Source: an uncultured Acidobacteriota bacterium (GTDB taxonomy: Bacteria; Acidobacteriota; Blastocatellia; RBC074). From it: a DNA stretch of 64,000 nt. Below are positions 1-64,000 of the stretch, piece by piece (the first letter of the stretch is position 1; every line of letters begins with the position of its first letter). Under the pieces are notes generated by a model, which ran no database searches, was not told where the DNA came from, and saw only the letters and a program-made list of their open reading frames with translations. The stretch covers positions 928,001 to 992,000 of the forward strand of contig CAWCKY010000004.1 of assembly GCA_963796275.1 (NCBI GenBank), written 5' to 3'. The translations under genes were made by a program, and so were the position numbers.

Positions 1-145
1 CATCAGGCTTCGTCTCATCGAGTATCCCACCTAACTCGCGCATCGACGCGATGGTGGCATCTAATTGAGCATGGTCTTCATCTGGCGGATAAGTAAATAA
101 CTGAGGCGCATGGCAGGTCGCCATGGCTGCAACAATCTCACCCAT
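1..145 (-). CDS. Class III extradiol ring-cleavage dioxygenase (LigB/MhpB-like), N-terminal part, truncated by window edge
   Basis: Manual translation from ATG at 145 (SD GGGAG upstream) gives MGEIVAAMATCHAPQLFTYPPDEDHAQLDATIASMRELGGILDETKPD, with the LigB-family N-terminal xxxHAP and xxPD motifs; downstream of ligK/galB. Absent from the ORF track. Confidence 0.8.
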   Translation of the reverse strand, partial: MGEIVAAMATCHAPQLFTYPPDEDHAQLDATIASMRELGGILDETKPD

Positions 146-170
146 ATTTGCTCCCTCTCCCGGAATGAGA

Positions 171-534
171 ATTTGAAATTCGAGATTTGAGTTGTGTTTT
201 AAAGCCCTGAAAGGCGGAGATAATCGCCAGGGCGGACGGAGTAGAGCCGTAGTAACTGGCAAGTGAGCGGGTGAGCCCGAAAGGGGCGTAATAACCTTTA
301 TTTTAGATTATTGCGTTGCTATCGCGCCGTAACAGGGCAGATCGAGATTTGCGACCATGACCAGGTTAAGCTTGGTTCCCCCCCATAGCTATAATCTCGT
401 GCCCCTTATCCCCTCATACCCGTTTGCCCTGTTGCCCTGTTGCCCCGCTTGCCCTGTTGCCCCGTTTGGGACGTCAAGTCGAAACTGGCAGCTATTGAAA
501 CACGCTGTGAGACCTCAAATTTCAAATATCAAAT
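171..534. repeat. Nested intergenic repeats: inverted heptamer runs enclosing a REP-like GCCC-TGAA-AGGC element and TTGCCCYG short tandem repeats
   Basis: ATTTGAA/ATTCGAG/ATTTGAG at 171-191 pair with CTCAAAT/TTCAAAT/ATCAAAT at 514-534; gccctgaaaggc near 203 and gcccgaaaggggc near 275; about 5 TTGCCC(T/C)G units at 424-465. Confidence 0.6.
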
Positions 535-548
535 CCTTCTTCCGAGAA

Positions 549-1229
549 TCATTCGTCAATGTATGTCACACCCAGTTCAGCCAGCTTAGCCCGCAGTCCG
601 TAAAAATCTACTCCCAATTCGCCCGCGCGTAGTCGTTTGCGATTATTTTGCTCCTTCGCGATGCGCTCGGCGCCCAGTCGTGCAACCTCTCCGGCTTCTT
701 CCCTTCTCACGACTACCACGCCATCCTGATCGCCAACGATGACGTCACCCGGCCTGACCGCCGCACCGGCGCAAACAACATCTATATTCACCGATCCGGG
801 GCTGGCTTTGACGGCTCCCTGAGCCGAAATGGATTTCGCCCATACCGGAAAGCCCATCTCGATAATATCTGCGACATCGCGAACTCCCGCATCGATCACC
901 AATCCGGCGATCGCGTGTGCCTGGCAGCTGGTCGCAAGCAGCTCGCCGAACATTCCGTCGGTCGATTCTGAAGTTGTGGCGACGACGAGGATGTCGCCGG
1001 GCCGGCAGACTTCGATCGCGGCATGGATCATCAGATTGTCCCCCGGCTGGCATGAGACCGTAACCGCAGTAGCGGCGATGCGCGCCGCCGGAGAGATCGG
1101 GCGCATGTACGGCCGCATTAATCCGGTGCGACCCTGCGCCTCGTGTACCGTGGCAACACCTTGATCGCCCAGCGTACGGATAATCTCCGTCTCAGCGCGT
1201 GAAATATTGCGAATAATCCGATGTTTCAT
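549..1229 (-). CDS. ligK: 4-carboxy-4-hydroxy-2-oxoadipate aldolase (HMG/CHA aldolase, LigK/GalC, RraA family)
   Basis: GVATVHEAQGRTGLM, PGDNLMIH, GMFGELLATS, GVRD and GDQDGVVVV motifs; pathway context. Confidence 0.9.
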   Translation of the reverse strand: MKHRIIRNISRAETEIIRTLGDQGVATVHEAQGRTGLMRPYMRPISPAARIAATAVTVSCQPGDNLMIHAAIEVCRPGDILVVATTSESTDGMFGELLATSCQAHAIAGLVIDAGVRDVADIIEMGFPVWAKSISAQGAVKASPGSVNIDVVCAGAAVRPGDVIVGDQDGVVVVRREEAGEVARLGAERIAKEQNNRKRLRAGELGVDFYGLRAKLAELGVTYIDE

Positions 1230-1951
1230 GACAGTTCGTCCGTGACCTGCGGATAGACCCGCTGAAACGCCTCGGCATACCTGATGCCCTTCTTACCCGA
1301 ATTGCGCACGGCCTGCGTGCCGCGCCGCAGCGCCAGTTGCGTGTAGTACTCCCACAGATGCTCCTGCGCCTCCATGCACTCCATCGCCATGCGCTTGCGA
1401 TCGAACACCGGAGTTATGTCGAGCAACACCTGCGGTTTGAACTCACACATCTCAGGTTGATGCGGTTCGAAAAGAAAAACGGGCGGCGCACCGATCTTCT
1501 TCGCCTCGCTCGGATAGCCCGCGGCCTGGGCATAAACGCGGGCATCCATTGTCAGACGCGCGGTCTCCGGATGATCGCCGTTGTAGGGATCGCTCAAGGT
1601 GTGCGTCAAAACGATCGTGGGCTGCGTCCGTCTGAATTCCTCGACGAGTTCCTCCACCAGTTCAGCAGACGGCCTGAGCGGATAATCCCCCGCGTCAAAA
1701 AACCTTATCTCTGCGCCGAGAATCTCTGCCGCGCGCTCGGCTTCCGAACGTCGCGCATGCTTCACCCGATCGATGGTCATTCCCGGCTCTCGCCACAAAC
1801 GCTCCGACTCGCCCCGTTCTCCGTATGACAGGCACAGTATGCGCACGCGGCAGCTGCGCGACTGATAAAGCGCGATCGCGCCGCCCGCACGCCAAACAAA
1901 ATCTGCGGCGTGCGCGCTCACTACCAGGACTGTGTCGGTCGCTTGATCCAT
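1226..1951 (-). CDS. galB: 4-oxalomesaconate hydratase GalB (PIG-L family)
   Basis: LVVSAHAADFVWRAGGAIA, LSYGERGES, DPYNGDH and FEPHQPE motifs; ATGA overlap with ligK. Confidence 0.88.
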   Translation of the reverse strand: MDQATDTVLVVSAHAADFVWRAGGAIALYQSRSCRVRILCLSYGERGESERLWREPGMTIDRVKHARRSEAERAAEILGAEIRFFDAGDYPLRPSAELVEELVEEFRRTQPTIVLTHTLSDPYNGDHPETARLTMDARVYAQAAGYPSEAKKIGAPPVFLFEPHQPEMCEFKPQVLLDITPVFDRKRMAMECMEAQEHLWEYYTQLALRRGTQAVRNSGKKGIRYAEAFQRVYPQVTDELS

Positions 1952-1955
1952 AAAT

Positions 1956-2300
1956 AGTTTTCAGTTTTCAGTTTTCAGTTGCCGATCGATACAGCTCGGC
2001 TAAAAACTAAAAACTGAAATAAACTGCTCAGCCTCTTCGCCGCGTTAGCGGCGATTGATTGTAGCCGTGGGTTTTAACCCACGGTGGCGGTAGATTTTTT
2101 TCACGTCGCGTCAGCGACGGTTGAATTCAGGCGTCGCTAACGCGACGCGGGAATAACCTCAAGCCTTCCGTGGGTTAAAACTACAATCACCGCCGCTGAC
2201 GCGGCGAAGTGACTTGGCAGTCACTTTCAGTTTTTAGTTTTCAGTTTTTAGTTCAGCAATGATTTCCCAACTGAAAACTAAAAACTGAATACTAAAAACT
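1956..2300. repeat. REP-like palindromic element (2035-2209) flanked by two inverted heptamer (AGTTTTC/GAAAACT) hairpins
   Basis: Arms CTTCGCCGCGTTAGCGGCGATTGATTGTAG and CTACAATCACCGCCGCTGACGCGGCGAAG, internal CCGTGGGTTTTAACCCACGG hairpin; heptamer runs at 1956-2019 and 2225-2300. Confidence 0.8.
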
Positions 2301-2308
2301 ATCCTTCC

Positions 2309-3247
2309 CTACTTAACCAGTCCGGCTGGAATAGTAGCCGACATCGTTTGAATCTCGCCTGCGGTGAATCCGGCGCCGAGCAATTGCTGTGCAAACATTG
2401 CAAACCCCTCAGCGACGGGCGGATTGGTAGCCTGCCCCAGATCGGTTGAGAGCATGCTGCGAGAGATGCCAGTCTGTCTTATGTTGGCAAAAACGGATTC
2501 CCACGGCGCCTTGTTAGTGTAGTACGTGGTAAAACAATGCTCAATGATAGCTCCCAGTTGTGCGAGATCGGCCTGTTCATTACCGGTGAGGTTCTGGGAG
2601 GGGAATTCAGCATGCGTAACGATGATCTTCTTGACGCCCAATTCCCGCGCCGCACGAACGAGCGGGAATATCTCGTGGCGGCCCAAATGTCCCGTCGCCA
2701 GAATCATGTCGTACTTCGCGATGAGCTCGAGACATTGGCGCGTTTCATTTGATATGTTTTCATCGGCATCCAGAACGGTTATCGGAGGGCGCGTTATGCC
2801 GGCAGCCGCAATCTCCCGCTGTATCTTCGCCCAGAACGGCAGCTTCTCATTTCCCCCGCCGGGACGGCCCGCCGTCTCATTTGCCGCATCGACTGTCGGG
2901 AACCAGACTATCTTGTTGCCCGACCGCCCCGCGATCTCCAGCGCTACCGGGTTAAGCCCCCCGACGCTGTGATTGAGCGCGATGGCGCCGTAGGATTCGA
3001 TACCGGGAACCGCGCGCGCCACGACTTTCGCCCTCTCGGCTGTCGGAATGTAATGCGACTTCAAAACGAAACCGCGCAGGCCGCGCGCGAGGAAGTCTTT
3101 TGCCAGATCTACGTCATCCGTCCGACGCTCGATCACGTCCGGCGCCACGTGCACCTGCAGATCGAATGCCCCCTCGATCGCTCTCCACGCCTCATCAGTG
3201 CAAGATGTCACTGTGCCGGATTTTTCACCGGCTATTTCTGTGCTCAT
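2309..3247 (-). CDS. DUF6282 family protein (amidohydrolase-like TIM barrel)
   Basis: DLQVHVAPD, VLKSH, GAIALNHSVGGLNP, WFPT, LATGH, IVTH and STDLGQ motifs. Confidence 0.75.
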   Translation of the reverse strand: MSTEIAGEKSGTVTSCTDEAWRAIEGAFDLQVHVAPDVIERRTDDVDLAKDFLARGLRGFVLKSHYIPTAERAKVVARAVPGIESYGAIALNHSVGGLNPVALEIAGRSGNKIVWFPTVDAANETAGRPGGGNEKLPFWAKIQREIAAAGITRPPITVLDADENISNETRQCLELIAKYDMILATGHLGRHEIFPLVRAARELGVKKIIVTHAEFPSQNLTGNEQADLAQLGAIIEHCFTTYYTNKAPWESVFANIRQTGISRSMLSTDLGQATNPPVAEGFAMFAQQLLGAGFTAGEIQTMSATIPAGLVK

Positions 3248-3292
3248 AATTCCTTCCGAATTAATCGATAATGAATGTCAGCGAATGCCCAG

Positions 3293-3321
3293 AGTATGCT
3301 AACCATAGGTCCGGGTGTCAA
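3293..3321 (-). promoter_or_regulatory. Sigma70-type promoter for the DUF6282-galB-ligK-dioxygenase operon
   Basis: TTGACA-N17-CATACT on the minus strand, about 45 nt upstream of the DUF6282 start. Confidence 0.65.
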
Positions 3322-3335
3322 GTTTTATTGATCAG

Positions 3336-3418
3336 ATCTGTCATATCAGATTCACACAACTTACACCGGCGTATATTTGTGTACCGTACGATTGCGGCCC
3401 CGTGTTTGATATATCAAA
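3336..3418. promoter_or_regulatory. Two palindromic candidate GntR operators
   Basis: ATCTG-TCATAT-CAGAT (3336-3351) and the perfect 14-bp palindrome TTTGATATATCAAA (3405-3418), each just upstream of a -35 box of the divergent promoters. Confidence 0.5.
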
Positions 3419-3429
3419 ATTTGAAATCC

Positions 3430-3459
3430 TTGACACATCAGCAGATATGCGGGCATACT
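3430..3459 (+). promoter_or_regulatory. Sigma70-type promoter for gntR
   Basis: TTGACA-N18-CATACT upstream of gntR. Confidence 0.55.
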
Positions 3460-3565
3460 CCGGGCAATGATCAAACTCGGCATATTATTTTTAGCAGATC
3501 GCTGAAAATGAAGCGGGCACGGGTCATCGGAACAGGTCGGTAGCGGGCCGATAGAGACAAAGAGT

Positions 3566-4300
3566 ATGGCAGACAACCAAGAGACGAACAGCCTGGCTGG
3601 CGAGGCTTATGTTATTTTGCGCGAGCGGATATTGCGGGGCGAATTGCCGATAGGAAAAGTTATCTCGCGCCGTAAACTCGCCGCCGAGCTCGGGATGAGC
3701 CTATTACCTGTATCCGAGGCGTTTTTGCGTCTGGAGTTTGAAGGGTTGCTCGAGAGTCGCCCGCGCGCCGGCACGAGAGTCAGGATACCGACCGAACAGG
3801 ACGTGCGCGGACACTACGTTGTCCGAGAAGCTCTGGAGGCCGAGGCCGCCAGGCTTTTCGCCGCAACCGCTTCCGGGCAGGAGCGGGCGGAGATGCAGAG
3901 ACTGGCGGCGCGCGTCGACGCCTTATCGACCCAGACCGGTGGCAACCGGTTTCTTTATTTGAATATGCACGAGAAGCTCCATCGCCGCATTGCAGAGTGC
4001 ACCCGCTGCCAGCCCTTGTGCGACGCCATCGAGAAAAATCATGTCCTGGCATCGACCTGGTTATGCGTCACACGGCAGCCATCGCCCGGCGAGTCTCCGC
4101 GGCGCCATCAAAACTTGATTGAGGTGCTGATCGAAGGTGACCCGCTGACCGCCTCCGAAGCGATGCGCTCACACATCAATGCCGCTCTCCAGAATACCCT
4201 GCATCGACTGGAGCCCTATTTTCAACTGCGTGAAGCGAGTGTGAATACTTATGCCAGGAGCCACAATTCACGAAGTCTGAAGAAGTCAAAATCATTTTAA
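3566..4300 (+). CDS. GntR family transcriptional regulator (FCD domain)
   Basis: wHTH AYVILRERILRGEL...LAAELGMSLLPVSEA...EGLL; FCD features VREALE, LHRRIA and MRSHI. Confidence 0.9.
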   Translation: MADNQETNSLAGEAYVILRERILRGELPIGKVISRRKLAAELGMSLLPVSEAFLRLEFEGLLESRPRAGTRVRIPTEQDVRGHYVVREALEAEAARLFAATASGQERAEMQRLAARVDALSTQTGGNRFLYLNMHEKLHRRIAECTRCQPLCDAIEKNHVLASTWLCVTRQPSPGESPRRHQNLIEVLIEGDPLTASEAMRSHINAALQNTLHRLEPYFQLREASVNTYARSHNSRSLKKSKSF

Positions 4301-4392
4301 ATTTTACATTTTACATTCGTCATTTGTTATTGACTCCAGTAGCCGGCAATTCAATGATAAATGTAAAATTTAAAATGTAAAATTTAAAATCT
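4293..4392. terminator. AT-rich inverted heptamer hairpin between convergent genes, probable bidirectional terminator
   Basis: ATTTTAA/ATTTTAC units pair with GTAAAAT/TTAAAAT units. Confidence 0.45.
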
Positions 4393-4698
4393 TCAGTTCT
4401 TGAGCGGGCGGCCTATCTTCTTCTCCACTGAGGCGACATTGCTCGTGAGTTTGTTTCGCTCTCCTTCATCATCTTCGATCTTGATATGAGTTATTACGTG
4501 GGGCGAGAGCCGGCGGACTCGCTCATGACAGTCGCGAATGAGCGGCATCACTTCGTCCCATTCCCCTTCAATCAAAGTGGCGGAAGCTGTCAGTTGATAT
4601 GGCAGTCCTGAACCGTCTATCAACTCGAGCGCTTTTGCGATCTCTCCGCTCACATGGGGGTCGCCGCCCAGCGGCACGATGCTCAATTCTACTAACAT
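4393..4698 (-). CDS. MTH1187/YqgV family thiamine-binding protein
   Basis: MLVELSIVPLG...SGLPYQLTASATLIEGEWDEV...IKIED...SVEKK pattern. Confidence 0.9.
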   Translation of the reverse strand: MLVELSIVPLGGDPHVSGEIAKALELIDGSGLPYQLTASATLIEGEWDEVMPLIRDCHERVRRLSPHVITHIKIEDDEGERNKLTSNVASVEKKIGRPLKN

Positions 4699-4846
4699 AG
4701 GTTATACCTCTTGAAATTGTCGGCAGTATCGCCGTGGTATTCGCACTACAAATGCGATGGCAGACTGAGCGTCAGAATTTATTGCCTTTTCCCATCACCG
4801 GGAACAGACATCGGTCAGAATAGTCTGTCCCACCTGGTCGCGGATA

Positions 4847-5842
4847 CTACAAACCTGTTATCGGATTGTTCCATCCAGCGATGAGAGCGCGTCCTGCTTT
4901 GATCTCTGCGATGTTGATGGCGAACATATCGGTCATTGTTACACGCTCGAGCATCCTCCTAAGTATTCGCTCGTCGAGCATTGCTACATCGACCCCGCTT
5001 TCCCCCAATTCCAGCCGCAATTCCTCAACCTGATTGGCGCTCCTTTGGTAAACATCGGGATAAAGATGCAGCACTCCACCCTCAACAACCTGCGTGTCGT
5101 AGTTAATATCGACCCAGACGGGAGGATCGATTTTCACGGCGAGCCGATCGGTGCTCATCTTCGCCTGCTCGATCTGCTCGTGCGTCACGGGCATCCCGCG
5201 CGCAATGACGAGCTTCTCGGTAAGATCGAAGATATCTTCGGTCAACATCCGCACGCAGCCGTGCGAAACCAGTCGCCCTATATCTGAGGGCTGGGCCGCC
5301 TGATGAATGAGAATCCCACCGCCAAGCGGGATTTTGATTTTGCCGAGCGGATTACGCAGATCATCGGCTTCAATGCGCTCCCCCACCTCGACATCTCCTG
5401 TTTCCTCCACCCAGGAACTGTCAGGCGGTATCCATTCGGGATTCCAGATGATCTCCGTCGCCTTGCGCTCGCCGGTCGGTAACGGGAAGCTGCTGCGGCC
5501 GATCCCGATCTGATAGGTTTTGACCTCTTTTCCGTTCTGCCACATTGTCAGCCGAAACGCGGGTATATCGACTGTAATCCAAACGCGCCGATCGCCTGCG
5601 ATGAGCGGCGTTTTCTCGATACTTCCACCAGTCAGTCGATCGGAGCGCTCCGATTCGTTCGTCTCCAACGACTTGCCGATGCTGTCGAACGGTATCGAGC
5701 CTCCCCATAAAGCAGGTTGTCCCGATGGCCTGGATTCGATCGATGGCCCGCTATCCTCACGATCCGATTTGCCGCATCCGATCGCACTCATCCATATAAG
5801 AATCGCGCCGATCAGCGCAATATATTTAGAGTTTATCGTCAT
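4847..5842 (-). CDS. L,D-transpeptidase (YkuD family), probable lipoprotein
   Basis: VDIPAFRL, IWNPEWIPP, NPLG and ILIH...SHGCVRM catalytic motif; likely start at 5842 followed by a signal with lipobox-like AIGC. Confidence 0.85.
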   Translation of the reverse strand: MTINSKYIALIGAILIWMSAIGCGKSDREDSGPSIESRPSGQPALWGGSIPFDSIGKSLETNESERSDRLTGGSIEKTPLIAGDRRVWITVDIPAFRLTMWQNGKEVKTYQIGIGRSSFPLPTGERKATEIIWNPEWIPPDSSWVEETGDVEVGERIEADDLRNPLGKIKIPLGGGILIHQAAQPSDIGRLVSHGCVRMLTEDIFDLTEKLVIARGMPVTHEQIEQAKMSTDRLAVKIDPPVWVDINYDTQVVEGGVLHLYPDVYQRSANQVEELRLELGESGVDVAMLDERILRRMLERVTMTDMFAINIAEIKAGRALIAGWNNPITGL

Positions 5843-6360
5843 GATCAAATATATATTTCCAGTATTATCCATACTGATAATCCATGCATCGATCCTTGCC
5901 GACCGCTTAAGAACATATACTGTCTGCTTCCCTAAATCCAATGCATGTGCATCAGTATAATTTCCGTGTACCCCTTATAGACAGTCTCCGTTCCACTTAA
6001 AAACACAATCGATCGGTCGTTGTATTTCTGTTGCAATGCTCATACCTGTTCAAATAACCAAATGGTATGGCGATCTATGACTGATTAACATACGTCGGCG
6101 AATTCGATTTCTCCATACGATCATATCGATTACTATCGATATCTTAAATGCTACATGGGCATGCAATACCGTATGGACTGAATCGAATCGAAGTGAACAC
6201 GCCTTGATATATCACAGGTCCTACTTGCCGTTTCTGTATGTTTAACTTCCATTAACATACGAATCATCATCCAGGCATACCAAGTGCGTAAGATATGTTA
6301 TCCCTGAATCCTTCAGAGTTAAATTACCTCCTTCCAGACGTTATCAATGGAGAAGAATTC

Positions 6361-6768
6361 ATGCTGAAGAAAATAATTATACGGCTGATCTATGCCGTTA
6401 TTTCTGCAACGATTCTTTCCCTTATCGGTAATTACCTCAGCTCGAGACTTGAACGCCTGCCGCGCATCCTGCGTGACAGCCGGTTCTCAGGGAGCAATCA
6501 GAAGTCAAGAGAGCATGGTACACGAGAAAATCTCGAGACAACCGATTGCAAGCCTATCGATGAATGCAAACGATTACGGAAAGAAACGCGCCCGCGTAAG
6601 AGCGGTTCTCGTAGCCAACGCAAAAGCCGCGCGATTGAGCAGAACCGGTGCAATCGAGCGGGTGAGATAAAAGGTCAGCCGAAATCGCAACGAGAATGCC
6701 GCAGCCGAAATGGGCGCAACATCTCCGATACGAATGTCAAGGATCGCGCCGCTTCAACACGCCGTTAA
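6361..6768 (+). CDS. Hypothetical protein with N-terminal hydrophobic helix and basic low-complexity C-terminus
   Basis: GGAGAAG SD before ATG 6361; IIIRLIYAVISATILSLIG helix; no recognisable family. Confidence 0.4.
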   Translation: MLKKIIIRLIYAVISATILSLIGNYLSSRLERLPRILRDSRFSGSNQKSREHGTRENLETTDCKPIDECKRLRKETRPRKSGSRSQRKSRAIEQNRCNRAGEIKGQPKSQRECRSRNGRNISDTNVKDRAASTRR

Positions 6769-6914
6769 AAATGAAATTGAAATAACTTTCTCCGGGCTAT
6801 ATACTTTTTGAAATTCGTTGATCCCCCATTCAGAAAAGTAAATTAGCCGAGTGAATGAATATTTGCGCAGACAAGCTTCCGGCAGAGATTGAACATCTCT
6901 AGATGTAGGTAGAC

Positions 6915-7811
6915 TTGGAAACAACAAAGCGACAACAGGCGCGAGTTTTGTCCTTCGTCAACCAGAAAGGTGGGACGGGCAAAACCACCTTGGCGCAAAA
7001 TCTAGCGGCGTGTTTGGGCCTCCTTCACGACAAACGCGTGCTCTGCATCGATCTCGATACCCAGGGAAATTTCGGACAGGGATTGACTAAGAATGAGCTC
7101 AGCAGTCCGAAAACCGCTGATCGTTTGCTCGTTGTTCCCAAAGTCAACATTTCCGAATACATCACCCCCTTACGCCCGAAGATCGACCTGGTCCATAATT
7201 TTTTTCAGAAAGAACTGCATGAGACGGTTGAGGGGTTACCTCTTTACCCGGACTTATTGCGGAGAAAGCTGGCCCAGGCGATGGCGGAGTATGATTACAT
7301 TATGATCGACACGCCGGCAGGGTTGTGTAAATCGACGCAGATCGGCATTGATGCATCCGATCAAGTTATCCTGGTGGTTTCCTGCGGGATCTACGGGCTA
7401 AAAGGAATGGTTGCGGTGGTCGATTGGATGAAAGGGACCTGTACCCGTCTCGGCAAACAGATGCCGCAAACCAAGGTTGTGTTAAACAACTATGACGACC
7501 GACGCCGTTACGACCGTGAATTTAAACAGGAGGTCCAACAGATCTTCGGCGATGACCTCTATCAGACGCAGGTCCGCAACAGCACCAGGGTTGCCGAAGC
7601 TGCAGCTTCGGGAATGGGAGTGATCGAGTACAATAACAACGCCCCGGTAGCCGGAGATTTCAAGCGTCTCAGCCGTGAAATTCTCGGCTTACCGCCCGAA
7701 CATCAAGCTCCCGCGGAACCGTACAATGACGAGGAAGAAATTGGTGAAGAAGTTCCTCAGGAAAAAGATCACGAACGCGAACAGGACTTAGAGTCTCAAC
7801 CTATTTCCTAG
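6915..7811 (+). CDS. ParA/Soj family ATPase (orphan) with acidic C-terminal tail
   Basis: Deviant Walker A NQKGGTGKTT, IDLDTQGN, YDYIMIDTP, RVAEA; TTG start. Confidence 0.9.
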   Translation: METTKRQQARVLSFVNQKGGTGKTTLAQNLAACLGLLHDKRVLCIDLDTQGNFGQGLTKNELSSPKTADRLLVVPKVNISEYITPLRPKIDLVHNFFQKELHETVEGLPLYPDLLRRKLAQAMAEYDYIMIDTPAGLCKSTQIGIDASDQVILVVSCGIYGLKGMVAVVDWMKGTCTRLGKQMPQTKVVLNNYDDRRRYDREFKQEVQQIFGDDLYQTQVRNSTRVAEAAASGMGVIEYNNNAPVAGDFKRLSREILGLPPEHQAPAEPYNDEEEIGEEVPQEKDHEREQDLESQPIS

Positions 7812-8541
7812 CAAAATAGAACATTCGCCCATCGCTCAAATTAAACCCGAATTCTCGCCGCGCATCATATGTGCTGACACGGCTGAAGCCCGCATCGGCG
7901 AGGGCACTGAGCACCTCTACTGTGTCGTAATAACGCTGAAAGAGGGTGAGGTCCGATCGGCGCCAGCATTCATCGTCTTTGATAAACATCGTGACCTCAT
8001 ACTTTTTCAACTTCTCCTGCTGATCATAACTGGTACGCACTATCAAAGCGTGATCATCTCCGACCAGATCGAGCGTATTTCCCAGAATTTCCTCCTCATC
8101 TTCCACGTTCATATCGAAAAGAAAGACGCCATCATCGAGCATGACGGAATGAACTCTGGAAAAAACTACCGCCAACTCTTCGATCTTCATTATATGATTG
8201 AGGCTATCGAAGGCTGATATTACGGCTTGAAAAACCTTGGGCAACTCGAAAGAGCGAGCGTCCGCATGAATGAACTCAGCTCCAGGCGCATTTGCGCGCG
8301 CGAACGTCAACATACCCTCCGAGCCGTCGATGCCGGTAACTTGATATCCGCGCTCGCTCAGGCCTGCGGCTATGTGGCCGGTTCCGCAACAGAGGTCGAG
8401 CACTCGGCAGTCCGGGCTGATGTGCGGAAAGAGCAGGACGTTGAAAATAGCCATGGCGGGACGGCTATATTCACCACCCCAATATTCATTGTAGAACCAC
8501 GCAAAGCGATCGTATTCGGAAAATACCTCTTCAACTCTCAT
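7801..8541 (-). CDS. Class I SAM-dependent methyltransferase
   Basis: VLDLCCGTG motif I, GIDGS, ADAR, FDSLNH and GVFLFD motifs. Confidence 0.9.
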   Translation of the reverse strand: MRVEEVFSEYDRFAWFYNEYWGGEYSRPAMAIFNVLLFPHISPDCRVLDLCCGTGHIAAGLSERGYQVTGIDGSEGMLTFARANAPGAEFIHADARSFELPKVFQAVISAFDSLNHIMKIEELAVVFSRVHSVMLDDGVFLFDMNVEDEEEILGNTLDLVGDDHALIVRTSYDQQEKLKKYEVTMFIKDDECWRRSDLTLFQRYYDTVEVLSALADAGFSRVSTYDARREFGFNLSDGRMFYFARK

Positions 8542-8576
8542 CTATTGATCTTCAGATAATCAGCTTTCACCAACCA

Positions 8577-8793
8577 AATCAGCCCACGGAGTGGCGGGAG
8601 ACTCCAGTCCAGGGTGGAACCGAAGGCGGAACCCTGGGTTGTGTGTCTCATCAGGTCGTGCGAGCCCGCGAAGTGGGCGATAGACCTCAAGGTTGTAGGC
8701 GTTGATCCAAACTCTGTCGCCCATATTCATGGGTTTCAAACTATATCACGAGCATACCCTGGGCTAGATTCTTCCGCCCGCTTCACGAACTGA
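8577..8793. repeat. REP/MITE-like palindromic element (GCCCAC-GAA-GTGGGC family)
   Basis: Shares agcccacggagtgg, ccagggtgg-aaccgaaggcg-gaaccctggg and gagcccgcgaagtgggcgatagac with copies at 26094 and 38800. Confidence 0.75.
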
Positions 8794-8952
8794 TCTGTGA
8801 AAAATTTTTGGGTAAGTGTCGAACCTGAATGTCAATAGGCGAGAGTCTACGGCCCGATGATTCCGCTGAGCAACGGATCGACAAAAAAATGCTGGACGCT
8901 GCGGGAAGATGGCAAGTAAAATCAGAAGCCCCTCCATCCACGAGGCCCAGAT

Positions 8953-9741
8953 ATGAATTTAACCAACAAAGTCGTGATCGTCACCGGCGGCTCGAACGGC
9001 ATCGGGCGCGCTTTATCAAAGCGGTTCGCCGCCGAAGGCGCGCGTGCCGTGGTAATCGCCGATATCGATATTGACAAAGCGAAGCAGATCGCCGCAGAGA
9101 TAGGCGGTCACGCCGTCAAGACCGATGTCGGCAACGAAGCGGAAATGAAAGATCTTGTCGAAAAAACAACCGAAAACTTCGGGAGCATCGATCTCTTCTG
9201 CTCGAACGCGGGCATCGGAGGCGTTCCCGGTTTCGCAGAAGTCGAAAAGCAAGCCTGGCAACACATCTGGGAAGTAAACGTGATGTCGCACATCTTCGCC
9301 GCGCGCGCTGTCTTACCCCAGATGATCGCCCGCGGCGAGGGCTACCTGCTCAACACCGCCTCGGCAGCCGGCCTCCTGACGCAGATCGGCTCTGCCGCAT
9401 ATTCGGTGACAAAACACGCCGCGCTGGCTTTCGCCGAATGGTTGGCGATCACCTACGGCGACCGCGGGATCAAAGTCTCGTGTCTGTGCCCGCAAGGCGT
9501 GCGGACCGACCTGCTGGATAAAGCAACCGAAAAAGGGTCGAATACTTTTTTGCTCGAAGGGGTGATCGAACCGGAAGACGTCGCCGCCGCGGTCGTCAAA
9601 GGGCTGGCCGAGGAAAAGTTCCTTATTCTGCCTCATCCTATCGTAGCAACTTATTTTCAAAACAAGGCGAACGATTACGACCGGTGGCTGCGTGGCATGC
9701 GCCGGTTACAGGCGAAAGAGTCGGCCGCCAAGTCAGAGTAA
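8953..9741 (+). CDS. Short-chain dehydrogenase/reductase (SDR)
   Basis: [18 protein letters not shown] and YSVTK motifs. Confidence 0.93.
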
Positions 9742-9751
9742 TCGAGAAGAT

Positions 9752-9837
9752 ATTCACCACAAAAACCACATAGACCATAGAATAGAGAATAATGTTATCC
9801 TTCTGTTTCATTGTATTTGTGAATTTCGTGGTGAATC
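9752..9837. repeat. Imperfect intergenic inverted repeat (TTCACCAC...GTGGTGAA)
   Basis: Ends resemble those of the element at 50553-50645. Confidence 0.45.
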
Positions 9838-9858
9838 GTCCATCACTGGGGACTGGAA

Positions 9859-10578
9859 ATGGCAATATTGACGCTCGTCCGGCACGGGCAGGCGCGAACA
9901 TTTGAAGACGGCGGAGGTCAACTCACTGCCGTCGGCGAGGAGCAGGCGCGCGCTCTCGCAAGATACTGGATTTCTCAAGGCGAGGTCTTCACTGAGATAT
10001 ACTCCGGCAACCTGGAGCGCCAACGCCGCACCGCAGAAATAGTCGGCCAATGCTACGCCGATGCAGGTCGGGCCTGGCCTCAGCTTCAAATCACCCGCGA
10101 GCTCGATGAGTATGACGGCGGAGGAATTATCGACAAGCTCGTGCCCGCTCTGGCCGAGCGCGATGACAACTTCGTTGAATTGCTCGCGGAATTCGAGCGA
10201 AACAAATATTCGCCCGAACGCAATCGCCATTTTCAGAAGATGTTCGAAGCCGTGACCTCCGTCTGGCGAACCGGCGAACTCCAGGTCGATGGCGTCGAAT
10301 CGTGGTCGTCCTTCTCTTCACGTGCGCGGAACGCATTCAAACGGATTATCAGCGATGCTGGCAGCGGACGCCGTATCGCCGTCTTCACCTCCGGTGGTGT
10401 GATCGGTCTCGCCGTTCAGACCGTCCTCGGCGCTCCCGATCAGATGGCCCTCGAAATAAATTGGCGCGTTCGCAATTGTTCTTTGACCAATCTCATCTTC
10501 AATCGAGAACGCCTATCGTTAGATTATTTCAATGCAACTCCACATTTAAATGAACCTTCATTATTTACTTTCCGTTAA
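9859..10578 (+). CDS. Histidine phosphatase family protein
   Basis: LVRHGQA, LERQRRTA, LDEYD, FTSGG and N...FN...H motifs. Confidence 0.9.
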   Translation: MAILTLVRHGQARTFEDGGGQLTAVGEEQARALARYWISQGEVFTEIYSGNLERQRRTAEIVGQCYADAGRAWPQLQITRELDEYDGGGIIDKLVPALAERDDNFVELLAEFERNKYSPERNRHFQKMFEAVTSVWRTGELQVDGVESWSSFSSRARNAFKRIISDAGSGRRIAVFTSGGVIGLAVQTVLGAPDQMALEINWRVRNCSLTNLIFNRERLSLDYFNATPHLNEPSLFTFR

Positions 10579-10650
10579 AAAGGATATGCACTAAACTGAT
10601 AACGCGCGGCACGGGCACATAAACCGGGCAATAAACAATGAGTCAAGTAT

Positions 10651-10950
10651 ATGGTCGCTTCCAACAAATCAAGACACGCAGAATACAAGATAGGTGATGA
10701 AATTTCGTATGTTTTCGGGTCGGGCATCGTATATGGCGATGTCGTGCGGGTTCTCGAAGGCGGGGCAGCAATAGAGATTCAATTTGAGGATGGCCGGCGA
10801 GAGATCAAGAAGACCCGCGATGGCTCGTTGCGTCTTCTGCGCCGGGCCTCCGGTGCAAGCGAGATCGAGGAGGAGCGTTCAGACCGTAATCGCGTGCGCG
10901 ATTATGAAATCGATGCGGTCCGCCGCAGCGATCAGAAAAAGAGGTGGTAG
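10651..10950 (+). CDS. Small hypothetical protein (possible SH3/KOW-like beta barrel)
   Basis: Co-oriented ORF filling the gap; IGDEISYVFGSGIVYGDVVRV...IEIQFEDG beta pattern. Confidence 0.6.
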   Translation: MVASNKSRHAEYKIGDEISYVFGSGIVYGDVVRVLEGGAAIEIQFEDGRREIKKTRDGSLRLLRRASGASEIEEERSDRNRVRDYEIDAVRRSDQKKRW

Positions 10951-10995
10951 TTCCACATTAGGGGGATAACATATACAGCCATAATAGGAGGTTGA

Positions 10996-11694
10996 ATGAA
11001 AAGGCTTCTCTCCAGCTTTTTTTTCATATCGATGACGATATCTGTGAGCCTTCTGGCCCGGGCTCAAGACGAAAATAACAACGCCAACGCCAATACCAAC
11101 AACAGCGGTAACGTAACCATCGCCGAAGGAACTCTAGCCAAGGTATCTCTCCAGACCAGACTGAGCTCAAAGATCAATGAAGTCGGGGATGAGGTGATCG
11201 GTGTGCTCTACGAGCCGGTGCGCGCGAGCGATGGGCGGATCGCGATCCCTCGCGGCGCCGAATTCGTCGGGCGCGTCACACAGGTTCAGGCCGCGAAAAA
11301 ACCGCAAAAAGAAGCTACCATGACCGTTCTCTTCGAGACGATGCGGATGCCATATGGGATAGAGCAGATCGCCACCACTATCACGGCTATCGACGATTAC
11401 GGCAACGACGAGAAGCTTCGCTCGAAGAATGATGAAGGAAAAGTAGGCGGCGGACACTCCGGCGGACGCACTGCGCGCAATGCCGGCCTCGGTGGCAGTC
11501 TGGGGGCTCTCGGGGGGATCGTTCTGGGTAGAGGCGGCGCCGGGATTGGCGCCATCGCCGGCGCCATCGGAGTAGGCGCAGCCGGCGGCGTTCTGATGAC
11601 CAAAGGCGATGACATCAAACTAGCGCCCGGAACCATATTTCGCATTCGATTCGACCGCGATATCGCATTGCCGTTATCCGAATCGACTCGTTAA
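10996..11694 (+). CDS. Exported TrbI/VirB10-like beta-rich protein with glycine zipper
   Basis: Strong SD AGGAGG; signal peptide; IAEGT..V.LQT.LSSK..VGD, IPRGAEFVGRV, GGxxG zipper and KGDDIKLAPGT. Confidence 0.7.
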   Translation: MKRLLSSFFFISMTISVSLLARAQDENNNANANTNNSGNVTIAEGTLAKVSLQTRLSSKINEVGDEVIGVLYEPVRASDGRIAIPRGAEFVGRVTQVQAAKKPQKEATMTVLFETMRMPYGIEQIATTITAIDDYGNDEKLRSKNDEGKVGGGHSGGRTARNAGLGGSLGALGGIVLGRGGAGIGAIAGAIGVGAAGGVLMTKGDDIKLAPGTIFRIRFDRDIALPLSESTR

Positions 11695-11754
11695 CCGGGT
11701 TTTGAGTGCCCGCGGTTAACTGCCTTTATCCATTGACCAGCATTATTAGAAGAG

Positions 11755-12642
11755 ATGCGTATGATAAGCTATTACAAGAGTAATACGCTGATTCTTTTCG
11801 TTCTGCTCATAGTGTTCTGGCCTGCCATTGGATTCAGTCAGCAGCAGCAACACGGGCAACCATTGAGTAAGAATGAAAACCCCTTGCTCATCGGCAAGCG
11901 CAACATCAACAAGAATCAGATCAATTTCTACTCGGTGGGAAAGCAGATTGCTCTCGGACATCAACTGGCCCTAGAGTTTGAAAAACAATCCAGGCTCATT
12001 GTTGATGCGGGTCTCAATGTTTATCTTAAAAACCTCGGTCGGAATCTGGCATCTCATTCAGACACCAGGATTCCGGTCACAATCAAGGTCGTTGATTCGG
12101 AAGCTGTGAATGCATTCGCCCTGCCCGGTGGCTTCCTCTATCTCAATCTGGGTCTGATGAGAGAGGTTGAGACGGAGAGTGAATTGGCGGCTGTGATCAG
12201 CCATCTCATCGCTCACGTGGCCGCGCATCACAGTGTAGAGTTGGCTTCCAAAGTTCAGAATCTGGACCGGGCCAAATTGCGACAGGACATTTTCGACGGA
12301 AGTCAAGATAACGAGGTCGATCAAACCGCTCCGCTTGCTCTCATCGCGTTACAGCGCAAAATGGTGGCCGAAGCCGATATGCTTGGCGCGCAATACGCCT
12401 GGGCCTCCGGGTATGATCCGAGCGGTTTGATCAAATTTTATAAAAAAGGCAGTCAGCGAGAGACAGGCACTACTAATTTCAGCACGCATCCACTTACGAC
12501 TGAGCGTATTGCGATCGTGAACGACTTGATCGCTCGATTTCCAGAGCGCGAAGAACACACCATCAATACGCATGAATTCAGTCGAGTGAAGGCGGGTCTG
12601 CCCCTGGAGTCTACGGATAGGCCGAAGTCAAAGCGGCAGTGA
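11755..12642 (+). CDS. M48 family (BepA/YfgC-like) metalloprotease homolog, catalytic Glu absent
   Basis: Signal peptide; VNAFALPGG, ESELAAVISHLIAHV (HEXXH changed to HLIAH), EAD, GYDP and STHP motifs. Confidence 0.85.
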   Translation: MRMISYYKSNTLILFVLLIVFWPAIGFSQQQQHGQPLSKNENPLLIGKRNINKNQINFYSVGKQIALGHQLALEFEKQSRLIVDAGLNVYLKNLGRNLASHSDTRIPVTIKVVDSEAVNAFALPGGFLYLNLGLMREVETESELAAVISHLIAHVAAHHSVELASKVQNLDRAKLRQDIFDGSQDNEVDQTAPLALIALQRKMVAEADMLGAQYAWASGYDPSGLIKFYKKGSQRETGTTNFSTHPLTTERIAIVNDLIARFPEREEHTINTHEFSRVKAGLPLESTDRPKSKRQ

Positions 12643-12707
12643 TGGAAGTTCACAGTAATTGATTGAGAATGTGCAAATTAAAGATGGTTATTATCATCAG
12701 CTTCTGA

Positions 12708-12860
12708 CTGGCTCCGGAGGAGCCCGATGGATATTGCATTTGTTGACTCAAGTCTAACATACTCCAGAGGAGCGACATTTGAACATCTTTTGTCGCTCCT
12801 CCGAAGTTTGCGAGATGGTAGAACGAGTTCTATAAGCATCCCGCGCCACTGGGGCTCAGG
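12708..12860. repeat. Degenerate REP-like element (GCTCC-GGA-GGAGC family)
   Basis: gctccggaggagc, ctccagaggagcgacat...tgtcgctcctc and ctataagcatcccgcgccactggggc hairpins. Confidence 0.5.
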
Positions 12861-12996
12861 ACCGATCACATTGATTTCAATGACCTTAATTTGATCGTCT
12901 TTTGACTTTTGAATCGATTTCATCCTTAATCTCCTGCCACAAAGTTGCTTGCGTGGATATTGAATTTAAAGGACCATGCAGGTATCGTTTCACTTT

Positions 12997-14145
12997 ATGC
13001 GAATTGCGCTTGATGCTATCCCATTAGTCGAAGCAAAGACAGGGATCGGGCACTATACCGATGCTCTGGCCGAGTGGCTGGCGCGCGTAAATCAGGACCA
13101 CCAGTACGAACTCCTCTCACCTTTCGACTTCGCCTTCGATGCTCGCAACGGTAAGCCGGAGAATCTGAGCAAACGGTTTTTTCCGGTGCGCTCGATCTTT
13201 CGCAAATGGTGGCTCATCGGTCTACCCACCATGCTTCAGATTTCGCCCGTGGATCTGTTTCATGGAACGAATTACAATATCCCGGTTATTGCTCCGTGTC
13301 CTACGGTAGTGACTATCCACGACATGTCGATATTCGCGCACGCCGAAACGCATGAGTTATTGAACGTCAGGCGAGGCAAACGCCGGATACCGATGATGGC
13401 GCGGCGAGCCTCCATGATCATAGCCCCGAGCGAATGGACGAAACGGGAGATCGTCAGATATCTGGGCACTCGGCCTGAAAAGATCAGAGTGATTTACGAG
13501 GCGTCGAGGGAAAAGATGGAGCCCCTGCCTCTCTCCGCATGTCAGGGCGTCCTTGAAAGGCATAAGATTAGGCGGCCTTACTTGCTCTATGTCGGCACTA
13601 TCGAGCCGCGCAAGAATCTGCTCACTCTCATACGCGCCTATGATGAATTGCTGAAATCATCCAGGCATCGGCCGCAATTGGTTCTTTGCGGCGGGCGGGG
13701 TTGGCTCGACGAAGGCGTTTTCAAATTAGTGGAAGAGCTTCGTTTGCAAGATCAAGTCAGATTCACTGGTTACGTCGAAGATACCGACTTACCCGCGCTC
13801 TATTCAGCGGCGGAGATATTCATTTATCCATCGTTATACGAGGGATTCGGCCTGCCGCCGCTCGAAGCGATGTCTTGTGGCACCCCGGTAGTTACGAGCA
13901 ACTCCTCGAGCCTGCCCGAGGTCGTGGGGAAAGCGGGTATGATGCATGAGCCGCATAATTATCGAGCGCTCGCGGAATGTATCGTCAAGCTTTTCGACGA
14001 TGCCGAGACGCTAGATCATTTCAAAAATGCCGGATTGACACAGGCTTCACAGTTTTCCTGGGAACGCGTCGCTCGCGAAACGCAGGTGGTCTATGACGAA
14101 CTTTGTGAAACACGGAAAATAATTAGTAGCAGGAGAAAAAGATGA
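12997..14145 (+). CDS. Glycosyltransferase family 4
   Basis: MRIALDA...[22 protein letters not shown] and [12 protein letters not shown] motifs. Confidence 0.93.
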
Positions 14146-15413
14146 GCGTAATCGCGAATCTCGTACACAGACTACGCTTAATCATAAATGGACGAATCGA
14201 AGAGCGCATCAATTTCCGTGCGGATGTTTATGAAAGGGCCGTCGACACGCGCATAGATGAAAGGCTCGAGCGTCATGAAAATTTGATTCGACAGATGTCG
14301 GTCGATATCGTCGAACGCAATGACATCATGTTGCAGCTTTTCGAAGAGCGTCTGGACAAACAGCGGCGGGAAATCCGTGCAATTCGGCAAATGATGGATC
14401 TCGCTACGAATTCGGGACCAGTTGTTGAGCCAAATGCCGGCGGCGATCAGGGACGGGAGAATCTCGCGAACAATGGCGCCTCGACTCAACAAACCGTCGC
14501 CCATCAGAGACTGACCGACATTACGAAACAGGTTCGATCGAAATCTGCGCTCTCGGATGACGTCGTGCTTTATCACAAAATCCTCGACTGGAAAAAGGTC
14601 GCCCATGATGGGATCGATCAGTTCCCTCCCGATGAACAGGAGGTGGTCGATTACATTTTGAGTTTTACCGACGATCCGAAAGACATCGAATACCTCAAAA
14701 CACACATGCGGCGCCTCATCTCGACGCTCAATCGTATCCCGCCTGCGCAGAGCAGCGTCGATCGGTTGCTCGAACTCGGCAGCCGTTCGGCTATCGCGCC
14801 TGCGATCAGAAAATACTCCGGCTACAATGAAGTTTTGGGCGCCGATGTCTGGGACTCTGACGAAAAAGTCGCCCGGAGGACAGTGGAGCAGAAATCCGGC
14901 AGTGACAGTTATACTTTCGAGGTTCGCAACTTCAACGTCGAACGCGATCCGTTTCCCTTTCCCGATAACTATTTCCGGGTCGTACTCTGTTGCGAACTGA
15001 TCGAGCACCTGAGGAGTGACCCGATGCATATGCTGTGGGAGAGCAACCGGGTGCTGGCGGATGGCGGTTATCTGATCTTGACCACTCCGAATATCACGAG
15101 CGCGCGCGCAATCGAAGCGGTACTGGTCGGCTGCGTACCTTACCTCTATCCGCAATACAATGTTAAAGAAGCCATGGACCAGCACTACCGTGAATACGCG
15201 CCACGCGAGGTCAGCGAAGCGCTCACCGCCGCAGGTTTCACGGTCGAAGCGCTCGAGACACAAGATGTGTGGCTGAGGTCGAATCCGGCCATTATTGACC
15301 TGCTCGCAGAGCTCTTGATTTCTACCGAATTACGCGGTGACAATATCTTCGCGCTGGCTCGCAAAACCGGCGCTCCGGTTGAACGCTATCCAGCATATCT
15401 CTACGTTCAATGA
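14142..15413 (+). CDS. Class I SAM-dependent methyltransferase with N-terminal coiled-coil region
   Basis: [36 protein letters not shown] and HYREY motifs; E/R-rich helical N-terminus; ATGA overlap with the GT4 gene. Confidence 0.85.
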
Positions 15414-15441
15414 GGCCGAAGTATGGCAGGGACTGGATTGA

Positions 15442-16413
15442 ATGCCTCCTACCTTTTCACTCATCGTTCCACCCGAACACGCAGGCGAGCGGATCGATGC
15501 GTATCTCGCTTCGCAAATCAAACATGTGAGCCGGTCGCAAATCCGTCGCGCTATCGAGAGTGGCGGCATCACCGTCGATCACCGCGCGGTCAAGCCCAGC
15601 TATAGCGTTCATCCGGGAGACGAGATTCACGTCGATCTGCCCGATTCCGCTCCGCTTGAAGCTGCTCCTGAGCCGATCCCGCTCGCGATAGTTTACGAAG
15701 ACGAAGAGATCATCGTCATCAATAAACCCGCGGGGATGGTCACGCATCCGGGCGCGGGCGTAACGTCGGGCACCCTGGCGAACGCGCTGGTCCATCACTT
15801 CGCTCAGATCGCACACCAGCCGCCGAGAAGAGGGGGCGCTTCACGACCCGGCATCGTACACCGCCTCGATGTCGGCACATCGGGTCTGATCGTGGTCGCG
15901 AAGACCGACCGTGCGCATCTATGCCTGGCCGAACAGTTCGAATCGCGCACAGTGCTCAAAAGTTACCAGGCTCTGGTTTTTGGGAACGTCAAAGAGAATG
16001 AGGGAGTGATCGATCTCCCGATCGGCCGCGATCCGCGCAGCCGCGTGAAGATGGCAATACGGACTGAGGGTGATGGAAGACCGGCATTGACTATCTACCG
16101 TGTCGTCGAGAGGTTTGACGAATTCACTCTGCTCGATGTTGAGATCAAGACGGGCAGGACGCATCAGATCCGCGTCCATCTTGCTCACATCAAACACCCG
16201 GTCGCGGGTGACAGCACTTACAGCGGCGGACGAGCCCAGACGATTAAAGACTCTCGGGTCCGTGCCGTCATCGCCAAACTGGGCCGTACATTCCTGCACG
16301 CGGCTCGTTTGACTATAGTGCACCCCATGAAAAACGAGGTGATCAATTTCAATACCCCGCTACCGAACGATCTCCAATCTCTTCTGAAGATCCTGAGAAA
16401 AGAAAGTTTTTAG
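15442..16413 (+). CDS. rluD: 23S rRNA pseudouridine synthase RluD (RluA family with S4 domain)
   Basis: S4 domain RIDAYLA..SRSQI, INKPAGMVTHP, RPGIVHRLDVGTSG, TGRTHQIRVH and LHA motifs. Confidence 0.9.
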   Translation: MPPTFSLIVPPEHAGERIDAYLASQIKHVSRSQIRRAIESGGITVDHRAVKPSYSVHPGDEIHVDLPDSAPLEAAPEPIPLAIVYEDEEIIVINKPAGMVTHPGAGVTSGTLANALVHHFAQIAHQPPRRGGASRPGIVHRLDVGTSGLIVVAKTDRAHLCLAEQFESRTVLKSYQALVFGNVKENEGVIDLPIGRDPRSRVKMAIRTEGDGRPALTIYRVVERFDEFTLLDVEIKTGRTHQIRVHLAHIKHPVAGDSTYSGGRAQTIKDSRVRAVIAKLGRTFLHAARLTIVHPMKNEVINFNTPLPNDLQSLLKILRKESF

Positions 16414-16493
16414 TTTTTAGTTTTTAGTTCGTATATACTGTTTCAACGATTTATACGAATTCTCAATTCTCAATTCTCAATTCTCATTATCAA

Positions 16494-16970
16494 TTATTTA
16501 TTTCTGATCTTTCTTTCAATCTCGATCTCATCCGGCATAGGAGGCGAAGAGATCAAGCCGCCTTTGATCTGCGGTGCGATCTCGACTCGGCCCAATAAAA
16601 TATTGCGTATTCTCTTCGGTAAAATATAGCGAGCCGCCCTGTCGATATTACTTACGGTTGCTGCGAGATCGCCTCGTCCATCCCAGTGTTCTCTTAGAAC
16701 CGAGTCGTTGGTCCGGGTCAACAGCCGGAGCACGACCAGAGCAATCAAGTAGAGATCATCGACCTGACCGACAAACGGAACGAGGTCGGGAATGAGATCG
16801 AGCGGCGATAGGACGTAAGCGATAACGCCTATCAGCAATGCTTTTTCAGCAAGCGGCACGCGCGAGTCTTTGAACAGGCGGAAAAGCAGCTTGAGAAAAT
16901 TGGGGATCAGCATCAACGCGCTTCTCAGAAATCCGCGCGCCTCTTTGCGTTCTTTCGTGTGTCGTGTCAT
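16494..16970 (-). CDS. YkvA/DUF1232 family membrane protein
   Basis: DSRVP..KALL..YVLSPLDLIPDLVPFVGQVDD motif. Confidence 0.9.
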   Translation of the reverse strand: MTRHTKERKEARGFLRSALMLIPNFLKLLFRLFKDSRVPLAEKALLIGVIAYVLSPLDLIPDLVPFVGQVDDLYLIALVVLRLLTRTNDSVLREHWDGRGDLAATVSNIDRAARYILPKRIRNILLGRVEIAPQIKGGLISSPPMPDEIEIERKIRNK

Positions 16971-17050
16971 TCCGGTATTCCCTTCCTTTCTCATTGCTAA
17001 TCGTAGAATAATGCATAACCATGGAATAGGTTAGCATATTTATTTTTTTT

Positions 17051-17374
17051 ATGGATCAAGAGCATTCTTCCATCGACGCATTTCCCGTATCGATAGAATT
17101 GACCGACGACGATTCGGTTTTGCAGATCGTCTGGGATGATGGGCAGACGAGCCGGCACCGGCTCGACATACTTCGCGCAGCATGCCGCTGCGCCGTCTGT
17201 CAGGGCCATCATCCTTCGCAGAGCCTCAATCTGAAAGCCGGAGATTTCCCGGGAATTCGCATGACGGACATTGGACCGGTTGGCCGCTACGCTTACCACA
17301 TCGTATGGAGCGACGGGCATGACACCGGTATTTATACGTTAAAGCTGCTGCGTGAATTGGAAAACTCGGCCTGA
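17051..17374 (+). CDS. DUF971 / gamma-butyrobetaine hydroxylase-like N-terminal domain protein
   Basis: W.DG...LRAACRCAVC, VGRYA..I.WSDGHDTGIY motifs. Confidence 0.9.
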   Translation: MDQEHSSIDAFPVSIELTDDDSVLQIVWDDGQTSRHRLDILRAACRCAVCQGHHPSQSLNLKAGDFPGIRMTDIGPVGRYAYHIVWSDGHDTGIYTLKLLRELENSA

Positions 17375-18186
17375 TATTTCGTCTGCGCGCGATAACGCGC
17401 GAGCAGTTCTTCTAGAAAGCCCTCATAGTTGAAATCAGCGGGATCGTAATATGGGCGAATCTTCTCGAGGAGCGGGACGGCTATTCGCCATGCCGACCAT
17501 GAGCGCGGATGCTCCGGGATGTCATATCGCCTGCGAAGAAAGGCCTCGACAGCGATTATCTCCGACGGTAAAACTACGCGCACGTCACCGCGAAAATCGA
17601 CGGCGGGGGCGACCCTTCTCATCGCAGTGTCGATCACCGCGCTATCAAATACGTCATCGAACGAGGGCGCTTCTGCGGCGCGTTCTTTGATCACAACCGT
17701 ATACGCCACAAAGTCGCCCAGGCGTTTGGCGCGCTCGCTCCCGAAGACCGAGATAATGCCGACTGAATAGAATGGCGGCGGGATCGTATCAGCCACCCGG
17801 ATCAGATTTCGCGTTAATGATGAAAAGAAAGTTATCGGCCGGCCATCTTCCTGAATCACGCGCAGTTTCATCCAACGTTTGCCCGGCGTCTGCCCGCTCC
17901 AGAGAGTTTCAAAAATGACGAAATAACCGAAGATGATCAGAAATACAATGATCAAGGCAATGGCCATCACCCAGAGACTGCCTTCACCTTTGTCCCCCAT
18001 CAGAGTCCCGCCAAACACTCTTACGGCCTCACTCATGTTGTAGGCGATGATCCACGTTAGAAAAAGTGCGACGACCTGTATCGCGTGATCGATCGCGCAA
18101 GCCAGAAAACGATTGCCGATCGTCGCAAGGGCGAATTGCAACTCGATATGTTCGGGAGTTTCGACGGTAAGTATTTCGTCGGCCAT
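17332..18186 (-). CDS. RDD family membrane protein
   Basis: ETPE..L.F.LA.IGNRFLACAID, GQTPGKR, RN.IR.AD and KRLGD motifs. Confidence 0.92.
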   Translation of the reverse strand: MADEILTVETPEHIELQFALATIGNRFLACAIDHAIQVVALFLTWIIAYNMSEAVRVFGGTLMGDKGEGSLWVMAIALIIVFLIIFGYFVIFETLWSGQTPGKRWMKLRVIQEDGRPITFFSSLTRNLIRVADTIPPPFYSVGIISVFGSERAKRLGDFVAYTVVIKERAAEAPSFDDVFDSAVIDTAMRRVAPAVDFRGDVRVVLPSEIIAVEAFLRRRYDIPEHPRSWSAWRIAVPLLEKIRPYYDPADFNYEGFLEELLARYRAQTKYQAEFSNSRSSFNV

Positions 18187-18249
18187 GCGCGCATTTTAGA
18201 TGATGCGGAGAATTCGCAACAAACGAAAAGTTCAATATTTTCGTTCGCT

Positions 18250-18831
18250 TCATTTTTTCCGGTTGTTTCGTATTCTCTCGTCTCTTTCGAGCTCCAGTTT
18301 GGGAATTCCGAATTGACCTTCAAGCTGGCTGAGTTTTTCTAGGTCTATCGGCCCGACAATATTGACTACGGTCAATTCCTTCGGCTCGGCAGCGATGATC
18401 GCCAACCCCAGCACGTTGTCGCCCTGGTATTTGATGTGTACTTCGACATTCTCGCCATCCCGCTTGCTCCGCACCCCGACGATCTTCGTCCAGCCCGGCG
18501 CCTGCAACTGCGAACGCAATCCCTCGACATCAGCTTGCGAGTACTCACCGGGATTATCGAATTCAAAAACCCTGACATAAACCCCTTTCAGTCCGGAAAC
18601 AAGTTCCTTGACCTTTGCTTCGTCAGGGTCTTCTTGCTTGAGAAACTTGGCTGCAATTCGCAAAAGCCTTTCATCTAGCGAGACCTCTATGGTTTGAGCC
18701 GCTTTCGAAGCGAGCCCGTCGATCCGGCCGATCTCGAGCCGGGCATCCTGCGCGATCGCTACGACTGCGCAAGCGACCGCAAGCAAGATCAGCAGGGCCG
18801 ATCTCGCCATCGCCGGGACTATCAATTTCAT
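18250..18831 (-). CDS. DUF4252 domain exported protein
   Basis: Signal peptide; LKGVYVRVFEFD, PGWTKIVGVRS, AEPKELTVVNIVGPID. Confidence 0.85.
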   Translation of the reverse strand: MKLIVPAMARSALLILLAVACAVVAIAQDARLEIGRIDGLASKAAQTIEVSLDERLLRIAAKFLKQEDPDEAKVKELVSGLKGVYVRVFEFDNPGEYSQADVEGLRSQLQAPGWTKIVGVRSKRDGENVEVHIKYQGDNVLGLAIIAAEPKELTVVNIVGPIDLEKLSQLEGQFGIPKLELERDERIRNNRKK

Positions 18832-19127
18832 AAACTTCTCTCTCTCTCTACTTATCTTTAATTTATGCTGCGCGATTTATATGCTTGGGGTATTCAACCC
18901 GAAGCTCCTAATGCGCACATATTTTTTAGCCAGTGGTGAAGCGGGCGGAGACCCGGTCTGGATCGCCAATCCCGACTAAATAACTTTGATAGTGGACTAT
19001 CAGACCCCTACCATGGGCTGCGCTTCGCTCCCCCTGGCTATTATCTGGTGTCCTTTCAGGGCTTCAAAAGGACTTTTAAATCGCACTTACATCGCATCTC
19101 AAATTCAGATCGAACATCACAAAATTC

Positions 19128-20795
19128 CTACCTGTCGTAATAACCCCGCCGCGTCCTCGCCACCGCCCCATCGCGCTTCAATTTAACGGAAACCTTACGG
19201 AATTCACCATTATGTTTCAGCTTGTCGGGAGAATACGCGAGGCTGTAGAGCGTATGCAGCTCAGCGGCCACACGCCTGTATGCATCTTCCAGGTCATCCT
19301 CGCGCTGCGCGCTGAATATCTCGCCGCCCGTCTGTGCGGCCAGATCACTGAGCTGCCGTCGCGCAATCCTGCTCTTGTCATTGCCCATCAGCTCGCCGCC
19401 GCCGAACAAAAGACCCAGCTTGTCATAATGATTGGCCGGACTGAAATAGATCGGATAGACCGTGGCGTCTTCCTCGGATGCCCGTTCGAGCAGCTGTTCG
19501 AACGTATGATCAGTCGGGTCCGAACTCTCCAGCGAATCGTCTTCGCCATCTGTCAGAACGATGATGGCTTTGCGGGCGTCGCTCAGTTGATCCAGTTGAT
19601 CGAGAGCCTTCCACATAGAATCGTAAAATGCCGTATCGCCCGAAATGTCCTTCATCTCTTTCAAGACGCTTTTGAGCTTCGTCTTGTCATTCGTGAGTTC
19701 CGTGAGGGGACGGTACTGGCGAGTGAATGCAACGATTGCGATATTGTCCTGCGCCGGAAGCGCATCGATGAATCGAGATGCCGCCTCCTGCATCGCTTTG
19801 CGCTTGTTCTTCGTGCTGCCGCTCAAATCCAGGAGCATGATCATATTAACCGGAGCATTTACCGGTCTGAAGTGAGTGATCTCCATCTTCGACCCGTCTT
19901 CGTATACGGCGAAGTCGTCCGGCTTGAGATCGATCAGCGGTTGACCGCCGCGATCAATCGCCTTCACATTTAGATTGACAAGTCGCGTTTCAATGCGAAT
20001 CGCGCTCTTTTCCGGCATTTCGGGTCTGACCTCGACCGGCTGACCCGCCCTCTCAATTTCCCCCGGCGATGGGGGAATTTTTTCGTCTCTGGCTGAGACG
20101 CTCAACCTGGGTGGTTCTTTCGGCTGGGTCCCCTCGGAAGGAGCGGTATCTTGTGAAGGGTCAGCGGATGCTTGGGCGCCGCTCGCCATGGTCGAATCGG
20201 CGGTTGAGCGGTTCGCAACCTTGTTGTTATTACTATTGCTCCCGTTGCTCCCGTTGCCCCCGTTGCCCCCGCGAATCGATTTGCCGAGCGAGACGCCCAT
20301 GATTTTCGGATTCTCCAAAAACCTGACTGCCGCGTCGGGGTTGAATTTGACCTCGAGAATGACGGCTTCGCGCTCTTCCAGGGCGAGGAGGGCGAATTGA
20401 ACGTCCTTACCGGTGCATCTGGTATAGATCAATACATAGTTATGGCCGCCCCGCTTCGACATCACGCGAACCAGCGGCTGCCAATCTTTACCATAAGCAT
20501 TGCGCATGACGACTTCGAAAGGTTCGGAGCCTTCGCTCGGTGCGAAATATTGATTCTCAAAGACGGCCAGTTTGAAGCCCTTCACGCCCGCCGGCCGAAT
20601 AAGTTTGACGGCAAAGTTAGCCAGGCCGAGCATCGGGATGCGCGTCTTTCGAGCGCGATAATTTCTCTCGAAATGTTTGACCACGTCCTTGAATCCTTTG
20701 CCTTTCGCCTGCGCATTGGCTGCCAGGGCGGGCAGAAGAGAGATAATGATCCAGAATAAGATCGTCTTCCGTGCGAAAATGCGCTGGTTCTTCAT
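19128..20795 (-). CDS. Exported acidobacterial VWA-domain protein with DUF4252-like N-terminal domain
   Basis: Signal peptide; IRIETRLVNLNV, MIDAS DLSGST, T in GDTAFYD, LTDGED, LAAQTGG and RTRRGYY motifs; N-terminal GVKGFKLAVFE...WQPLVRV domain; low-complexity linker. Confidence 0.85.
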   Translation of the reverse strand: MKNQRIFARKTILFWIIISLLPALAANAQAKGKGFKDVVKHFERNYRARKTRIPMLGLANFAVKLIRPAGVKGFKLAVFENQYFAPSEGSEPFEVVMRNAYGKDWQPLVRVMSKRGGHNYVLIYTRCTGKDVQFALLALEEREAVILEVKFNPDAAVRFLENPKIMGVSLGKSIRGGNGGNGSNGSNSNNNKVANRSTADSTMASGAQASADPSQDTAPSEGTQPKEPPRLSVSARDEKIPPSPGEIERAGQPVEVRPEMPEKSAIRIETRLVNLNVKAIDRGGQPLIDLKPDDFAVYEDGSKMEITHFRPVNAPVNMIMLLDLSGSTKNKRKAMQEAASRFIDALPAQDNIAIVAFTRQYRPLTELTNDKTKLKSVLKEMKDISGDTAFYDSMWKALDQLDQLSDARKAIIVLTDGEDDSLESSDPTDHTFEQLLERASEEDATVYPIYFSPANHYDKLGLLFGGGELMGNDKSRIARRQLSDLAAQTGGEIFSAQREDDLEDAYRRVAAELHTLYSLAYSPDKLKHNGEFRKVSVKLKRDGAVARTRRGYYDR

Positions 20796-20810
20796 GTCAC
20801 TCTACCTCCA

Positions 20811-20924
20811 GGAGTCCCGTTTGGAGTTCCGCGTTTATGCGGTCTTTCTTTTCCGCACATGATTTTCTGACCGCCTGAAGGCGGAACGCCAAACGCGGAA
20901 CGCCAAATGGGAACTCCAAACGCG
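20811..20924. repeat. REP-like element (GGAGTTCCGCC-TTCA-GGCGG family)
   Basis: tttggagttccgc...ccgcctgaaggcggaacgccaaac, ggaactccaaac; homologous to 55660-55920. Confidence 0.7.
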
Positions 20925-20960
20925 TTTTTCAAGATAAAGCTGAAAAATCTCTATCGAATC

Positions 20961-21551
20961 TCACTCCTCCCCCGTCTTCTTTCTACCGACTCCGCTCCAA
21001 TCAATATCCATCTCTTTGGGAATACCGAATCGGCCGCGCAACTGGCCGATCTTTTCTGGATCGAGGGGGCCGACTACGTTGACGACGTATAGCTGTTTGG
21101 GATCGAAGACCAGAACGCTGACGCCGGCAATGACGCTGCCTTCAAGCATCAAATAGACCTCCGCGTTCTCACCATCTCGCTTACTGCGCACGCCGACGAC
21201 GCGGTTCCAACCGGGGGCACGCAGTTGTGTGCGGATCACTTCGAGGTCGGACTCGGTGAATTCACCTTCCTTGTCGAATTCGACCCCCTTTACAAAAACG
21301 CCTTTCAAGGTAGCGAGCAGTTCCTTTGCCATCGCCTCATCGGGATTGTCGGTCTTGAGAAATTTCGCTGCCATCTGCAAAAGCGAACTATCAACCCGGA
21401 CGTCGACCATCTGCGCCGCTTTGGGGAAGAGTTTATCCAGATGATCAATTTCCAGTCGGGCGTTCTGCGCGGAAACCGATGAGACCGTACTGAAGGTGAT
21501 AAAGAAGATTATGATTATCATCCTGACCGTGCCGAGTGTTTTAACAGTCAT
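20961..21551 (-). CDS. DUF4252 domain exported protein
   Basis: Paralog of 18250..18831 (ARLEI, LKGVFV, FDKEGEF, PGWNRVVGVRSKRDGEN, VVNVVGPLD); start probably at 21551 after GGAGG. Confidence 0.85.
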   Translation of the reverse strand: MTVKTLGTVRMIIIIFFITFSTVSSVSAQNARLEIDHLDKLFPKAAQMVDVRVDSSLLQMAAKFLKTDNPDEAMAKELLATLKGVFVKGVEFDKEGEFTESDLEVIRTQLRAPGWNRVVGVRSKRDGENAEVYLMLEGSVIAGVSVLVFDPKQLYVVNVVGPLDPEKIGQLRGRFGIPKEMDIDWSGVGRKKTGEE

Positions 21552-21695
21552 ATTTCGCCTCCATTGGGAAATGTAGCGGTTGTCGGTTGCGATTGTATGT
21601 ATCGCTTCGGCCCGTTTCATCGGGCTTTCAGGTAGCGCCCGGTCGATTGTTCGTAAGAATTTTCGAGTACCTGACTACTACCTGACGGCTACCGG

Positions 21696-22073
21696 CTACC
21701 GAGGAGCCGGCGTGCCTGATACCTTTTTCTGCGCTATGTTGAGTTTTGCGCTGGCGATCTTCATCGCCAACATCACCTGCTCTTTGGCTCTTTCGCCTTC
21801 CGCGATTTCGGCTTGATACGCACGGTAGCGGTGCACTCCGATGGCCGCGCAGATCAATAGGACGACCGCCGCAAATGCACCCGCCCACTTCAGCTGTGCC
21901 GGTTGAAAAAATTCCACCAACCTCCGCCACCAGCGGCTCTCCGTTTCTCTCCGTTTCGCGTGGCCGGGCGCATTCGCGATGCGCGCCATCACGCGATCGG
22001 TGAAATCGGGAGAAGCATCATCACGTTGAAGAGCCCGCTTCAACTCATTCTCCAAATCGACGTTCATATTCAC
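21696..22073 (-). CDS. Membrane anti-sigma factor-like protein
   Basis: GTG start overlapping the sigma TGA; LENELKRALQR..ASPDFTDRVM, one TM helix, and GERAKEQVMLAMKIASAKL tail. Confidence 0.75.
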   Translation of the reverse strand: MNMNVDLENELKRALQRDDASPDFTDRVMARIANAPGHAKRRETESRWWRRLVEFFQPAQLKWAGAFAAVVLLICAAIGVHRYRAYQAEIAEGERAKEQVMLAMKIASAKLNIAQKKVSGTPAPR

Positions 22074-22630
22074 ATGACCCCCAAAGATCTGCCCATCTTC
22101 TCTCTCAAAATTGCGAGCGAACGCCGCAGATGACTCTTGACCGTGTTGACCGGCATATCGAGGATATCTGCGATCTCCGCCGGATCGAGGTCCTCCTGAT
22201 AGCGTAGGGTGACAACCAGCCGCGGTCTTTCCGGTAATGTTGCGACGATTCGGCGCAAGGTGCTCTGCATCATCGCGTCCGGCCAGTCGAAGATCGAGAC
22301 CGGTTCGGGCGCCTCCTCGACGCTCACTGTCTTTATCCTGCGCCTGCGCGAGTGATCGATGCACCGATGTCCCGTCACTTTGCGCAACCAGAACTTCAGA
22401 TGTGCGCGCGATTCGATCGACCCGAGCTTCTGGTAAAGATGGAGAAAAACCTCTTGCGCCAGGTCTTCGGCGAGCGCCCTGTCGCGCAAGAAATGGCGCG
22501 CGATGCTGTAAACCATCGCCTGATGCTCGCGCACCAGATCGGCAAAGGCCGACTGATCACCGCTCTTTGCTCGCGTCAGCGTTTCTTCGTTCGCCTCGCA
22601 TGGCTGGGCTGCCGGTTCCGCCCCGTGCAT
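22070..22630 (-). CDS. ECF RNA polymerase sigma-70 factor
   Basis: GDQSAFADLV, AEDLAQEVFL, WL and region 4 EIADILDMPVNTVKSHLRR; SD GAGGTG before ATG 22630. Confidence 0.92.
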   Translation of the reverse strand: MHGAEPAAQPCEANEETLTRAKSGDQSAFADLVREHQAMVYSIARHFLRDRALAEDLAQEVFLHLYQKLGSIESRAHLKFWLRKVTGHRCIDHSRRRRIKTVSVEEAPEPVSIFDWPDAMMQSTLRRIVATLPERPRLVVTLRYQEDLDPAEIADILDMPVNTVKSHLRRSLAILREKMGRSLGVM

Positions 22631-22960
22631 CGCCACCTCTTCTCTTTTTGCAATCAATTGATCATTTCGTCTTTCACTGGCCATTACGCACGGTAAGTGA
22701 CCGGAGAATGCAAAAAGTTTTAACCTTAATGAAAAAAACCGTCTTTTTCGCTGCCAAATGCTGCCAAATATAGATCGGCGAAAATCTGTTTCATCGGCGT
22801 CATCCGGGCTCAAATTTGCCGACATTTCTTTCCCGATTTGCTTTCCTATCGGTATGCTTGACGATATTGTAAACCGTATGCTAGGTTTGCCGTCCGGTGG
22901 CGATACCCCCTCTATTCAGGCTCTTTCTGCCCTCCGGAGACATTACCGAGGAAGGCGAAC

Positions 22961-24067
22961 TTGTCAATCAAACAACTCAAACTGACGGCGCTCAATCAAG
23001 CACATAAAAACCTGGGCGGAAGGATGATCGATTTCGGCGGTTGGGAGATGCCGATCCAGTATCCTGCCGGGACGATCGAAGAACATCTCACTGTACGGAA
23101 TGCAGCCGGTATCTTCGATGTCAGCCACATGGGAGAGATCGAAATCAACGGCCCGCAGGCTCTTGCGCTCGTCCAGCACATGACATCAAACGATGCGGCA
23201 AAATTGTCTGATGGACAGATTCAATACTCGGCCTTGACCTATCCGAATGGAGCTTTCGTTGACGATATCCTCGTCCATCGCTTCTCACGCGACCACTACT
23301 TTCTTTGCGTGAATGCGTCGAACAGCGATAAGGACTACGCGTGGATCGTGGGGAACGCGGCGGATTTCGATGCCGAGGTGAAAAACGCGAGCGCCGATTA
23401 CACGCAACTGGCGATTCAGGGCCCGAAAGCGAAGGACGTCCTGCAGCCGCTGGTCGATGTGGATATTGGTGCCTTCAAGTACTACTGGTTCGCGCGCGGC
23501 CGCGTCGACGGTATTCCTGCCATCATCTCTCGCACCGGCTACACCGGTGAAGACGGTTTCGAGCTTTACTTCGATCCTGCGGAATCGGAACGGATATGGG
23601 ACAGGATCCTGGAAGCAGGCAAGCCCCACGGTTTGCTGCCCTGCGGGCTGGCGGCGCGCAATACGCTGCGGCTCGAAGCCAAAATGGCGCTATACGGCAA
23701 CGATATCGACGAAACGACGACCGTGCTCGAAGCCGACCTGGGCTGGATATGTCAGCTTGGGAAAGGCGATTTTATCGGCCGCGATTCCCTGGTGCAGCAG
23801 AAAGAGGGGGGATTGTCGCGCAAACTGATCGGATTCGAAGTGATCGATAAAGGCATCGCGCGCGATCATTGTCCGGTTTTTATCAATGGCATAGAGGCGG
23901 GAGCGGTGACATCCGGAAGCCCGGCGCCGTTCCTCAAAAAAAATATCGGACTGGCGTATCTTCCGATCGAACATACTGCGATCGGAACCCGGTTCGTAAT
24001 CGAGGTTCGCGGACGCCAGCTTACGGCGGAAGTCGTGCGAACTCCGTTTTATAAACGAAGCAGGTAG
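22961..24067 (+). CDS. gcvT: Glycine cleavage system aminomethyltransferase T
   Basis: FGGWEMP, FDVSHMG, SRTGYTGEDGFE and GLAARNTLRLEA motifs. Confidence 0.97.
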   Translation: MSIKQLKLTALNQAHKNLGGRMIDFGGWEMPIQYPAGTIEEHLTVRNAAGIFDVSHMGEIEINGPQALALVQHMTSNDAAKLSDGQIQYSALTYPNGAFVDDILVHRFSRDHYFLCVNASNSDKDYAWIVGNAADFDAEVKNASADYTQLAIQGPKAKDVLQPLVDVDIGAFKYYWFARGRVDGIPAIISRTGYTGEDGFELYFDPAESERIWDRILEAGKPHGLLPCGLAARNTLRLEAKMALYGNDIDETTTVLEADLGWICQLGKGDFIGRDSLVQQKEGGLSRKLIGFEVIDKGIARDHCPVFINGIEAGAVTSGSPAPFLKKNIGLAYLPIEHTAIGTRFVIEVRGRQLTAEVVRTPFYKRSR

Positions 24068-24170
24068 TTTTCAGTGCTTATCCTGGTATTCGGTTTTCAG
24101 TATTCCATGGCCACCTCTAGTTATGGGAACTCGCTTGACTGAAACTGAAAACCCGAAATCTGAAAACTTA
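24066..24170. repeat. Inverted heptamer repeat hairpin between gcvT and gcvH
   Basis: GTTTTCAG runs pair with CTGAAAAC runs. Confidence 0.5.
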
Positions 24171-24185
24171 AGAAGAGAGGAAGCA

Positions 24186-24581
24186 ATGGCAGCTTATCCT
24201 GACGATTTACATTACACTAAAGATCACGAGTGGATTCGCGTGAGTGGCGGAACTGGCATAGTAGGCATCACCTATTTCGCCCAGGAACAACTGGGAGATG
24301 TCGTCCACGTTCAACTGCCACGCGTTGGTGAGAAGTTTTCGGCACACGACACATTCGGCGAAGTGGAGTCTGTCAAAACCTTCAGTGAACTTTTCACTCC
24401 CGTCTCCGGCGAGGTTGTCGAAGTCAATGAGGCGTTAACCGATTCGCCTGAACACGTAAACACCGCACCCTATGGAGATGGCTGGATGATAAAACTCAAA
24501 CTGGGCGATCCCGGTGAACTCGACGGCCTGCTCTCGGCTAGCGAATACGAAGATTTCATCGAATCGCAGAAAGAGGAATAA
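24186..24581 (+). CDS. gcvH: Glycine cleavage system H protein
   Basis: YTKDHEW, GIT.FAQEQLGD, lipoyl-Lys ESVK and PYGDGW motifs; SD GAGGA before ATG 24186. Confidence 0.97.
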   Translation: MAAYPDDLHYTKDHEWIRVSGGTGIVGITYFAQEQLGDVVHVQLPRVGEKFSAHDTFGEVESVKTFSELFTPVSGEVVEVNEALTDSPEHVNTAPYGDGWMIKLKLGDPGELDGLLSASEYEDFIESQKEE

Positions 24582-24592
24582 AACTAAATAAG

Positions 24593-25987
24593 ATGCGTTA
24601 CATTCCTAATTCGGCCCAGGAGCGTGAATCGATGTTGCGCGAAATGGGCCGCAAATCAATCTCCGACCTTTTTCGAGGTATCCCCGATCACCTTCAATTG
24701 AACCGCCCGCTCAGACTCCCGCCCGCTCTCTCCGAAACTGAAACATTGAACTATTTCCGCAATCTCGCTGAAAGAAACGCCACACACCTAACGGGGCAGA
24801 CGGGGCAGACGGGGCAGACGGGACCACAAGTGGGCCAACGGATGGCCTCATTCCTGGGAGCGGGCGCCTATGATCATTTCATCCCGACGATTATCGACAC
24901 GTTGATCTCGCGCTCGGAGTTTTATACATCGTACACGCCATACCAGCCGGAGATCAGCCAGGGCACACTACAGGCGATCTTTGAATTTCAGACGATGATC
25001 TGCGAATTGACGGGGATGGATGTCTCGAATGCCTCGCTCTATGACGGCTCCACGGCAACCGCCGAAGCGGTGCTTATGGCCGAGCGCGTCACCAATCGAG
25101 CGAAAGTGGCATTGGCAGGAAACCTGCATCCCGAGTATCGCCAGGTTGTGGATACCTACATTCGCAATGCGGGGATCACTGAAATCACGCTGCCGTTCGA
25201 TGGAAAAACCGGCACTCTGAAACCCGACGCGGTAGCCGGATTGGCTGATGATGTGGCGGCGGTGATCGTCCAATCTCCCAACTTCTTCGGCAGCATCGAA
25301 GACCTGCAGCGGCTGGGCGAGATCGCACATAAAAAGGGCGCGCTTTTCGTCGTTGTGGTAGCTGAAGGGTTGAGCCTGGGACTGCTGAAAGCGCCGGGCC
25401 AGGCGGGAGCTGATATAGTCTGCGGCGAAGCGCAATCGTTCGGCATACCGCTTTCTTTCGGCGGCTCTTACTGCGGGTTCTTTGCGGTACGCGAAAAATA
25501 TCAGCGGCAGATCCCGGGCCGGCTCGCAGGTCAGGCGATGGATGCTCAGGGGCGAACGGGCTATGTGCTGACGCTCGCGGCGCGCGAGCAGCACATACGG
25601 CGCGAGAAAGCGACATCCAACATCTGCACCAATCAGGGACTCTATGCGTTGATGGCGACGATCTATCTTTCAACCCTCGGCCGCCGCGGCGTGCGAGAGG
25701 TCGCGCAACATAACGTGCAGAAAGCCCATTATGCGTCGCGGCAGATCAAGTCGATCAACGGATATGGGATCCGTTTCGCCGCCCCGTTCTTCAATGAATT
25801 CGTCGTAAGTTGCCCCCGCCCCGCGGAGCTGATCCTGGCGCGGCTGCAAAAGAAGAGAATAATCGGAGGTTTCCCCCTTTCCCGCTTCTTCCCGGAGATG
25901 AAGAACGAGATACTGGTGTGCGTGACCGAGACGACGACGAAAGCGGAGATCGATTCGCTGGTCGAGGCGTTGAAGGAGATCAAGTAA
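24593..25987 (+). CDS. gcvPA: Glycine dehydrogenase (decarboxylating) subunit 1
   Basis: FLGAGAY, YTPYQPEISQG and REQHIRREKATSNICTNQ motifs. Confidence 0.97.
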   Translation: MRYIPNSAQERESMLREMGRKSISDLFRGIPDHLQLNRPLRLPPALSETETLNYFRNLAERNATHLTGQTGQTGQTGPQVGQRMASFLGAGAYDHFIPTIIDTLISRSEFYTSYTPYQPEISQGTLQAIFEFQTMICELTGMDVSNASLYDGSTATAEAVLMAERVTNRAKVALAGNLHPEYRQVVDTYIRNAGITEITLPFDGKTGTLKPDAVAGLADDVAAVIVQSPNFFGSIEDLQRLGEIAHKKGALFVVVVAEGLSLGLLKAPGQAGADIVCGEAQSFGIPLSFGGSYCGFFAVREKYQRQIPGRLAGQAMDAQGRTGYVLTLAAREQHIRREKATSNICTNQGLYALMATIYLSTLGRRGVREVAQHNVQKAHYASRQIKSINGYGIRFAAPFFNEFVVSCPRPAELILARLQKKRIIGGFPLSRFFPEMKNEILVCVTETTTKAEIDSLVEALKEIK

Positions 25988-26093
25988 TAGCACGGAGCGG
26001 ATCGTTAGCAGGTCGTGAAGGGTAACACATTTTCCGGACCGACCTTCGTTATTGCCTTTGCGCCTACGGCAGAGGCGCCGGATCAGGCACAAT

Positions 26094-26189
26094 TGAGCCC
26101 ACGAAGTGGGCGACAGAATAAAGCCCAGGGTGTACGAACCCTGGGTAGCGTACACCCTAGACACGCGAGCCCACGAAGTGGGCGATAGA
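26094..26189. repeat. REP-like element (GCCCAC-GAA-GTGGGC family) between gcvPA and gcvPB
   Basis: gagcccacgaagtgggcgacagaataaagcccagggtg...aaccctggg...gagcccacgaagtgggcgatagac, close to the 38800 unit. Confidence 0.8.
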
Positions 26190-26335
26190 CAATGATTTCA
26201 TAATGAATAGAAGATTTCTTCAGAATCCCATCCAGCGCCTCTGCCGGGGTGCAATGTGAGGGCGCACGGCGACCGGTGGCTCCGCTACGCTGGCTGGAAG
26301 GTGATATTGCAGTAACAGTCGAAGAAGGGGCATTA

Positions 26336-27847
26336 GTGATAAAGAAAGCAAGCATTCATATCAATCAAAACGAGGGGACGATTTTCGAACGCTCGCGTCC
26401 CGGCCGGATCGGTTACAAGCTTCCGGCGCTCGATGTCGAAGCGACGCCGATCAATTCAATGATCGACGAACAACTCTTGCGCGATGACGATCTGGCTGGC
26501 CTGCCCGAGGTCAGCGAGGTAGATGTCATCCGCCATTTCACGCGGATCTCGACGTGGAATTACGCGGTCGATTACGGGATGTACCCGCTCGGGTCCTGCA
26601 CGATGAAGTACAACCCGAAACTCAACGAACGGGTGGCGCGACTCGAGGGCTTCGCCGCCTCGCATCCATACGCGCCCGACGGTCTGGCGCAGGGCAACCT
26701 CGAATTGATCAGAGAACTGGAAGAGGCTCTCTCCGAGATAACCGGTCTGGATGCGGTCAGCCTGCAGCCGGCGGCGGGCGCGCAGGGTGAGATGACGGGC
26801 CTCATGGTGATACGCAAATGCCTCGAATCTCGCGGCTCCGCGCGCAAGCTCGTGCTCATCCCCGATTCTGCGCACGGGACCAATCCGGCGAGCGCGGCAA
26901 TCTGCGGCTATCAGGTGAAAACGATCAAATCGAACAGCAACGGCGCAATCGATATCGACAATCTGCGCGAGACCGTCAATGGCGATGTCGCCGCGCTGAT
27001 GCTCACCAATCCTTCGACTCTCGGAATGTTTGAGGAGAATATAGAAGAGGTCTGCCGCATTATGCACGATGCGGGCGCCCTCGTTTATATGGACGGCGCT
27101 AACATGAATGCGCTCGTCGGCATCGCACGGCCCGGCGATATGGGGATTGACGTCATTCATTTGAATCTACACAAGACATTTTCCACCCCGCATGGCGGCG
27201 GAGGCCCCGGCGCCGGTCCGATCGCCGTGACGAAAGAGCTCGAGCCATTTCTTCCCTTCCCGCGCGTGTGCGAAACAACGAGCGAAAAAGGCCAAAGCAT
27301 TCTGCGTCTCGACTACGACCGGCCGCAATCCATCGGTCGCGTCCGCGCATTTCACGGCAACTATTCCGTGCTGATCCGCGCATTGTGCTACATCATAACG
27401 CTCGGGCCCGACGGACTGCGCGAAGCAACGGAGACGGCCGTCCTCAACGCGAACTACATCGCCCATCATTTAAAGGAAGACTATGAGATCGCCTATGACG
27501 GCCGGCCCATGCACGAAGTGATCTTCAGCGATAAAAGACAGCAGAAGTTCGGCGTTTACACGCTGGATATAGCGAAACGATTGATCGATTACGGATTTCA
27601 CCCGATGACGATCTACTTTCCTCTGGTGGTCCCCGGGGCGATGATGATTGAGCCGACCGAGAGTGAGGGCCGTGAGGAACTCGACCTTTTCATCGATGCG
27701 ATGCGTTCAATCGCACGCGAAGCGATGGAAAACCCCGAATTGGTCAAAAACGCTCCGCATAATACGCGCATCGGTCGTCTCGATGAAGCCGCGGCGGCGC
27801 GTAAACCCGTATTGCGGTGGAGGGTGGCGACTGAGGAGGCGAGATAG
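26336..27847 (+). CDS. gcvPB: Glycine dehydrogenase (decarboxylating) subunit 2
   Basis: YPLGSCTMKYNP, SAHGTNPASA and PLP-Lys HLNLHKTFSTPHGGGGPG motifs; GTG start near 26336. Confidence 0.97.
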   Translation: MIKKASIHINQNEGTIFERSRPGRIGYKLPALDVEATPINSMIDEQLLRDDDLAGLPEVSEVDVIRHFTRISTWNYAVDYGMYPLGSCTMKYNPKLNERVARLEGFAASHPYAPDGLAQGNLELIRELEEALSEITGLDAVSLQPAAGAQGEMTGLMVIRKCLESRGSARKLVLIPDSAHGTNPASAAICGYQVKTIKSNSNGAIDIDNLRETVNGDVAALMLTNPSTLGMFEENIEEVCRIMHDAGALVYMDGANMNALVGIARPGDMGIDVIHLNLHKTFSTPHGGGGPGAGPIAVTKELEPFLPFPRVCETTSEKGQSILRLDYDRPQSIGRVRAFHGNYSVLIRALCYIITLGPDGLREATETAVLNANYIAHHLKEDYEIAYDGRPMHEVIFSDKRQQKFGVYTLDIAKRLIDYGFHPMTIYFPLVVPGAMMIEPTESEGREELDLFIDAMRSIAREAMENPELVKNAPHNTRIGRLDEAAAARKPVLRWRVATEEAR

Positions 27848-27856
27848 GATAAAATG

Positions 27857-27974
27857 AAGTTTTCAGTTTTCAGTTTTTAGTAAATCGACAATTGATAACA
27901 CTGAAAGCTGAAACCGATCAGTTCAGCTAGATATTAACAGCGACTTGCGAACTGAAAACTGAAAACTAAAAACT
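27857..27974. repeat. Inverted heptamer repeat hairpin between gcvPB and hsp20
   Basis: AGTTTTC runs at 27857-27881 pair with ACTGAAA runs at 27950-27974. Confidence 0.6.
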
Positions 27975-27983
27975 TAGAGATTT

Positions 27984-28447
27984 ATGGCAACACCGAGTCC
28001 ACTACATCCGCTATCGAAAGACGTTGCGGAACAACTTCGTGAGAGGATGCGGCGCATCCTGGTACGCCTGGATGAGATGCGCGCAATGGCATCGAGCCCG
28101 AGCGCATGGATTCCGCCGGTCGATGTCTGCGAAATGGATGAAGCGATATTGGTAAGGGTGGAACTGCCCGGTGTATCGCTAAGTAATGTGCGCGTGACGA
28201 TGCTTGATAACATGCTCAAGATCGAAGGGCGCAAAGACCGCGAGGCGCCGAATCAATACCCCGAAGCTGATCGGCCCATCCGCTTCATCTGCCTGGAGCG
28301 AAGCTACGGCAATTTCACCTTCAGCGTCGCACTCAACTGGCCGATTGAGGTGGAAAATATCTCAGCGAAGCTGGTCGAAGGCATTTTGCAGATACGATTA
28401 CCCAAGTCGCCGACCTGCGGCCGCGAGATCGTAATATCAATTTCCGA

Positions 28448-28451
<4 letters not shown>
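27984..28451 (+). CDS. Hsp20/alpha-crystallin small heat shock protein
   Basis: WIPPVDV.E, ELPGV, ERSYGNF and A.L.EGIL.I.LPK motifs. Confidence 0.92.
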
Positions 28452-30940
<2,489 letters not shown>

Positions 30941-30976
30941 CAATTGAATCAATCTTGGTTCATCTGGCAAATCTCC

Positions 30977-31010
30977 AATAAGCCATGGCCAGGCCACGGC
31001 TTATTTCTTT
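30977..31010. terminator. Intrinsic terminator after lon, possibly bidirectional
   Basis: AATAAGCC-a-TGGC-cag-GCCA-c-GGCTTATT hairpin followed by a T-rich tract. Confidence 0.65.
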
Positions 31011-31030
31011 GCGCATATATCTATGCTCAT

Positions 31031-31468
31031 TCATTTCCGCTGATTACCGTATACTCGGATTTGATCGATCGTCTTGACAATTTCCGGGCGGACCTCGGCA
31101 GGAACCAATACGAGGAGATCAGAGAGCTTTTCCATGACATCGATCTTGAGCCCGTCAGGCCCGGACTTCCCGTCAAAGGCTTGGAGATGAATAAGCGCCA
31201 TCGTCACGGTATTTCTATCTCTTCCTTTTTCGACTAAAGTGTCGATTACATAATGCCATCCGGAAGTGTTTTCCCCTCTGGCGAGAGTCGCAGAGAGAGA
31301 TATCTGAATTTCCCTGCTCTCCATCTTCGGCAAGCGTTCGATCGCCTTCTCGATCCACTCGGTCTTGCCCCACTGCTGTAATGACTCGGCCGCCATACTA
31401 ACCATAAATTCGCGTGAGTCGTCCATGGGGTAGATCAAAAAAGCTGAATAGATTTCTTTGCATATCAC
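31031..31468 (-). CDS. Hypothetical alpha-helical (HEAT-like) protein, possibly a fragment
   Basis: GGAG SD before a GTG start; helical amphipathic pattern; next to an AT-rich stretch; no family recognised. Confidence 0.45.
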   Translation of the reverse strand: MICKEIYSAFLIYPMDDSREFMVSMAAESLQQWGKTEWIEKAIERLPKMESREIQISLSATLARGENTSGWHYVIDTLVEKGRDRNTVTMALIHLQAFDGKSGPDGLKIDVMEKLSDLLVLVPAEVRPEIVKTIDQIRVYGNQRK

Positions 31469-31769
31469 CTTTTCTCCAATTTACGGATTAGGGATTTGCT
31501 CGCGAATCGGAGCATATAAGGGGTTGGTATTATTGTGGCCCTTTGTTCATGATTCTGTTTTAATAAAACGTAGAAAATATGCCGTGATACCAAATGTGTA
31601 AAATTATTTTTGATTTACTTGAAGAGTGTCTGCGATTACGGCGAAGAAAAACAAGAGAAAACCAAAATACATTGATTGACAGAACATACACAAAAATAAT
31701 CAGGTTGATTACCGCAGCGCCACAATATTGAAAATAGAACAACTATCAGCCAGAATTCCGCTTCGTTTT

Positions 31770-32831
31770 ATGCCGCAGTACAAAGACAAGATCGAGCGGA
31801 TACTCGTCCGCGGAACCAACTGGATCGGCGATGCGGTGATGAGTACGCCCGCCTTGCAGCGTCTCCGCTCTTCCTTTCCTCAATCTCACATCACGCTGCT
31901 TGCCACCGGGCGAACGACCGCGCTCTTTGAGGATTCCCCGCTCTGCGATGAGGTTATCGAATACCGCCGCCGCGAAGAAGGCGTAGCTGCGGTCATCAAA
32001 ACCGTGAAGACGATGCGCGCGCGCCGCTTCGATCTGGCTGTCCTCTTCCAAAATGCGTTTGAAGCTGCGCTCTTGTCATACCTGGGCGGCGCACGTTTAC
32101 GGATCGGATTTGCCGAACAAGGTCGCGGGTTTCTTCTTACACATGGTCTCAGACGGAGTGACGAGCATCGCAATCGTCACCAGGTTCACGACTACCTCGA
32201 TATCGTAGCGGAATGCGAAAGAGTCTGTCTGGGATCGGATTTCAAATCGATCGATTCCACCCCGCTTCCTTTACTGATCGCCAACGCCAAACAAAAAGAC
32301 GCCGCGCTGACCTTACTGGAATGTTTCGGCGTCAAGTTCGGCTCACGCTCGCTCATCGCGATCAACGCCGGCGCGACCAATAGCCGCGCGAAATGCTGGC
32401 CCGCCGAGCGATTCGCGGCGCTCGCCGACCGGCTCGTCAGGGAGATGAATGCGCAGATCGTGCTGATCGGCGCGCCTTCCGAGTTGGAATATGCCGATGG
32501 AATCATCTCGCGGATGGAGACAAATGGCGTGGCAGATCTCACGGGTAAGACCACTATGATCGAACTCATCGGGCTGCTCGATCTTTGCGATCTGCTCGTC
32601 AGTAACGATACCGGGCCGGCGCATATCGCCGCGGCTCTCGGCCGTCCGACGATCACTATCTTCGGACCGACCAATGAATTTGAGACCGCCCCGGCCACTA
32701 ATGAAATAGTACGAGCGGAAGGCATCGAGTGCGCTCGTTGTATGCTGCGCGACTGCCCGATAGATCATCGATGTATGATGCGTATTTCCGCAGATCTGGT
32801 CTTTGAACGCGCGCGAGCCATATTGAATTGA
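31770..32831 (+). CDS. waaF: LPS heptosyltransferase II (GT9)
   Basis: [34 protein letters not shown] and C..C...CP..H.CM motifs. Confidence 0.9.
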
Positions 32832-32925
32832 TAATTGATAGTTGATAATTGATAATGTCTTTTTGGTAGTGGACTATAGTATTAAAGAATCCCCAATCAT
32901 CCATTATCAATTTTCCATTATCCAT
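32823..32925. repeat. Inverted heptamer repeat hairpin (TTGATAA / TTATCAA, TCCATTA) between waaF and gmhB
   Basis: About 4 TTGATA(A/G) units followed by complementary CATTATC/TTATCAA units. Confidence 0.6.
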
Positions 32926-32946
32926 TCCCCCAAAGCTCCGGCTTTT

Positions 32947-33522
32947 ATGAAAAATCGGGCGATCTTTATTGACCGCGACGGAACATTGAATGAGGAGGTG
33001 GGCTACATCACTAAGATAGCTCAATTCCGCCTCTTCGATTTCGCCGCCGAGTCGATAAAGTTGATCAATGATGCGGGCTGGCGAGCTGTTATCATCACTA
33101 ATCAGGCTGGCATTGCGCGGGGAGAGTACACCGAAGAATTCCTCGCGCAGCTCCACGCGCAAATGGAGTCATCATTGCTCAGGCAAGGTGCACGGCTCGA
33201 TGCGATATATTATTGCCCTCATCACCCCGACTTCGGCGTGCCTCCTTACCGGCAGGATTGTGAATGTCGCAAGCCAAAACCCGGACTGATTGAAAAAGCA
33301 GCGAAGGACCTCTCTCTCGATTTGAGAGAATGCTATGTCATCGGTGACCGCAACCGCGATGTCGAAACGGGTTATGCCGCCGGATCGCGCGGCGTGATGG
33401 TGATGACCGGTTACGGCCGGGAGGAATATTCGAACAAACACTCGACCTGGCAGCGACAGCCCGATCACGTGTGCGAGAATCTGTTGGAGGCTGTTCAATG
33501 GATTCTCGCTAATAATAATTGA
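32947..33522 (+). CDS. gmhB: D-glycero-D-manno-heptose-1,7-bisphosphate phosphatase (HAD)
   Basis: [29 protein letters not shown] and IGDR..D motifs. Confidence 0.92.
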
Positions 33523-34598
33523 TGAGAATTTTGATCGTCAGACTCGGAGCCATAGGCGACGTTGTTCACGCATTGCCCGCGCTGGCTGCATTGCGGCGCG
33601 CGATGCCCGATGCTCACCTCGCCTGGGCGGTCGAACGTGGAGGCGCGGCCAATCTGCTGAAAGGCAATCCTTGTCTCGATGAATTGATCGAGCTCGATCT
33701 GCGCGGCTGGCGCAGGGAGCCGGCGAGATTCGAGACTATCGCGGCGATTCGCGGGACGGCCGCACGGCTGCGTAAACCAGGGTTCGATATCGCGCTCGAT
33801 TTTCAGGGATTGATCAAATCGGCGTCGATACCATGGCTCGCGCGCATCCCGCGGCGCATAGGTTTTGAACGCGCGGCTCTGCGCGAACCGCTGAGCGCGC
33901 TCATGCTGACAGAGCAGGTCGAAGCCAATGACGGAGATCACGTGATCAAGAAAAACCTTCGTCTTGCGGCGCACCTCGGAGCCGAGCGAGCGAGCGAATA
34001 CGATTTTCCCATCGAGATCGAACCGGAAGACGAACTTTTCGCAGAGGTTCAAGGCGAAAGATTCAAGGGATCTTTCGCCATTCTCAATCCGGGCGGCGGA
34101 TGGCCGACGAAGCTCTGGGGCGCTGACTGTTTCGCCGCCATCGCCGATCGCCTGTGGGAAACTTATAGAATCCGCCCGGTCGTGACCTACGGCCCGCGCG
34201 AAGAAGCTCTGGCGCAATCGGTCGTCGAGCAATCGCGCACGAGGGCGGCAGTGATGCTCGATTCGACGCTCAAACAATATTTCGCTCTCGCGCGAAAGGC
34301 GCGGCTCTTTGTCGGGGGCGATACCGGGCCGATGCATCTGGCTGCCGCAGCGGGAACGCCCATAGTCGCGATCTTCGGGCCGACCTCATCACGGCGCAAT
34401 GGGCCGTTCTTGAATGACGACGTGGTGATCGAGAGATTTGATCTGGATTGCCGAACCGATTGCTACCGGCGCGCCTGCAGTCACAACTCTTGTATGAAGA
34501 TTCCCGCCGAAATAGTCTGGCGCGGAGTTGAGAGAAGGTTTCAGATCGCGGATCGAAATTTACGGAACGGCGCACTTCCGGTTTTATCACTGCAATGA
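33522..34598 (+). CDS. waaC: LPS heptosyltransferase I (GT9)
   Basis: [29 protein letters not shown] and [11 protein letters not shown] motifs. Confidence 0.88.
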
Positions 34599-35167
34599 CG
34601 AACAGCGAACAGACAATAAATACAAATACGCGAACGAGGCTGCAGAGATTGCGCGTTCCACTGGGGTTATTCTCGGTGATCCTCTTCGTTTTCGCCTCTC
34701 AACCGTCCCCGCGCACTATGCTGTCGGGCATCCCGATCGCTTTTTTGGGCGCGCTCACCCGGGCGTGGGCATCGGGGCACTTGCGAAAAAATGCTGAGCT
34801 GGCCACCGGCGGACCCTACGCTTTCACGCGCAATCCGCTCTACTTCGGCAGTTTTCTCATGGCCTTCGGAAGTGCGGTTTGCGGCGGAAGTTGGTGGCTG
34901 GGCGCGTGGCTCATCGGATTCTTTCTGGTGGTCTACTTGCCGGTGATGAAAGCCGAGGCGGATCTGATGCGGAAACTTTTCGCGAGCGAGTATGAAAAAT
35001 GGTCCGCCCACGTCCCGCTCTTTATTCCGCGCCTGACGCCATATCGTGGTTGCTCCGGGCAGGCATTTGATGTACTACAATATTTGCGCCATCGTGAATA
35101 TCGCGCGTCGATCGGACTGGCGATCGTTATAGGTATCCTGGCGTTGAAAGCTACGAAAGTAATTTAA
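34595..35167 (+). CDS. Isoprenylcysteine carboxyl methyltransferase (ICMT/PEMT) family membrane methyltransferase
   Basis: [25 protein letters not shown]...VP.FIP motifs; ATGA overlap with waaC. Confidence 0.88.
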
Positions 35168-35225
35168 ACTTATAGTTCTGAGTCCGATCGTCGTACCAGA
35201 CTGCGGACATCCTGAAGGCTCTAGC

Positions 35226-36227
35226 ATGAAAAGAATATTAATCACCTTCTTGCTCCTCCTGACTGCCATTGTGGTAATGGGCACATACGTCTCGAAGGCA
35301 AAACAGACTCCGCAAGGGCAGACTGCGTCCCAGCCGGCCATCACGCCGGGTTATCCGCCTGCCGTTCTGCGGCGGGACTTTAAAGATTCGTTTCCGATTA
35401 CCCCGGGCGAGAAGCTCGAGTACGATATTCGAATATCGAAATTTCCGATCTATCTCTCGGTCGGAATTTTCACGCTGGAGTATCTCGGCCCCGTCGCCGG
35501 TAAAGCGCCCGGCGCGGATCAGACGGCCACCAAACCTGCCGACCCCTTGATCCAGGGCTTGAACACCGAATTCGTTCCATCCCCCAATGATCGTTTCCTG
35601 CACCTGCGCGCGACCGCTGTGTCGAAGGGACTGCTTCTCAAGCTCTTCGGGTATAGCGTCAAAAACCGCTATGAGACGCTGGTAGACAATAACGATTTCT
35701 CGGCGCGCCTGAGTTTGTTCGAGGAGAGGGTGGATAAAAGACAGCGGGTTCAGACGGCCGTCTTCGATCGGGGAACGCAGCAGGTGAAATACCTGACGTC
35801 CGACCTGACCAAGCCCGAGGTTCCGGCCAAATCAAAGCTTCTACCGCTGCAGGACGGGATGATGAGTTTGCTCTCCGGCCTCTATTTCCTGAGATTGCAG
35901 GATTACAAGGAAGGTCAGATGATGCGCATTCCGGTATCCGATGATCAGAAGAACTATGAGTTCGAAATACTCGTCGGCAAGCGCGAAAAGGTCAAAACGG
36001 AGTGCGGTAATATCGATACGATCAGACTCGAGCCGAAAATCTTCGGACCGGACAAATTTTTCCGGAAGAAGGGCGAGATGTTCATCTGGATCACAGAGGG
36101 CGATCAACACGTGCCCGTGCATTTGGAAGCCAGGGGAGAGGCCGGCAAACTCTCGGTGAAACTCATTAAAAAGAATTGCCGGATATTAGATCTGGATACG
36201 GACGAAAAAGAGAAACAGAAGCAATAA
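35226..36227 (+). CDS. DUF3108 domain exported protein
   Basis: Signal peptide; GEKLEY, LS.LY.LR, EKVKT..G, IWIT....VPV motifs. Confidence 0.75.
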   Translation: MKRILITFLLLLTAIVVMGTYVSKAKQTPQGQTASQPAITPGYPPAVLRRDFKDSFPITPGEKLEYDIRISKFPIYLSVGIFTLEYLGPVAGKAPGADQTATKPADPLIQGLNTEFVPSPNDRFLHLRATAVSKGLLLKLFGYSVKNRYETLVDNNDFSARLSLFEERVDKRQRVQTAVFDRGTQQVKYLTSDLTKPEVPAKSKLLPLQDGMMSLLSGLYFLRLQDYKEGQMMRIPVSDDQKNYEFEILVGKREKVKTECGNIDTIRLEPKIFGPDKFFRKKGEMFIWITEGDQHVPVHLEARGEAGKLSVKLIKKNCRILDLDTDEKEKQKQ

Positions 36228-36314
36228 ATGGGCGAGCGGCAGCGAGCGGATATCGATCAATTTCCGATTGACGGAGACTCGCTCGCTACGGCTCGCGGTA
36301 CCGATACGCTGACC

Positions 36315-37076
36315 ATGTCCAGTTACCAAGAGATCATCTACGAGCTCAAAGGCGGTGTCGCCTACATCACACTCAATCGACCGGATAAGCGAAATGCGCT
36401 CAATGACCGGCTCATCGGCGATCTGAAGAACGCCATGACCGAAGCCGAGTCCGATGCGGCGGCGGTTCTGCTGCGCGGTGCCGGAAAGGATTTCTGCGCG
36501 GGAGCTGACCTTTCTCAGCTCCAGAAGATAGCGCAGGCGTCGATACTCGACAACCTCGACGATGCCGAGCAATTTGCCGCGCTATTGTTACAGATGCGGA
36601 GACTGAAGAAGCCCGTCATCGCGGCGGTGCACGGGAGAGCGCTCGCAGGCGGCGCGGGGCTCGCTTCCGCCTGCGACATGGTTATCGCCTCGCGCTCGGC
36701 GACTTTCTCTTATACCGAAGTCAAGATCGGATTCGTCCCGGCGATCGTCATGGCGATCGCGCGGCGCAATCTGAGCGAGAAACGCGCATTCGAAATCCTC
36801 TGCACCGGCAAAACACTGACCGCGGTGGAGGCGGAAAGGATCGGTTTCATCAACCGGGTTTTTGAAGATGAGACTTTCGAAGCGGAGGCCGGGAAATTTG
36901 CGGACGAGATCGCGCAATTCAGCGGCTCGGCGATCGCATTGACCAAATCGTTGCTCTATCAAACGGACGCGATGACGTTCGAACAGGCGCTGCGCGCTGG
37001 CGTCGAAATGAACGCGATTGCGCGCACTACCCCTGATTGCAGGGAAGGTATCAGGAAGTTTTTGAGTAAGTTGTAA
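36315..37076 (+). CDS. Enoyl-CoA hydratase/isomerase family (methylglutaconyl-CoA hydratase-like)
   Basis: [25 protein letters not shown] and EVKIG motifs; the upstream ORF extension is a palindromic repeat. Confidence 0.9.
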
Positions 37077-38654
37077 ATGGCTGCCCCAAGAACAGAATTT
37101 TCACCCACATCGATTACCAATTTTCGTACGCTCACCACTCTCATAGGCGTCGCCATGGCGATGTTCATGGCCGCTCTGGAAAATACCGTCGTAGGTACAG
37201 CCATGCCGACGGTGATCGCGAGTCTCGGCGGAATCGATATCTACAGCTGGGTCTTCGCCGCCTACATTCTCGCGGCGACGGTGATGACGCCGATCTGGGG
37301 CAAAATGGCCGACCTGATCGGCCGGCGGCCGGCGATGTTCGGAGGGCTGGCGCTCTTCATCATCGGTTCGGCGCTGTCGGGGGCCGCTCATTCGATGCCG
37401 CAGTTGATCGCATTCCGCGTTCTTCAGGGATTGGGCGCAGCGGCGCTCTTCCCCATCGGGATGACTATCTCGGCAGACATGCTGACGCTGGAACAACGGA
37501 CGAAAGTGATCGCTCTCTTCAGCGGGATGTGGGGGGTGGCGTGCGTGATCGGGCCGCTGGTCGGCGGCTATCTGACCGCATACACGCAGCTCTCGTGGCG
37601 CTGGTGTTTCTACATCATCCTGCCATTCGGTATGCTCGCGGCGGCGATGATCTATTGGGGTTATCAGGAGCAGTATGAACGTCGCCAAAATATCTCGCTC
37701 GATTACGCCGGCACGCTTGTCATCACAGCCGCTCTGTTCATCCTGCTGTTGATCGTCGAGCGCGGCGCCGATTACCCGCTCGCCGTCAATTTAGGCGGAA
37801 TATTTGTCTGTGTCCTGCTGTTCGCCCTCTTCGTCCGGATCGAGAAGAAACATCCGGAACCGCTGCTGCCGCTCGACCTGTTCCGCAACCGAGTAGTCGC
37901 CATGGCGACGCTGCACGGGCTCTTCGCGATGATGGCGCTGATCGGAACGATGTCGTTCCTGCCGTTATTCGTTCAGGCGGTGATCGGGACGAATGCGGCG
38001 GAAGCGGGAAAGATACTCATTCCTTTCATAATTCCATGGGTTATGACCGCCATAATCGGCGGGCGATTGGTCCTGCGTTTCGGCTACCGCCCGCTGGTGC
38101 TCACCGGAATGGCCTTGATGCTCATCGGCGCATCGATGCTCGCGCAGGTCTCGATCGAGACGACGCGAACGAAGTTGTCATTCTATCTGGTATTCCTCGG
38201 GATGGGCGGCGGATTGACGGTTGCGATAATGACGATAGCCGCGCAGCACGCGGTCGCGCGTACGCAACTGGGCGTCACGACATCGACCGTGCAATTCGCG
38301 CGCAACATAGGCGCCGCGCTCGGCACCGCGATAATGGGAGCGCTGATGGGATGGCAATTGAGCCGGCTGCTCAGAAGCGCGCCGGCCGAGATCGCCCATC
38401 TGGTCCGCCAGAGCGAGATCGGATCGATCGTGCGCCCCGAGACCCGCCAATCTTTATCACAACCGGCTTCCCTATTTCTGCAGAAGGCGCTGGCCGGCTC
38501 ATTGCGTATGGCCTTCGCCTTCGTCCTCGTCTCAGTCATCATCGGCGCTATCATCGCCTTGTTCATCCCCGGCGGAAGCGTGCAAGATCTCGCGCATAAC
38601 GAGGCCGAAACCAATGAGCCGGCAGAGGTGGCATCCGGGTTCCCGGAAGCGTGA
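37077..38654 (+). CDS. MFS drug:H+ antiporter (DHA2, 14-TM)
   Basis: [35 protein letters not shown] and WRWCFY motifs. Confidence 0.93.
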
Positions 38655-38799
38655 GAGTCCGGTATCCGAATCCTGAAGTCTGTAGCCAATGTTGATTCCG
38701 TTCTTCCTACATCTCGTTTTCCATCCCTAAACCTCTGCCCAACTTGAGAGTCCGGACTCTGGAATCCCTGTCTTACCCATCAAACTTTCGCACGGAATC

Positions 38800-39151
38800 A
38801 GCCTACGAAGTGGGCGATAGAATAAAGCCCAGGGTGGAGCCGAAGGCGTAATCCTGGGTGGCGTGATATCCCCTCGGCCACGTGAGTCCACGAAGTGGGC
38901 GATAGAATAAAGCCCAGTGTGGAGCCGAAGGCGTAACCCTGGGTGGCGTGATATCCCCTCGGCCACGTGAGCCCACGAAGTGGGCGATAGAATTAAGCCC
39001 AGGGTGGAGCCGAAGGCGTAACCCTGGGTGGCGTGATATCCCCTCGGCCACGTGAGCCCACGAAGTGGGCGATAGACCACAAGTTTATGAGCCTTGATCT
39101 TAAACTCAAGGTTCCCCCTAGCTTTTATTCTTTCGCACTCCGTGGGCTGAT
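38800..39151. repeat. Tandem array of an 85-bp palindromic REP-like unit (about 3.25 copies) with inverted terminal end
   Basis: Units start at 38800, 38885, 38970 and 39055; hairpins GCCCAC-GAA-GTGGGC and CCCAGGGT...ACCCTGGG; inverted cactccgtgggctgatt end near 39136-39152. Confidence 0.9.
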
Positions 39152-39163
39152 TTCCCCCTCCCC

Positions 39164-39212
39164 TTGACACTACCTATGTAGTAATTTATATAAGCAGTAC
39201 ACAATATAGGTA
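39164..39212 (+). promoter_or_regulatory. padR promoter with overlapping palindromic candidate operator
   Basis: TTGACA at 39164 and TATATA 17 nt later; ACTAC-ctat-GTAGT (39169-39182) and TACCTAT...ATAGGTA (39171/39206) inverted repeats. Confidence 0.55.
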
Positions 39213-39232
39213 ACAAAAAAGGAGGCGGCCCG

Positions 39233-39559
39233 ATGGGCAAGACATATCTCTCATATACTGTTGCCGTGATACTGCAGGCGCTGGACAACGGTTACCAGTA
39301 CGGGTTTGACATTATGGATGTGACGGGGTTGCCGAGCGGAACGGTCTATCCTGCGCTGAGGCGTTTGGAAGAGGCCGGGCAGGTCAAATCGAAGTGGGAG
39401 AAGCATTCGATCGCGCAGCAGCAGCTGCGGCCGCCGCGCAAATATTATGAGCTGACGAAAGACGGCAAGGAGGCGCTGGGGGAGGCACTGCAGCGCTACC
39501 GTTTGTTGGAGCGGAGCCAGATGCCCCCCTTTCGCAAGCCGAAACCGGCTGAAGAGTAA
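39233..39559 (+). CDS. PadR family transcriptional regulator
   Basis: YGFDI...[12 protein letters not shown]...W...RKYYELT..G motif; SD GGAGG. Confidence 0.95.
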
Positions 39560-42265
39560 TGCTTCATCGGCAATTGATCAGATTCATAGGCTTGGTCGTG
39601 CCGCGACCGCTTGCGCGCCGATTGGCGGCAGGAGTGGGAAGCCGAACTGCGCAACCGCGAAATATTGTTGGCCGAGTGGGACAGGCTCGACTGGCGCAGC
39701 AAACTTGATCTGCTGCGGCGCAGCCTGGGCGCGTTCCGCGATGCGTTGCTGTTGCAACCGCGAAGACTGGAGGACGAAATGTTTCAAGACTTGCGTTATG
39801 GCGCGCGAATGCTGCTCAAGAATCCCGGCTTCACTGTCGTGGCTATGTCCTGTCTGGCCTTGGGCATCGGAGCCAACACGGCGATCTTCGGCTTTATCCA
39901 TGCAGCTTTTTTCCGCCCCTTGCCCGTCGCCGAACCGGATCGACTGGTAGCGCTTTCGCGTGTCAATGAAGCACCCATCTCCTATCCAGATTTCACGTTT
40001 TTGCGCGACAGAAGTGATGTGTTGTCGGGTTTGGCTGTCGATACAGGTATTCAGATGGGCTTCGGCAACAAAACTCGCAGTGAAGTCGTGCTCGGATCGC
40101 TGGTATCGGGCAACTACTTCGACGTACTCGGCATAAAACCGGTTTTGGGACGCGTCTTCCTTCCCGAAGAAGACCGCACGCCGGGCACGCATCCGGTCGT
40201 GGTCATCAGCCACAACTTCTGGCAGAGTCGATTCGACAGCGATCCGAATGCGATCGGCCGGACGATTATTCTGAATAATCATCCCTTTACCGTGATCGGC
40301 ATCGCACCAGCCGGGTTCGATGGTCTGATCTCTCCGGTGAAGAGCAATTTGTGGGTACCGGCGATGATGCACAGACAGGCGATGCGGGGCGGCCCGGTTG
40401 CGCCTGACGATCTGCTTAATGACCGGCTGTTCCCGTTTGAGGTCATCGGTAGGCTCAATCCTGGCGTGTCGCGAGCGCAAGCGCAAGCCGCACTGGAATT
40501 GCTCAATCGCCAAAACGAACTGGCCAATCCGCCACCCGCACATTTGCTTCGCAATCCGAACGAAGACCGGTCGCTCAGACTGTCACTCCCACAAGGCAGT
40601 TTTTCAGGTCCTTTAAGGCAAATGGCGGAGACTGCTTCGAAGTTGCTGTCAGCGATAGTCGTGACAATTCTTCTGATCGCCTGCGCTAACGTCGCCAACC
40701 TGCTGTTGGCGCGCGCCGCCACGCGCCGCAAAGAGATCGCCGTCAGATTGGCCCTGGGCGCGTCGCGGTTGCGCTTGATCAGACAATTGCTGACGGAAAG
40801 CGTGCTGCTCGCGCTGCTAGGCGCGGGAGCCGGTTTGCTGATGTCCTACTGGATCAATCAACTGCTGATGGGTTTTAAGCCCCCATTCCCGCCGCCGTAC
40901 ACCTTCTCGTTAGACCTCTATATTGATGCGCGCACGGTCTGTTTTACGCTGCTGTTGGCGTTAATCACCAGCGTGCTCTTCGGCCTTGCACCGGCCCTTC
41001 AGGCATCGAAACCCGATATGGTTCCGGCATTAAAGGACGAGAGCGGAGCTGAAGGGCGCCACCAGCGGAGATTCAATTTGCGCGACGTTCTGGTGGTCAC
41101 ACAAGTGGCGCTCTCTCTGGTGCTGCTGATCGGCGCGGGCTTGTTCATCCGCAGCTTACGCCATGCGCAGCAAATAGACCTCGGCTTCAGGCCGGACAAT
41201 GTGCTGGAGCTCTCATTCGATCTGAGGCTTCAGGGATATGACGAAGCCCGGGGCAAAGAGTTCTATCGGCAGATCATCGAGCGCCTCGAGAGGCTACCTG
41301 GCGTTCAATCGGCGAGCGTGACGAACTTTCCACCGATGGGCTTTATATGGCTCCGGGCTGCTGTTGAGCCAGAGGACCGCGATATTCCACTGAATGAAAG
41401 GCCGACAGCAGGCTCCTTCACCATAGGACGCCGTTACTTCGAGACCATCGGCACGCCGCTCATGCGCGGGCGTGATTTCACGGCACAAGACGGTGTCGCC
41501 TCGCAATCCGTGGCTATTATCAGCGAAGGTCTGGCGCGAAGCCTCTGGCCGGAGATAAAGGAGACGGGGGAGGCGCTTGGCAAACGTTTGCGCGTGATGA
41601 CGGGCCCGAGCGCGACGCAGTGCGAGGTCATCGGCATAGCGAAAGACTCAAAAAATTCGGTGTTCAGTCCGCTGAACGGGCCGCCGCCTCCGGCCATCTA
41701 TCGCCCGATCGCACAGGCTTATTCGGCGCTGGCATCGGTAGTCATACGCACCAGTGGCGATCCGCGTGACCTGATTCCCAGCGTGCGGCGCGAGGTGGCC
41801 ACGCTCGACCAAAACCTTCCGCCGAGCAACATTCAGACATTTTCCGAAAACCTCCACCTGGTTCTATGGCCCGCACGGACGGGCGCAGCGGTCCTGGGCA
41901 TCTTCGGGTTGCTGGGTCTCGTGCTTGCCACGATCGGGATCTACGGCGTGATGTCGTACATGGTCGCACGGCGCACGCGCGAGATCGGCGTGCGGATGGC
42001 GCTGGGTGCACAAGCGGGCGACGTATTGAAACTCGTCGTCAGACAGGGAGTTCGGCTGGCGTTGATCGGCGTGGCAATAGGTTTGACGCTGGCTTTCGCG
42101 TTGACACGTTTGATCGGGAGTCTGCTTTACGGCGTAGGCCCGACCGATCCTGCGACATTTTCCGGTGTCGCATTGTTCTTGATCGGCGTCGCACTCGCGG
42201 CCTGTTATCTGCCGGCGCGCCGAGCGACCAGGGTCGATCCGCTGGCCGCCTTGAGGCACGAGTGA
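39559..42265 (+). CDS. ADOP-type duplicated ABC permease (MacB-PCD/FtsX x2) no. 1, with +1 frameshift near 39605
   Basis: QDLRYGARML.KNPGF, LIACANVANLLLAR, EIGVRMALGA and VDPLAALRHE motifs. ATG 39559 overlaps the padR stop and gives [15 protein letters not shown], one base out of frame with the 884-aa ORF. Confidence 0.88.
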
Positions 42266-42294
42266 TTCGATTGCGGATGGGAGAGTGAAACAAT

Positions 42295-42397
42295 GGCAAG
42301 CGCCTGGGTACGCACGCTTCCAGCGTGCCGGGTTTTCTCCAAGGGACCATTAGCCGAACTCCAGCACGCTGGAAGCGTGCGTACCCAGGCGCTTGCC
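42295..42397. repeat. Perfect 34-bp inverted repeat REP-like element
   Basis: GGCAAGCGCCTGGGTACGCACGCTTCCAGCGTGC (42295-42328) and its exact reverse complement (42364-42397). Confidence 0.9.
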
Positions 42398-42408
42398 GGA
42401 GCGCATAT

Positions 42409-45048
42409 ATGATTCCGATCTGGCTCATCAGATTCATCGGCGTGATCGTACCGCACCGCTTGCGCGCCGATTGGCGGCAGGAGTGGGAAGCCGAACTGCG
42501 TAACCGCGAAATATTGTTGGCCGAATGGGACAGGCTCGACTGGCGAAGCAAACTAGATCTGCTGCGACGCAGCATCGGTGCGTTCCGTGATGCGTTGCTG
42601 TTGCAACCGCGTAGATTGGAGGATGAAATGTTTCAAGATTTGAGATATGGCGCGCGAATGCTGCTCAAGAATCCCGGCTTCACCGCCGTGGTGGTACTGA
42701 CGCTCGCGCTGGGCATAGGCGCAAACGTGGGCTTCTTTTCAGTAGTCAATGGCGTGCTCCTCAATCCACTGCCTTTCCCGCAGCCAGAGCAGCTTATAAC
42801 GCTCCACCAGAGCAAACCGAACTTCGCGACCGGCGCCATACCCTACCCGAATTTTCGTGACTGGCAAAAGGAGAATCAGACCTTTTCCGCGATGGCTATT
42901 TCGCGCGGGGCCAGTTTCATCCTGATCGGCACTGGTGAAGCCGAGCAGCTTCCAGGGCGGTGGGTCTCCTCGGACTTCTTCACTGTGCTGGGCGTCAAAC
43001 CTCAGCTTGGCCGGAACTTCGCGCCGGGCGAAGATGAGCGCGGCGCCGGCCCGGTGATACTGATCAGCGCAGAGTTTTGGCGGCGCAAATTCGGGGCTTC
43101 GCCGGATGCGCTGGGCCAAAAGCCTGGCGTTGGACAATAAGAGCTACACGATCGTAGGCGTGCTCCCGGCGAGCTTCACTCTGATTCGCGGCATCGATAT
43201 CTATGCGCCCATCGGCCAATGGGACAACCCCGGGCTGCAGAATCGCACCTCGGCTTTGGGTCTTCACGGCATTGGCCGCCTCAAGCCTGGCGTAACGCTC
43301 GCACAGGCGCAGGCTGATTTGGATGGCGTAATGCGGAGGCTGGCCGAAACCTATCCCGATGCCAACCGAGGCAATGGCGCGGCGCTCGTCCCGCTCAAGG
43401 GAAGGTTGGTTGGCGATGTCGGGCCGATTCTGTGGATGCTGCTCGGTGCGGTTGGGTTCGTGCTTCTGATCGCGTGCGTGAATGTCAGCAACCTGCTGCT
43501 CGCGAGGTCGCCGGCCGGACGCGCGAATTTGCCATTCGCGCCTCGCTGGGCGCGACCCGCTGGCGATTGCTGCGCCAATCGCTGACCGAGAGTATGCTGC
43601 TTGCGTTAGCCGGAGGCGGATTGGGCCTGGCAATCGCCGGCTGGTGTACGAAGGCCGCGCTCGCCGCGCTCCCAACCACGCTGCCACGCGCGGAAGAGGT
43701 TGGGCTGCATGGCCGTGTCCTGGTTTTTACTCTGGCTATTTCATTGCTGACCGGATTGTTATCCGGGCTGGCTCCTGCGTTGAAGTTTTCACAGTGGCGT
43801 TTGGCGGACACACTCAAGGAAGGCGGCCGTGGGGCGGGCGGCGGGCGCCACCGTGCGCAAGGCATCTTAGTCGCGGTAGAGATGGCGCTGGCGCTCGTCC
43901 TTCTCATCGGCGCCGGCTTGATGATCCGCAGCCTCTCTGCGCTATGGAATGTTGATCCGGGCTTTCGTCCGGACAATGTATTGACATTCGGAATTCGCTT
44001 CCCGCCATCGATAAGAACCGCCAGCCCGGAAGCGATACGCACCAACCTGCGCGAATTGAGCGACAAGCTCAGTTCCCTGCCTGGCGTACAGGCCGCTTCA
44101 TTCTCGACAGGCGCGGCACCTCTCCAGGGTGAAGACGATCTGTACTTCTGGCTCGATGATCAGCCCAAACCTGAGAGCACTAGCGAGATGCATATGGCGC
44201 TGATCTACCGGGTCGAACCAGGCTACCTGACGGCGATGGGCATTCCGCTCAGGCAAGGCCGCTTTTTCACCAATCAAGATGATGAACGATCTCAGCCCGT
44301 CGCTGTGATCGACGAGGTCCTTGCTCGCCAATATTTCCCGAATGCAAACCCTATCGGCAAGCGAATCAATCTGGGTGACGACAGAGGTGCGCGGCAAATA
44401 ATTGGAGTGGTCGGGCACGTGATGCAGTGGAGTCTCGATTCGAATGACTCGGAATCGCTCCAGGCGCAACTCTATGAACCATTCAGGCAAGCGTCGAACA
44501 ACCCTTCCGGCGTGGGGGTGGTGATACGCGCAAAGGGGGACATCGGGCCTGGTTTCTCCGATATGGTTCGCCGGGTCGTCCTTAGCCAGCACGGCCAGAA
44601 TGTTATCTCCGGCCAGCGAACAATGAATGAGGTGATCGGCGATTCGCTGACCCAACATCGATTCTCGATGATCGTGCTCGACGCATTCGCCGCAGTGGCG
44701 CTCCTGCTGGCCAGCATCGGCCTCTACGGCGTCATCTCCTATCTCGTCGGCCAGCGGACAAACGAACTCGGCATCCGCATCGCCTTGGGCGCCGGGCGCA
44801 GAGACATTCTGCGTCTAATCATAAATCACGGGATGAAGATGGCGTTGGGCGGAGTGGCGATTGGGCTGATCGCCGCCCTCGGATTGACCAGACTAATGAA
44901 TAAGATGCTGTTCGGTGTGAGCGCGACCGACCCGGCGACGTTCGCAGTCATCGCGTTGTTGCTTGTGATGGTAGCGCTCGCGGCCTGCATCGTTCCAGCA
45001 TGGCGGGCGACGAAGATAGACCCGATGGTGGCGCTAAGGTGCGATTAA
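42409..45048 (+). pseudogene. ADOP-type ABC permease no. 2, frameshifted as assembled (+1 near 43117, -1 near 43510)
   Basis: Three overlapping ORFs (42325, 43106, 43432) join into one collinear ADOP protein ending IDPMVALRCD. Confidence 0.8.
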
Positions 45049-45053
45049 ATAAG

Positions 45054-45168
45054 TCGGTTGTCGGTACTCGGAAGCCGGTTGTCGGTTGTCGGTTGTCATT
45101 TGCTCAAACTATCAAGATCGGTGTCTCAGATGCGCACCCGATAACCGACAACCGACAACCGACAACCG
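45054..45168. repeat. Inverted heptamer repeat hairpin (TCGGTTG / CAACCGA)
   Basis: About 5 TCGGTTG-like units followed by about 4 CAACCGA units. Confidence 0.75.
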
Positions 45169-45192
45169 AACGTGGTGAATCCTCCTTCGCTG

Positions 45193-47905
45193 ATGGCTGA
45201 TGCGACGCGGACAACTCGCTTTCGTTTCTGGCTCTGGCTGATCCGCGCCATCGGCGTGATCGTGCCACACCGGCTACGCTCAGACTGGCGGCAGGAGTGG
45301 GAAGCGGAGTTGCGGAACCGCGAAACGTTATTGACCGAATGGGGGAGGCTGGACTGTACCCCACAAACTCGATCTGCTGCGGCGAAGCATCGGCGCGTTT
45401 TGGGATGCGCTGTTCCTGCAACCACGAAGATGGGAGGACGAGATGATTCAAGACCTGCGTTTCGCCGTGCGAATGCTGTTGAAGAAGCCTGGTATCACGT
45501 TTATCGCGATACTGACCCTCAGTCTGGGCATCGGCGCCAATACCGCGATCTTCAGCGTCGTCCATGCTGTGCTGCTCAAGCCGCTTCCCTATGCGGACCC
45601 GGAAAGACTGGTGATGCTCTGGGAGAGCAGCGAGAAGATTGGCGGCGAGTTTGACGTGCGGATAAGTAACTTCCTGGCCTGGCGGGAAGAGCAGCAGGTG
45701 TTCGCGCAACTCGCGGCTTATCAGTACCAGGATTTCAATCTCTCCAGCGGCAACAGGCCGGAGAGGATTCAGGGCGTGCTCGTAACCGCAACCCTGTTTT
45801 CGCTGCTCGGCGTGCAACCGGCCGCGGGGCGCAACTTCCTGCCGGAAGAAGAGCGTTATGGCCAGCATCGCGTCGTCATCGTCAGCCATGACTTCTGGCG
45901 CCGGCGCTTCGGCGATGATCCACAAACGCAAGACACTCAAGGCTGGCGAGAGAGGGCGCTGACGCTCAATGGCGAAACATATCGGGTGATCGGCATGATG
46001 CCCGCGGGCTTCGAGATCGCGCGTGGTGGTGGGATGCCGAAGGGACTGGCGTATGCACCTCGCGCCGATTTGTGGACGCCGATTCCTTTCAAACCGGAGG
46101 ATCGCGCAAACATCAGGCGTTATCCGATAGTCATCGGACGGCTGCGCCCAGAGGTAACGATGGAACATGCGCAAAGCACAATGACGGAGCTGGCGCGGCG
46201 GCTCGACCCGTCCGAACCTCATAAGATCGTGAAGCTGGTCGCGCTCAGCGAACAGTTGACCGGCAAAGTCCGCCCTGCGCTGCTCGTGTTGCTCGGCGCG
46301 GTCGGCCTGGTGCTGCTGATAGCCTGCGCCAACGTCGCCAATCTGAAACTGGCGGGGACTGCCGCGCGGCGGCGCGAATTCGCACTGCGCGCCGCGCTGG
46401 GAGCCAGCCGGCTACGTCTCGCGCGTCAGGTGGTGACCGAAGGGCTGCTGCTTTCCGCGTTAGCCGGCGCGAGCGGATGGCTGCTGGCGCACTGGTTCCG
46501 CAACCTGATCGTGGCATTTCAGCCCCGATGACTTGCCTCGCGTGCATGAAATCGCGCTCGACGGCGCTGTCCTGGGTTTCACGCTTCTGGCTTCGATCCT
46601 AACAGGCATTATCTTCAGTCTCGCACCCGCCGCGCGTTTTTCGAAACCGGACCTTAACCAGGACCTGAAGCCTAGCGGCGGAAAGATGACTTTGAGCCTC
46701 TCCCGCTTCAGCATGGGCAGTCTGCTGGTGGTCGCGGAGGTTGCGCTGGCGCTTGGGCTGCTGCTCGGCGCAGGACTTCTGCTCAACAGTTTAGTGCGGC
46801 TCCAGCGCGTCGATCCGGGCTTCGACGCGCGCAACGTCGCTGACGATGCAACTCTCTCTGCCGCAGCCGCAATATTCCACGGGGGCCCAGATGGAGAGTT
46901 TTCACCGCCAAACGCTGGAACGCATCGAAGCGCTGCCCGGCGTTGAGGCTGCCGGGCTGATCAATGAGCTGCCGCTCGGCGGTGGCGACATGGACTTTCC
47001 GGAATTCACGATCGATGGGCAGGAGTCGACACCAGGCGCCTACTGGTTCACCAACAGCCTGAGCGTCGTCAGTCCCGGTTATTTCCGGGCGATGGGAACT
47101 CCGCTCGTGCGCGGCCGGTTATTCGACGACCGCGATAGCGAGCAGTCGGAGCGCGTGGTCATCGTCAACGAAGCGGCGGCACGACGCTACTGGCAGGGCC
47201 GCGACCCGGTCGGCAGCCGCATCAGCGCATTGAACGCTTTTTTCCGATTCCTCGTGGTCGGCGTGGTCGCCGATGTCCGGCATCAGGGGTTGGAGAGCGA
47301 AACCAATCCGCGCGTCTATCTGCCTCACACGCAGGTGATGGATCGGATGAAGACCCGACTGCTGCGCTCGATGACGCTGGCCTTGCGCTCCGCCCATCCC
47401 CGCTGAACCCCTGATCGCGGCCGTCCAGCGCGAGGTCAGCGCAGTGGATCGAGAACAACCCGTCTCGAATATTCGGACGATGCGACAGGTGGTCGCCGCT
47501 TCGGTAGCCGAGCGCAAGTTCACGACGGCGCTGCTCGGCGCTTTCGCCGCGCTCGCCCTGCTGCTCGCGCTCATCGGTATCTACGGCGTCATGTCTTACG
47601 TAGTCACGCAGCGCACGCATGAGATCGGCATCCGCGTGGCGCTCGGCGCCAGAGCGAGCGATGTCATGCGCCTGGTGATCAGGCAGGGGATGAAGTTGGC
47701 GTTCGCCGGACTGATCGTCGGATTGCCGGTTTCGTTCGCATTGGCGCAATTGATGAAGAGATTGCTGTATGGCGTGAGCGCGACCGATCCGCTGACTTTT
47801 GTGGCAGCGGCGGCGCTGTTGATGGGGGTGGCACTGCTAGCCGCGCTAGTTCCGGCACGGCGAGCCATGAAGGTTGACCCTGTGATTGCGCTACGCAGCG
47901 AATGA
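45193..47905 (+). pseudogene. ADOP-type ABC permease no. 3, four +1 frameshifts as assembled (near 45357, 46516, 46838, 47395)
   Basis: ORFs 45172, 45443, 46533, 46846 and 47444 join into one ADOP protein ending VDPVIALRSE. Confidence 0.8.
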
Positions 47906-47908
47906 CTT

Positions 47909-50547
47909 ATGCGAAGACTATTGATCAGGCCACATCTGAGACTGATCGCGATGATTGGCGTCATCGTGCCTCGCCAGTTACGCGCTGATTGGCGGCAAGA
48001 GTGGGAAGCCGAATTGCGCTCGCGCGAATCGCTCCTGGCTGAATGGGACAACCTCAATTGGAGGACGAAACTCGACCTGCTGCGACGAAGCATCGGCGCA
48101 TTCCGTGATGCGCTGTTATTACAACCGAGACGATTGGAGGATGAGATGTTTCAAGACCTGCGCTTCGGCGTGCGAATGTTGATCAAGAATCCCGGCCTCA
48201 CGACGATCGCTGTCATCACGTTCGCGCTCGGCATCGGCGCCAACACAGTTGTCTTCAGCGGCGTCTACGCGATGCTGTATCAGCCGCTCCCCTATCCGAA
48301 CTCCGAGCGATTGGCGGTGGTCTCGCAGGTGAGCCGGGAGAAGGTGGAGTTCGGAGTTTCATATCCTGACTTCACAGCCTGGAAGGAACGAAACAGCTCG
48401 TTCGAGCGGATGGCGGTATCGCGCGGGATCAATGTCATTCTGGACGTTGGCGATGAGGTCGAGCGCGTGGCGGGCAGTCGGGTCTCCTCAGAATTCTTGG
48501 CTATCCTCGGCGGTCACGTCCAAATGGGCCGCGTCTTTCTTGCGGATGAGTTTCGTCCGGGCGCTTCCAAAGTAGTCATTCTCAGCCACAAGCTGTGGCA
48601 GGAACGCCTGGGTGCTGATGCGAACGTAATCGGCCGGACGCTTTAACTCGACGATCGGAGCTACACGGTCGTCGGCGTAATGCCGCCATCGTTCCTCTAT
48701 CCGTTTCGCTCCACCTTCTGGACGCCGCTCGAAGCCGAGGAAGAGTCCGCAACGCTGCTGGACGCAACGGCGAACCATTACCAGCTTATCGGTGCCCTCA
48801 AACCGGCGTAAGCTTTGCCGGCGCCGCGCAAGAGATGGCGGGGCTACCGCGCGCCTCGTCACAACAGAGAACGGCGGGACAGCCCGAATTGATAGTGAAG
48901 ATGGCTCTCCTGCGCGATACGATCCCCGGCCTGACGAAGTATCGAGCTCCCATATACGGGCTGCAACTGGCCGTCTTCTTCGTGCTTCTGATCGCTAGCG
49001 TGAATCTGGCCAATCTGCTGCTGGCGCGCAATGCGACCAGACGCCAGGAGTTCACCATTCGCCTGGCGCTCGGCGCGAGCCGGAGGCGACTCGCGCGCCA
49101 GCTGTTGGTGGAGAGCCTGCTGCTCGGACTGCTCGGCAGTCTGCTCGGAATTTTGCTCGCAGCGTGGGGGATGAACGCGCTGCGCGCTGCCGGGGACCTT
49201 CGATTGCCCGGCGCGGGCGAGATCGAAATCAACATGCCCGTACTGCTCATAGCTCTGCTCGTCGCATTGTTGACGAGCCTCGCTTTCGGGCTCGGCCCGG
49301 CGCTCGTCGCTGCGCGCCAGGATTTGATCGAATGTCTCAAATCTGGCATCACAGCCGCTGACCCGCGCAGGCGGCGTTTGAGCGGCATTCTGGTCGCGGT
49401 AGAGGTCGCGCTGGCCGTGGCGCTACTCACCGGCTCGGGATTGATGATCAGCACTTTTCTCAATCTGACAAAGGAAGACCCCGGGTTCAATCCCAAGCAC
49501 GCCGGAGCGGTCTCGATCTCTCTTCCACAATCGAACGAGGATGAGCATCCGGATCATGAAAGTCTGGCCTCCTATTTCGACGAGGCCATCAGACGGATAC
49601 GCGCGCTGCCCGGAGTCGAGTCGGTCGGGGGCGTGGCGTATCTGCCTCTCGTCGGCTATAACCCCGGCGTTGATTTCACGATCGACGGGCGCGCGTCAGC
49701 GCCAGAGGGGAGGCTGAGAGCAGACATCCAACCCATCACACCGGACTACTTCCAGGCTATCGGCATGCCGCTACTGCGCGGGAGACCGTTCACCGATGCC
49801 GAGATGAAGCCGCAACCCGATGTGGCGATCGTCAATAACGCGTTCGCTAAAAAGTTCTGGTCCGATAAAGACCCGATTGGCAAAAGTATTATGTTGCAGA
49901 GTGACAAGCTGCCTAATGGCCCCCTCGTCGTAGTCGGAGTCGTAGGCGATGTAAAGCAGTTCGGTCTGCATATGGAGCCCCGGCCTGAAATCTATTTGCC
50001 GATGCGCCGCCACTCGATGGCGCTGATCGTCCGCACTGCCGGCGATCCGGTTCAATTGGCCGCGGCTGTGCGAGAGGCCGTCCAGCAGCTGGATAATCGG
50101 GCGGCGATCAGCATGAGGACGATGGAGAATGTGGTGAGTCGTTCAACCTGGTCGCGGCGCACACTCGCTTTGCAGATGGTGACCCTGGGGGCGGTCGCGT
50201 TGCTGCTGGCCGCGATGGGAATTTACGGCGTGATCTCTTATCTGGTTGCGCAGCGCACGCGCGAGATGGGAATCCGCCTGGCGCTCGGCGCGCAAAGACT
50301 CGATCTCCTCCGACTCGTCATCGGGCAAGGGCTGATGCTGACGATGATCGGCGTCGCTGCCGGCCTGGTCCTCGCGTTCGCTCTGACGCGCTTCATTTCA
50401 AGCATGCTTTTCGGCGTGAAGGCGAATGATCCGATCACTTTCGTCGCGATTGCACTGCTATTGGCGGCCGTGGCCCTGATGGCGAGTTTTCTGCCTGCCC
50501 TCCGCGCGATGAAGGTCGACCCGCTCGCGGCGCTGCGACACGAGTGA
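47909..50547 (+). pseudogene. ADOP-type ABC permease no. 4, in-frame TAA at 48644 and -1 frameshift near 48803 as assembled
   Basis: The frame continues past the TAA (LDDRSYTVVGVMP), then shifts into ORF 48835 ending VDPLAALRHE. Confidence 0.8.
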
Positions 50548-50583
50548 CGCGAGATTCACCGCAAATCTCACAAAGTTAAATTA

Positions 50584-50618
50584 AAAGACACAGAAGAGAG
50601 AGGCTCTTCTGTGTCTTT
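50584..50618. terminator. Bidirectional hairpin terminator between convergent genes
   Basis: Perfect 15-bp stem AAAGACACAGAAGAG / CTCTTCTGTGTCTTT inside a larger imperfect inverted repeat (50553-50645). Confidence 0.7.
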
Positions 50619-50658
50619 CGCAATTCTGTGAATTTTGGGTGAATCCACTCCCTGATCT

Positions 50659-53034
50659 TTACTGACTTTCAACTGCTCCGATATCAGTGCCGCCCGGAAC
50701 CCCGGTATTGATCAGGTCGCTTCCGGGCGCCAGCCTGAGGAAATTCCCGAGGCTGATGCTGCCATCGGAGTTGCGGTTAACAGTGGGCGTGAGACTGATG
50801 AAATCAGCCGCGCTCACGACCAGGCCTTTGGCATTAACGCTCACGCCATTCTTCCACCAGCAGTTGGTGCTGGAGACGTCAGTACCGACAGTATGGTCGC
50901 TGTTGGTGCCCTGGAAGGAGAGGTTGTTGGAGAAGACGTGGGTGCCCTCGTCGAATTTGATGTTCTCCTCGCCGTTGCCCCACGAGGTGTTGTTCGTCAT
51001 CGTGATGCTGCCCGGATTCCGGTTGAAGGTGAAGCCATGCTTTTTGTTGCCGAAGGCTATCGAGCGCCTCACGATGTGATTGACCGCGATGTCCTCCCCG
51101 CCCAGTTTGAAACCATTGCCATCGCTGTCGGTGGTCGTACCGCCGCTCGACAGCGTCCCGTTGTTGTAAGCGATGCAATTCTCGATCGTCACAGCGCCGA
51201 TCGCTCCGGTGTCGTCCTGCGTGAAGAGGTCCCAGCCATCATCGATATTGTGATGGGCGATACAACCGCGAAAGACGTTGCCCGGCCCGGATGTCAGTTT
51301 GGAGGCGAACCCATCGGCATCTTCACCGTTATCCGGATCGAAATTATCGAAGGACGTACAGTTGAGGATCAGGTTATTGGAGGGCCATTCGCTCACGGGA
51401 GCGCTCGAAGAGTGGCGGCTGAGTTGCAGCCCTGTGTCACGGTTATGATGCGTGATGCAGAGCTCGATGGTGTTGTTGTTGCCGCCGATGAAGATGCCGT
51501 TGTCGCCGGCGCCCATGACTTCCAGCCCACGAAAATGCCAGAAGTGGCCGTTGAGCTGGATGCCTCGATTGCTCGAAGCGAACGCCTGTGCTGAGAAGTT
51601 CAGAATCGGCCTCTCGCTGCCGAACGCGTAGATTTTCTTGGTCTGGCCGGAGCTACCGTTGTTGCCGCGAGCGATAGTGACCGTGGTTGATAGGTTATAT
51701 GTGCCGCCCCGCATGAAAATCGTTCCGCCCGCCGCGATGCGAGTGACAGCCGAGGCCAGCGTGGCCGGCTGAGCCATCGTTCCCGGATTCGAATCGGTCC
51801 CGTTCGGAGCGACGAAAAGATCACCACCTCCAACCGGCGTGTCTACCGGCGTTGCGCTGACCTGACTTGAGTTGGCGCTCTGACCTGCGGAATTCACCGC
51901 GGAGACCACGAAGAAATAGGTCGTACCATTGACCAGCCCCATGTTGAGAAAACTCGTCGCGCTCACACCGGTGGCTATCGTCGTATATGGGCCGCCACTC
52001 GTCAGCGACCGCTTGACGTTGTAACTGCTCGCCCCCGCCGATGCGTTCCAACCCAACGAGACCTGCTCATCTCCCGCGTTGGCCAGTAGACCGGTCGGCG
52101 CTGGCGGCGGGTTTTGCACTCCCTGCGGCGTCGCGCTGATTTGGCTCGAGTTGACGCTCTCTCCGAAAGAATTCACCGCCGAGACTACATAATGGTATGT
52201 CACTCCATTCGTCAGGCCGGTATTGAGATAATTGGTGGAAGTAACACCAGTAGCGATGATGGTGTAGGGACCGCCGTTCGTGGTCGAACGCTTGACGTTG
52301 TAGCTGCTCGCACCCGTCGATGCGTTCCAACTCAACGTCACCTGCGCGTTACCCGGAGCGCCCGAGAGACCGGTCGGGATAGACGGAAGAGATACGCCGC
52401 CTCCCAGCAAGGAGATGAAAAAATCGTCGAACGATGCGCTCGCGAAATATGTCGCCCCGCCGATGAGCCCGGAAGTGTATTCGCCCTCCGTCGCATTCAA
52501 AAGCAGCGCGCCATTCACATAGCCGCTCAGAGATGAGCCCTGCGCGTCGAGACGGAGCGTGTAATACGTACCCGTTGTAAAATTGAATGACCTTGACGCC
52601 AGAATTATAGGTGCACTTCCCGCTCGCTTACCCAATACGAGTCGGTTTCCATTCTGCAGCGCCAGAAAATAATAATGGTTCGAGTTCACCACGCGCGTCA
52701 TCACACCGATAAAGCGATCGGCTCCGTTGAAGGCGATCGGCTTCACTCGCGCCTGTACCGAGATGTCGGTCCACGACGAGGACCCGGTCCTCGTATTCGA
52801 GTCCGCGCTCGTGCCTGATTGCCTGTAGGCCAGCGATCCATCCGTCACAACCGACCAGGTTCCGCTCGATCTCGTCCATCCGCTCGCATTCCCATCCTGA
52901 AAGTCGTCGCTGAACAATGTCTGGGTCTGGGCTGAAACTCCGAAGCCGATGAGGATGGCAAAAAGAGCTACCAGTATGGAGAGAGTGATTTTTTTCTTTC
53001 GTTCTATTTGTAGCTGGATACTTTCGTTTGTCAT
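50659..53034 (-). CDS. Secreted PL9 (PelL-like) pectate lyase with N-terminal lectin/LamG-like domain and two FN3 repeats
   Basis: Signal peptide; FSDDFQDG beta-sandwich; two LxWNASxGASSYNVKRS repeats; DADGFASKL...NIDDGWD and DGNGFKLGG PL9 motifs; SD AAGGAG before ATG 53034. Confidence 0.88.
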   Translation of the reverse strand: MTNESIQLQIERKKKITLSILVALFAILIGFGVSAQTQTLFSDDFQDGNASGWTRSSGTWSVVTDGSLAYRQSGTSADSNTRTGSSSWTDISVQARVKPIAFNGADRFIGVMTRVVNSNHYYFLALQNGNRLVLGKRAGSAPIILASRSFNFTTGTYYTLRLDAQGSSLSGYVNGALLLNATEGEYTSGLIGGATYFASASFDDFFISLLGGGVSLPSIPTGLSGAPGNAQVTLSWNASTGASSYNVKRSTTNGGPYTIIATGVTSTNYLNTGLTNGVTYHYVVSAVNSFGESVNSSQISATPQGVQNPPPAPTGLLANAGDEQVSLGWNASAGASSYNVKRSLTSGGPYTTIATGVSATSFLNMGLVNGTTYFFVVSAVNSAGQSANSSQVSATPVDTPVGGGDLFVAPNGTDSNPGTMAQPATLASAVTRIAAGGTIFMRGGTYNLSTTVTIARGNNGSSGQTKKIYAFGSERPILNFSAQAFASSNRGIQLNGHFWHFRGLEVMGAGDNGIFIGGNNNTIELCITHHNRDTGLQLSRHSSSAPVSEWPSNNLILNCTSFDNFDPDNGEDADGFASKLTSGPGNVFRGCIAHHNIDDGWDLFTQDDTGAIGAVTIENCIAYNNGTLSSGGTTTDSDGNGFKLGGEDIAVNHIVRRSIAFGNKKHGFTFNRNPGSITMTNNTSWGNGEENIKFDEGTHVFSNNLSFQGTNSDHTVGTDVSSTNCWWKNGVSVNAKGLVVSAADFISLTPTVNRNSDGSISLGNFLRLAPGSDLINTGVPGGTDIGAVESQ

Positions 53035-53050
53035 GGGTTCTCCTTGGTTG

Positions 53051-53144
53051 GCGCGCGGGGACGCATCGCTTCCAGCTTGCTGAGATTCGATCATCGGCCG
53101 CCGGGTGAAACTCCGCACACTGGAAGCGATGCGTCCCCGCGCGC
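53051..53144. repeat. Perfect 25-bp inverted repeat REP-like element related to 42295
   Basis: GCGCGCGGGGACGCATCGCTTCCAG and CTGGAAGCGATGCGTCCCCGCGCGC arms. Confidence 0.85.
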
Positions 53145-53677
53145 TCTTCATCGTTTCAGGGCGTCTTCATTCGAAGACTTGAGGGCTCCTCCTGTAGTTG
53201 ACGGGTTATACGTTCATCTTCTATTTTTCATCAATTGTCTCAATATGTAACTAATGCACTGAGACAAAGCTACTTAGAGGGACTGTTATCACAGAGAGTG
53301 TCTAGAAAAAAATATTGAGATGACGGCTAAATATCAGGACCAGGCTTCGACGGGAAGCCCTCGGGAACTGCAATAATGCCCATGAATGCAACTTTATAAG
53401 AACATCCCGGAAACAACTGCAACTTCATGGCTTAATTTCATCTTCCCTAAATGGCCACCCAGGATGATGCCAGTCAACTATGATTTGCAGCTATAGCAAT
53501 CAAATAATTAGGCTAACGGGATTTTGTCTTAACACGAGACAAATACTCCGAATCGGATGATTTGTCAACAGAGACCCAGATTATGATGAAAAATTTTAGA
53601 TATTTTAGACAGACAGGGTTTACAGGATTTTGGGGATTTACTTCAATCCTGCAAATCCCGTCTGTTTTCGATCGTTA

Positions 53678-55561
53678 TTAACGCGGCTGAGCTGATGCGG
53701 GAGGAAGCAGACGGAAGCGTAAGACGCTGGGGCGCTGCTTATCGTGATAGACGGTTTGATGCGCCGCAACTGCGCGAACGGCGGACTTGATGGGTTCGCC
53801 CGTGTTCAGGTTGCGCGCATAAAAAGGAAACATATGACTATTGATCATCAAACCGAGACGATGCCCTTGCTTGACCTGGTGGGCGGTATCCCAGATCGCA
53901 ATGGTCGCCTTATACACTTGGTTCGGAACCAGGAGTGAAGGATTTTCCCAGCCGCTGATGTATCTGGCGCGAATCTTACCGGGAAGTCCGATCACCTTTA
54001 TGATCCCCTTTTCGTCGATGTCGACCAGCGATGCGAAAAAGTCGGTATCCTTCGCGCTTGTCGAAAAGTACAAATCCAGCTCGATCGGTCCGCCGAGTTC
54101 GTACTCCGCCGCCGCCGCATCTGTCTTGTAAATGAGTACGTCGTTTTCGTGAGGCTCGAATTTCACTTCGGTAGAACCCAATTCGAAGATATCCTTCATA
54201 TCTCTCAGTTCCTGCGGTATGACCGCAATAGCGGGATTATAGGTATACCGGTCCGGCTCCTGGTCGCGGGGGGCATCGGGTTTCAATTCGCCCAGGCTTG
54301 TTTTGCCGTTGGCTGGTCCGTCCGCGCTCAGGTAGAGGCTCATCTCTTTAGACTTCGGGTCTGGCCAATCTTCAAGCTCCATCCACCGGTTAGCTCCCGT
54401 TACAAAGACTCGAACCTTGGGTTGTTTATTCCAATAGACGTTCTTGCCCTTCAGCCAATGATCGAACCAGCGCAAATATATCGAATCGATCTCCATGATC
54501 GCGTCCGGTCCGTAGTCTACATCCTTCAATCTCGATGTGGCATTGAAGCGATGAGTCCAGGGACCGTAGATGAGCCATTGGTCTTTATGACCCAGCTCCC
54601 GCATCCTGCCCCAGTTGAGTTTCGTCCCGATGCCGTCAGAGTCCCACCACCCGCTGATATGCATGATGGGGATATTGATCTTTCCCATATCTGGCATGAA
54701 GCTCATACCGGCAAATGCGGAAGGCGTCTCATTCTCCAGCCATTGATCGTAATACGGTATGTCGACTCCCAATACCTCATCATCGGCCCGCGTCAGCGGA
54801 AGGGTCTGGAGTTTATCAAGGTTTGTTAGCAGTTGCGGGAAATCCGGCACTTTCCGGTCTCTGACATAATTGGCCCACCAGAGCGTGCTGTAGAGCATCG
54901 GGATGCCGTGATCGATCGGAAAATTGAAGAACAGGTCGGGCGGAGATACCTGCGGAACAATGCATTTGAGAGCCGGGTGTGCCTCGACTGCCGCAGCCCA
55001 CTGCACCCAACCTAGATAACTTCCGCCGATCATTCCGACATTACCGTCGGAGAAGGGCTGTTTGGCGATCCAATCGATGGTGTCGTAGCCGTCGCGCCGT
55101 TCATGAGAAAAGGGATTCCAATCGCCCTGGCTCTCATTGCGCCCGCGCACATCCTGTACGATATGGACATAACCGCGTTTCGCCCACCATTCGCCTTCCA
55201 GCTTCGATAACAGCTCTCTCCCGTATGGAGTGCGCTCGAGGATTGCCGGATACTTACCATCGCCGGCGGGGCGGACGATATCGGCTGTGAGAGCTACACC
55301 GTCGCGCATCTTCACCTTGACGCCCTTTTCGGATTTCGTCTTGAAGTCCGGGCGGCTCAATTCCGGGTAGAGCGTCGTCGGATCTGACAATAATTTTTCA
55401 AACCCAGATCCAATGGCGCGCGCGGCCGCGGCAGGCGCGGAGACAGGTCGCACATCTTTCGGCGCCCGGCTAGGAAACGGTGCCAGAGCGACGAATGCAG
55501 CGAGCGATAGGATAATGAAGAACGGGGCATTCGGGGCATTCGGGGCAAATATATTTCTCAT
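53678..55561 (-). CDS. CocE/NonD family serine hydrolase (S15), exported
   Basis: MRDGVAL.AD, RTPY, QDVRG, GGSYLG nucleophile, GWWD and GPWTH motifs; C-terminal jelly-roll domain. Confidence 0.92.
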   Translation of the reverse strand: MRNIFAPNAPNAPFFIILSLAAFVALAPFPSRAPKDVRPVSAPAAAARAIGSGFEKLLSDPTTLYPELSRPDFKTKSEKGVKVKMRDGVALTADIVRPAGDGKYPAILERTPYGRELLSKLEGEWWAKRGYVHIVQDVRGRNESQGDWNPFSHERRDGYDTIDWIAKQPFSDGNVGMIGGSYLGWVQWAAAVEAHPALKCIVPQVSPPDLFFNFPIDHGIPMLYSTLWWANYVRDRKVPDFPQLLTNLDKLQTLPLTRADDEVLGVDIPYYDQWLENETPSAFAGMSFMPDMGKINIPIMHISGWWDSDGIGTKLNWGRMRELGHKDQWLIYGPWTHRFNATSRLKDVDYGPDAIMEIDSIYLRWFDHWLKGKNVYWNKQPKVRVFVTGANRWMELEDWPDPKSKEMSLYLSADGPANGKTSLGELKPDAPRDQEPDRYTYNPAIAVIPQELRDMKDIFELGSTEVKFEPHENDVLIYKTDAAAAEYELGGPIELDLYFSTSAKDTDFFASLVDIDEKGIIKVIGLPGKIRARYISGWENPSLLVPNQVYKATIAIWDTAHQVKQGHRLGLMINSHMFPFYARNLNTGEPIKSAVRAVAAHQTVYHDKQRPSVLRFRLLPPASAQPR

Positions 55562-55659
55562 TTCTTCTCCATTTAAAACGATAGATAGTCCTGAAGCTTG
55601 TTATGAAACGATGAGACCGCGCAGGGAATTCCTCGCATAGAGCCCGCTCGGAGCTCGTC

Positions 55660-55920
55660 AGGAGTTCCCCTTTGGAGTTCGTTCAGAGTTCCGCCTTCAG
55701 GCGGTCAGTTCAACAGCCTAAGGGCGGAATGCGTTTGTGATATTACTGAATGGGTTGCGGTCCGCTGCCCCATTCTACGTCGTTTGGAGGTTTCAGTTCA
55801 GAGGAGACGTAAGTGACGGTTTGGGCGACGTCATGAAACAGTTCTCGCATGGAGTTCACGCTTGGAGTTCCGCCTTTTGGTGGTTTTACTCTGACCGCCA
55901 AGGCGGAACTCCAAACGGGA
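55660..55920. repeat. Cluster of REP-like elements (GGAGTTCCGCC family)
   Basis: gagttccgccttcaggcgg and ggagttccgcc...ggcggaactccaaac; same family as 20811-20924. Confidence 0.7.
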
Positions 55921-55942
55921 ATTTCAAATCACTCCCGCACCT

Positions 55943-56718
55943 TTACATCGCCAGTTTAAATACTGCGAAATAGGCGCCTTGCGGATCTTGAATGATCGAG
56001 AAGCGTCCCGTTTTAGGAATATCGGTCGGTGGAACGTGTACATTTCCGCCCAACTTTTTGGCTTTCTCACTGGTCGCGTCGCAATCTTCGACCATGAAAT
56101 AGATCATCCAGTGTGGCGGCACGCCTTCGAATTGCCCGCCTTCCATCGGCAACATTCCGCCGAGGGGCTGGCTCCCGTTCACCCATTCCGTATACGCCAT
56201 GAAATCGCTGTCTTTGGTCGACCAGCCGAATAGCTTGGTATAGAAGGCCTTCGCGCTCGCCGTGTCGCGCGTCATCAGTTCAACCCAGCAGGCAGATCCC
56301 TGCTCGTTGACCAGATCGGCGCCTAGATGCGTCTTCGGCTCCCAGACAAAAAGTATAGCGCCGGTCGGGTCTTTGAAGCCGGCCATGCGCCATGATCCAT
56401 TACATCGAATGCTGGAATGACCACTTCGCCGCCAAGCTCTGCGGCTTTCGCGGCCGTCTTCTCGGCGCTGTCTACCGCGACATACGCCATCCAATTCGGC
56501 GGCATACTGGGCTGCTGCGGCCCCGGTTGGTACAGTGCGCCGACCTCTTTGTCGCCGACGCGCAGCATCGTGTAAACGCCAGAATCACCCGGCAATACGT
56601 TGTCGACATGATTCCAACCGAAGAGCTTGGTGTAAAACTCCGTCGCGGCTTTTTGATCGCTTGTCGTCAGCTCGAACCAGCAGAAATTCCCGGCGGGATG
56701 TTTAAGTTGATTACCCAT
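55943..56718 (-). pseudogene. Two-domain VOC/glyoxalase family protein, -1 frameshift near 56388 as assembled
   Basis: GNFCWFELTTSD...FY.KLFGW in domain 1 and CWVELMTRD...DPQGAYF in domain 2; joined by restoring HGRMA. Confidence 0.8.
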
Positions 56719-56930
56719 ATTATTCCTCCCATTGAATCGCTGAAGTTTGGTTGATCAGGTCAGGCGCATTGATTCTGACGCAGAAAAGCGGAAGAGTGAA
56801 GCGGATTCGAAGCAAAGACGCAATGCGCATGGAATTTCTTTTCGCCTTTATCTCCCGGCAAATTTCCGGGCGAATTGCTCATTAAATTTCCTCGGAATAT
56901 CCGGAACCATGTTAACGCACACGAGTCGAA

Positions 56931-59900
56931 TTATCTCCATTCACCCTGAATGACGAACGACGCCCAGAAATATGGCGAGGACCAGCGTTTCTGCTTCATC
57001 ATTTCGAGTTGTGCCATGCGCAGGGCAGCCGCCGGTCGCCGGCCATTCTTCAGCATCTTATGATAGAAATGCGCCATCAAGTCGGCAGTAGCGTAGTCAT
57101 CGACGCGCCAGAGGCTCGCCACGACACGCTGTGCTCCGGCATACATAAACCCCCGCGTCAATCCGACCAGCCCTTCGCCTTTGATCTCCTTTCCGAGACC
57201 CGTCTGACAGGCGCTCAGTACGACGATCTCCGACGGCATCCGCAGGTTGTAGATATCGTGCAAGCGTAGAAATCCATCCTGCGACTTTCCGGTTTTGTCC
57301 AACAGAGACAAGACCAGCCCCGATAGTTCGGGATGCTCGCTATTGAGCAAACCATGGGTAGCGAAATGGATGATGCGATAGTCGGCCAGCTCGCCGCTCA
57401 TGACCATCGCCCGGCTGGCCTGGAAAGAGGTTGCTTTCAACAACGAATTGGCCGGCACCAGTTCAGCAATCGCCTTGGCCTCATCTATTGAAAACGGCAA
57501 GCGCCCGAAACTTCCCCTGTACGTGGCTCTAATCGATCTAATAAATTGGGAAGCATCCGAATTCTCGGTTGGCGATGACGAGATGGGGTCGGGAGCCGAG
57601 CGGATAATCACGGTTGGAGCTCGCTTTCCCGTTTTTCGCTTGATTATTGTGAGCAGACGCGGATCGTCGGCTTCGAAGACCGGATCAGCCAGGACCGCGA
57701 GCATTTTGCGGGCGGGGACGCGCCCGGCCGACTCGCGCCGAATCACCTCCAGGACCGATGCCGATGGCAAATTGACGATCTCGTGATCGGTGATTAGCGG
57801 TGTCAGGACTGAGTCGGGATGCCCAGACGCACTCGTGTGGAGGTCGGGAGCAGGAAGTGCACCGAAGGGGAGATACTGCAATGCCCCATCCGCCACAATC
57901 AACAATCGCTTCCCTTTCCATTCTCCGCAGAGCGAATCGGCGATCTGACCGAACAACATCTGGCTCAAATCTTGAGCGGCAGATCTATACTGCGCATCGG
58001 CCTCGGCGATCTGCTTGAGTTGCTCCGCCTCTGCTAATCCAGCCCTCGGCTCCCGTGCGGTCAACCGCTCATATACGGCGCGCGCGGCATTTTCGATCTC
58101 TGATCGTGACGGGAGCTGGCGGCTGACAATCGCTTGCGGCGTCACCACCCATAACCAGCTGCGCTCTTCGCCGAGCGCAAATTCCAGCAAGATCGTCTCT
58201 CGGTCTAGCAATTTCCGCTGTATTTCCACGACGGTTAGCGGTTCGGGACGAGTGAGTGCGGCGTAACGCGGATTGGAATCACGAATCTTCGCTTCTACAT
58301 CCCGGTACCGAGATGTCAATTCGGCGATCTCCCGGTCAAAGTCAGTCGCTGAGCCTTCCGGGTCAAGGTCGCTGAACGCGCGCGCCCGCGCCGCTGCCTT
58401 CGCGTTCAGCTGTTGGTGCAATGTGCGCGCGCTCTCGCGCAGTTGCGGGTCAATGCCCTCCCCCAAGTCGAGATTGATCTCGGCGAGTTGCTCGAGCAGT
58501 CCCCGGGCGCGCGCCCGTTCGCTGGCGCGGAGTGCCAATTCATCGTATCCCGCTGACGGTTTCCGCCGGTGCAACGACATGAGCAGGTCGATATAAATCT
58601 CAAAATCGTTCTGAGCGTAACCGAAGAATGATGCGCGCAGGTCCTGCCGCGAGACGCTGGATCGGATAGATTCCTTGATCTCGAGTGCCGCCTCGATCTG
58701 TGCGCGCGCTGCATCCAGATCGCCCATCGAGTAGTTGGTCCGTGCCAGGATATAGAGGGTCTGAGCTTCCGACTGGCGCACCCCCATTCCCCGGTACAGA
58801 TTCAAAGCCTGGTTAAGGTAATCCAGCGCCTTCTCCTTCTCCCCTCCCAGGTTAGAAAGATTGCCCAAAGCCTGCAGCGCACCGGCTATAGATCTGTTGT
58901 CCCCCACTCTTCGTGCCATCGTAAGCAACTGATTGTAATAATCGGCAGCCTTTTCACGATCGCCCAGCGCGAGATACACGCCGCCCAGTCCTCCCAACGC
59001 AACGCCCTCCTGATACAAATAACCGTGCTTGCGCGCGATCTCCAGGGCGCGCTCAAAGAACTCGAGCGCTTCCCTAATTTCACCCAGATCTTTGCGCGCC
59101 AATCCTAGAAGATTGAGCACACCGCACTGGTGCAATGTATTCCCAACAATCGTATAGGTCTGCAGAGCCTGGTTGAAATAACCGAGAGATAACCGCGGTT
59201 CGCCCAGCGCAAGATATACTCTTCCTATATTTTGAATCGCGCCTGTCTCTCGGAACCTGTCCGATAAACTCGCAAAAATTCTTCTTGCCTGGCTGAAACT
59301 ATCGAGAGCTTGCTGAGACTCTCCCCAACCGCGTTGTATGTGGCCAAGCGATATCATCAGATTCGCCGCCTGGCGAAGATCGCCCAGGTCCTGCGCAATC
59401 TGCCTTGCCTGGTTGTGGTAGATGTAGGTTGAATGGAGATTCTCCGAGTCTGCGGTATAACGCGCCAATACGTGTCAACAGCCTTAATTCACTCGGACGA
59501 TCTCCCAGTTCCCGCCAAGAAGCCAACGAGGTCTTATATTTTGCGATACCTCGCGACAATTCTTCCGGCGTCCATACCTTGTTAGCCAGAACATCCCCTT
59601 CCAATTCGGTTCTGACAGCATCAATGCGGAGTTTGTCATTGTGCGTGACCGGTCGCAGCGTCTCGATTTTGATTTCGTAAGTTAGCCGCGCGTAGATTTG
59701 GTCGAGCAGAGACGTTTCCAACCTGTAGTTCCCCGAAACCCGAGCGACGAACAAGAAGGTTGCGACCTGTCTCTCTTCGCCTCCGTTCATTACCTTTTGA
59801 GTCGAAGTGCTCAGAAGAGGCGTCTCCTCTTCGTGACAATTGGGATCCGGCGCGAACAATTTTGCCCGCAATTTGTCATGTTTGCAGGTCAGCGTCAGGC

Positions 59901-60120
59901 GCAGGTAATCGCCGGCAGAAAGATTTATATGCCAGAAGTGCATCTCTCCGCCTGCAATCTCGACTGATCTCGGAACGTCCGGTTCAAATATTTGTGGCTG
60001 TGCCCGCGCTTGATCCATTTGCATTGATATCGCGGCAGACGGCCAATGGCTGAGCGCAAACACCATCACCAGGAGCCAGGAATAGGGACGATGCGGATGT
60101 CCGGTCCGTGCGATCTTCAT
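56931..60120 (-). CDS. Exported TPR-CHAT (caspase-like) protease with N-terminal PPC-like domain, +1 frameshift near 59440 as assembled
   Basis: ORF 59299..60120 (signal peptide, PPC-like beta domain, first TPR) joins ORF 56931..59468 (TPRs, SERARAR, catalytic HFATHG and LSACQTG, SLW.V.D, PYFWASF). Confidence 0.88.
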
Positions 60121-60189
60121 TGATTTTTCCTCCGAAAAAAGTCCGGGGGCGCGAGTGCGGACCCGCTGGCTTACAGCCCGCCGGTTTTG

Positions 60190-61137
60190 TCACAACTTGG
60201 TGATTCTGAAAAAGTAGCTTGTTATTTCTTCCGACTCCCCAGCCGAGTCGAGGGCGGAAAGCTTCAGGATGTAATCGCCTGGCACCAATCTGCCGGAAGG
60301 AATGTCGACAGAGACCGCGTAGTCAGCATTTTCAAGCCGAGGTTTGAGAGTTGATCCCTTCCATATCTGCCGCCCCCCGACCTCGCGCACTGCGGCCTCA
60401 AAAGTGCGCGAATCTCCCCGCTCAACTCGCATTAACAAACGTACTACGCCGGAATCGCTAGGAATCGCCAAAGACTGCGGATTGTTGCCGCTGCGTATCA
60501 GTCTGGGCGAAAGCGTAAAAGAAAATATTCCCCGTAAGTTTCGAGCCGCCGGCTGCGTCAAATTATTATTTTCGCCGCGCAAGCGTTCAAGCGCCTCTCT
60601 CATCTCCTCGTTCTGATTGCGCGCAGCGGCGATCCGATCGGACAACTCCTCTTCACGGATCCTCTGACTTTCGCTATCGCCTGCGATTCGCGCCATTTCA
60701 CGGCGCAATCGCAAATCGTCGATGGAGAGCCATAGGCTTACGGCCAAAAGTAACAAAATAGCCGCTGCCGCAGCAATCGGCCACCGCGAAAATGGTGTGC
60801 CGTATTTTCCGAACAGATTCGCCCACTGAGAGACCTTCGGCTCCACCGCATACTCTTCCGTCATCGATCCGTCCGCCTTCTTAATCAGATCCTCGGCAAC
60901 CTTGACGCGCTGAAAATGGACCGGAGTGACCAGATAGTGGCGCTCGAATTTTTCTCGATCTGCGGGCGCCAGCCGGCCGCGGACATACCCGTCGACCAAG
61001 GTGTTCTCAATCTCCCACATCTGTTCGAACGATTCGTCCTCGGCGAAAAGTTGCTGTTCCAATGCGATCGCTTCCGTTTCCGGCAGATCACCGAGTAGAT
61101 AACGACGCATCTGATTTTCCAGTATTTCGGTCCTCAT
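60190..61137 (-). CDS. Putative transmembrane anti-sigma factor (N-terminal ASD-like, TM, coiled coil, C-terminal beta domain)
   Basis: RRYLLGDL.E.E...LE...LVDGYVRG.L...R..FE.HYL N-terminus; TM AAAAAILLLLAVSLWL; L.PGDY.L.L...Y.FRI C-terminus; lies between the sigma and CHAT genes. Confidence 0.7.
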   Translation of the reverse strand: MRTEILENQMRRYLLGDLPETEAIALEQQLFAEDESFEQMWEIENTLVDGYVRGRLAPADREKFERHYLVTPVHFQRVKVAEDLIKKADGSMTEEYAVEPKVSQWANLFGKYGTPFSRWPIAAAAAILLLLAVSLWLSIDDLRLRREMARIAGDSESQRIREEELSDRIAAARNQNEEMREALERLRGENNNLTQPAARNLRGIFSFTLSPRLIRSGNNPQSLAIPSDSGVVRLLMRVERGDSRTFEAAVREVGGRQIWKGSTLKPRLENADYAVSVDIPSGRLVPGDYILKLSALDSAGESEEITSYFFRITKL

Positions 61138-61224
61138 TTTCGGTCATGGCGAACGGCCGCCATCATTTAAGCAGCGTATTATCTATAACTGTCAAAATAA
61201 TCGAATCCATGTCGATCAAGTCGA

Positions 61225-61827
61225 TTATTTTTTTCCTACCGGCGATGGCGGTCCTCCGATGCACTGGGTGACACATTGTTCGAGTTTTTCTCTAATTCTC
61301 TGAGCGCGGTTACGGAGCGCATTTAGCGGTATTCCCAGACTATTAGCAAGGGCCTGGCGGTTGTTTATCTTGAGGCGTCGCTCATCCTGATAATATTGCA
61401 GAATCAATCGGTGGCTCTCGATCGGTAACTGGCTCAGGCATCGCTCGAAACAATTATGTTGGGCAGACTCTTCCGTTTGGGGAGACGATGTGGCGACTGA
61501 GCCCAGCTCGTCGAGGCTGACCTGACGGCTGCCGGCCTTTTTATGCGTTTCGACCAACACCAAGCGGGCGATGCCCCCACAATAAGTGGGAATATCGCGA
61601 ATCGCCTCACCCGATTCCAATTTACGGATGACGCGATCGATCGTCTCATCGGCGCACTCTTCGGGAAAATGTGCCCCGCGCCAGTCGAAGAATTTCACCA
61701 GCTTCCGGCGGATGACTTCATATTTTTCGCCGGCTACATCGACATCGCCATCGAGGCAAGCAAGCAGTCGTCCCAGCGCTTCTCCTGTCAACACCCATTC
61801 GGTCCGGGTGGTTCGGACATTATTCAT
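61225..61827 (-). CDS. Divergent ECF-like RNA polymerase sigma factor
   Basis: YEVIRRKLVKFF, EECADETIDRV (region 2-like), CLSQLP...LILQYY and LANSLGIPLNALRNRAQRIR (region 4 HTH). Confidence 0.8.
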   Translation of the reverse strand: MNNVRTTRTEWVLTGEALGRLLACLDGDVDVAGEKYEVIRRKLVKFFDWRGAHFPEECADETIDRVIRKLESGEAIRDIPTYCGGIARLVLVETHKKAGSRQVSLDELGSVATSSPQTEESAQHNCFERCLSQLPIESHRLILQYYQDERRLKINNRQALANSLGIPLNALRNRAQRIREKLEQCVTQCIGGPPSPVGKK

Positions 61828-62164
61828 GTCGTGTCGGCTAATCCTCCAACATTTAACCTGCGGGCAAAATAGTCGCCCTATTCCCTTCGGTCTCGCATCT
61901 TAACTTATTTCACTTTTGCCAGCATCGTATTTTGCCTGTCTTCCGAAAAAACTCTGCGACATGTTTTCTCCAACGTCACCAGTAGTGCATGGAGACGCAA
62001 CTGACACAACACGAATTGCGGATGGTACCGCCATCCGTCTATCGAAGGAGGTTGAAAGCCATGACCTCTATTACCGGGAGTCCCGGCGGGAGCGGCGCCG
62101 GAAATAGATGCGCCGCTCCGGAATGGTCAGCAGCGTCACCGACAAAATCAACTAGGAGGAATCT

Positions 62165-62842
62165 ATGCATAACATTGATCGTACGAACATGGAGTCGAAT
62201 TTTGACGAATACCAGAACGGCGAGTTCGGGTACGAGACCGCAGGCGATCAAGAATACGAAACTTACGGCGAGTACAACCAGGAACTTCCCTTCAACGAAG
62301 CCGAGGAGATGGAGTTGGCGGCCGAATTGCTGAGCGTTTCGAGCGAGGCGGAATTGGATCAATTTCTCGGAAACCTCATCAAGTCTGCGGGCCGGGCCGT
62401 CGGCGGCGCTATCAAATCTCCGGTCGGCAAGGCGTTGGGTGGGGCGTTGAAAGGAATCGCGAAACAAGCGTTGCCGGCGGTGGGAGGCGTCGTCGGAAAC
62501 GTTTTGTTGCCCGGCGTCGGCGGGGCCATCGGAGGGAAGCTCGCCTCGGCCGCCGGCAAAGCGTTCGGATTAGAGTTGGAAGGGTTGAGCTACGAAGACC
62601 AGGAGTTTGAACTGGCGAAAGGCGTGGTCCGTCTGGCCAGCGCGGCAGCCAGCAACGCCGCTCAGGCCGCGCCATCGACGCCGCCCCAGCGAGTGGCTCA
62701 AACCTCATTGACGGAAGCGGCAAAAACACACGCGCCGGGACTGCTGCGAGGAAACAAAGCCGGATCTGCGGACAAATGCCAGCACCAATCCAACGGCCGC
62801 TGGATCCGACGGGGAAATACGATCACTCTGGTGGGAGTCTGA
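62165..62842 (+). CDS. Hypothetical protein: acidic N-terminus, cationic glycine-zipper helices, C-terminal GRWIRRG motif
   Basis: Strong SD AGGAGG; 225 aa; EMELAAELL..SEAELDQFLG, GGxxG repeats, LELEGLS.EDQEFE. Confidence 0.8.
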   Translation: MHNIDRTNMESNFDEYQNGEFGYETAGDQEYETYGEYNQELPFNEAEEMELAAELLSVSSEAELDQFLGNLIKSAGRAVGGAIKSPVGKALGGALKGIAKQALPAVGGVVGNVLLPGVGGAIGGKLASAAGKAFGLELEGLSYEDQEFELAKGVVRLASAAASNAAQAAPSTPPQRVAQTSLTEAAKTHAPGLLRGNKAGSADKCQHQSNGRWIRRGNTITLVGV

Positions 62843-62845
62843 ACC

Positions 62846-64000
62846 GTGGCTATTCAACGGGTACGCGCTTTTCCTGCCTGGTCTCCGGCGTTGAGCCTTC
62901 TCGAACAAGAGGCTCGCGCGCTGCTTGCCCGGCTGGAGAAGGTCAAACCGTTTGCCCTGCATCAGACGATGGTTCCCGCCGCCGCGCTGCCGCCGGCCGT
63001 GCTGAGCGCGATCGATCGCTATTTGATCGATGGTCGCCGCAAGGTCCGGCGGTTGGTGCAAAACTACGTGGATTGGTTAGTCGGAACGGCGGGACATTCC
63101 AGCCATCTCGAACCGGCGCACCGCCGCTTCAGAATGCTACGACTGCAATTCAATACTGTTCTGTCGCAATTCGACATCTTCGCCGATGTCATGACCCAAC
63201 GCAGCGAGCACGAAACGGGCGTCTGGTTGGCCGGTCTGGACGCGGCCGCGTCCGATGCCCTTTCGCTCAACGGCGACTATTACAGCCCTCCCGCATTAAT
63301 CTGTTATCTGGATCGCGGGTACGGCGCGGCGATTCGCCGGGCGCGGACGCGATTGCCGGGAGGAGGAGAGAATCCGGTGGGCATCATCCGCGTGCCGCGC
63401 GAGCGGATGATCGGCAGCGGGATCGCATCATCGCTGATTCATGAGGTAGGCCATCAGGCCGCGGCTTCGCTCAACTTGACCGAATCGATCCGCCCGATAC
63501 TGAGCGGGCTACAGCGAAACGGCGAAACGAATGGCGCAGTCTGGAGGTACTGGGACCGCTGTCTCCCGGAAATCCTCGCAGATTTCTGGTCGGTCGCCAG
63601 ATTGGGACTGACATCGACGTTGGGACTGATGGGCGTCGTGACGCTTCCCAGATATTTCGTCTTCCGGCTGAATCTCGACGATCCACATCCGGTTCCCTGG
63701 ATTCGCGTCAGGCTGAGTTGCGCCATCGGGCGCATGCTATTCCCGCATCCGCAATGGGACAGACTCGAGGGCATCTGGCTCTCCTATTATCCGCCGGAGA
63801 ACGCCGATCGCCGGAAACGCGATTTCCTGGCGCTGCTTGTAAAGACGATGCCGGGATTGGCGGCGCTTATCGCAAATCACAGTCCGCCCTCGCTCGCCGG
63901 CGCCTCGTTGAAAGAAGCGCTGCAGACAGTCGATCGGCAACCGGCTCATTTGACCGATCTGTTTCGATCCTGGCGCGCATCGCCGGCCCGGATGTACAGG
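62846..64000 (+). CDS. HEXXH zinc metalloprotease-like protein, truncated by window edge
   Basis: Manual translation from GTG 62846 is open to the window end: LLEQEARALLARL..VKPF, YLDRG.GAAIRRA, LIHEVGHQ, EILADFW and DPHP..WIR. Absent from the ORF track because it has no stop. Confidence 0.8.
   Translation, partial: MAIQRVRAFPAWSPALSLLEQEARALLARLEKVKPFALHQTMVPAAALPPAVLSAIDRYLIDGRRKVRRLVQNYVDWLVGTAGHSSHLEPAHRRFRMLRLQFNTVLSQFDIFADVMTQRSEHETGVWLAGLDAAASDALSLNGDYYSPPALICYLDRGYGAAIRRARTRLPGGGENPVGIIRVPRERMIGSGIASSLIHEVGHQAAASLNLTESIRPILSGLQRNGETNGAVWRYWDRCLPEILADFWSVARLGLTSTLGLMGVVTLPRYFVFRLNLDDPHPVPWIRVRLSCAIGRMLFPHPQWDRLEGIWLSYYPPENADRRKRDFLALLVKTMPGLAALIANHSPPSLAGASLKEALQTVDRQPAHLTDLFRSWRASPARMYR

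Follow-up and report, generated by a model that had tools for sequence, protein, structure and literature searches.

Holin-endolysin cassettes and lysis-type secretion place signal-less peptidoglycan hydrolases beside a small protein that opens the inner membrane, under a tight switch. In the type III-E Craspase, with Csx29 as its TPR-CHAT component, the CHAT protease is reportedly tied genetically to an ECF-like sigma/anti-sigma pair. DdvS-DdvA of Myxococcus xanthus combines an ECF sigma with a transmembrane anti-sigma that carries a periplasmic TPR-CHAT region, and release of the sigma is proposed to go via proteolysis (both from the portion of PMC11506125 used here). CHAT proteins occur in ECF54 neighbourhoods (excerpt of PMC8999054), and ECF54 is described as having no anti-sigma (excerpt of PMC7826278). 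For Tde1, a T6SS effector, an N-terminal glycine zipper is described (excerpt of PMC10240207).

The window analysed here is a stretch of 64,000 nucleotides from an uncultured Acidobacteriota bacterium. At its right end, a sigma/anti-sigma/TPR-CHAT triad is divergent from a glycine-zipper (GZ) gene and a gene for an HEXXH protein. The original prediction took these five genes for one protease-gated system in which the triad switches on the pair. The features are as follows.

56931..59468, minus strand: TPR-CHAT body, an 845-aa ORF with TPRs and CHAT, His/Cys dyad present
59299..60120, minus strand: N-terminal piece of the TPR-CHAT gene (273 aa), with signal-like start, N-terminal domain and first TPR
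about 59439, minus strand: one-base frame break in the TPR-CHAT gene, reading GGA GAA T CTC CAT where the homolog has G-E-L-H
60190..61137, minus strand: anti-sigma-like gene, single-pass, 315 aa, 87 nt downstream of the sigma gene
61225..61827, minus strand: sigma-like ECF gene (200 aa) that opens the left-hand operon, with sub-cut-off profile scores
61828..62164, between the divergent units: spacer of 337 bp, in which no promoter pattern (sigma-54, sigma-70 or AAC-N15-18-CGT) was recognised
62089..62119, plus strand: perfect 10-nt inverted repeat GGAGCGGCGC / GCGCCGCTCC with an 11-nt loop, 46-76 nt upstream of the ATG
62165..62842, plus strand: GZ protein, 225 aa, with acidic tail, predicted helical bundle with Lys/Gly segment, and C-terminal beta hairpin GRWIRRGNTITLVGV
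62846..64000, plus strand, running off the end: HEXXH protein, 385 of about 450 aa, HEVGH at residues 199-203

Much of the predicted layout was recovered: the ECF-like sigma gene, with weak ECF scores, the transmembrane anti-sigma gene with one hydrophobic stretch, the 337-bp divergent spacer, the acidic N-terminus, D/E-free Lys/Gly segment and second acidic block of the first right-hand product, and the HEXXH motif in a gene that follows 3 nt downstream. The claim of an exported TPR-CHAT protein with an intact dyad held for the His/Cys pair and the signal-like start, and failed for a single ORF. As a whole, the observation is partly confirmed and the interpretation partly supported.

The left-hand signalling operon

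The left unit is an ordinary ECF-like sigma/membrane anti-sigma/exported TPR-CHAT signalling operon. The sigma-like protein matches TIGR02989 at 45.6 bits (E 7e-12; cut-off 124.55), the sigma70-ECF superfamily model TIGR02937 at 25.4 bits (cut-off 42.9), Sigma70_r4_2 of Pfam at E 0.007 and the CAS_III-E_sigma model at E 0.0025 (17.8 bits; cut-off 100). A phmmer search against PDB chains gave it no sequence relative at E<=0.1. The anti-sigma-like protein has a single hydrophobic stretch, WPIAAAAAILLLLAVSLWLSI, at about residues 119-139. Its N-terminal domain contains no Cys, zf-HC2 is matched at 21.2 bits (cut-off 22.2), and at E<=1 the PDB yields a sole sequence match, to an acetyltransferase-like protein that is unrelated (E 0.042). 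No DdvS/DdvA-named or related PDB chain was returned by phmmer for either protein. The CHAT domain (PF12770) is matched at E 2e-70 over residues 497-842 of the 845-aa ORF, along with several TPR families; the dyad consists of the His in HFATHG (residue 701) and the Cys in SACQTG (residue 752). With this ORF as the query, phmmer against PDB chains gave TPR proteins only.

The two pieces of the TPR-CHAT gene lie in different frames and share 170 nt. In P0394, an intact relative of 1035 aa with 71% identity, the sequence ...IGALYRGLGELHSTYSYH continues uninterrupted across the break position; in the window, one frame gives ...RRLGE and the second gives LHSTYIYH, which indicates one extra base near 59439. 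The N-terminal piece aligns to P0394 residues 17-242 (56% identity, E 6e-74) and diverges after ...RRLGE; residues 11-845 of the larger piece are 71% identical to the same protein. The database entry for the window's own CHAT protein (P0391, 808 aa) begins at an internal Met. Since a two-domain glyoxalase gene 3 kb away is likewise frame-broken, near 56388, an assembly indel is as likely here as a real pseudogene.

The GZ-HEXXH pair and its operon in relatives

Residues 1-65 of the GZ protein hold 19 D/E and 1 K/R, residues 66-136, 71 in all, are free of D/E and include 18 Gly, 8 K/R and 7 GxxxG, and residues 137-160 hold 6 D/E. The protein has no match in Pfam, NCBIfam or PADLOC; of 8000 candidates, 2422 are relatives at E<=0.001. 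GZ proteins are invariant at both extreme ends, the N-terminal one reading MHxIDRT. In the AF2 model (pLDDT about 90 over residues 40-105 and 123-195), the cationic glycine-zipper segment and the acidic flanking helices are predicted to form one helical domain, for which Foldseek found no PDB or viral structure match at E<=0.001. The sole match of the Lys/Gly segment in a phage library was weak, to the tape-measure profile phrog_167 (E 7e-5). Because no classical transmembrane segment was detected in the operon members tested (highest 19-residue Kyte-Doolittle mean 1.74), it is composition alone that points to a membrane action of GZ.

The HEXXH gene starts at GTG 62846, 3 nt past the GZ stop. 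Its product, about 450 aa at full length, is a putative protease of the zincin type that matches no known peptidase family: Pfam, NCBIfam and PADLOC, peptidase models included, gave no match. Among 8000 candidates, 5273 relatives were found at E<=0.001. All of 50 sequences compared keep H199, E200, H203, E242 and D246, with E242 lying 39 residues past the second His of the motif. The AF2 model of the ortholog P0001 (pLDDT 91.9) places the motif on a helix after a three-stranded sheet; this predicted fold is confident and unmatched, with no PDB match at E<=0.001 in Foldseek (best E 0.13). Weak leads are BepA in Foldseek (rank 9, probability 0.38, E 0.44) and Peptidase_U49/M48 clusters in the Atlas (score 0.77). 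One homolog carries the precomputed label PF28072.1, an entry absent from the Pfam version scanned.

The pair opens a conserved, widespread operon of hundreds of species. An HEXXH relative is encoded in 556 of 598 candidate stretches of GTDB species genomes, and the best 80 loci, with HEXXH proteins 56-84% identical, represent at least eight phyla. These loci include Acidobacteriota, Nitrosomonas/Nitrosospira, Nitrospira, Planctomycetia, Chloroflexi, Verrucomicrobia, Methylococcales, and Alpha- and Betaproteobacteria. Variovorax, Cupriavidus respiraculi and Ensifer adhaerens are examples of carriers that can be cultivated. No description of the operon was found in the literature searched. The window holds the first two genes, and the order of the remainder, which lies beyond 64000, was read from relatives. 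There, one or two GZ genes are followed by the HEXXH gene, C2 (an orphan of 540-750 aa) and often a BioF-like PLP enzyme, then by one to several variable signal-less proteins that bind or cut peptidoglycan, an M20 dipeptidase (PRK08201, 516 bits; cut-off 441) and an Amidohydro_2 enzyme. A sigma-54 activator gene, in most cases in opposite orientation, marks the far end. At 43 loci an HEXXH ORF was called and at least 9 kb of sequence follows it. Of these, 40 have GZ directly upstream of HEXXH and 40 have C2; an activator gene was found in 35, a gene for Amidohydro_2 in 34, one for the BioF-like enzyme in 28 and one for M20 in 20. Where GZ and HEXXH are adjacent (54 pairs), 39 have a gap of 2-7 nt between the genes. 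For the 80 loci, ORFs were called as the longest ORF by greedy choice, so that true N-termini may differ and 14 of the 80 loci have no called HEXXH ORF.

Of the 81 variable middle proteins, 73 were scanned. A wall-related domain was found in 49 (PG_binding_1, Amidase_2, VanY, M23, CHAP, Muramidase, DUF2272, OmpA, Glucosaminidase or Extensin-like_C), another enzyme domain only in 5 (Aspzincin_M35 in 2, trypsin in 2, a weak Beta-lactamase2 in 1) and no domain match in 19; one PG_binding_1 protein also has a PLD domain. A crude test for a hydrophobic N-terminus was positive in 2 of the 134 non-core ORFs that separate the HEXXH gene from the activator gene. Middle proteins contain 2.04 'ELE' per 1000 aa, unrelated ORFs 0.32. 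The GZ module is carried by 102 ORFs in 65 loci; 20 of these exceed 330 aa, and the long ones include PG_binding_1-GZ-Amidase_2 fusions. Of the small GZ proteins, 69 of 92 have the C-terminal hairpin motif of GZ. Among middle or large proteins the motif is found in 22 of 104, and among unrelated ORFs in 1 of 674. In some relatives the GZ gene occurs in several copies or tandem duplications ahead of the enzyme genes.

Upstream of the first GZ gene, 35 of 53 related loci carry a sigma-54 promoter (TGGCAC-N5-TTGC; at least 10/12), with 1.61 sites/kb there against 0.07/kb over all loci, both strands. The window pair is without this promoter: no site of at least 10/12 was found in 56931..64000, and the top match in the spacer is 7/12, at 61862. 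The inverted repeat sits where six aligned relatives have their -24/-12 element, and similarity to the closest locus begins at about 62104, upstream of 62165. A sigma-70 scan of the spacer gave 0 sites, and Rfam gave 0 matches over 56500-64000. AAC-N15-18-CGT is an ECF-type promoter pattern, in which ECF groups differ, and it occurs 0 times on the two strands of the spacer.

The sigma and anti-sigma of the window matched 0 of the 1198 ORFs called in the 80 related loci; for the CHAT protein there was 1 matching ORF, in a single locus. Among the 150 ORFs immediately upstream of the pair, drawn from 55 of 60 loci, Pfam detected 0 CHAT domains and a single ECF sigma, whose gene is the third from the pair in its locus (L042). 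Homologs of the right-hand genes, scored for such neighbours, are thus not linked to CHAT/sigma genes beyond that one CHAT and that one sigma, and the five-gene protease-gated system is not borne out. Nor is control of the pair by the triad, the companion regulator in relatives being the sigma-54 activator with a -24/-12 promoter. The sigma/CHAT genes and the GZ/HEXXH pair look like chance neighbours.

Readings of the operon

We favour, at a probability of roughly 0.55, a reading that keeps the two units apart and takes the right-hand one for an activator-triggered sigma-54 module. The activator would fire the promoter of the GZ-HEXXH operon, the GZ module with its cationic glycine-zipper segment would be the membrane-active part, and the co-translated HEXXH zincin would process both the GZ proteins and the multi-domain hydrolases, with the recurring acidic 'ELE' linkers as possible sites. 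In this way the signal-less hydrolases would get to the cell wall, leading to controlled lysis or lytic-enzyme release. We infer this mechanism; the gene order, the relatives' sigma-54 promoters, the domains and the absence of the triad are observed. C2, the PLP enzyme, M20 and Amidohydro_2 are left without a role. One part of the original prediction remains a reasonable idea, namely that the co-translated zincin may mature a masked cationic GZ protein for lysis, competition or death; the pair is tightly coupled in relatives, and cell-wall hydrolases dominate the remainder of the operon.

It is unlikely, though worth keeping in view, that the operon is an interbacterial weapon made of polymorphic bacteriocin-like bacteriolytic effectors, which the GZ module would carry across the target membrane. 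The hydrolase set is variable and mosaic, PLD and trypsin domains included, the GZ module and hairpin tag are fused to effectors, and a glycine zipper is reported, in the portion of PMC10240207 cited, as needed for entry of Tde1 into target cells. Against this, no exported immunity-like ORFs were seen (2 of 134 by the crude test), no secretion-system genes recur nearby (one VipB-like ORF among the 150 upstream), and the most conserved operon parts are cytoplasmic-looking enzymes.

We consider it improbable that the operon, under sigma-54 control, serves to recycle peptidoglycan fragments or to feed on them in the cytoplasm, with GZ and HEXXH as accessories. The want of signal peptides in the same crude test would suit it; Amidase_2, VanY, the M20 dipeptidase and the amidohydrolase together could dismantle muropeptides, and sigma-54 often controls nitrogen-related functions. 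However, the intact envelope is the target of PG_binding_1, OmpA-like, M23, CHAP, muramidase and PLD domains, so variable and mosaic an architecture is unlike a housekeeping pathway, and the cationic glycine-zipper module would have no role.

There is a slim chance of a link confined to this lineage, in which the triad took over control of the pair after loss of the sigma-54 promoter. The two divergent units have the spacer in common, a hairpin replaces the sigma-54 element of relatives, and homologs of the CHAT protein (P0394, 71%) and the HEXXH protein (P0007, 84%) are possibly co-located in a relative. The neighbour counts given above, at the 80 loci and in the 150 upstream ORFs, speak against such a link, as do the FtsX/MacB permease gene found instead upstream of the pair in the closest locus (L001, 84% identity), the broken frame of the CHAT gene, and a spacer without AAC-N15-18-CGT on either strand, a pattern that varies among ECF groups.

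A RiPP-like pathway is very unlikely; in it, GZ proteins would be precursor peptides with an acidic leader that HEXXH removes, while the core would be modified by C2 together with the PLP enzyme. Several GZ copies and tandem duplications ahead of enzymes and the invariant GZ termini would fit, but the whole 225-aa protein is conserved and predicted to be a helical bundle, the module occurs within large hydrolases, and no known RiPP enzyme family was matched.

Comparison with known systems

The operon is widespread and unstudied, and in relatives it is rich in cell-wall-cutting enzymes. As for the triad, the window resembles DdvS-DdvA in encoding together a sigma of ECF type, an anti-sigma with one membrane pass and an extracytoplasmic TPR-CHAT module; going by the portion of PMC11506125 used, it differs in that anti-sigma and TPR-CHAT are separate genes, the CHAT dyad is complete where that of DdvA is described as incomplete, and the N-terminal domain of the anti-sigma has no Cys. 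Unlike ECF54, which has no anti-sigma in the excerpt of PMC7826278, the window sigma has an anti-sigma gene 87 nt downstream. In comparison with the type III-E Craspase, the window sigma matches the CAS_III-E model weakly, far under cut-off, and no CRISPR genes are present at the locus.

On the right-hand side, GZ resembles Tde1 in its repeated GxxxG (7 in residues 66-136), fused to or beside enzymes that must cross a membrane. It has no sequence relationship to Tde1 and no T6SS genes beside it. Further differences of the GZ zipper are its cationic character, its length of about 70 residues, the acidic helices on both sides and the conserved beta hairpin that comes after it. With HEXXH...E zincins (M48/BepA, U49/Lit) the window protein has in common the invariant HEXXH, a downstream Glu and, in the model, a helix after a small sheet, whereas no peptidase model is matched and the leads are weak. 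Unlike holins, GZ proteins have no hydropathy transmembrane segment and are 220-250 aa long, with acidic flanks and a predicted folded bundle; the operon has no phage genes nearby and at least five conserved enzymes more than lysis cassettes. What it shares with holin-endolysin cassettes is the arrangement, in which signal-less hydrolases adjoin a small gene whose product, GZ, would have to open the inner membrane, and expression is tightly switched.

The divergent triad and its neighbourhood

A signalling triad on the minus strand faces a plus-strand pair of genes in the window, and re-analysis of the sequence confirmed the 337-bp spacer between them, together with the coordinates and most of the other features on which the original prediction was built. 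The features are listed below.

Features of the right-hand part of the window
50659..53151, minus strand: 830-aa gene, left of the triad
53678..55561, minus strand: X-Pro dipeptidyl-peptidase (S15) gene, left of the triad
55943..56718, minus strand: two-domain glyoxalase/VOC gene, split between overlapping ORFs of 131 aa and 183 aa that each match PF00903
56931..60120, minus strand: TPR-CHAT gene, as two overlapping ORFs
60190..61137, minus strand: anti-sigma-like gene, 315 aa, with a single hydrophobic helix (about residues 119-139) and an N-terminus that weakly resembles anti-sigma
61225..61827, minus strand: ECF-like sigma gene, 200 aa, scoring under every family cut-off
62089..62119, plus strand: perfect inverted repeat of 10 nt (11-nt loop), in the GZ gene leader, where relatives have the sigma-54 -24/-12 element
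62165..62842, plus strand: gene for the glycine-zipper protein (GZ), 225 aa
62846..64000, plus strand: gene for the HEXXH protein, cut by the window end

The triad genes lie on one strand with gaps of only 87 nt (sigma/anti-sigma) and 69 nt, which suggests that they form an operon. The sigma protein scored 25.4 bits against TIGR02937 (cut-off 42.9) and 45.6 bits against TIGR02989 (cut-off 124.55); in Pfam it matched Sigma70_r4_2 alone (E 0.007) and no sigma-2 model. The anti-sigma-like protein reached 21.2 bits against zf-HC2 (cut-off 22.2) and lacks the zinc-binding Cys. Three copies of GGCAAAA/TTTTGCC are found near the start of the sigma gene (61859..61936), inverted at 61863 and direct at 61914 and 61929, and could be binding sites for a regulator.

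The TPR-CHAT protein had been described as exported, with an intact His/Cys dyad. The CHAT domain (PF12770, E 2e-70) and both catalytic residues were indeed recovered, while a single intact gene was not. The His/Cys dyad required of a CHAT peptidase (caspase-like, clan CD) is present in the 845-aa ORF, in the motifs HFATHG (residue 701) and SACQTG (residue 752). An intact relative of 1035 aa (P0394) reads straight across the junction of the two ORFs, and the window therefore has one extra base near 59439, which parts the export signal from the protease body. This frame break may equally be a sequencing error or assembly indel or the mark of a real pseudogene. A second break, near 56388 in the glyoxalase gene, lies within about 3 kb of the first, and two breaks so close together hint at assembly indels.

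Triads of this kind are already known. In Myxococcus, the ECF sigma factor DdvS is held by DdvA, a membrane-spanning anti-sigma protein with a periplasmic TPR-CHAT module (PMC11506125), and CHAT proteins have also been described in ECF54 neighbourhoods (PMC8999054). In DdvA the anti-sigma domain, transmembrane helix and TPR-CHAT module form one polypeptide, whereas in the window they are divided between two genes (60190..61137 and 56931..60120) and, unlike in DdvA, the CHAT dyad is complete. In phmmer searches of PDB chains, a set that may or may not include DdvA and DdvS, the CHAT ORF matched TPR proteins only, the sigma protein matched nothing and the anti-sigma protein nothing relevant. Because of the separate genes, the complete dyad and a similarity to solved chains that was confined to generic TPR proteins, the triad was classed as working like the DdvS/DdvA and ECF54 systems and not as a member of them.

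The original prediction placed the plus-strand pair under the control of this triad. The linkage did not recur in 80 loci around relatives of the HEXXH protein (L001 to L080): the sigma and anti-sigma proteins had no match there and the CHAT protein had a single matching ORF, in one locus. From 55 of 60 loci, 150 ORFs directly upstream of the pair were scanned with Pfam; they comprised unrelated housekeeping genes, one ECF sigma and no CHAT protein. Neither the S15 gene (53678..55561) nor the 830-aa gene (50659..53151) recurs beside the pair in relatives. On comparison of contexts across genomes, triad and pair look like chance neighbours; even a divergent layout as striking as this one, with signalling genes opposite two orphan genes, can arise in this way.

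A conserved sigma-54 operon

In relatives the pair heads a conserved operon with a sigma-54 promoter, in which a cationic glycine-zipper module is combined with a zincin-like protein, orphan enzymes and wall hydrolases without signal sequences. One genome per species was scanned, giving 556 stretches with a HEXXH relative, of which the best 80 loci were studied, each with flanks of up to 10 kb. ORFs were called, matched to the window proteins and clustered; cluster C3 is antisense noise from the gene calls. Fourteen of the 80 loci had no HEXXH ORF in these crude calls, owing to high-GC antisense ORFs or contig ends, and were excluded from the gene-order counts.

The recurrent order runs from GZ (one or two copies) and HEXXH through C2, an orphan protein of 540-750 aa assigned to no family, and then a BioF-like PLP enzyme, a set of variable genes, an M20 dipeptidase and an Amidohydro_2 protein to a sigma-54 activator, the last usually on the strand opposite to the rest. 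In the 43 loci that had 9 kb or more of downstream sequence, GZ was found upstream in 40, C2 in 40, the activator in 35, Amidohydro_2 in 34, the PLP enzyme in 28 and M20 in 20. In this contig the position at which relatives have the activator would fall past 64000, outside the window. GZ and HEXXH genes are separated by 2-7 nt in 39 of 54 adjacent pairs; in the window the second gene starts 3 bases past the first, as had been noted.

By the count of HEXXH relatives, the operon would be carried by at least 556 species genomes of at least eight phyla. Its hosts include Acidobacteriota from soil, bacteria that oxidise ammonia or nitrite, anammox bacteria, methanotrophs and rhizobia, and a relative was found in five records of a plasmid collection (Rhizobium, Ensifer, Paraburkholderia). 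Identity of the HEXXH protein between Acidobacteriota and Proteobacteria, Nitrospira, Planctomycetia, Chloroflexi or Verrucomicrobia is 56-62%, unusually high for such distant hosts. PADLOC gave no match for GZ, HEXXH, C2, the PLP enzyme, M20 or Amidohydro_2, and the activator matched the RtcR/PspF models solely in their AAA+/HTH part. No description of the operon was found in the literature outside subscription journals.

Some genes next to the operon are restricted to a few loci. An ORF of about 156 aa without a Pfam match is the immediate, divergent upstream neighbour of the leading GZ gene in loci from Nitrosomonas and Methylococcales (L016, L018, L019, L021, L029, L036 and L043; for example L019:7485-7955, minus strand) and may be a lineage-specific member. 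Three tandem tyrosine recombinases (L012:5441-8648), a TIR protein with an nSTAND1 NTPase (L002:5593-8941) and a VipB-like sheath ORF (L031:275-1480) were each seen upstream of the operon in a single case.

The -24/-12 consensus for sigma-54 promoters is TGGCACG-N4-TTGCW (GG-N10-GC; TGGCAC-N5-TTGC context). In 35 of 53 loci the first GZ gene is preceded by a site matching at least 10 of its 12 positions, the density of such sites being 1.61 per kb vs 0.07 per kb over all loci. In the window no site within 56931..64000 reaches this threshold, and the best in the spacer, at 61862, matches 7 of 12. The closest locus becomes similar to the window at about 62104, just past the place of the promoter in that locus. 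No sigma-70 or ECF-type promoter pattern was detected in the spacer, and no Rfam element within 56500-64000.

Core proteins and wall hydrolases

The composition described for GZ was reproduced: residues 1-65 are very acidic (19 D/E, 1 K/R), residues 66-136 form a D/E-free Lys/Gly/Ala segment of 71 residues with seven GxxxG, and residues 137-160 form a second acidic block. GZ has no match in Pfam, NCBIfam or PADLOC, and its family is large, with 2422 relatives at E<=0.001 among 8000 scored candidates. An invariant MHxIDRT start leads into a tail that is acidic, Glu/Tyr-rich and variable, then a helix that is conserved (EAEEMELAAELL..ELDQFLG) and the Lys/Gly zipper, after which come an invariant GLELEGLS..EDQEFE block, APGLL and a terminal GRWxRRGxxIxLxG. 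Tandem duplications occur among these proteins. In an AlphaFold2 model from 40 sequences, residues 40-105 and 123-195 (pLDDT about 90) form six helices with a beta hairpin at the end, and three stretches (1-39, 109-122 and 197-208) come out as disordered. Foldseek searches of the PDB and of viral structures with this model returned nothing at E<=0.001, and PDB profile searches with GZ, HEXXH and C2 returned nothing meaningful. The maximum hydropathy (19-residue mean) was 1.14 in a GZ protein and at most 1.74 among the operon members tested, none of which has a transmembrane-grade segment by this measure.

GZ residues 66-159 (62360..62640) weakly match the phage tape-measure profile phrog_167 (E 7e-5), as does a Nitrosomonas paralog (E 2e-4). 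This was the one profile matched in PHROGs, and the match of the Lys/Gly segment is probably compositional. Tape measures likewise carry wall hydrolases alongside membrane segments rich in glycine.

The GZ module is portable. It was found in 102 ORFs from 65 loci, 20 of them longer than 330 aa and including arrangements such as PG_binding_1-GZ-Amidase_2. The terminal hairpin pattern is present in 69 of 92 small GZ proteins and, among middle or large proteins, in 22 of 104, compared with 1 of 674 unrelated ORFs. The GRWxRxG..I.V hairpin motif of the GZ C-termini is also seen near the N-terminus of large operon proteins (L010:14866-16701, L010:16731-19001 and ORF 7 of L061), twice within one ORF, and behaves like a portable tag.

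The HEXXH gene of the window, which carries HEVGH at residues 199-203 and runs off the end as reported, also encodes a protein with no match in Pfam, NCBIfam or PADLOC; one homolog bears the precomputed Pfam label PF28072.1. Among 8000 scored candidates 5273 relatives were found at E<=0.001, and an exhaustive search with a full-length ortholog (P0001) gave 913 cluster representatives at the same threshold. Across 50 sequences of 33-95% identity, H199, E200, H203, E242 and D246 do not vary. The protein thus carries the signature of a putative zincin, a conserved HEXXH with a downstream candidate third ligand. In the model of P0001 (pLDDT 91.9, pTM 0.89) the motif lies on a helix behind a small sheet. 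Foldseek found no PDB match at E<=0.001, and no described peptidase family or matching fold emerged from Pfam, NCBIfam, PDB profiles or Foldseek. In the ESM Atlas HEXXH and C2 matched only unnamed clusters, with weak named leads to U49/M48 at 0.77 (HEXXH) and to CarboxypepD_reg-like clusters (C2 N-terminus).

The variable genes encode mainly proteins with wall-related domains. After eight near-duplicate or short sequences were dropped, 73 of 81 middle proteins were scanned, and 49 had peptidoglycan-binding or -cutting domains (PG_binding_1, Amidase_2, VanY, M23, CHAP, Muramidase, DUF2272, OmpA-like, Glucosaminidase, Extensin-like_C), one PG_binding_1 protein also having a PLD domain. Five had another enzyme domain only (Aspzincin_M35 in two, trypsin in two, a weak Beta-lactamase2 match in one), and 19 had no domain match. 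'ELE', which with the hairpin pattern makes up the two short motifs that link the set, is six times enriched in the middle proteins and frequently falls at a domain junction or close to the C-terminus. A signal-like hydrophobic N-terminus, as judged by a crude measure of hydropathy, is present in only 2 of 134 non-core ORFs.

Proposed role and comparison with known modules

In the proposed mechanism the activator would sense some signal and switch on the operon. The GZ module, which AlphaFold2 places in a single helical domain together with the acidic helices that flank it, would be the membrane-active element; the tightly coupled HEXXH protein would process GZ and may also process the multi-domain hydrolases, which would thereby reach the wall and cause lysis or enzyme release. 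To the statement as a whole, comprising two unrelated units in the window, a conserved sigma-54 operon and this mechanism, we assign a probability of roughly 0.55. The two units and the operon are much firmer than the mechanism, which is put forward tentatively. It is also conceivable, if on balance doubtful, that GZ, the putative zincin and C2 are the core of an unrecognised machinery triggered by the sigma-54 activator, through which signal-less hydrolases bearing a GZ module or hairpin tag would cross the cytoplasmic membrane by a new export or programmed-lysis route.

A bacteriocin-like weapon is unlikely, as immunity and secretion genes were lacking among the ORFs examined. A polymorphic toxin/immunity locus is likewise disfavoured, by the scarcity of hydrophobic N-termini and by the finding of one VipB-like ORF and no recurrent secretion gene among the 150 upstream ORFs. 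There is a slim chance that the ECF triad took over the pair in this lineage only, and a cytoplasmic muropeptide pathway is quite improbable. A RiPP-like pathway is hardly probable at all; as the main model it was rejected, together with gasdermin-like and T6SS cargo readings, for want of fold or domain support and of a linked apparatus. For the gasdermin-like reading, GZ has no Pfam family and no Foldseek match, and its AlphaFold2 model is all-helical except for the terminal hairpin.

If the operon is as it looks, it is a very widespread switchable module with three core proteins without known relatives. Were the proposed mechanism true, cytoplasmic wall-cutting enzymes would gain access to the wall, which bears on self-lysis, enzyme release or attack on neighbours in bacteria without classical lysis or secretion genes. 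A holin-endolysin cassette needs a small protein with at least one transmembrane helix beside the hydrolase, and by hydropathy none was seen among the members of the GZ operon tested. Functionally, the nearest counterparts of the operon are switchable lysis or effector-release modules, whereas its core proteins are unrelated to those of any of them.
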